From Formosa sp. Hel1_33_131 (lineage in GTDB: Bacteria; Bacteroidota; Bacteroidia; Flavobacteriales; Flavobacteriaceae), in contig NZ_CP017260.1 of assembly GCF_001735745.1 (NCBI RefSeq), positions 2,703,159-2,735,158 on the forward strand: a DNA stretch of 32,000 nucleotides. The letters are read 5' to 3'. Shown piece by piece: positions 1-32,000 of this stretch. How positions within the stretch are numbered: position 1 is the stretch's first letter; every line of letters starts with the position of its first letter. The notes under the pieces are model-generated. The model was not told the origin of the DNA. It searched no databases and saw only the letters and a program-made list of their open reading frames with translations. Made by a program: the position numbers and the translations under genes.

Positions 1-454
1 TCAAATAGTCTAAGGTCGATTGTTCTTTTTCAGAAAATATGTCAGACATCTTTTTGTTCTTTAACTTTTGGTTCAGTTTTAGAATTTTAAGTTTATCAGA
101 AAAATTCCCGATTCCAGATAGAAGTGTTGGAAATAGTAACGAAAGATTTCTTAAAGGATCGCCTATTATTTTTTGGGCATTTGCCTTAAAAATAGAAGCG
201 CCTGGTAAAAATTTCTGCAATTCTAAAGCCTCATAATCTAAATGTTTTTGAACTGCTGGATAGGCTGTGAGCAACACTTGAAACCCATGGTCCAATTGAT
301 ACCCATTTACAACATCTGTTTTAACACGACCTCCTACCCGATCTGTTGATTCTATAATCACAGGATGGTAGCCATGATTTTCTAAAACTCTGGCAGCGAT
401 GAGTCCGCTTATGCCAGCTCCAATAATATGTATTTTATAATCTTTTTTGTGCAT
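1..454 (-). CDS. NAD(P)/FAD-dependent oxidoreductase (flavin amine-oxidase/desaturase-like), N-terminal 151 codons; the 3' end lies beyond the left edge of the window
   Basis: Absent from the ORF track because it runs off the edge. Manual translation from the ATG (reverse complement of 452-454) gives MHKKDYKIHIIGAGISGLIAARVLENHGYHPVIIESTDRVGGRVKTDVVNGYQLDHGFQVLLTAYPAVQKHLDYEALELQKFLPGASIF... I checked all 151 codons down to nt 2 and found no stop. It has a GxGxxG dinucleotide-binding fingerprint followed by E-x4-GGR. Its start lies 10 nt downstream of the preceding same-strand gene's stop. Confidence 0.8.
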   Translation of the reverse strand, partial: MHKKDYKIHIIGAGISGLIAARVLENHGYHPVIIESTDRVGGRVKTDVVNGYQLDHGFQVLLTAYPAVQKHLDYEALELQKFLPGASIFKANAQKIIGDPLRNLSLLFPTLLSGIGNFSDKLKILKLNQKLKNKKMSDIFSEKEQSTLDYL

Positions 455-464
455 CATTTTTTTA

Positions 465-1922
465 TCATCTGGCATTTACATGTGTTTGTAAAAGGCGTTT
501 CATTTCCCCCTGCACAGCGGGATGCTTTTTATGTCCCCATATTTTATCTCTTGCCAGCCGTGCACTCTCTTGCAAATCCACAATTGGAAGTGGATAATCC
601 TCTCCAATGCTAACCCCACAAAACGTCTGCTCCATAGCGGACATATTCCAAGGTTCGTGAATGTATGCTACAGGAACATTACTCAATTCTGGAATCCATT
701 TTTTGATAAAGGCACCTTCGGGGTCGTGCTCCTGAGAATTTTTCACAGGATTGTATAAACGTACCGTATTAATTCCCGTAGTGCCAGCTTGCATCTGAAA
801 CTGTGGATAGTGAATGCCCGGTTCATAATCTAAAAACTGTCGGGCCAAATGGTAAGTGCCATCTCGCCAATCTTGATCTAGATTCAACGTTAAAAAAGAC
901 ACCACCATGGCACGCATCCTAAAATTAATCCAACCCGTATTTTCAACAGCACGCATACACGCATCGATTAATGGATACCCTGTGCTGCCCGTTTTCCAAG
1001 CTTTGATAAACGCTTCATTCTTCTGGTGTTCTAAAAGCTCATACCCTTTGTTAATACACTCCGTTTCATAACGGCACTCCACTTCAAATTTCTGAATAAA
1101 ATGACAATGCCAATGAAGTCTGGTAAGCATCGCCGAAAAAGCCTTGCTGTTTCTGGTGCCGTTAGGATGCGTGCCAATAAAGTGAAACGCTTGTTTGATA
1201 CTCATATTCCCCCAAGCGAAGTAAGGGGATAAGCGACTGCAAGACATCCTGCTTTCGGTTGGTTTTGAGATGTGTTTCTGATAATTAAACCCGCGTTGGT
1301 TGGTAAAGGACTTTATATACCGCCATGCATTTTGTTCCCCTGCTGGTTGGTACTGTTTCGGATAGTCTTTTAATTGAGTCTCTAATTTTTCAGGCAGTAA
1401 AAAGGAATGTTCTAAAGGCTCTTCTTTAGATACAGAATAGCTGTTTTGAAGTACCAGTTTGTGCATTGTAATGTGCCACTGCTTGTTCCAATCTTCTCTA
1501 TTTTTAATACCTCTTAGAATACCATCCCGTTGCGACTCTTGCCAATCAATTTGATGTTGCTTACAGAAAATGGTGATTTGTTTGTCACGTTGCCAAGTCC
1601 CTTGAGTGCCACTTTCGCGATAGCTAAAAATGTTGTTTATATCAAAGCTTTCTTCAAGTTGTTCAAATACGTCGATGGCTTCTCCATAAAACACCTCTAC
1701 ACTCCTATTGAAAGGCGCCAGCGTTTTATTTAAGGCTGCAATAGAATGGTACACAAACTGCAAATGCCGTGGGCTTGTATCTGGATATTCAATTCTAGAA
1801 GGCTCAAATACATAGATGATTCGATATGGAATACCAGCACGCTCAGCCTTTAATAAAGGTTCGTGATCTTGCGATCGAAGGTCCCGTTTTAACCAAACAA
1901 TATTTACAGTCTGTTTTTTCAA
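465..1922 (-). CDS. Cryptochrome/photolyase family (CPF) flavoprotein with canonical domain order
   Basis: 485 aa. The N-terminus, [17 protein letters not shown], is a photolyase alpha/beta domain. The C-terminal FAD-binding domain shows [57 protein letters not shown] and HEPW. The start is TTG (1920-1922) and overlaps the upstream gene's stop by 4 nt (TTGA). Confidence 0.9.
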
Positions 1923-3037
1923 TATGTAAGCTGTTTTTTACATTTTTTCCAAAATGAAAAGAAGGACGGGAAATAGCCCTGAACCTCAAACATCCAATCT
2001 CTCGATTCTTCAATGCCATGGTAATGCTGGCTTAACGGATGTTCTTTAAAATAGATATTTGTAAGCTTATAATCTGTAACTAGATCCTTAAATTCTCCTA
2101 CATAAACTTGAATCGTATCTATATTTTCTTTTGAGATGTTTAGAATAAAATCAATTGTTTTTTGAGAGACGGGATAGGCCTCAAAATGAGAGGGCTCTAA
2201 TAGTAATATCCTATTGACTGAAATATCTTTTTTCCAAAGGGGATCTAAGTTATAGAAATTATAGATGCAGGTTGGAAGTGTACCATCAATCAATAAAGTA
2301 GTTTGTTTTGGCAACGGAGTTTTCAACTCAATATCAGGAGTATCTTTTAAAATCTCAGGGATTTTCATCGAAGCAAATGCTTCATAAGGTACATCTAAAA
2401 AGGTGTTTTTTTGGGCTGTAAAACAGTACTTATTAATATTCTCTTGATTGGCTACATACTTTTTGTTGGCATTCGCCCCAGAAACCCACTGCCAACTTAA
2501 GGCATTACTCGCCCAGTCGGCATCCAATAAATGGTAATACATCCACTGTGCTGGAACTTTCCAATGACTTTGGCCCATATTACACGCCACAGCAGCAGTG
2601 TACATTCTCAAATGATTGTGCATATAGCCTGTTTTGTAAAGTGCTTCAATAGCATCGTCTAGCGCCTCAACACCCGTTAGGGAGTCTACAATAGATTTTG
2701 AAATTGAATTGTTAGAAACGGGGGTTTGAGGGTGTTTTAAATCTTGATTGATGGCATCGCTTTTTGCAATCCAAACCTGTTGCCAATAATCTCTCCATGC
2801 CAATTCTTGAATAAATTTTTCAATTTGTGCCGGTTTATACCCTTTTTTTAAAACTTCAGATAGTATAAATTTAGTTGAAATAATCCCCCTTGAGATGTAG
2901 GGAGATAAGTGCGTGATCGCCCCATTTATATAGTTTCGAGTTGAACTGTATTTAACAGGATCAATAGCGCGAACACGCTGAAGGATTTCATCGTAAGCTA
3001 AGGGAAACATCGTATTTTCTTGGTTAAATAATTCCAT
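1919..3037 (-). CDS. Photolyase-related FAD-binding protein with apparently permuted domain order (FAD-binding helical domain first, alpha/beta domain last)
   Basis: 372 aa. Residues ~40-205 carry photolyase FAD-binding-domain motifs: [34 protein letters not shown] and [16 protein letters not shown]. Residues ~245-372 resemble the photolyase N-terminal alpha/beta domain: [56 protein letters not shown] and [11 protein letters not shown]. Confidence 0.75.
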
Positions 3038-3245
3038 GTATTGTGTGCTTATTTATTATTTTGAAACTATTTGATAAAGATATAATATGTTTAACTATTA
3101 TGCAGTATTGTCAAACGAGAATAATTCATATTATTAGGCAATTAATTAAGCCTTCTCCTAAACTATTGGATTTGTTACTTTCGGACGCGCGCCCTCCTAT
3201 TAAAAATTGAAATTCAACTTTTCAGTTTATTAAGTTTACACAGCG

Positions 3246-3253
3246 TATATTTG
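3246..3253 (+). promoter_or_regulatory. Candidate Bacteroidetes-type -7 promoter box TATATTTG
   Basis: Exact match to TAnnTTTG, 48 nt upstream of the ATG at 3302, in a 264-bp divergent intergenic region. Confidence 0.4.
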
Positions 3254-3301
3254 TCCAAATATTTACGAATACATCTTTAACCAGTGATCTCTTAAATTTC
3301 T

Positions 3302-3913
3302 ATGCCTTTTAAAAAATTACATTCTGATATTCGAGAGAAATTAGAATCTCTAAACATACAAACGCCAACGCCATTTCAGAGCAGCAGCATTCCCATTATT
3401 AAAAGTGGTGTGAATGTATATTGCACCGCTCCTAAAGACAGTGGTAAAACAACCACCCTTGTATTGACTACCTTACAAAAGTTAAAATGTGAGGCTGACG
3501 GAAATGCGCCTAGAGCCGTTGTTCTTGTAGAAAACAAGGAACGGGCGATGGAATTATACGAAACGTTTTTAGCCTATACAAAATACAATTCTTTACGCGT
3601 TTATGTAGGGCATGAACAGCTGCATATAGACATTCAGAAATCGGAAATATTTGAGGGTACAGACATTCTTATTTCTACTCCCAAAACAATGAATAAGTTG
3701 TTCTTATTAAATGGTGTCAGCACTGCACAATTAAAAATAATCAGTATTGATGATGCGGAATTTCTTTCGCAACACTCCTCCTATTCGGCGATTATGTCGA
3801 TTTCTCAGAGTATCCAAAAATGTCAATATGTCATTTACTCAGAAAAAATGACTAAAATGCTTGAGCGTTTTGAATCTTATTTTATGGAACGTTCAAAAAT
3901 CGTTTCTTTTTAG
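3302..3913 (+). CDS. DEAD-box-helicase-like protein with a RecA1 domain only and degenerate motifs
   Basis: 203 aa. Q-motif-like TPFQSSSIP; motif I APKDSGKTT; motif Ia region VVLVENKERAMEL (canonical PTRELA); STPKT in place of TPGR; DDAE in place of DEAD. There is no helicase C-terminal (RecA2) domain, because the next gene starts 30 nt later. Confidence 0.6.
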   Translation: MPFKKLHSDIREKLESLNIQTPTPFQSSSIPIIKSGVNVYCTAPKDSGKTTTLVLTTLQKLKCEADGNAPRAVVLVENKERAMELYETFLAYTKYNSLRVYVGHEQLHIDIQKSEIFEGTDILISTPKTMNKLFLLNGVSTAQLKIISIDDAEFLSQHSSYSAIMSISQSIQKCQYVIYSEKMTKMLERFESYFMERSKIVSF

Positions 3914-3943
3914 AAATTACCATTTAACATTCACGACGTCACT

Positions 3944-4579
3944 ATGATACCTAAATTACATTATATTTCACAGGGGAATTCGCCCAAAGCACATCTGGAT
4001 CACATTCAAAATGCCTGTGCAGCAGGTGCGGAATTAGTCGTGTTAAACCTTCAAAACAGTTCTGAAAAGAAGTATTTAAAAATAGTGAAACAGGCAAGAG
4101 AGATCACGTCTCATTTTCAAACACGTTTAATTATTAGCGCACATTATAAAATAGCTAAAGAACTAAAAGTAGATGGCATCCATTTAGATTTTACATCGCC
4201 CTGCCCTACTATTATTCGAAAAGAGTTACTCCCTTGGCAACTGATTGGAGCGACCGCAAACAACTTGCAAGATTGTGAGACTTACATCGAAAAGGAAGTC
4301 GATTATATATACTTAGCACCATTTAGAGCAAAGGAAGACATTCAAGGAACTCCATTAGGCTTGAACGGTTTTACCGCAATTACAGAAGCCTTAAAAACCG
4401 AAACGCCTATTATTGGCGTTGGAGGGATCACTACAACTGATGTTACAGCCATCTTAGAAACCGGAATTTCTGGAGTTGGGGTTTCTGATGAAATCACACA
4501 AGATTTTAATACCATAAAAACATTTAACCAACTATTGACGGCTTCTTCAACAGAAGAACAACGCCATTCGTTTCAATAA
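3944..4579 (+). CDS. Thiamine-phosphate synthase family protein (ThiE/TenI-like TIM barrel)
   Basis: 211 aa. It has a typical family layout, ending with PIIGVGGITTTDVTAILETGISGVGVSDEI (phosphate-binding loop region) and an earlier VDGIHL segment. Confidence 0.7.
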   Translation: MIPKLHYISQGNSPKAHLDHIQNACAAGAELVVLNLQNSSEKKYLKIVKQAREITSHFQTRLIISAHYKIAKELKVDGIHLDFTSPCPTIIRKELLPWQLIGATANNLQDCETYIEKEVDYIYLAPFRAKEDIQGTPLGLNGFTAITEALKTETPIIGVGGITTTDVTAILETGISGVGVSDEITQDFNTIKTFNQLLTASSTEEQRHSFQ

Positions 4580-4613
4580 ATGACTGTAGGAGTTGTTAGG
4601 TTAAATTAAGTTA

Positions 4614-5795
4614 TTACGCTAACAAATCATATTTGTTACTTGGAGGAAATAATAAATTTAAACTATTGTCTTTTAATTTAAATAAAGGTCCTTTTTCTGC
4701 GCCTCCACCAGTTGGAGTTCTTTTGATTAAATGATCTACTGTAATTATTCCTTGTTCTAAAAGTAAATCAAATTGTGAGATAATTGGTTTTCTTGTGTGT
4801 TCAACTAGTTTATATTGAAAATGTTCTTTGCCTCTTATTTTAATACTATCAGCAGCGATCCAAAATGTTTCTTTATGTTTCTCTAATAGTCGTTGATGTA
4901 ATTTTTCCAGAGTCCATACAACAAAATCACCAACTTCTTTTTTGTCCGAAGTTTCTATTAAATGGTTTATATCTGAATTAATTTTTAATGAGAGACCTTG
5001 TGAGTTGACTACAATAGTAGATAAAGTACAATACAATTTAAAAGCACTTCCTCTGCTATAACCGAACTCATTTAATATCTCTGTTGAATTTTTAAATTTG
5101 CTTAATGTCCAATCTGGTACTTGAGCAAATAAATTCTTCCGATTCCCTTTTGAAGATCGATAAGATTTCAGTTCAATTCCTTTGTAATCTGGTAATTTAG
5201 AAGAATTAATATCTATTCCCAAGGCTGTTTCTAAAGTACGTCCAACAGATGTATCAGCATTAACCATTGAAGGAATTGGACCTTTCTTAGCAATTGTTGT
5301 TAATAAGCCTAGTAATTCATTCGCAATTACATTTTCATTATAATTAATTTCTTGTACTAATTCTTTTAAGGGGTTAGAATTAACACCATTTATTAATTGG
5401 CTAACTGGCAGTTGAGTTACATTGATAATGTGAATTACACCATCAAAACAAATTAATCCTAGAACATCATTTGGTTGTGTGTGTTTAGATATTTCTGAAA
5501 ACCATATTCTTGGATCTCCTGTTTTTGTCTTAGGCCTGTATAACGAAGTTTTGGATTTTAAAACAGAATTTACATCATAAATTAAAGCATCAATAATTAT
5601 TTTATGATCAGGACCTTGAAGTTGTAAGCTATAATCGTGAAAGTTATTAGTTCTTAAATAATTCCTTACAGTTCCGGTTGCATCCATTATAGACTTCTTA
5701 AGTCCATTTTCAGTAGGTTCAATTAAAGTTAAGGAGATTGAGTTTTTAGTTAAAACCTTAAGCTTATCTTCTTCTTGGGGAGTTAATAATCTCAT
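4614..5795 (-). CDS. Type II restriction endonuclease: C-terminal MvaI/BcnI/MutH-like PD-(D/E)xK nuclease domain plus an extra ~165-aa N-terminal domain
   Basis: 393 aa. The catalytic-type motif is LPDYKGIELKSYR (D203, E208, K210). The C-terminal GGGAEKGPLFKLKDNSLNLLF resembles the C-terminal region of BcnI/MvaI as I recall it. The start overlaps the methyltransferase stop in ATGA (5792-5795). The island is low in GC. Confidence 0.7.
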   Translation of the reverse strand: MRLLTPQEEDKLKVLTKNSISLTLIEPTENGLKKSIMDATGTVRNYLRTNNFHDYSLQLQGPDHKIIIDALIYDVNSVLKSKTSLYRPKTKTGDPRIWFSEISKHTQPNDVLGLICFDGVIHIINVTQLPVSQLINGVNSNPLKELVQEINYNENVIANELLGLLTTIAKKGPIPSMVNADTSVGRTLETALGIDINSSKLPDYKGIELKSYRSSKGNRKNLFAQVPDWTLSKFKNSTEILNEFGYSRGSAFKLYCTLSTIVVNSQGLSLKINSDINHLIETSDKKEVGDFVVWTLEKLHQRLLEKHKETFWIAADSIKIRGKEHFQYKLVEHTRKPIISQFDLLLEQGIITVDHLIKRTPTGGGAEKGPLFKLKDNSLNLLFPPSNKYDLLA

Positions 5796-8005
5796 TTAAT
5801 GTGTTTCAAAATTTCAATTGCAACTGCTCTAGCCATTAATGGAGGCACTGCGTTTCCGACTAATGTATATTGGGGCAGTTCGGTTTTTCTATTATTTCCG
5901 CCCGTTGAACGTTTTCCTTGAAAAACGAATGAATCATCAAATGATTGTAACCTTGCCATTTCCCTAACAGTTAATGCTCTTGGTGAGTTATAGTGAATGT
6001 AATCATCTGGAATAGTCATAACCGTAGGACTTTGATTCTCTGGTTTTAATACATTGTAATTTCTTTTATTAGACGATAAACCACATTCATTTAATTTATT
6101 TTGTGCTTTTTTATAATTTCCTTCTTTTAAAATTATATCAAGTCGTTTAATTACATCCTCTCCTTGGTTACTTGTTTTATGATTATGAAGTAGGTCATAA
6201 ACTTTTTCTCCATTATTAAGAGCTAATTCACTTTTTACATAAAAAGGTTTGGTTGCTTTTTCAAATCGACCGTTTAGCCGACCTCTCTTACTCCATTCTG
6301 CAAAAGTTTTCCCTTTAGTTTTTATGAGTTTACCATCAATTGAACGAGCCTTAATTAGACCTTTCATTTTTTTAGCAGTTACATTATACTGTTTAGAAAT
6401 ATCTACTGACTGATATTGGTGAGCTTCTTGATTATTGCCAATAAAATCTAAATCATAAAGCGCTTCGAAAACAGAAACCTTCTCTTCTTCCTTAACAGTA
6501 GCAGGAATCTCAGATATGAATTTTTGATCTTTTCTACACCCTATAAATAAAACACGCTCTCTATTTTGTGGTACTCCATAATTTGATGAATTTGCTACAA
6601 ATGGCGCTTCTATTTTATAAAGTCTTATATCACTGATAATTGTATCTAATTCATTGCTTTGTTCTTTGTCACAATAGGCACGAATCATTGTGAGACAATC
6701 ATCAATATTTAGGACATATATTTTCAATGCTTGTATTATATCGTCACAAGATTTCTTAAAGTCTTTTACTACATTTAATCCATCAAATGCTTCTTCGACT
6801 TTATTGATTATTTCATTTGAATCAATATCCGTGAGGAATTGAGTGAAAGAATCTACAAAGAAATCGTTATCAATATTACAAAAATCCTTTTCACGAATAA
6901 TATCTCGTTTAAGTTTTTCCCATTCTTTACTTCTAGCTAAAATATTAAAACCGTGTCTGATCGTGCTAATTCTTTCATCCGTTTTACTCGTTTTGTAGTC
7001 AACAATATCTGGAGTTAACTTTCTGAACTTAGCATCAATTGTTCGTATATAAACTTCTTTCACTTCTTCAATTTTAGAATCCGTAAACTGTTCAATTTCA
7101 ATTCTTTTAATCAAACAATCTAACAAGAAACCGTTATCTGTATTAGTCGTTTTTAAAGATTTAATAAAAGAGGCTAAACGAGGGATTTCTTTAATATCAA
7201 CAATGGAATTAATTTCTTTTAGAATTAGTTCTTTTATTTTCCCTTTTTCCTTTGTTAAAATTCCTTTTACATTCTCCATAATAAAGTACTTGGGCTGAAG
7301 TACTTTGATTACTCCCAAATAATGAGCAAATAAATCATCCTTTTTATCAAACTTCTTTCTTTTGCCTGCTAAACTAAAACTCTGACAAGGAGGGCCTCCA
7401 CAAACTACGTCAACTTTTTTGCCTTTGGTTTTCGAAATTAAATTATCCAAAAAATCAGGTTCTGTAATATCTTGACATAAAAAATCCGCATCCAATCCTA
7501 ATTGATGATTGTATCTTACTATATGAGTTAATTCAGAGTTATCATTTATATCATTTGCTACAAGAAAATCAAAGAATTTATTGTTATGCTCTGCTTGTAA
7601 AAAACCTTCACTAAAACCGCCCGCACCTGCAAATAAATCAACAAACGTAAACGGTTTACCGTATAGAGGGATTTGTTCCCTTACAATGTTAACATTGTGA
7701 TTCTCTTTGTAAGCTTTTACAAAACCATGTAACTTTGTTTTGATTTCATTATTAGTATAACTTTTTTTATAGGAATTGTTTAGTAGTTCATCTGCCCTCT
7801 CCTTTAAATAATTCAAATAATGGTTAATTTCAGTAGATCTTTCTGAGTTTTGTTTTACAGTTTGAGTTTCCTTATCAAAATCTTGCCGTTTTATTTTTTC
7901 TCCAGTTGATAATTTAATTTGTTCAGAATTACAATTAATCCTTAAGTGAATTGGAGAGAATCCTTTTTTATTTGATTTATCGAGATAGAAGTTTATTGTA
8001 GCCAT
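5792..8005 (-). CDS. DNA (cytosine-5)-methyltransferase with an N-terminal integrase-arm-like DNA-binding domain and a large motif VI-VIII insertion
   Basis: 737 aa. Motif I FVDLFAGAGGFSEGF (121-135); IV GGPPCQSFS (203-211, Cys207); VI FIMENVKGIL (241-250); VIII QNRERVLFIG (480-489); IX TVREMARLQSFDDSFVF (679-695); X GNAVPPLMARAV (717-728). The N-terminus MATINFYLDKSNKKGFSPIHLRINCNSEQIKLSTGEKI... is arm-domain-like. Confidence 0.95.
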   Translation of the reverse strand: MATINFYLDKSNKKGFSPIHLRINCNSEQIKLSTGEKIKRQDFDKETQTVKQNSERSTEINHYLNYLKERADELLNNSYKKSYTNNEIKTKLHGFVKAYKENHNVNIVREQIPLYGKPFTFVDLFAGAGGFSEGFLQAEHNNKFFDFLVANDINDNSELTHIVRYNHQLGLDADFLCQDITEPDFLDNLISKTKGKKVDVVCGGPPCQSFSLAGKRKKFDKKDDLFAHYLGVIKVLQPKYFIMENVKGILTKEKGKIKELILKEINSIVDIKEIPRLASFIKSLKTTNTDNGFLLDCLIKRIEIEQFTDSKIEEVKEVYIRTIDAKFRKLTPDIVDYKTSKTDERISTIRHGFNILARSKEWEKLKRDIIREKDFCNIDNDFFVDSFTQFLTDIDSNEIINKVEEAFDGLNVVKDFKKSCDDIIQALKIYVLNIDDCLTMIRAYCDKEQSNELDTIISDIRLYKIEAPFVANSSNYGVPQNRERVLFIGCRKDQKFISEIPATVKEEEKVSVFEALYDLDFIGNNQEAHQYQSVDISKQYNVTAKKMKGLIKARSIDGKLIKTKGKTFAEWSKRGRLNGRFEKATKPFYVKSELALNNGEKVYDLLHNHKTSNQGEDVIKRLDIILKEGNYKKAQNKLNECGLSSNKRNYNVLKPENQSPTVMTIPDDYIHYNSPRALTVREMARLQSFDDSFVFQGKRSTGGNNRKTELPQYTLVGNAVPPLMARAVAIEILKHIK

Positions 8006-8016
8006 ACTTTATATTG

Positions 8017-8052
8017 CGGACGTTTTTACGGACACGGACAAATTTACGGACA
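8017..8052. repeat. Four CGGAC(A) direct repeats, including two copies of the 10-mer TTTACGGACA, in the methyltransferase promoter/leader
   Basis: CGGAC occurs at 8017-8021, 8029-8033, 8035-8039 and 8047-8051, a start spacing of 12/6/12 bp. TTTACGGACA occurs at 8025-8034 and 8043-8052. On the gene strand this reads GTCCGTAAATTTGTCCGTGTCCGTAAAAACGTCCG, ending 11 nt before the ATG. Confidence 0.8.
8039..8046 (-). promoter_or_regulatory. Candidate -7 promoter box TAAATTTG for the methyltransferase/endonuclease operon
   Basis: Exact TAnnTTTG match on the minus strand, 33 nt upstream of the ATG at 8005, lying between CGGAC repeats 3 and 4 and overlapping repeat 3 by one base. Confidence 0.45.
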
Positions 8053-8175
8053 GCAAGTAATATAACCTACTAAAATTTATAATATTTCCATTTACCCTGT
8101 TCAATTCACATCATCACTTTTGCTCAACATCCATAATAAAAATTCAAAAAACTCCAAGTTAGAACAGAAATCGTT

Positions 8176-8183
8176 TATCTTTG
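8176..8183 (+). promoter_or_regulatory. Candidate -7 promoter box TATCTTTG
   Basis: Exact TAnnTTTG match, 115 nt upstream of the ATG at 8299. This would give an unusually long leader, so the call is less certain. Confidence 0.3.
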
Positions 8184-8298
8184 TGAGGATACCTGCAAAA
8201 AAACTTTCTGGAAAAAAGATCATTAATTTAGTAATTCCTCTGTGATTTACGAATTAAGCTATGCTTTTGGACAATTATAAAATTAAAAACGAGGAACT

Positions 8299-9243
8299 AT
8301 GAAGAAGGACAGAAGACAATTTTTAAAAAACACCACACTTGCGGTTATCGCGATGGGTGCATCTCCCTTACTAACAAAGGCTGATACTGGTAAATCTAGG
8401 GATCTATCAAATGTAAAACCACAAGAAGCCTGCAACCCGTTAACACAAGATTACTATGGTACGGGGCCATTTTATACACCCAATGCGCCGATTAGCTCTG
8501 ATGGTGTGATGATGCCAAGTGATGAAGTGGGAGTCCGTTTAAAATTATCGGGAATTATTAAAAATTTAGACTGCACAGAAGTCATTCCTGATACCGTATT
8601 GGACTTATGGCATGCCAACGACGCCGGTGCTTATGACAATACAGGTTTCAGCTTGAGACGAAAAATCATATCTAACAGTGCGGGTTTTTATAATTTAGAA
8701 ACTATTTTACCTGGAAAATACTTGAACGGCAGTAGCTACAGACCCAGTCATATTCATGTGAAGGTGACCACTCCTGGGTTTTCAACTTTTACAACTCAAC
8801 TGTATTTTGAAGGCGATACGAGTATTGCTGGAGACGCCGCTGCGTCCATTACTTCTGGTACTTTTGATGCCACAGATCGTATTATTCCTCTTGTGGATAA
8901 TGCGGGTGTTTTAGAAGGCACATGGGATGTTATTGTCGATGGAGATGGCATTCTTTCTGCAGATGATTTACACCTCACAAATGGGATGATTTACAACGTG
9001 AGCCCCAATCCATTTACAGATCAAGTGACTATTAATTATGGTGTTTTCAAGTCCTCAAAAGCACGTATAGAAATTTATAATTTGCAAGGGCAACTCGTCG
9101 CCAATGTAGAAAATAAACAACTGAATGCAAATAAATATTCAGCCGTTTGGAGACCAGAACCGTTTATGGCTTCTGGACTTTATTTTTGTGTGTTAAAAAT
9201 TAATGACCTTCAAGTACACTACTTGAAAATTTTGAAGAAATAA
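8299..9243 (+). CDS. Secreted intradiol-dioxygenase-like protein with a twin-arginine signal and a T9SS C-terminal sorting domain
   Basis: 314 aa. N-terminus MKKDRRQFLKNTTLAVIAMGASPLLTKA (Tat consensus RRxFLK). Core LDLWHANDAGAYDN...PGKY...YRPSHIHVKV...TQLYFEGD (intradiol dioxygenase signature region). C-terminus NVSPNPFTDQVTINY...IEIYNLQGQLV...SGLYFCVLKINDLQVHYLKILKK (Por/T9SS sorting-domain pattern). Confidence 0.75.
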   Translation: MKKDRRQFLKNTTLAVIAMGASPLLTKADTGKSRDLSNVKPQEACNPLTQDYYGTGPFYTPNAPISSDGVMMPSDEVGVRLKLSGIIKNLDCTEVIPDTVLDLWHANDAGAYDNTGFSLRRKIISNSAGFYNLETILPGKYLNGSSYRPSHIHVKVTTPGFSTFTTQLYFEGDTSIAGDAAASITSGTFDATDRIIPLVDNAGVLEGTWDVIVDGDGILSADDLHLTNGMIYNVSPNPFTDQVTINYGVFKSSKARIEIYNLQGQLVANVENKQLNANKYSAVWRPEPFMASGLYFCVLKINDLQVHYLKILKK

Positions 9244-9244
9244 T

Positions 9245-9275
9245 AGATTTCGATGCGCCTGCTTATTCGAAATCT
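9245..9275 (+). terminator. Candidate hairpin terminator after the dioxygenase-like gene
   Basis: Perfect 9-bp inverted repeat AGATTTCGA (9245-9253) / TCGAAATCT (9267-9275) with a 13-nt loop, starting 2 nt after the stop. It is followed by TCTTCTATAATATTT, which is only a weak U-tract. Confidence 0.4.
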
Positions 9276-9337
9276 TCTTCTATAATATTTGAGACATATA
9301 TCGATCGTTTTTACAGGAAATCGCATACCTTCGCCCG

Positions 9338-10213
9338 ATGCATTTAGAAAACCCTTACAGCGATCGTTATGATCTGAAACGATTGGCAATTCACCATCCA
9401 CAGTTACAAGAACACATTGTTTTAAACCCCTCAGGCGAAGAAACGATTGACTTTAGTAATTCAGCCGCGGTCTATGAATTGAATAAAGCCATGCTTTTGG
9501 CCGACTTTAAAGTTGAGAAATATGAATTGCCAATGGGCTATCTCATTCCTCCTGTCCCAGGACGTTTAGAATATTTATTACATATACGTGAGTTTCTTTC
9601 AGAACAATTTAATATCGATAAAAACACCAAACTACGAGGGTTAGACATCGGATCTGGTGCGAATGGCATCTATTGTATTTTGGGATTACAACATTTTAAT
9701 TGGACCATGGTAGGTGCTGAATGTGATGCCAATTCTGTAGAAATTGCAAAGGCTAACATGCAACATACAAAGTCATTAAAAAATAAGATTGAAATTCGAC
9801 ATCAAGAAAATAAAAGTTTCCTTTTTAAGAATATAATTAAAACGGATGAGCAATTTGATTTCACCGTTTGCAATCCCCCATTTCACACCTCTAAAGAAGA
9901 GGCGTTTAGAGGGTCTCAGAGAAAAATTAACAATTTAGGTCGTGAATTTGATAAAAAAGAAGTCGCTCTTAATTTTGAAGGTCAAGCCAACGAACTTTGG
10001 TGCAATGGTGGCGAAGCCCTTTTTATCAAACGATTGATAAAAGAAAGTACCGCGTTTAAAAATCAAGTGAAAGTCTTTTCTACACTGGTTTCAAAAACAG
10101 ATAGCCTCTCTAGTATTGATAAACAGCTTAAAAAAGCTAAAGCGAATTCTTATGTGTTGCCAATGGATTTGGGCAATAAGAAAAGTCGTATTGTTCTCTG
10201 GTGGTTTGATTAG
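9338..10213 (+). CDS. rlmF: 23S rRNA (adenine1618-N6)-methyltransferase
   Basis: 291 aa, colinear with E. coli RlmF as I recall it: YDLKRL, PPVPGRLEYLLHI, LDIGSGANGIY, FDFTVCNPPFH, ALNFEGQANELWCNGGEALFIKRLIKES, FSTLVSK. Confidence 0.85.
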   Translation: MHLENPYSDRYDLKRLAIHHPQLQEHIVLNPSGEETIDFSNSAAVYELNKAMLLADFKVEKYELPMGYLIPPVPGRLEYLLHIREFLSEQFNIDKNTKLRGLDIGSGANGIYCILGLQHFNWTMVGAECDANSVEIAKANMQHTKSLKNKIEIRHQENKSFLFKNIIKTDEQFDFTVCNPPFHTSKEEAFRGSQRKINNLGREFDKKEVALNFEGQANELWCNGGEALFIKRLIKESTAFKNQVKVFSTLVSKTDSLSSIDKQLKKAKANSYVLPMDLGNKKSRIVLWWFD

Positions 10214-11529
10214 GTTTCTAAGACCGTTACCCGTACTTTTTTCTTTTTGAGGCGTGTATTATTTAATTTCTCTACCAAGTCCTCTGCGATCGACTTAGGC
10301 ACTGCCACAAACGCACAATCTTGTTTTAACTCAATATTTCCGAGTTGATCCTTTGTAATATTCCCTTGTTTAAAAAAGAGTCCTGCAATATCCCCTTTTG
10401 AAATTTTGTCTTTTCGACCTCCAGAAATAAACAAAGTTTCCCAAAACTGTGGTTTACGAACCGACTGTTTAGAGATGTTAACGACTTTAGAATTATGAAT
10501 GTACGCTGGTAAATCTTCAGAGTCTCCTTTCATTATATAAGCCGTTCCTTTAGAATCGACTCTAGCAGCACGCCCATTTCTGTGAATAAATTCTTCTTTG
10601 GCGCGAGGTACTTCGTAATGGATAATAAATTTCAACTCAGGAATATCAATACCTCGAGAGGCTAGATCTGTCGCAATGAGAATCTGATTGGTGCCATTTC
10701 TAAACTTTATCAAAGAACGTTCTCTTTCTTTTTGTTCCATACCTCCTACAAAACAACTGTGGTTGATCTTATTTTTATCTAAAAAACGACTCACGGAATC
10801 AACACTGTCTCTTAAATTACAGAATACAATCCCTGTTTGGTTGCCAAGGTGTCCTACTAAATCCAAAAGCGTTTGAGGTTTATTTTTAGACGGATAGACT
10901 ACGGTTTTAATCTCCAGTTTAGAAACTACTTTTTCTTTCAAATAATTGACAGTGGTGGGTTGATCCAAACGTACAAACCCAGGGATGTTGATACTTTGAG
11001 TGGCAGAGGTTAAAATCCGTTTGTTGATATGTGGCAACTGATGGATAATTTCTTTCATTTCAGCTTCAAACCCATCTTCAAGCGACTTGTCAAACTCATC
11101 TAATATGAGCGTTTTTATGCTCGTTTTAGAAAAACGGTCGTTGCTAAAATGATCTGCAATTCTACCGGGCGTACCTATTAAAATAGCGGGTACGTGTTTG
11201 ATTTCAATTTTATCTTTAGACATTGGACGTCCGCCATACACAGCATTCACTTTAAATCCAGAACCCATACTGCGGACTACTTGTTCAATCTGTATGGCCA
11301 GTTCTCTTGAAGGCACAATAATCAAGGCTTGCACCTCTTTACTTTCGGGATCAAGTAATTTGATAAGTGGCAATAAAAAAGCCAATGTTTTACCTGTTCC
11401 TGTAGGTGATAATAAGATGGTATTGGTTGTTCTATCAATCACCGAAATCGCTTCCTCTTGCATTGGATTCAATACATGAATATTTAATTTCGTTAAAATA
11501 TCTTGTTGTTCTTTAATTGTATTTGCCAT
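10210..11529 (-). CDS. dbpA: DEAD-box ATP-dependent RNA helicase with a DbpA-type C-terminal RNA-binding domain
   Basis: 439 aa. Q motif NPMQEEAI; motif I SPTGTGKT; PSRELA; TPGR; motif II is DEFD, not DEAD; SAT; HRNGRAAR. The C-terminus GGRKDKISKGDIAGLFFKQGNITKDQLGNIELKQDCAFVAVPKSIAEDLVEKLNNTRLKKKKVRV aligns with the DbpA RNA-binding domain pattern. Confidence 0.8.
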   Translation of the reverse strand: MANTIKEQQDILTKLNIHVLNPMQEEAISVIDRTTNTILLSPTGTGKTLAFLLPLIKLLDPESKEVQALIIVPSRELAIQIEQVVRSMGSGFKVNAVYGGRPMSKDKIEIKHVPAILIGTPGRIADHFSNDRFSKTSIKTLILDEFDKSLEDGFEAEMKEIIHQLPHINKRILTSATQSINIPGFVRLDQPTTVNYLKEKVVSKLEIKTVVYPSKNKPQTLLDLVGHLGNQTGIVFCNLRDSVDSVSRFLDKNKINHSCFVGGMEQKERERSLIKFRNGTNQILIATDLASRGIDIPELKFIIHYEVPRAKEEFIHRNGRAARVDSKGTAYIMKGDSEDLPAYIHNSKVVNISKQSVRKPQFWETLFISGGRKDKISKGDIAGLFFKQGNITKDQLGNIELKQDCAFVAVPKSIAEDLVEKLNNTRLKKKKVRVTVLET

Positions 11530-11534
11530 AATAA

Positions 11535-12866
11535 TTACTTCTTTTTTGAAACCTCAATTTTTGATTGCGCTGTACTTGTTTGCGCCAGATAATTTGCCAA
11601 TACTTTTTCGATCAATTCCTCTTTGGTCAAATGGTGAAAAATGGTACTTATATCTGCTCTGAATGTATCTGAAATCGTACGATTGGGTTTGGTCTTAAAT
11701 ATTTTTTTAGCCCACAACAATCCGTTGTTTTCTTCGATACTTTGGGCGTCTGCTTTTTTGAATTCATTAAATTTAATTCCCAATTCTTTTTCAAATTCAG
11801 GAAGGTCTTGAACTTCTTCTGCTTGTAATATGGTTAAGGACAATCCCTTTGCGCCTGCTCTCGCTGTACGTCCACTTCTGTGTACATAGGCTTCAAAGGT
11901 GTCTGGCAAATGATAATTGACAACATAGGCGATTTCTTTCACATCAATACCACGAGCAGCTAAATCCGTTGCCACCAAAATATCAATAAAGCCTTCTCTA
12001 AATTGTCCCATGATCCGATCGCGAATGCCTTGAGACAAACTCCCATGAAGCGCACCAGATGAGAATTTATTAATGGCTAAATTTTTAGCTAATTTATTAA
12101 CCGCTGCTTTTGTTTTACAAAATATAATGCTACGTTGTCCTTCTTTGCTACTTAAAAAATGCATCAAAACATTCAGTTTTTCAATAGGTTCCACCACCAC
12201 ATATTGATGATCGATGCCTTGATGACCAACCGTTTTCATGTCGGCTTCTATTTGCATCACATGTTTCGACATGTAATTTTGAACCAATTGTTTAATCGCA
12301 CCTGAAAGTGTAGCGGTAAACAACAGCGTTCTGCGTGTTTTTGGAATTTCTTTAATAATAAGATCCAAATCTTGTTTTAAAGCACTCACCATTTCATCGG
12401 CTTCGTCCAATACTAAATACGATAACTGTTTAAGATTAATCGCGCCACGCTTCACTAAATCCACCAAACGTCCTGGGGTTGCCACCACAATATGGGTTGG
12501 CGATTTTAAACGTTCTATTTGAGGTCTTATAGGAATTCCACCACAGACAGCTGCCACAGATATTTCTGGACTATGCACCGCATACGCAGTTAAGTTCGTA
12601 TGAATTTGTTGTCCTAACTCACGGGTGGGTGCTAATATGACCACTTGTACATGAGCGTTTTCTAGGTTGATTAACTGCAACAAAGGAATTCCAAAGGCCG
12701 CAGTTTTTCCTGTACCCGTTTTGGCAACAGCGACGATGTCTTCCGTTTGATTTAGAACCACCGGAATGGTTTTTACTTGAATGTCTGTAGGAACAGAAAT
12801 TTGTAAATCGGCTAAGCCTTGTTGCAAGAGTATATTAATTCCTAAATCAGAAAACGGTTTTGACAT
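11535..12866 (-). CDS. DEAD-box ATP-dependent RNA helicase
   Basis: 443 aa. AKTGTGKTAAF, PTRELGQQ, TPGR, VLDEADEM, TAT, HRSGRTARAG, plus a ~70-aa C-terminal extension. Its stop lies 5 nt upstream of the dbpA-like start, so the two are probably co-transcribed. Confidence 0.9.
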   Translation of the reverse strand: MSKPFSDLGINILLQQGLADLQISVPTDIQVKTIPVVLNQTEDIVAVAKTGTGKTAAFGIPLLQLINLENAHVQVVILAPTRELGQQIHTNLTAYAVHSPEISVAAVCGGIPIRPQIERLKSPTHIVVATPGRLVDLVKRGAINLKQLSYLVLDEADEMVSALKQDLDLIIKEIPKTRRTLLFTATLSGAIKQLVQNYMSKHVMQIEADMKTVGHQGIDHQYVVVEPIEKLNVLMHFLSSKEGQRSIIFCKTKAAVNKLAKNLAINKFSSGALHGSLSQGIRDRIMGQFREGFIDILVATDLAARGIDVKEIAYVVNYHLPDTFEAYVHRSGRTARAGAKGLSLTILQAEEVQDLPEFEKELGIKFNEFKKADAQSIEENNGLLWAKKIFKTKPNRTISDTFRADISTIFHHLTKEELIEKVLANYLAQTSTAQSKIEVSKKK

Positions 12867-12880
12867 AACATAGTTTTATG

Positions 12881-12888
12881 CAAAGATA
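12881..12888 (-). promoter_or_regulatory. Candidate -7 promoter box TATCTTTG
   Basis: Exact TAnnTTTG match on the minus strand, 14 nt upstream of the ATG at 12866. The implied leader is very short. Confidence 0.35.
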
Positions 12889-12984
12889 ACTATACAAAAT
12901 CCGAGAATCGTGTAAAATGGATTGCGAATTCAATTTAAAAAAGATAAAAAGAATAGATTAAGAAAGCCCCACCAAAATAGACGC

Positions 12985-13434
12985 TTAAGCTTCTTGAACG
13001 GTGCGCTTAGATTTTCTGTAGATGTAATTCGGGTAAATGCTTCGTTTTGCAAAACGATTCAATTTGTTAGAATTAATCATCTTTATGTAGATTGGTTTTG
13101 TTACCCCAAAGTATTCGTAAGTAGTCCCATCTAAAAAGGTGATTTCTAAGAGCATTCCTTTGTGAATATAATCTGCAATTCCAGAGTTGTTAATCGTCTC
13201 CGTATAAACATCTAAATTCGCTGCGATTGTTTCGGGAGCGATGCTCACTAAAAAATGATAGCCATCAATGATTTCACGACTTTTTAATTCAGCCTCTTCC
13301 GCTTTAGAATCGTTTTCTTGAAACTTATCTGGATGCCATTCTTTTACTAGATTACGGTAACTCTTTTTGAGTGTCTTAAGGTCAATTTCCTTTTCAACAC
13401 TAAATAGTTTCTTATATTGACTGATACGCTTCAT
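12985..13434 (-). CDS. J-domain (DnaJ-like) protein fused to a KTSC domain
   Basis: 149 aa. N-terminus LKKSYRNLVKEWHPDKF (HPD motif). C-terminus LLEITFLDGTTYEYFGVTKPIYIKMINSNKLNRFAKRSIYPNYIYRK fits the KTSC-domain pattern. Confidence 0.7.
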   Translation of the reverse strand: MKRISQYKKLFSVEKEIDLKTLKKSYRNLVKEWHPDKFQENDSKAEEAELKSREIIDGYHFLVSIAPETIAANLDVYTETINNSGIADYIHKGMLLEITFLDGTTYEYFGVTKPIYIKMINSNKLNRFAKRSIYPNYIYRKSKRTVQEA

Positions 13435-13558
13435 AAACTCATTTTTTAGCAGCTGCGAAACTACATCTTTATTATGAACAAGGGACTGTAATTAGGCTGT
13501 TTTTATTTCTAAATAAGTTAAACAAAAATTTCAATCCTATCTTATTACGATTGGGCAC

Positions 13559-13591
13559 AAAAAAAGCCCAACATTTAATGTTGAGCTTTTT
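13559..13591 (-). terminator. Rho-independent terminator downstream of the cold-shock gene, with U-tracts on both strands
   Basis: The minus-strand transcript reads AAAAAGCUCAACA-UUAAA-UGUUGGGCUUUUUUU. The stem pairs 13579-13586 with 13566-13573 (8 bp including one G-U), followed by seven U (13559-13565). It lies 22 nt after the csp stop. Confidence 0.75.
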
Positions 13592-13612
13592 ATTAAACTT
13601 GAAGTATATTTA

Positions 13613-13804
13613 TTAGATAACTTTTACGTTTACTGCATTTAATCCTTTGTTTCCTTCTTGAAGATCAAATTCAACTGAATCGCCTTCGCGAATCTCGTCA
13701 ACTAATCCTGAAATGTGTACAAAATGATCTTTTTCAACTCCTTCTTCAGTGATAAATCCAAATCCTTTAGATTCATTGAAAAACTTTACTGTTCCTTTAC
13801 TCAT
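13613..13804 (-). CDS. Cold-shock protein (CspA family, CSD)
   Basis: [34 protein letters not shown]..., 63 aa, with RNP1-like KGFGFI and RNP2-like FVH. I moved the start to the ATG at 13802-13804 because the track's upstream ATG (13846) lies inside the -7 promoter box. Confidence 0.9.
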
Positions 13805-13835
13805 AATAGTGTAATTAAAATTTATAATATTTTTG

Positions 13836-13843
13836 CAAACGTA
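13836..13843 (-). promoter_or_regulatory. Candidate -7 promoter box TACGTTTG for csp
   Basis: Exact TAnnTTTG match, 31 nt upstream of the ATG at 13804. It is part of a 17-nt element shared with the helicase promoter at 16007-16023. Confidence 0.5.
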
Positions 13844-13904
13844 CAACCTTTTAATTAAAATACCACTATTTAAATTACTTATTTTCAGTTTATTAAAAAT
13901 ATGA

Positions 13905-14438
13905 TTATTTTAATGTAATGCTTTCAATTGCTAAATAAAAGTGTTCATTGGTTTTGTTCCCTATTAAAAACGCAATTTGTTCAATTTTGTCCGCATCAAA
14001 ATTGGGAAGATCCAATTGCCTACCTCTAAATCTTGGAGAAAAATCTTTGAGTGGAATGCAGATTTCTTGTTCTAATCCTGTGGTTGTAAACGTATATATA
14101 TACGAATGGCGTTGGTTATCTGAATCTTTTAATCTGAATTGGTAGGATTTACCATCGCCTTTTAATTTTAAAACAACCGTTTCAAAACCACTCGTTTTAA
14201 TTCCATCAAAATCATAGCGAAGTGAAGAGAATCCCCCGTTGTTTTCAGTCGATACATAACCTTCAAACACTCCGAAACCCTCTGAATTGATCGTGAAATC
14301 TCCTTGAGACCTCCCTCCCATCACACGGTCATCTACAATTTGCCATCCTTTGGTAGAACTACCCGATTCAAATTCAAAAATAACATTTGGTGATTGGAAC
14401 ATATTCATAACGGTAAATATAATCAATGTATAAAACAT
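13905..14438 (-). CDS. CIA30 (complex I intermediate-associated protein 30)-family protein with a hydrophobic N-terminus
   Basis: 177 aa. [17 protein letters not shown]...NNGGFSSLR matches the CIA30 family signature region. The N-terminus [14 protein letters not shown] is hydrophobic. Confidence 0.65.
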
Positions 14439-14449
14439 AGTTTTAAAAT

Positions 14450-15991
14450 CTAAACTTTTGGAAGTGCTTCTAGAATTTCATCAAAATTCTCTCTTAAATA
14501 GGCTCTTAATTTCTTTTTGTAATCTTCTTTAAGCCACGTCAAAAAGTTATGTGTACTCTTACTTATACATTTTGAATAGCGATGGATTCTGAAATCAATA
14601 TCATCTGTGAGAAGTTTAACAAGGGCCAATGCATCGTAAACATCTTCACTGTTTTCTATACATATAAGCGCATGTTGCTCAATAGAACGTTTCAAAACTA
14701 CCTTTGAGGACTCGCCACTTCTAATGGATTGAATATAGGTTTTATTGACGTCGAAATACACATCTTCAGAATTAGAGAATGAGGCTCTAATGTCTTCAGG
14801 CATTTCATAAATAAAATTACTTTCGAGCTCTTCATCACTTAAGACACCATCTAAATAATAATTTGGATACTTAAAAATGCGTTGCCAATCTAGGTTTGTA
14901 CTTCCCCAAGGGCCAAAACGGTGAAAGTTATTCCCTAAATCAATCACGTCAAAAGAGTTTTTATTCTTTAAAATACGAGACCCTCTACCAATCATTTGGT
15001 AGTATAGTGTCAACGATTTAGTCGCACGATTTAAGATAATAGACTCTACAGTTGGCTCATCAAAACCAGTGGTCAATATACTCACTGAGGTTAGAATGGC
15101 ATTGGGCGTCTCCTTAAACCATTTAAGGATTTGAGTACGTTCTTTTTTAGAGGCCGTATTATCTAAATGTGCTACAGGATAACCGGCGTTTCTAAACAAG
15201 TCATAAACAAATAAGGAGGTATTGATACCGTTATTAAATATCAATGTTTTCTTTCCTTCGCAACGTTCGTTATAGGCTTCCATTAACTTGGAAAGCATCT
15301 CATTATTGGTATATAAATCTTCCGAAGATTTCACTGTATAATCTCCGTTGGCACCAACCACTAAAGAGGTCAATCCAACATTATAGGAATACATTTTAGC
15401 CTGAGCTAAAAATTCATTTTCAATCAGGGATTCAATACTCTCCCCAACAATTAATTCATTATAATTATCGGCCATTGGAAGTTCAATATTTGAACTTAAG
15501 GGCGTCGCAGTCACTCCTAAAACGAATGATTTTTCAAAGAATTTGAAAAGTTTCGTGAATGAATTGTAATGAGCTTCATCAATAATAATCAGCCCGATAT
15601 CTGAAATGTCTAATTTATCGTCTTTTAATCGATTGTTGAGGGTTTCAACCATCGCAACAAAACAATCAAATTTAGATTGGTCTTCTAAATTAGCTTTGCT
15701 ATCAATCACTTTATTTTGAACTCCAAATTCTGTCAATACAGAAGATGTTTGTTTGCAGAGCTCAATTCTGTGGGTCATTACCAACACTTTTTTCTTGTGT
15801 GTTTTTAGGTATTGACTTACAATTTCAGAAAAGATAACGGTTTTACCACCACCTGTTGGCAACTGGTACAAAAGGTGATAATCATCTGCTGCTGTTTCAA
15901 AACATTGAAAGATTTTTTGTATGGCTCCCTTCTGGTAGCTATAGAGTTCTTTGCCCGTTTTACGTTCTTCTTGTTCTGAAATGGAAAGCAT
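14450..15991 (-). CDS. Superfamily-2 DEAD/DEAH-box helicase (ResIII/SSL2-like) with an uncharacterised ~140-aa C-terminal domain
   Basis: Motif I LPTGGGKT, motif II IIIDEAHY, motif III GVTATP, motif VI QMIGRGSR. I set the start to the ATG at 15989-15991 (MLSISEQEE...) because the track's upstream ATG overlaps the -7 box. Confidence 0.8.
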   Translation of the reverse strand: MLSISEQEERKTGKELYSYQKGAIQKIFQCFETAADDYHLLYQLPTGGGKTVIFSEIVSQYLKTHKKKVLVMTHRIELCKQTSSVLTEFGVQNKVIDSKANLEDQSKFDCFVAMVETLNNRLKDDKLDISDIGLIIIDEAHYNSFTKLFKFFEKSFVLGVTATPLSSNIELPMADNYNELIVGESIESLIENEFLAQAKMYSYNVGLTSLVVGANGDYTVKSSEDLYTNNEMLSKLMEAYNERCEGKKTLIFNNGINTSLFVYDLFRNAGYPVAHLDNTASKKERTQILKWFKETPNAILTSVSILTTGFDEPTVESIILNRATKSLTLYYQMIGRGSRILKNKNSFDVIDLGNNFHRFGPWGSTNLDWQRIFKYPNYYLDGVLSDEELESNFIYEMPEDIRASFSNSEDVYFDVNKTYIQSIRSGESSKVVLKRSIEQHALICIENSEDVYDALALVKLLTDDIDFRIHRYSKCISKSTHNFLTWLKEDYKKKLRAYLRENFDEILEALPKV

Positions 15992-16013
15992 AGTTCGTTT
16001 TGGTTGATTTTTG

Positions 16014-16021
16014 CAAAAGTA
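16014..16021 (-). promoter_or_regulatory. Candidate -7 promoter box TACTTTTG for the SF2 helicase
   Basis: Exact TAnnTTTG match, 22 nt upstream of the ATG at 15991. Confidence 0.5.
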
Positions 16022-16183
16022 CATTCTTTATTGAGTATATAAAGAATTATTCTAACATATTTTTTTGTAATTGATTAAAATAAATATTAGTCTTATTTTT
16101 TATTTCTGAAAATTAAATCTATATGATTATTTTTTAATTGATTTAAAAATTATTACTTTTAAAAAATTTTAACCTCAAATATT

Positions 16184-16615
16184 ATGAACGAAACATCAAA
16201 TCGGCCTTCAATTAATTTTTGGATTTTCAGTAGTCTAGCCCTTGTTTGGAACTCCATGGGAGTTTTGGCCTACATAAGCCAAACTTTTATGAGCCAAAAA
16301 GTTCTTTTAACCTTATCTAAAGCTGAACAGCATTACTTCATTAACATGCCAGCATGGGCAACAGCAACATTTGCTACCGCTGTTTTTGCAGGTGTATTTG
16401 GATCCATTGCTTTGCTATTTAAAAAAAGAATCGCAAATCTTTTGTTCTCAATTTCAATGATTTCGCTGCTTATACATCAGTTCTACAATTTCTTTATTCA
16501 AAACTATATGGCTATTAGTGGTATGGAATTAATACTGCCAATATCCACCACTGTTATTGGGTTTTTCTTGCTTTGGTACTCCTCTAAAATGAGTAAACAG
16601 GGTGTGTTAAATTAG
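16184..16615 (+). CDS. Small integral membrane protein (about 4 predicted TM helices), function unknown
   Basis: 143 aa with four hydrophobic stretches: WIFSSLALVWNSMGVLAYI, ATATFATAVFAGVFGSIALLF, LLFSISMISLLI and LILPISTTVIGFFLLWY. I recognise no family. Confidence 0.5.
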   Translation: MNETSNRPSINFWIFSSLALVWNSMGVLAYISQTFMSQKVLLTLSKAEQHYFINMPAWATATFATAVFAGVFGSIALLFKKRIANLLFSISMISLLIHQFYNFFIQNYMAISGMELILPISTTVIGFFLLWYSSKMSKQGVLN

Positions 16616-17781
16616 TCGTTTTTCGCCTCGAGTTTGTGTGTTTTCTTGGTGCCCGCATACATTTCATATTTCGAAAATCTAGCTTCTAACTTCGCATTAA
16701 ATAACTTGATTTTTCTAGAAGGTCTCAATCCTACGTGTTTAAGAGCTTCTAAGTTTGACGAAATCATCCATGCATTGGTGCCTGGGTATTTATGTTTAAG
16801 GGTAGAACCAATGGAACTGTAAAAGGTTTCCATTTCAATATCCAATCGTTCTCCGTAGGGTGGGTTAAACACCATGTGTAAATGCTCCTCGCCTCCTTTT
16901 TGAGTTTTGAAAAAATCTTCGTGTTTTATGTAGATAAAGTCTTCCAACTTTGCATTCTCAACATTCTGTGTGGCTTTTTCTACCGCACTAGGCGATTTAT
17001 CAAAGCCCATAATCTTATGATGAAAATCACGTGTTTTAGAAAGTAAGGATTCTTCAATCTTTTCAAATAAATCGACGTCCCAATCTCCCCAACGTTCAAA
17101 ACCAAATTCGTTACGCATTAAATTTGGAGGAATGTTACAAGCAATCATAGCAGCCTCTATCAAAACAGTCCCAGAACCACACATTGGATCCATAAAATCA
17201 CTTTGACCATCCCATCCAGATAACATTATTAAACCAGCAGCCAACACTTCGTTGATAGGTGCTATGTTCGTTGCAATTTTATATCCGCGTTTGTGTAAAG
17301 ATTCTCCCGAACTATCCAAAGAAACAGTACAAAAATGACGGTCGATATGAATGTCAATTTTTAAATCTGGAAATCTTAAATCTACGTTTGGACGCTCTCC
17401 AGTTTGATCTCTAAAACGATCCACAATCGCATCTTTTGTTTTAAGTGACACATATTGTGAATGCGTAAACGTATCGCCATTAAGGGTAGCGCCTACCGCC
17501 AAACTTCCATCCGACTTTAAATAATTCTCCCAAGGAATGGCATTAACTTTATTATATAGGTCATTTTCATTTATAACTTTAAATTTTGCAATAGGTTTTA
17601 GGATTTTAATGGCCGTACGTAAACCAAGGTTTGCTTTATACATAAAGCCCTTATCTCCAACAAAACTCACGTGTCGGACGCCTATAGTGACCGCTTGCGC
17701 ACCCAGTTGTTTCAATTCCTTAGCTAAAAGTTCCTCAAAACCAAACAAGGTTTTAGCAACCATCTTAAAATTATTCTCCAT
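16612..17781 (-). CDS. THUMP-domain class I SAM-dependent RNA methyltransferase (RlmL N-terminal-half/UPF0020-like)
   Basis: DPMCGSGTVLIEAA (SAM motif I) and VFNPPYGERL (motif IV), with an N-terminal THUMP-like region. I prefer the ATG at 17779-17781 over the track's TTG at 17784. Confidence 0.8.
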   Translation of the reverse strand: MENNFKMVAKTLFGFEELLAKELKQLGAQAVTIGVRHVSFVGDKGFMYKANLGLRTAIKILKPIAKFKVINENDLYNKVNAIPWENYLKSDGSLAVGATLNGDTFTHSQYVSLKTKDAIVDRFRDQTGERPNVDLRFPDLKIDIHIDRHFCTVSLDSSGESLHKRGYKIATNIAPINEVLAAGLIMLSGWDGQSDFMDPMCGSGTVLIEAAMIACNIPPNLMRNEFGFERWGDWDVDLFEKIEESLLSKTRDFHHKIMGFDKSPSAVEKATQNVENAKLEDFIYIKHEDFFKTQKGGEEHLHMVFNPPYGERLDIEMETFYSSIGSTLKHKYPGTNAWMISSNLEALKHVGLRPSRKIKLFNAKLEARFSKYEMYAGTKKTHKLEAKND

Positions 17782-17800
17782 CAAAATTATTTAGTACGCG

Positions 17801-17819
17801 CAAAAATACAGTATTTTTG
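17801..17819. promoter_or_regulatory. Perfect palindrome CAAAAATAC-A-GTATTTTTG containing back-to-back divergent -7 boxes (TATTTTTG on each strand)
   Basis: The 9-bp arms at 17801-17809 and 17811-17819 are exact reverse complements. Each strand reads TATTTTTG about 20 nt upstream of its gene's ATG (17781 on the minus strand, 17840 on the plus strand). Confidence 0.55.
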
Positions 17820-17839
17820 TTCGAGTTAGAAGTAAATAA

Positions 17840-18580
17840 ATGACAAAAGAACATTCAAAGTGGTTTCAGTCTTGGTTTGATACCACCTATTATCATATCC
17901 TTTATAAACACAGAGATTATAAAGAGGCTGAAGTTTTTATTAAAAATATAGCAACGTATTTGAATCTCGATAAGGACGATTCTATACTGGACTTGGCATG
18001 CGGTAAAGGCAGGCATTCCATTTTCCTAAATGCCTTAGGTTATAAGGTTACGGGGTTGGATTTATCTAAAAATAGTATCGAACATGCAAAAACACATGAA
18101 TCAAGTTCTTTGCATTTTGACGTCCATGATATGAGAAATTCATATCCGAACCAATTTGAAGTGGTTTTAAATCTATTCACAAGTTTCGGGTATTTTGAGG
18201 AGGAAGCGGATAATTTTAAAGTGATTCAAACCATCAAATCGAGTCTAAAACAAAACGGAATTGGCGTTATCGACTTTATGAACAGCCCTGTTGTCATTGA
18301 AAATTTGATTGCTCAAAACACTTACGAAGCTGAAGGAGTGAAATTCAAACTCAAACGTAGTTATACAGATGGATTTATCACAAAAGACATCGAAGTGAAA
18401 GATGCTGATAAAACACATCATTTTGAAGAGAAAGTACGTGCGTTTGCCTTTCAAGATTTTGAAACAATGCTCTCAAATGCGGGACTGCATTTGTTAGACT
18501 GTTTTGGAAGTTATAAATTAGCCCCCTTTAACAGTAAAACATCCGAACGTTTAATCTTAATTTTCATGGCGAATGATTAG
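17840..18580 (+). CDS. Class I SAM-dependent methyltransferase, substrate unknown
   Basis: 246 aa. ILDLACGKGRHSIFLNALGYKVTGLDLS is motif I plus the post-I acidic residue. Confidence 0.75.
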   Translation: MTKEHSKWFQSWFDTTYYHILYKHRDYKEAEVFIKNIATYLNLDKDDSILDLACGKGRHSIFLNALGYKVTGLDLSKNSIEHAKTHESSSLHFDVHDMRNSYPNQFEVVLNLFTSFGYFEEEADNFKVIQTIKSSLKQNGIGVIDFMNSPVVIENLIAQNTYEAEGVKFKLKRSYTDGFITKDIEVKDADKTHHFEEKVRAFAFQDFETMLSNAGLHLLDCFGSYKLAPFNSKTSERLILIFMAND

Positions 18581-19247
18581 TTTTTTAGCACCCATATTAT
18601 CAGTTGTATTTGGGGTAGCCATTGTACTCTTATATAGCAAATCAAAACCCTTAAATCTAAAACTATTTTTAGCATTTAGTGGTGCTTTTTTATTGTCAAC
18701 CACAATTTTTGAACTCCTTCCAGAGGTGTACCAAAATGTAGACACCAAACAAATAGGCGTATTTATTATGGGAGGTATTCTGTTACAGATTCTTTTAGAA
18801 TTTTATTCTAAAGGCGCTGAACATGGGCACTTACATCACCACGATTCCAATAAGAGGTTTCCATGGTTTTTATTTATAAGTCTAGGAATTCATGCCTTTT
18901 TTGAGGGGTTTCCTTTAAAAGACCACCATAACATTATCATTGGCGTTGTTATTCATAAAATCCCCATTGCGATTTTAATAACCACCTATCTGCTAAAATC
19001 AAAACTTCCCAAGTCGCAAGTGGTACTCTTCTTAATTATATTTACCCTCATGACGCCTTTAGGCTCTATTGCAGCCGAATTATTTAGCATTTCACCAACC
19101 CTGATTTACAGTATAAATGCCATCGTCATTGGGATGTTTCTTCATATCTCTACCATCATTTTGTTTGAAAGTAGCGAAGGACATCATTTTAATTTGAATA
19201 AAATTTTAATGATTATTAGTGCCGTTGTTTTAGCTTATTTTATATAA
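18573..19247 (+). CDS. ZIP-family metal cation transporter
   Basis: 224 aa, polytopic. It has a His-rich loop (EHGHLHHHDS) and GIHAFFEGF (the conserved ZIP HxxxEG-type helix). Its start overlaps the upstream gene by 8 nt. Confidence 0.7.
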   Translation: MISFLAPILSVVFGVAIVLLYSKSKPLNLKLFLAFSGAFLLSTTIFELLPEVYQNVDTKQIGVFIMGGILLQILLEFYSKGAEHGHLHHHDSNKRFPWFLFISLGIHAFFEGFPLKDHHNIIIGVVIHKIPIAILITTYLLKSKLPKSQVVLFLIIFTLMTPLGSIAAELFSISPTLIYSINAIVIGMFLHISTIILFESSEGHHFNLNKILMIISAVVLAYFI

Positions 19248-19252
19248 AAATC

Positions 19253-19681
19253 ATGTTTAGTAAAAATGAAGCCAAACTTCTAAGACAAGAATTCTGGACC
19301 AGTTTTGGAAAGTCCTTTCCTACAGAGTGGATTCTGTATAATACCAATGTTAAAGGTCTTAGTTTTAAATTTCATTTTGATACCAAAACTGCCTTTGTCG
19401 CATTTTGTATCGATATGGAACCTAGTAAACAACAAGCTTATTGGAACCAAATGCTTTCTCATAAATCAATCCTAGAAACCGATTTTTTACCACAAGTTAA
19501 ATTTGAAGAGTATTTTGAAGTATCTGATGAAAAAATTCTTTCAGCAGTCTTTGTTTCTATAGAATCTAAGGTTTCAATTTACAATAAATCAACTTGGAGA
19601 TCTGCAATGGAATTCCTGAATGAAACGATGCTGAAGTTTGAAGCGTTTTATGCCGTATATGAAAATACGATTAAGATTTGA
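19253..19681 (+). CDS. Conserved hypothetical protein (resembles the Bacteroidetes DUF4268 family)
   Basis: 142 aa. The N-terminus FSKNEAKLLRQEFWTSFGKSFP resembles what I recall of DUF4268 proteins. The family assignment is from memory only. Confidence 0.45.
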   Translation: MFSKNEAKLLRQEFWTSFGKSFPTEWILYNTNVKGLSFKFHFDTKTAFVAFCIDMEPSKQQAYWNQMLSHKSILETDFLPQVKFEEYFEVSDEKILSAVFVSIESKVSIYNKSTWRSAMEFLNETMLKFEAFYAVYENTIKI

Positions 19682-19811
19682 GTCTTAACCGTATTTAAGT
19701 AGGTTTTAAAAATAAAGGGCAAAAAAGATTAATTAAATCTCATATAATAAAATCTTGAAATTTATTTCTGGTTCAAAATAACTGCATTTTATTCAAATCA
19801 CAAAGCGTCAA

Positions 19812-19864
19812 GTAACAAGCGGTCATTCTACGTAACAAACGGTAGATATTCTGTAATAAGCGGT
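19812..19864 (+). repeat. Three phased 12-bp direct repeats GTAAYAARCGGT
   Basis: GTAACAAGCGGT (19812-19823), GTAACAAACGGT (19832-19843) and GTAATAAGCGGT (19853-19864). Start-to-start spacing is 20 and 21 bp. They sit in a 221-bp gap between convergent genes. Confidence 0.8.
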
Positions 19865-19902
19865 TTTGAACAACTTGTGAAAATGAACCTATTTAAACAA
19901 TA

Positions 19903-20565
19903 TCAGTGTTTCCAATGTTCCAAAAGCTCATAAATATCAAATTCATGAAAGGATTTTTGATATTCTAGCCGTCCACTTTGGAATTGACGCTGTAAGATGT
20001 CCTCTATCAAATAATCTTCTTCTGAAGTTTTGGGATCAAAAGGCAATTTTAAAGACATATTAAACAAGCTAGCGGTATTATTATACCAAAAGGCACGCCA
20101 ACCACTTCTTAAATATTTAATGAGTTCAAAAGCGGTCTCCCCTGTTTGACGGTGAATTAATTTAATTAAAATTTGACCTTCCGTAATCGTGAACTTTTTG
20201 AGCTTTTCAGCAAACTCCCCTTCAATATACTTTTGAACCATGCGGGTGTACTTCTTTCGTTTCCGCTTACTTTTTAGGTTCAAGATCCGCTCATTCAAGC
20301 TTTCCAATCGTTCCGCAGCTAATTTTGCATACGGATATACTTTAATGGTTTTACGCTGTAAAATTAAATACCGTCGTCTGGATTCATTTGAAGTGAATTT
20401 AAGTTTTGGAAGTATATAAACCTCATTTAAATTAATTGAGTTATTGGTAATGGTATCTCCAACAATGATTAAATAATTCTCTGGAAGCAAATCTTTTTGT
20501 ACAGGAAATGTCTGCCCCAAAAGGAGAACAGGGAACCAAAAAAGAATACAACGAATCAACTTCAT
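19903..20565 (-). CDS. Secreted conserved hypothetical protein (resembles the Bacteroidetes DUF4294 family)
   Basis: 220 aa with an N-terminal signal-like segment MKLIRCILFWFPVLLLGQ. RRRYLILQRKTIKVYPYAKLAAERL resembles DUF4294 as I recall it. Confidence 0.45.
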   Translation of the reverse strand: MKLIRCILFWFPVLLLGQTFPVQKDLLPENYLIIVGDTITNNSINLNEVYILPKLKFTSNESRRRYLILQRKTIKVYPYAKLAAERLESLNERILNLKSKRKRKKYTRMVQKYIEGEFAEKLKKFTITEGQILIKLIHRQTGETAFELIKYLRSGWRAFWYNNTASLFNMSLKLPFDPKTSEEDYLIEDILQRQFQSGRLEYQKSFHEFDIYELLEHWKH

Positions 20566-20588
20566 AACTAAGTTTACTTGTGGGTTTT

Positions 20589-20596
20589 CAAACTTA
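20589..20596 (-). promoter_or_regulatory. Candidate -7 promoter box TAAGTTTG
   Basis: Exact TAnnTTTG match on the minus strand, 23 nt upstream of the ATG at 20565. Confidence 0.45.
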
Positions 20597-20665
20597 CAAA
20601 ATATGCCTTAATCTTTATGTGAATATCATTCATAATTGTTATTTTTAACCAAAATTAAATTCAAA

Positions 20666-21754
20666 ATGGCAAAGAAAACAATCCTAGATAAAAACGCACT
20701 TACATTTTTAGAAGATTATCTCAACAATGCAGCCCCAACAGGCTACGAATGGGACGGTCAAAAACTATGGATGGATTATTTAAAACCCTATGTGGATACC
20801 TTTATTACAGATACCTACGGGACCGCTGTGGGTGTCATCAATCCAGAGGCGCCTTTTAAGGTCGTGATTGAAGGCCATGCCGATGAAATTTCGTGGTATG
20901 TCAACTATATTTCAGATGATGGACTTATTTATGTCATTCGTAATGGAGGAAGCGACCACCAAATTGCACCCAGTAAGATCGTTAATATTCACACAAAAAA
21001 CGGGATTGTAAAAGGCGTTTTTGGATGGCCTGCAATCCATACACGTAGCGCAGCAAAAGAACAAGCGCCTAAGCCGGATAATATTTTTATCGATATTGGA
21101 TGTAAAACCAAAGAAGCCGTTGATAAACTAGGCGTACATGTCGGTTGTGTGATTACCTATCCTGACACCTTCCACATACTAAATAAAGATCATTTTGTAT
21201 GTCGTGCTTTAGACAACCGAATGGGTGGTTTTATGATTGCACAAGTAGCCCGCTTATTACACGAAAACAAAAAGACCCTTCCATTTGGATTGTACATCAC
21301 TAACTCCGTTCAGGAAGAAATTGGACTTCGAGGTGCTGAAATGATTACGCATACCATACAACCCAATGTTGCTATTGTAACCGATGTGACGCACGATACC
21401 ACCACGCCAATGATTGACAAAAAAACGCAAGGACACTGCGAAATGGGCAAAGGCCCCGTGATAGCGTATGCCCCTGCGGTTCAACAAAAATTACGTGATT
21501 TGATTACAGAGACTGCCGAAGCAAATAAAATTCCATTCCAACGTGCAGCACTTTCTAGAGCAACTGGCACAGATACCGATGCTTTTGCTTACAGCAATGG
21601 CGGCGTGGCTTCAGCATTGATTTCACTGCCCTTACGATACATGCATACCACGGTTGAAATGGTGCACCGTGACGATGTTGAAAATGTGATTAAAATGATT
21701 TATGAAACTCTATTAAAAATTAAAGACGGTGAAACATTCTCTTACTTTGACTAA
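20666..21754 (+). CDS. M42-family metallo-aminopeptidase (FrvX/glutamyl aminopeptidase-like)
   Basis: EGHADEISWYV, IRNGG, ALDNRMGG and VQEEIGLRGA are typical M42 motifs. I set the start to the ATG at 20666 (MAKKTIL...), because the track start at 20636 is a TTG inside the AT-rich leader. Confidence 0.85.
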   Translation: MAKKTILDKNALTFLEDYLNNAAPTGYEWDGQKLWMDYLKPYVDTFITDTYGTAVGVINPEAPFKVVIEGHADEISWYVNYISDDGLIYVIRNGGSDHQIAPSKIVNIHTKNGIVKGVFGWPAIHTRSAAKEQAPKPDNIFIDIGCKTKEAVDKLGVHVGCVITYPDTFHILNKDHFVCRALDNRMGGFMIAQVARLLHENKKTLPFGLYITNSVQEEIGLRGAEMITHTIQPNVAIVTDVTHDTTTPMIDKKTQGHCEMGKGPVIAYAPAVQQKLRDLITETAEANKIPFQRAALSRATGTDTDAFAYSNGGVASALISLPLRYMHTTVEMVHRDDVENVIKMIYETLLKIKDGETFSYFD

Positions 21755-21760
21755 TTTGTA

Positions 21761-22309
21761 GTGGAAGAATATTTAGATATTTGGAATTCTGAAGGGCAAC
21801 CAACAGGCAAAATAGGCACAAAAGATGAAGCCCATCAAAAGGGTTGGTTCCATCCTACTGTGCATGTTTGGTTTTACACCCCTGCTCCTGCCCTTTTACT
21901 CCAAAAACGAGGTCTATCAAAACAAACGTTCCCAGGGTTTTGGGACGTTTCTGTTGCGGGGCATGTCAGTGCTGGAGAATCCATCTTAGAAGGCGCACTT
22001 CGCGAAGTCAATGAAGAGATCGGCTTGGACATTCAAGCCTCTGATTTAGTACCCCTAGACATTCGGAAAAACACCAATCGTTTTGACAATGGTGTTATAG
22101 ACTGTGAATTTCAACATGTGTTTTTAGTGAAATTGGAAACTCCCATTTCTCAACTGCACATTCAAAAAACGGAGGTGGATGCCGTACGGCTGTTTTCTTT
22201 TGAAGAACTCCAAAACTGCATGCTTCAAAAGCATCCCAATTATAAGATTGTCCCTGCCGATATGAGCTATTACCAATTTGTGATGGATGCGGTGTTGAAA
22301 ATCTTCTAA
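21761..22309 (+). CDS. NUDIX hydrolase
   Basis: 182 aa with the Nudix box GHVSAGESILEGALREVNEEIGL. It has a GTG start 6 nt after the upstream stop. Confidence 0.8.
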   Translation: MEEYLDIWNSEGQPTGKIGTKDEAHQKGWFHPTVHVWFYTPAPALLLQKRGLSKQTFPGFWDVSVAGHVSAGESILEGALREVNEEIGLDIQASDLVPLDIRKNTNRFDNGVIDCEFQHVFLVKLETPISQLHIQKTEVDAVRLFSFEELQNCMLQKHPNYKIVPADMSYYQFVMDAVLKIF

Positions 22310-22328
22310 TTAACACTAATTTTGCCGA

Positions 22329-23528
22329 ATGCAAAATCAACCTGCCCTCAAAATAGAGTTTGTAGCCATCATGGCACTGTTAATGTCTTTAGTGGCACTG
22401 TCTATTGATGGCATCCTCCCTGCCCTCGCCGTGATTGGAAACGACCTGGGGGTGACTGATACGAAAGATCACCAATTACTGATTACCATGATTTTTCTTG
22501 GATTGGGGTTTGGACAATTAATTTTTGGCCCTTTATCAGATAGTTACGGTCGAAAACCAATTATCTATGTGGGATTTTTAGTGTTTGCAGTGGCAAGTAT
22601 TATTTGTGTGAATACAAACTCTTATGAAGTGTTAATTGCAGGTCGCATTTTGCAAGGGATTGGATTGGCATCGCCACGTACTTTAAGTATTGCTATGATT
22701 CGCGATTCGTATGAAGGCGATTATATGGCCAAAGTCATGTCGTTTATTGTCATGATATTTATTCTCATTCCGATCGTAGCCCCCACGCTTGGACAGTTTT
22801 TAATGCTCACCTACAATTGGCAAGCCATTTTTAATGTACAATTAGGACTCGGAATGTTGGTTATTTTTTGGTTTTGGAAACGGCAGCCTGAAACGTTGGC
22901 ACTTTCAAATCGGATTCCTTTTAGAACTTCAACCTTAGTTTCTGGATTCAAAGAATTTTTTAAACACAAACAAGCCGTTGCTTTTACCTTAATATCTGGA
23001 TTTATCACAGGTTCGTTTATGGTGTATTTGAGTACCAGTCAATACATCTTTGAAGTTCAGTATGACTTAGGAGAAGATTTCCCTTTGATCTTTGCGAGTT
23101 TGGCAGTAGGTGTGGGTTTTGCAACCTATATGAACGGAGTCTTTGTGGTCAGAATTGGCATGAAACGCATTGCATTAATTTCTTTAGCGGGCTATACCTT
23201 GAGTTCTTTAATCTATGTGTTAATGTTCTTCAATCAAATAAATCCTACGCTTTGGGTGTTACTCATCTTTTTTGCTTTACAGTTTACTGCTGTTGGATTT
23301 TTGTTTGGAAACCTTAGAGCTTTGGCCATGCAACCGATTGGGCATATTGCTGGAGTTGGGGCTGCTGTCAATGGGTTTATTTCAACCGTGATGGGCGTAT
23401 TAATTGCCAGTATTATAGGTGCTTATGTTAGCGCCACCGTCTGGCCGTTGTTTTTAGGATTTACGGGATGTGGTTTTGCTTCTATGGTGATTTTTCTTCT
23501 TAACAAACCCTTGGAACGTACGATTTAA
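22329..23528 (+). CDS. MFS transporter, Bcr/CflA-type drug efflux family
   Basis: 399 aa with about 12 TM helices. GPLSDSYGRKP is the MFS motif A region typical of the Bcr/CflA subfamily. Confidence 0.8.
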   Translation: MQNQPALKIEFVAIMALLMSLVALSIDGILPALAVIGNDLGVTDTKDHQLLITMIFLGLGFGQLIFGPLSDSYGRKPIIYVGFLVFAVASIICVNTNSYEVLIAGRILQGIGLASPRTLSIAMIRDSYEGDYMAKVMSFIVMIFILIPIVAPTLGQFLMLTYNWQAIFNVQLGLGMLVIFWFWKRQPETLALSNRIPFRTSTLVSGFKEFFKHKQAVAFTLISGFITGSFMVYLSTSQYIFEVQYDLGEDFPLIFASLAVGVGFATYMNGVFVVRIGMKRIALISLAGYTLSSLIYVLMFFNQINPTLWVLLIFFALQFTAVGFLFGNLRALAMQPIGHIAGVGAAVNGFISTVMGVLIASIIGAYVSATVWPLFLGFTGCGFASMVIFLLNKPLERTI

Positions 23529-24571
23529 AACGCTCCAGTATCCACATCTTTGATAAATTTGATCAAGCCTTCAAAATAGATTTTTTGATCGTCAAATTGC
23601 GAAAGGTGACTCCCGTTAGGACATAATAAAAAACGACCGTTTTGAACTTCTTCAGAGATAAACTTCATTTGTTCGGGATCCATCGTATCATATGTGGCAC
23701 CAATACTCAAAGTCGGGACTGTAATTTTATGCAAGTCTGCCTTCACATCCCAATACTTTAAGTTGGCATCGCCTTTGATTCCAAATTCACTTGGACCTTG
23801 CATGGTTACATATACATCGTGGTTGATATGTTTAAAGCTTCTATTTAAGGGTTCAGGCCATTCGGCTACTGGCAATCGAATGATGTGTTCGGTATAGTAG
23901 TTATTGACCACCAATTCCATATAACGTGCGTTGGTATAATCTTCCTTAGCCTCGTACACCATGATTTCCTTCAATACTTCAGGATCTAGTTTAGGTGCTA
24001 ACACTTCATCTGAATACTTTTGATAATCAGGGATGGAAGGTACCATATTAGAAATGATCAATCCTTTTAAGTGCTGCTGATATTTCAATGCATATTGCAT
24101 GCCTAAAATACCGCCCCACGATTGTCCATACAAATAAAAATTATCGTTAGTCAAGCCCAAAGCAATGCGTACTTGTTCTACTTCTTCCACAAAACGATCT
24201 AAATCCCAAAGAGATAAGTCTTTTGGTTGATCGCTGTAATAAGACCCCAATTGATCGTAATAATAATATTCGATGCCTTCGTTTGGAATGTAGCCATCAA
24301 AAGATTCATAAATTTCATGCGTCATTCCAGGCCCTCCATGTAATAAAAGTACTTTCATGGTTGGATTGTTTCCAACACGCTTGGTCCACACATTGAACTC
24401 CCCTTTTGGGGTTGAAATGGGAATCATTTTAATACCCCCTAAATATTGATCCTCTTTTTGAGAACTGTCTAAATAGTCGGAGTCTGAAGTATTAATAGAT
24501 GTTTTAATTTCTGTTTTACAAGCTGTTAACAGAAAAGAAAAAAGAAGAATGTACACTAAATTGGTTTGCAT
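23525..24571 (-). CDS. Proline-iminopeptidase-family alpha/beta hydrolase, probable lipoprotein
   Basis: 348 aa. The signal plus lipobox is LLFSFLLTAC. HGGPG is the oxyanion motif, GQSWGG is the nucleophile elbow, and NGSH lies near the C-terminus. Confidence 0.8.
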   Translation of the reverse strand: MQTNLVYILLFSFLLTACKTEIKTSINTSDSDYLDSSQKEDQYLGGIKMIPISTPKGEFNVWTKRVGNNPTMKVLLLHGGPGMTHEIYESFDGYIPNEGIEYYYYDQLGSYYSDQPKDLSLWDLDRFVEEVEQVRIALGLTNDNFYLYGQSWGGILGMQYALKYQQHLKGLIISNMVPSIPDYQKYSDEVLAPKLDPEVLKEIMVYEAKEDYTNARYMELVVNNYYTEHIIRLPVAEWPEPLNRSFKHINHDVYVTMQGPSEFGIKGDANLKYWDVKADLHKITVPTLSIGATYDTMDPEQMKFISEEVQNGRFLLCPNGSHLSQFDDQKIYFEGLIKFIKDVDTGAF

Positions 24572-24601
24572 TGTGATTAGATTTTAAGTAAATATAAGTG
24601 T

Positions 24602-26503
24602 TTAAAGTGAATTTTTCATGATTGTTTCCACCACTTCCGGGTTTAGCAAGGTGCTGATGTCTCCTAAATTAGAAGTATCCTTACTGGCAATTTTACGAAG
24701 AATCCGACGCATAATTTTACCAGAACGTGTTTTTGGAAGTCCTGAAGTAAACTGAATTTTATCAAGTTTTGCGATAGGCCCAATTTGTTTACTAATCAAT
24801 TGATTGATTTCGGCTTTTAAACTATCATTAGAGATATCCGAATTTTTTAAGGTTACAAATCCGTACAAAGCACTGCCTTTTATATCGTGAGGATACCCCA
24901 CAATCGCCGATTCCGCTACGTTTGGATGCTCATTAATCGCATCTTCGATAGGAGCCGTTCCAAGGTTGTGTCCCGATACAATAATGACATCATCCACCCG
25001 ACCTGTAATCCGATAATGCCCATTTTCATCTCTTAGTGCGCCATCGCCTGTAAAATACTTTTGATCGTAAGCAGAGAAATACGTCTCTTTATAGCGTTGA
25101 TGATTTCCCCAAATAGTACGTGCCATAGATGGCCAGGGGAATTTAATACACAAACGTCCTTCGACAGAATTGCCCTCTAACTCTACCCCATTTTCATCCA
25201 TCAATGCGGGTTGAATTCCCATAAATGGCAGGGTTGCAAACGCTGGTTTTCCTTCGAAACTGTTGGGGATGGGGGAAATCATAATCCCTCCCGTTTCGGT
25301 TTGCCACCAAGTATCCACAATAGGACATTTATTTTTTCCGATATGGTCATTGTACCAATGCCAAGCTTCTTCATTAATGGGTTCTCCGACCGTTCCTAGA
25401 ATTTTTAAAGACGATAAATCATAAGGAGTCACCACCTCTAAACCTTCTTTAGCCAACGCTCTTATGGCAGTGGGTGCGGTATAAAATTGGGTCACCTTAT
25501 GTTTTTCGACAATGGACCAAAAACGACCGTAATCAGGGTAACTCGGCACACCTTCAAACATCAAGGTCGTAGCGCCGTTTAACAGTGGTCCATACACAAT
25601 ATAACTGTGGCCCGTAATCCAACCAATATCGGCCGTACACCAATAAACATCATTAGGTTCGTATTGAAATATATTTTTAAAGGTATAGGCGGTATATACC
25701 ATATAACCCGCAGTGGTGTGAACCATTCCTTTAGGTTGCCCTGTGGAACCCGATGTATATAATATAAAGAGCGGATCTTCAGCATCCATAACGGTCGCTT
25801 CGCATTTTTCAGAAGCAGTATCTAAAAGTGGTTGCAACCAAAAATCTCTCCCTGAAACCATCGGAATATCGCTGTGAATACGTTTGGCAACGAGTACCGA
25901 TTCAATACCATCACAGTCCAAAAGTGCCGTATCCACAATCGATTTTAAATCAATTGTTTTGGCACCACGGTAACCACCATCACTGGTAATAACCATTTTA
26001 CAGTCGCAATCGTTGATGCGGGTGGATAAGGCCGTTGCTGAGAACCCTGCAAAAACCACCGAGTGAATAGCGCCTATTCGGGCACATGCCAATACTGAAA
26101 TTGCGAGTTCTGGAATCATGGGCAAGTAAATACAAACCCGATCCCCTTTTTGGATGCCTTTGGAATTTAATACATTGGCAAACTGATTGACACGTTTGTG
26201 TAATTCGTTATAAGTAATCGCTTCGGAAGGTTCGTTTGGATTGTTAGGCTCAAATAAAATGGCTGTTTTATCCCCCTTAGTTTCCAAATGGCGGTCGATA
26301 CAATTTTCGGTAATATTGAGTTGTGCACCTTCAAACCAACTGACTTTTGGGATGGAAAAATCCCAATCTAAAACCTTGCTCCAAGGACGTTTCCAAGTGA
26401 AGTTTTTCTTTGCAATGGTCGCCCAAAATTCCTCAGGGTTCTGAATAGCAGCACTATAGTTTTTATTGTAGTCTTCTGAATTTTTAATTTCGAATTTAAT
26501 CAT
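24602..26503 (-). CDS. acs: Acetyl-CoA synthetase (acetate--CoA ligase)
   Basis: 633 aa. YTSGSTGQPKG (AMP-binding motif), WWQTETGG, YFTGDGALRDENGHYRITGRVDDVIIVSGHNLGTAPIE and PKTRSGKIMRR. Confidence 0.95.
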   Translation of the reverse strand: MIKFEIKNSEDYNKNYSAAIQNPEEFWATIAKKNFTWKRPWSKVLDWDFSIPKVSWFEGAQLNITENCIDRHLETKGDKTAILFEPNNPNEPSEAITYNELHKRVNQFANVLNSKGIQKGDRVCIYLPMIPELAISVLACARIGAIHSVVFAGFSATALSTRINDCDCKMVITSDGGYRGAKTIDLKSIVDTALLDCDGIESVLVAKRIHSDIPMVSGRDFWLQPLLDTASEKCEATVMDAEDPLFILYTSGSTGQPKGMVHTTAGYMVYTAYTFKNIFQYEPNDVYWCTADIGWITGHSYIVYGPLLNGATTLMFEGVPSYPDYGRFWSIVEKHKVTQFYTAPTAIRALAKEGLEVVTPYDLSSLKILGTVGEPINEEAWHWYNDHIGKNKCPIVDTWWQTETGGIMISPIPNSFEGKPAFATLPFMGIQPALMDENGVELEGNSVEGRLCIKFPWPSMARTIWGNHQRYKETYFSAYDQKYFTGDGALRDENGHYRITGRVDDVIIVSGHNLGTAPIEDAINEHPNVAESAIVGYPHDIKGSALYGFVTLKNSDISNDSLKAEINQLISKQIGPIAKLDKIQFTSGLPKTRSGKIMRRILRKIASKDTSNLGDISTLLNPEVVETIMKNSL

Positions 26504-26552
26504 GTTTATAAAATTAAGTCCCTAAAGTAATACAATTCGCTCAATCTTTTTA

Positions 26553-26560
26553 TACATTTG
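26553..26560 (+). promoter_or_regulatory. Candidate -7 promoter box TACATTTG
   Basis: Exact TAnnTTTG match, 30 nt upstream of the ATG at 26591. Confidence 0.45.
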
Positions 26561-26590
26561 AAAAGATTAACCAATTAGAGCAACATTAAA

Positions 26591-27790
26591 ATGAATTTTA
26601 AAAATATTCTGCAGGTTTCCTTATTATATTTTATTTTACAAAGTTGTTCATCGAATGATACCTCCACGACCCCCACAGACCCAACAGATAATCTTGAAAC
26701 CCCAGTTGATTTATCTTCTTATTTTTCCGTGGAATTTGATGCCTTGCCTAACTATGCCAATCAAGACATTCCAAATTATATCACAAAAGACAATACACCT
26801 GCAGCAAATCCAATTACAGATGAGGGTGCTATTTTAGGACGTGTTTTGTTTTATGACACCAACCTTTCTTCCGATAATACAGTGGCTTGTGCTAGTTGCC
26901 ATGTTCAAAGTGAGGCTTTTGGCGATGCCGATATAGCGAGTGTTGGGATTAATGGCACTACAGGAAGACATTCAATGCGTTTGGTGAACAATCGTTTTGC
27001 GAATGGAAATGAATTTTTCTGGGACAAACGTGCGGCAACTTTGGAAGCTCAAACAACCCAACCAATTCAGGACCATATTGAAATGGGCTTTAGTGGTGAA
27101 AATGGCGATTTAAGTTTTGACGATTTACTCACAAAACTAGAAAGTATTCCCTACTACCCTGTATTATTCTCCAATGCTTTTGGAACGGAAACTATTTCAG
27201 AAGACCGAATCCAGCAAGTACTTGCACAATTTGTGAGAAGTATTCAATCCTTTGACAGTAAATATGACCAAGGTCGTTCCCTCGCTGCAAACAATAACCA
27301 GCCTTTTCCAAATTTTTCAGCTTTAGAAAACACAGGAAAACAACTATTTAACCAACCTCCTGTTTTTAATAATACCGGAATGCGAATCAATGGAGGAGTT
27401 GGCTGTGCTGGATGCCATCAGGCACCTGAGTTTGATGTAGATCCCAATTCGCTTAACAATGGTGTTATTGGAACAATCAGTGGAATCGGAACCGATTTGA
27501 TCAGTACAAGAGCTCCTAGCCTTAGAGATGTTGTAAAACAAAATGGAGACACCAATGGAAGCTTTATGCACAATGGTGCTTTTGTGGAGCTAATAGACGT
27601 TATCAATCACTACAATGTTATTGATGGGACAGGGAATAACAATTTAGACCCAAGGCTTCGCCCAGCAGGAAATCCACAACGATTGAATATGACTCCTAAT
27701 GAAAAAAATGCATTGGTAGCATTTATGGAAACATTAAGCGGCGCGGATCTTTACACAAATTCCAAATGGAGTAACCCTTTTATTGATTAA
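26591..27790 (+). CDS. Di-haem cytochrome c peroxidase (CCP/MauG family), probable lipoprotein
   Basis: 399 aa. Lipobox ILQSCSS. Two CxxCH haem-binding motifs, CASCH and CAGCH, spaced as in the CCP family. Confidence 0.85.
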   Translation: MNFKNILQVSLLYFILQSCSSNDTSTTPTDPTDNLETPVDLSSYFSVEFDALPNYANQDIPNYITKDNTPAANPITDEGAILGRVLFYDTNLSSDNTVACASCHVQSEAFGDADIASVGINGTTGRHSMRLVNNRFANGNEFFWDKRAATLEAQTTQPIQDHIEMGFSGENGDLSFDDLLTKLESIPYYPVLFSNAFGTETISEDRIQQVLAQFVRSIQSFDSKYDQGRSLAANNNQPFPNFSALENTGKQLFNQPPVFNNTGMRINGGVGCAGCHQAPEFDVDPNSLNNGVIGTISGIGTDLISTRAPSLRDVVKQNGDTNGSFMHNGAFVELIDVINHYNVIDGTGNNNLDPRLRPAGNPQRLNMTPNEKNALVAFMETLSGADLYTNSKWSNPFID

Positions 27791-27828
27791 TCCTTTTTAA
27801 TTAAAACTCATTTTCGATTTTAATACTC

Positions 27829-27836
27829 TAACTTTG
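27829..27836 (+). promoter_or_regulatory. Candidate -7 promoter box TAACTTTG
   Basis: Exact TAnnTTTG match, 19 nt upstream of the TTG start at 27856. Confidence 0.45.
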
Positions 27837-27855
27837 CGGTTAAACCAATTTAACT

Positions 27856-28965
27856 TTGCAATTAAAACGTCTCTACTTCATTGACGCTATAAGAGCCTTT
27901 GCGATCTTAATGATGCTTCAAGGTCATTTTATAGACACATTATTAGCGGTCGAATATCGAGATGCTAACAACTTAGCTTTTAATACTTGGAAGTATTTTA
28001 GAGGCATCACTGCGCCAGTGTTTTTTACAATTTCAGGATTAATTTTTACGTATTTACTTCTAAAAGCTAAAGAAAAAGGTACACTCAACTTTCGAATGCG
28101 AAAGGGAGTCGTTCGAGGACTAATGTTGATTGGGATTGGCTATGCACTTCGAATTCCACTTTTCAGATGGCTCACAGGGTCTTTTGGAACTTATTTTATG
28201 GTGATTGATGTATTGCAGATTATTGGACTCTCACTAATTTTGATTGTGGGTGTGTATATCCTCACTCAAAAGAAGACCTTATTATTTTCTATTACCATGC
28301 TTTGTTTGGGAACTTTAGTGTTTCTAACCGAACCCTTTTATAGAACCTTTACAGCGGAAGGCATCCCCTTACTGTTTGCCAATTATCTTACAAAAGTAAA
28401 TGGGTCTGTATTTACAATTGTCCCTTGGTTTGGTTACATGGCCTATGGTGCTTTTATTGCGACCTTATTTTATGGTTATTTATTACATCCACGGTTTAAA
28501 ACTGCCATTGTAACTGGATTTTTTACGGTAGGTTTTGGTTTGATTCTTGGGTCTTCCGCCTTCTTACATTGGCTTGCAACAACATCCGATTTTATACTCT
28601 TCTCCGAAGTTGCTAACTATAATTATTTATTTGTTCGACTTGGAAATGTTCTAATACTATTTGGATTGTTTTATGCCTTAGAATCCTATTTAAAACATGC
28701 TGTAATTTTAAAAATTGGACAAAAAACTCTTTCCATTTATGTGTTACACTTTATTCTTCTTTACGGAAGTTTTACAGGCTTGGGCCTTAACAAAATCTTT
28801 GGGAAAAACTTAAGCCCATTTCAAGCAATTACAGGTGCCCTTTGTTTTTTGGTAATCGTAAGTCTTCTTTCAATATATATATCTAAAGCCAATAAGCAAT
28901 TAAGTGATTATATTAGAAAAAAAGCACAACTCCCAAAACCGACTATAAAGTCTTTAAATACGTAA
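27856..28965 (+). CDS. Polytopic membrane acyltransferase-like protein (heparan-alpha-glucosaminide N-acetyltransferase/DUF1624-like)
   Basis: 369 aa with about 10 TM helices. The N-terminus [21 protein letters not shown] is typical of this family. It has a TTG start and no nearby in-frame ATG upstream of the first TM helix. Confidence 0.6.
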
Positions 28966-29896
28966 GAATGTTGGTTTCTATACGCGATTGAATATCAGAA
29001 ACATCGGCTTTTACAAAAGTTTCTCCTGTGATATTTTCATACAATTCGATGTAACGTTCACTTACTGTTACTATATAATCGTCATTCATTTCAGGAACGG
29101 TTTGTCCTTCTAGCCCTTGGAAATTTTTGCTAATCAACCACTGACGCACAAACTCTTTAGAGAGTTGTTTTTGAGACTCATTATTGGCTTGACGTGCTTC
29201 ATACCCCTCTGCGTAAAAATAACGCGAGGAATCGGGTGTATGGATTTCATCGATTAACACAATAACTCCTTCTTTAGTTTTACCAAATTCATATTTTGTA
29301 TCCACTAAAATTAGCCCTCTTGAGGCCGCAATTTCAGATCCTCTTTTAAATAATTTACGGGTATAATCTTCTAAAACCACATAATCGGCTTCAGAAACAA
29401 TGCCACGTTTCAGAATGTCTTCTCTAGAAATATCTTCATCATGATCGCCCATTTCAGCCTTGGTTGCAGGCGTAATAATGGGGGTTGGAAAGGCGTCATT
29501 TTCTTTTAGACCATCTGGCATGGATACACCACAAAGCGAACGTTTTCCTGCGGAATATTCGCGAGCCGCATGGCCAGACATATAGCCTCTGATGACCATT
29601 TCTACTTTGAAGGGTTCACACAGATGTCCCACAGCTACGTTGGGATCTGGAGTGGCAATCAACCAATTTGGAACAATATCAGCCGTGGCTGCCATCATTT
29701 TTGTAGCAATTTGATTTAGAATTTGACCTTTAAAAGGAATGCCTTTTGGCATCACTACATCAAAAGCTGACAAGCGATCGGTCGCTACCATCACTAAAAG
29801 ATCATCGTTTATGTTATAGACTTCTCTTACTTTTCCTTTGTAAAGATTCGATTGTCCTGGGAATTCAAAATTTGTATCGGTAATGGTATGACTCAT
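28943..29896 (-). CDS. purC: Phosphoribosylaminoimidazole-succinocarboxamide (SAICAR) synthase, long form
   Basis: 317 aa. [19 protein letters not shown], and [11 protein letters not shown] with [11 protein letters not shown]. Confidence 0.9.
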
Positions 29897-29905
29897 GCTA
29901 TTCTT

Positions 29906-30859
29906 TTAATCTCTGTTTTCAATATGTTTATAGGCTTCAATTACTTTTTTGACCAATTTATGACGGATGACATCTTTATCGTCTAAAAATATCATGCCCA
30001 CGCCTTCAATATCCTTTAATATTAAAAGGGCTTCTTTAAGTCCTGAAATGGTACGTCTTGGCAAATCTATTTGCCCGGGATCGCCTGTTAAAAGAAATTT
30101 AGCATCTTTTCCCATTCGCGTCAAAAACATTTTCATTTGAGCGTGGGTCGTGTTTTGACCTTCATCTAAAATCACAAAGGCATGATCTAATGTGCGACCT
30201 CTCATAAATGCTAAAGGTGCAATTTGAATGGTGCCATTTTCGATATAGGTTTCTAATTTTTCAGGGGGGATCATATCTCTTAGCGCATCGTACAAAGGCT
30301 GCATATAAGGATCTAATTTTTCTTTTAAATCCCCTGGTAAAAAGCCTAAATTCTCCCCTGCTTCCACCGCAGGACGCGTCAAAATAATCCGTTTGACTTC
30401 TTTATTTTTGAGGGCTCTAACTGCCAGTGCGACCCCTGTATAGGTTTTACCGGTTCCAGCAGGGCCTATCGCAAATACCATGTCATTTTTATAAACACTG
30501 TCCACCAATTTCCGTTGATTGGCTGTTTGTGCTTTGATCAAGCGTCCATTGACCCCATGTACAATAACTTCCCCACTTTTTGAGGACGTATCATAGTCGG
30601 CTTTAGAATCACTTGTAAGCACACGTTCGATCATGTTTTCATCTAATTTATTGAATTTCTGAAAGTGACTTAACAGCATTTTCATGCGTTTGTCAAATTC
30701 TGCTAATAAATCTTCATCGCCAAAGGCGGTGATTTTTGTACCCCGAGCTACAATTTTTAGCTTTGGGAAGTACATTTTTAAAAGTTCAATGTTTTTGTTT
30801 TGAGGACCAAAAAACTCTTTTGGTGTAATATCTATTAACTCAATTATTAGTTCATTCAA
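29906..30859 (-). CDS. PhoH-family ATPase
   Basis: 317 aa. Walker A GPAGTGKTY, Walker B/DEGQ FVILDEGQN, and LTGDPGQIDLP. The start is TTG (30857-30859) with no in-frame ATG nearby. Confidence 0.9.
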   Translation of the reverse strand: MNELIIELIDITPKEFFGPQNKNIELLKMYFPKLKIVARGTKITAFGDEDLLAEFDKRMKMLLSHFQKFNKLDENMIERVLTSDSKADYDTSSKSGEVIVHGVNGRLIKAQTANQRKLVDSVYKNDMVFAIGPAGTGKTYTGVALAVRALKNKEVKRIILTRPAVEAGENLGFLPGDLKEKLDPYMQPLYDALRDMIPPEKLETYIENGTIQIAPLAFMRGRTLDHAFVILDEGQNTTHAQMKMFLTRMGKDAKFLLTGDPGQIDLPRRTISGLKEALLILKDIEGVGMIFLDDKDVIRHKLVKKVIEAYKHIENRD

Positions 30860-30967
30860 AGGGCTGTTTGGTTTAGTGGGTTTATGATTCTATTCAATAC
30901 TATAAATGTAGTCACAATTTAGTAGAATTTTTAAGACTGTTAATAAAAATTTAAAACAAAAATTGTG

Positions 30968-30975
30968 TAGGTTTG
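30968..30975 (+). promoter_or_regulatory. Candidate -7 promoter box TAGGTTTG
   Basis: Exact TAnnTTTG match, 59 nt upstream of the ATG at 31035. Confidence 0.35.
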
Positions 30976-31034
30976 TATATCTTAAAAGATCAGATTTTTA
31001 AGGGTTTATTTAATCTTAACAATACGAAGCGCCA

Positions 31035-31871
31035 ATGGCCATCATCACTTTAACGACCGATTTCGGAACAAAAGATCATTTTGCAGGAGCTGTAAAAGGT
31101 GCCTTGCTGTCTGAAATTGTAGAAGCTAAAGTTGTGGACATCTCACATAATATTGCACCATTTAGTATTTTAGAAGCGGCCTATGTGATTCAAAATGCCT
31201 TTGAAAGTTTTCCTGTGGGGAGTATTCATATTATTGGTGTTGACTCCGAAATAAGTGAAGAAAATAAACATATTGTAGTACAGCTTAACGACCATTATTT
31301 TATTTGTGCTAATAATGGGATTATGAGTATGATTTGTTCTGAAATCAATCCACAGAAAATTGTAGAAGTAAATATTCATGATAAAATTTCAACCAGTTTC
31401 CCAGTGTTGGATGTGTTTGTGAAAGTTGCTGCCCACATTGCCCGTGGTGGTACTTTAGAGGTGGTTGGGAAAATCATTACAGAAATCAAACCCATTAAAA
31501 ACATTGCGCCTATTGTGAAGGATGATGGGAATCAGTTGATCGGAAATGTGATTTATGTGGACCATTATGGCAACGTGATTACGAACATAAAAAAGCGCTT
31601 TTTTGAATCGGTACAAAAAGGACGTCGGTTTGAGATTTCGGCACGGAATCATAAATTCAAACGGATTTATAACCATTATAGCGATATAGTTGATTTTAAC
31701 ATTTCGGCAGAATTTCGCAATGATGAAGGGCAAGGACTGGTTGTGTTTAATTCTTCCGAGTATCTCGAAATTGCGGTGTATCGGAGCAATCTAGCCACAG
31801 TGGGCAGTGCTTCTACCCTGTTGGGATTGGATATGATGGATAGTATTTCGATTAATTTTTTCAAAGATTAA
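31035..31871 (+). CDS. SAM hydrolase / SAM-dependent halogenase-family protein (DUF62, S-adenosyl-L-methionine hydroxide adenosyltransferase-like)
   Basis: 278 aa. The N-terminus IITLTTDFGTKDHFAGAVKGAL is the family hallmark, with VIYVDHYGNVITNI in the C-terminal domain. Confidence 0.8.
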   Translation: MAIITLTTDFGTKDHFAGAVKGALLSEIVEAKVVDISHNIAPFSILEAAYVIQNAFESFPVGSIHIIGVDSEISEENKHIVVQLNDHYFICANNGIMSMICSEINPQKIVEVNIHDKISTSFPVLDVFVKVAAHIARGGTLEVVGKIITEIKPIKNIAPIVKDDGNQLIGNVIYVDHYGNVITNIKKRFFESVQKGRRFEISARNHKFKRIYNHYSDIVDFNISAEFRNDEGQGLVVFNSSEYLEIAVYRSNLATVGSASTLLGLDMMDSISINFFKD

Positions 31872-31887
31872 GTTGAAACAAGTACTG

Positions 31888-31950
31888 TTTGATGCTTCAA
31901 AAAGCTATCAACCTTATGTTAATAAGTTTCTTTTAATAATAAGCATCAAA
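31888..31950. repeat. 10-bp perfect inverted repeat with a 43-nt spacer downstream of the SAM-hydrolase gene
   Basis: TTTGATGCTT (31888-31897) and AAGCATCAAA (31941-31950) are exact reverse complements. The loop is too long for a classical terminator. Confidence 0.6.
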
Positions 31951-31954
31951 AAGA

Positions 31955-31962
31955 TATATTTG
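31955..31962 (+). promoter_or_regulatory. Candidate -7 promoter box TATATTTG for a gene beyond the right edge
   Basis: Exact TAnnTTTG match. No gene start is visible before the window ends, so this is speculative. Confidence 0.25.
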
Positions 31963-32000
31963 TAGTAACCCAATTATTAAATTTATAATACACATCACAG

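Follow-up and report, generated by a model that had tools for sequence, protein, structure and literature searches.

An integrase-type arm domain on a C5 cytosine methyltransferase and a conserved repeat element that may serve as its operator

Why should a cytosine methyltransferase begin with a DNA-binding domain of tyrosine integrases? The question is raised by a gene of Formosa sp. Hel1_33_131, lying in the 32,000-nucleotide stretch of DNA analysed here (the window), whose first ~75 amino acids (positions 7781–8005, aa 1–75) were read in an initial annotation as an integrase arm domain. Restriction-modification (R-M) genes are known to be controlled by C proteins, by helix-turn-helix extensions of methyltransferases, by promoter methylation and by antisense RNA. 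Here we describe the fused enzyme and its family, together with what is new at this locus, the 35-bp repeat element at 8017–8051, and we weigh what the domain and the element may do together.

A methyltransferase with an integrase-type N-terminus

The genes and protein regions concerned are as follows.

5792–8005, minus strand: M gene, arm-domain / C5 cytosine methyltransferase fusion of 737 aa (open reading frame list, Pfam, TIGR00675)
7697–8005, minus strand: arm-type DNA-binding domain, aa 1–103 (Pfam, AF2, BFVD matches, alignment with integrase N-termini)
7661–7696, minus strand: linker, predicted flexible, aa 104–115, from arm domain to methyltransferase motif I (AF2)
5795–7660, minus strand: C5-methyltransferase catalytic part, aa 116–737 (Pfam, TIGR00675, motifs, solved relatives)
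6626–7240, minus strand: all-helical insertion of ~200 aa, aa 256–460, between motifs VI and VIII (Pfam, AF2)
4614–5795, minus strand: R gene, MvaI/BcnI-family restriction endonuclease of 393 aa (PF15515, E 6e-70, aa 165–383)

The M reading frame opens with exactly the residues given in the initial annotation. By homology its product is a C5 cytosine methyltransferase, with C5 methylation as its predicted activity. It is matched by PF00145 (DNA_methylase; E 6e-52, 177 bits against a cut-off of 22) and by TIGR00675 (dcm; E 3e-45, 155 bits against a cut-off of 100.65), and M.HaeIII, M.HhaI and DNMT1 are among the solved relatives of its catalytic part. The motifs follow in canonical order, with I (FAGAGG, 125), IV (PCQ, 206) and VI (ENV, 244) ahead of VIII (QNRER, 480), IX (681) and X (GNAV, 717), so that the complete catalytic domain claimed by the initial annotation is borne out by both the Pfam match and the motif series. 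The Pfam match is broken into two stretches by the insertion at aa 256–460, predicted to consist of helices only (pLDDT 80–92) in a full-length AF2 model whose sequence alignment was too shallow for the catalytic core (pLDDT 60) and which was used for the arm domain, the linker and the helical insert only. Tyrosine recombinase domains (PF13102, PF00589 or related) were absent from the 737-aa protein in the Pfam search, and a reading of M as an integrase was ruled out, as it has neither a core-binding SAM-like nor a catalytic recombinase domain. Across 528 kb of host flanks CCWGG occurs at 0.67 of expectation, a depletion that is not diagnostic of the R-M specificity because several unrelated palindromes (CCGG, GGCC, GATC) are equally low.

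Profile and alignment evidence makes the N-terminal domain a homologue of the arm-binding domain found in tyrosine integrases of Bacteroidota (IntCTnDOT type). PF17293 (Arm-DNA-bind_5) matches aa 9–84 with 26.4 bits in the whole protein (cut-off 22.6), and aa 1–115 alone score 29.1 bits (E 1.4e-6) against this family, the one that had been expected. A phmmer search with aa 1–115 against 1.84 billion representatives gave 90 matches; 85 of the 91 aligned sequences (matches plus query) match Arm-DNA-bind_5, and the relatives include 15–20 tyrosine integrases with Phage_int_SAM_5 / Phage_integrase domains as well as 5 methyltransferases. Integrases of ~400 aa carrying both Phage_int_SAM_5 and Phage_integrase match with E down to 9e-6, and the alignment with integrase N-termini extends over aa 1 to ~100. 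No HTH family matched the N-terminus of M among the Pfam and TIGR profiles.

AF2 predicts the arm domain with a pLDDT of 82 as beta strands at 3–8, 16–25 and 28–39, followed by helices at 57–79 and 85–103. The best four BFVD structural neighbours of this model are phage integrases (E 7e-7 to 7e-3, TM 0.60–0.72), whereas Foldseek against solved structures gave no significant match that would tie it to the lambda or Tn916 arm-domain folds. The arm alignment, used as an HMM query against PDB sequences, likewise returned nothing relevant. Taken together, the more distant sequence relatives and the structural neighbours of the domain are tyrosine integrases, and the assignment of the first ~75 aa holds. 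The linker to motif I is predicted to be disordered, with pLDDT below 50 at 105–114 and at 103–115 in two independent models.

The codon pattern shows that the arm domain is translated. After Met1 the next Met codon is 243, and within codons 2–130 a single other start codon occurs, the TTG of the conserved Leu64. Identity at codon positions 1, 2 and 3 of aa 1–75 is 77, 86 and 54% over 78 loci, which shows purifying selection on the arm-domain reading frame and supports the earlier view, based on M243, that the domain belongs to the mature enzyme.

M and R are co-directional, the R start overlapping the M stop (ATGA), and R shows a distant match to R.MvaI (2oa9). R directly follows M in most of 80 related loci. 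The search for other methyltransferases with this N-terminus found a large family: the fusion has thousands of database members, for which public resources already list both Pfam domains as precomputed annotation, and the arm domain is kept in every full-length member seen. This family has spread horizontally among Bacteroidota, and the gene next to the fusion usually encodes an MvaI/BcnI-type endonuclease. The initial annotation knew of no integrase arm domain in such a role; our literature searches found no paper describing an arm-domain / methyltransferase fusion, but as a gene architecture it is far from unique.

A conserved direct-repeat element at the M start codon

Two features lie immediately upstream of M.

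8017–8051, minus strand: candidate operator GTCCGTAAATTTGTCCGTGTCCGTAAAAACGTCCG, 35 bp (repeat search, conservation)
8039–8046, minus strand: TAAATTTG, match to the -7 box TAnnTTTG, between repeats 1 and 2 (pattern, conservation)

The 35-bp element ends 11 nt before the M ATG. It is built from two 18-nt units in tandem and thereby contains four GTCCG direct repeats, which start on the minus strand at 8051, 8039, 8033 and 8021 (spacing 12/6/12 nt). The repeats are direct, the inverted partner ACGGAC being absent from the same strand. Within the window the element is unique (0 expected by chance), and three of the four copies of GTCCGT lie inside it. It contains no CCWGG or CCSGG site. An RNA-structure reading of the element was rejected (z = -1.05, not significant), and Rfam searches of the window and of 10 loci gave no match.

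The element is extremely conserved, and the arm domain and the repeats universally co-occur. It is present with fixed length and without indels in 78 of 81 genome loci, which are related by descent and so do not count as independent events. Over these 78 loci, from many genera, its mean pairwise identity is 93%, while the 35 nt upstream reach 49% and the second and third codon positions of aa 1–75 reach 86 and 54%. For most of the more distant loci, DNA similarity to the window starts exactly at 8052, at the first repeat. Variation falls mainly on the two ‘nn’ positions of TAnnTTTG and on three or four other positions, while each GTCCG core is nearly invariant (76–78 of 78 loci; the third core has either C or A in the middle). 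Far better conservation than in the surroundings extends to ~145 related loci. Among independent metagenomic copies, 58 of 66 have the 12/6/12 pattern and the remaining eight keep two or more repeats at the 12-nt spacing, so that all 66 genes carry at least two 12-nt-spaced repeats within 45 nt of the ATG. Even divergent family members, with arm domains only 31–36% identical, keep GTCCGT repeats 12 nt apart. Protein–DNA covariation was not seen in this divergent clade, where the repeat core stays unchanged while the domain diverges. A search of 2.9 M viral contigs for the repeat pattern gave 8 chance matches inside unrelated coding DNA, none of them beside methyltransferases.

The Bacteroidetes -7 promoter box has the consensus TAnnTTTG. 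In the intergenic region 8006–8298 its only minus-strand match is TAAATTTG, and across the 78 loci the box takes the forms TAAATTTG, TAATTTTG, TAGATTTG and others, with both ‘nn’ positions varying and TA and TTTG fixed in 75–78 of the 78. Placing the promoter here is weak on its own, because a -33 element is not evident and the window shows no excess of TAnnTTTG (52 found, 46 expected). A sigma-70 promoter scan was uninformative for a Bacteroidota genome.

Similar repeats occur at integrase genes. A metagenome profile search with a 5-sequence integrase arm alignment returned mostly methyltransferases but also six new integrases. In ten tyrosine integrase genes whose products have a related arm domain, direct repeats with a 12-nt spacing lie 28–76 nt upstream of the gene's own ATG. 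The cores are TGTCCG, TGACCG, TGACAG and TGTACG, and integrase P0174, for example, has GTCCGTAAAATAGACCGTAAAAT. These repeats score 7–9 of 9 matches, against mostly 4–6 of 9 in control windows (P <= 0.03 by shuffling, for a 12-nt spacing chosen after seeing the data). This ties the arm-domain family to sites of such a kind independently of methyltransferases.

Proposed autorepression and competing readings

The reading we favour, and consider probable, is that the arm domain binds the GTCCG repeats and autorepresses the M-R operon; both the binding and the sign of regulation are predictions from sequence. The regulatory role suggested by analogy with M.SsoII gains strong, if indirect, support from the element, which falls within the DNA (8006–8060) that the initial annotation had pointed to as a target. 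The domain would recognise the GTCCG(T) direct repeats at 8017–8051, on either side of the -7 box and of the point where transcription probably starts. With rising amounts of methyltransferase, as many as four molecules would come to sit on the promoter, so that neither M nor R, which is translationally coupled to M, would be transcribed any longer. The outcome would be homeostatic autorepression, functionally like that of M.SsoII and M.Ecl18kI.

A precedent exists among C5 methyltransferases, of which M.EcoRII, M.MspI and M.ScrFIA also have an N-terminal regulatory DNA-binding region. In the established mode of autoregulation such a region occludes the enzyme's own promoter and RNA polymerase is sterically excluded (PMC2760811), and in M.SsoII it is joined by a flexible linker (PMC3978073). 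Like M.SsoII and M.Ecl18kI, the arm-domain enzyme is a C5 methyltransferase with an extra N-terminal module, and its linker is likewise predicted to be disordered. The regulatory site of those enzymes is distinct from the methylation site, lies just upstream of M and overlaps promoter elements, as the candidate site probably does here. The differences are equally clear. Their N-terminal regions have no sequence homology to that of the arm-domain enzyme and form a helix-turn-helix, whereas a beta-sheet/helix arm domain (PF17293) is predicted here; their site is a 15-bp inverted repeat, whereas the family described here has two or four direct repeats (12/6/12 nt); and their M and R genes are divergent or facing, in contrast to the co-directional, overlapping genes of the arm-domain operon, which has an MvaI/BcnI-type endonuclease as partner and Bacteroidota as hosts. 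C-protein type II systems resemble the proposed arrangement in having a dedicated DNA-binding module and an operator at the R-M promoter that together give feedback, but there the binder is a separate small HTH protein, while here it is part of the methyltransferase and, because similarity to relatives ends at 8052–8119, a small conserved ORF is absent from the cassette. The circuits also differ in timing. SsoII and C-protein circuits provide for a delay of R during establishment, whereas repression by M of an operon that contains both genes brings no obvious delay, a point that counts against autorepression.

It is also conceivable, though improbable, that the element does no more than give the cassette a promoter and 5′ leader of its own, on which the host's RNA polymerase or some host factor acts, with the arm domain structural or vestigial. 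A TAnnTTTG box does lie inside the element, its ‘nn’ positions vary as they would in a promoter, and a horizontally spreading family with relatives in the form of integron-type cassettes needs a portable promoter. This reading, however, leaves unexplained the four precisely spaced, near-invariant GTCCG cores, two of which lie downstream of the -7 box, as well as the similar 12-nt-spaced repeats at integrase genes with a related domain. The clear purifying selection on the arm domain and its retention in all full-length members seen also speak against a vestigial role.

A role in mobility, with the arm domain and repeats serving as accessory sites at the edge of the R-M cassette for a recombinase acting in trans, has to be considered, since arm domains normally act in intasome assembly (PMC8138268, PMC2817482) and some relatives are mobile cassettes. 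The repeats also sit where similarity to the more distant loci starts. In closer relatives, however, similarity reaches 35–67 nt further upstream, to 8087–8119. Relatives with an integron-type form start after the G|TT of an attC-like site and end in an imperfect-palindrome site of their own, the R'' at the cassette end pairing with the cassette's first bases in 13 of 16 loci. One such copy (L062) is bounded by TTACCTG...CAGGTAAC and its neighbouring cassette by TTGGC...GCCAAC, while another locus (L034) has the covarying boundary pair TTACCGCC/GGCGGTAA. This recombination-site-like boundary lies ~190 nt upstream of the repeats, which places them inside the cassette, beside the ATG, and integron-type cassettes need no arm sites. 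The cassette form is described here for relatives; around the window copy, similarity stops at 8052–8119 and ~4620, and the conserved blocks that flank the cassette copies were not observed. A neighbouring integrase was rejected as partner, there being none next to M in the window and a single integrase fragment among 80 loci. Overall, we regard a mobility function as very unlikely.

Lastly, it is hardly to be expected that the domain is an auxiliary clamp that raises general DNA affinity or processivity or modulates catalysis with no specific operator, for although accessory DNA-binding domains are common on large methyltransferases and M.SsoII methylation is affected by DNA carrying its regulatory site (PMC6100179), a conserved repeat block restricted to the gene's own promoter, with GTCCGT just once elsewhere in 32 kb, would go unexplained.

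Origin of the fusion and its implications

According to published reports (PMC8138268, PMC2817482), IntCTnDOT-type arm domains bind short arm-type sites close to where recombination takes place. Integrases of this subgroup (IntDOT, NBU1 IntN1) have an arm-binding domain homologous to that of the fusion, and related integrase genes carry 12-nt-spaced repeats with similar cores by their start codons. The fusion differs from them in having a methyltransferase in place of the core-binding and recombinase domains, and in having candidate sites at its own promoter only, with no att core or partner arm. It is probable that domain and sites were taken over together, as a single piece, from an integrase gene's 5′ end. 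We tentatively suggest, as one possible history, that an R-M system gained the integrase 5′ end and upstream arm-type sites in a single recombination event, becoming a self-contained autorepressor whose sites later rose from two to four. That an arm-binding domain is portable and can confer new site-dependent behaviour is indicated by the lambda-Int arm-domain/Cre chimera of Warren et al. 2008, as cited in PMC2817482. The chimera is an artificial protein that has remained a recombinase, whereas the fusion described here is natural, widespread and a methyltransferase, and so offers a natural example of a portability until now shown by engineering only.

The implications, should the proposal be correct, concern both R-M systems and integrases. 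A regulated promoter would travel with the M-R pair from genus to genus, also when the pair moves as an integron-type cassette, and the pair would represent a third structural class of R-M control by a methyltransferase- or C-protein-type regulator. In the parent integrases, promoter-proximal arm sites would double as operators for int autoregulation. The repeats also give a probable recognition motif, TG(T/A)C(C/A)G repeated at a 12-nt spacing, for arm domains of Bacteroidota integrases that form a large group yet to be characterised, and the 35-bp candidate operator is clearly defined and strongly conserved enough to make the idea directly testable. A domain thought specific to site-specific recombinases has apparently been co-opted as an R-M regulator, and the R-M operon it would regulate circulates widely among marine Bacteroidota, partly as integron-type cassettes.

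An arm-type domain in front of a C5 methyltransferase

The restriction-modification (R-M) cassette comprises the following features.
4614..5795, minus strand: R, an MvaI/BcnI-family endonuclease gene (PF15515, E 6e-70)
5792..8005, minus strand: M, the arm-domain/C5 cytosine methyltransferase (MTase) gene, a 737-aa ORF
6626-7240, minus strand: predicted helical insertion of ~200 aa between MTase motifs VI and VIII (aa 256-460)
8051 to 8017, minus strand: 35-nt element GTCCGTAAATTTGTCCGTGTCCGTAAAAACGTCCG, ending 11 nt ahead of the M ATG

The initial annotation quoted the start of the M ORF, its coordinates 7781-8005 being codons 1-75, and read it as the DNA-binding arm domain of a tyrosine integrase preceding a complete C5-MTase. 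Both halves of this reading hold. Pfam places Arm-DNA-bind_5 (PF17293) at aa 9-84; the full protein scores 26.4 bits, and aa 1-115 alone give the expected match at 29.1 bits, against a gathering score of 22.6. Behind it, C-5 DNA_methylase is matched at E 6e-52, NCBIfam also calls a methyltransferase, and six diagnostic C5-MTase motifs follow in canonical order (aa 125, 206, 244, 480, 681 and 717). As had been stated, the first Met past M1 is M243; the only alternative start codon ahead of motif I is a TTG at the conserved Leu64. Across 78 related loci, codon positions 1, 2 and 3 of aa 1-75 are 77, 86 and 54% identical, a pattern that marks the domain as translated and under selection.

A phmmer search with aa 1-115, run on 1.84 billion cluster representatives, gave 90 matches. 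In the 91 aligned sequences (matches plus query), Arm-DNA-bind_5 is found in 85, an integrase SAM-like core-binding domain in 20, a tyrosine-recombinase catalytic domain in 15 and an MTase domain in 5, and the M N-terminus can be aligned with integrase N-termini over ~100 residues. An AF2 model built from this alignment (pLDDT 82) has three beta strands and then two helices, behind which lies a disordered stretch at 105-114. In the structural comparison suggested by the initial annotation, the top four Foldseek neighbours, among predicted viral structures, are phage integrases (E 7e-7 to 7e-3, TM 0.60-0.72, 13-19% identity). Among solved structures Foldseek gave no significant match, and hence no confirmed similarity to the arm-domain folds of lambda and Tn916 Int; a sequence search of the PDB with the arm alignment likewise turned up no relative. 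PF17293 represents the domain with which integrases of the IntCTnDOT type bind arm sites, as biochemical work on IntDOT supports (PMC8138268, PMC2817482).

Within the MTase, the aa 256-460 insertion is predicted to be helical throughout (pLDDT 80-92), and no Pfam family matches it. Insertions between motifs VI and VIII are unusual for bacterial C5 MTases.

Direct repeats upstream of M and of integrase genes

The element is made up of two tandem 18-nt units and so contains four GTCCG cores, at spacings of 12, 6 and 12 nt. The 32-kb window has four GTCCGT hexamers in all, three of them inside the element. As a candidate operator it is sharply defined: it occurs at constant length in 78 of 81 genome loci with a mean pairwise identity of 93%, versus 49% for the 35 nt just upstream and 54% for third codon positions, and in most comparisons DNA similarity to more distant relatives begins exactly at 8052. 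Variation falls mainly at positions 8, 9, 21, 24, 29 and 30, with position 21 making the third core GTCCG or GTACG. Positions 6-13 read TAnnTTTG, the variable bases being both n; this matches the Bacteroidetes -7 promoter consensus, and the 293-bp intergenic region has no other such box in the right orientation. Among 66 metagenomic arm-MTase genes forming an independent set, 58 have the 12/6/12 pattern, while six have two cores 12 nt apart and two have three cores; in the divergent clade, either GTCCGTAAATTCGTCCGT or a version with three cores is retained. RNA folding of the element is not significant, Rfam gives no match to it, and it lacks CCWGG and CCSGG sites.

Similar repeats accompany integrases themselves. 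DNA was taken for ten tyrosine integrases whose arm domains are the nearest relatives outside the MTases. Each of the ten carries, 28-76 nt ahead of its start codon, a pair of direct repeats with a spacing of exactly 12 nt (for example GTCCGTAAAATA/GACCGTAAAATT, TGACCGTAATAA/TGACCGTAAAAA, TGTACGCAATAG/TGTCCGTAAAAA, TGACAGTAATAT/TGACAGTAAATA and CTGTCCCCTGTA/CTGTCCCCTACT). The pairs match at 7-9 of 9 positions, versus mostly 4-6 in 80 control windows from the same genes, and shuffles attain the observed score in 0-3% of trials; the spacing was picked after inspection, which somewhat weakens these statistics, though the effect is large. The arm-domain family is thus tied to such sites independently of any MTase. 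This suggests that the MTase family took over the 5′ end of an int gene along with the adjacent sites, and that a later duplication turned the two-site unit into four sites. Further tandem repeats lie upstream of two integrases, AAAACGAT three or four times in L092 (1-82) and CTGACACC(GAAT) four times in L094 (60-110), and are possibly arm-type or accessory-protein sites.

Distribution and mobility of the M-R pair

The arm-MTase fusion is very common, although a literature search found no published account of it. Full-length M has more than 6000 database matches, the best 120 of which are 73-96% identical, nearly all 737 aa long and precomputed as PF00145+PF17293, in Flavobacteriaceae, Marivirga, Chitinophagales, Saprospiraceae and Bacteroidales. 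In more divergent members the arm domain shows no more than 31-39% identity yet still runs on into MTase motif I, so the fusion is old. In the divergent clade (L081:4001-8588, L082, L083) M is repeatedly split, into arm (195 aa) and MTase (496 aa) ORFs in L081 and into pieces in L083, which reflects either pseudogene decay or indel errors of long reads. The operon layout of L081 is different as well: it includes two unknown genes, of 385 and 353 aa, and its MvaI/BcnI gene is convergent.

In most of the 80 genome loci retrieved for comparison an MvaI/BcnI-family endonuclease gene lies directly 3′ of M, and in the window its start overlaps the M stop as ATGA. Extra DNA separates the two in L006, L014, L020, L049 and L066 (~2.2 kb) and in L033 (~0.5 kb). 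R was unrecognised in 12 loci (L001, L003, L008, L010, L011, L012, L017, L019, L021, L023, L025, L053), with a weak partial match only in L026 and L058; the 12 keep the arm-MTase and operator (two-repeat form in L017), and their MTases may be orphans or have another partner. PF15515 covers only aa 165-383 of the 393-aa endonuclease, and aa 1-164 (window 5304-5795, minus strand) match no family. These N-terminal ~160 aa could form an additional domain, for DNA binding or as an effector, as in the two-domain relative UbaLAI (PMC5766183).

The window cassette is flanked by thiamine-phosphate synthase and dioxygenase genes, with no integrase near it, and its ~30% GC (4400-8200), versus 36-42% in flanking genes, is consistent with recent horizontal acquisition. 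About 700 bp from the cassette, a 203-aa ORF (3302-3913, plus strand) encodes the DEAD domain of a DEAD-box helicase but no Helicase_C, and looks truncated; at 10210-12866 there are two DEAD-box helicase genes that are intact. The M-R pair takes the form of an integron-type gene cassette in the clade with ~70% identity to the window protein (L062, 130-1005 and 4680-4875; L031, L034, L037, L038, L044, L045, L055, L064, L070, L074, L076, L078). This cassette opens with TTACCTG, directly behind the G|TT of an imperfect palindrome resembling attC, and closes with an attC-like site of its own, in which CAGGTAAC pairs with the first cassette bases; the adjoining cassette has TTGGC/GCCAAC pairing, L034 has the covarying pair TTACCGCC/GGCGGTAA, and several loci contain arrays of attC-like sites. 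This state probably explains why contigs of 3.4-5.6 kb carry the system in many isolate assemblies. Around the window copy, the flanking blocks conserved among the cassette copies were not seen.

A putative autoregulatory module

Autorepression of the M-R operon by the arm domain is the best-supported reading, and we consider it fairly probable. We infer the binding, the transcription start site and the direction of regulation alike: the arm domain, on its flexible linker, would bind the GTCCG repeats flanking the -7 box and probable start site, and its occupancy would keep RNA polymerase out, fixing the level of M and, through translational coupling, of R. If the element were only a portable promoter and the arm domain inert, less of the evidence would be accounted for. 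The same is true if the repeat sites serve mobility. A non-specific DNA clamp also explains less than autorepression.

M.SsoII and M.Ecl18kI autorepress through an N-terminal helix-turn-helix on a 15-bp palindrome (PMC2760811, PMC3978073). Unlike M.SsoII, the window M has no helix-turn-helix, its element no such inverted repeat and its genes no divergent arrangement; with these three defining features absent, M does not belong to the M.SsoII type, although it would work in the same way. The SsoII/Ecl18kI operator AGGACAATTTGTCCT (PMC2760811) and the element (8039-8047, minus strand; TAAATTTGTCCG) have the 9-mer AATTTGTCC in common, probably by coincidence, the binding domains being unrelated.

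On this reading the arm-MTase would be a variant among the self-regulating methyltransferases. The evidence supports a picture in which an integrase arm-binding domain has been re-used, naturally and in many lineages, as the putative regulatory module of a C5 methyltransferase. The system is abundant and open to immediate testing, and the literature search found no report of it.
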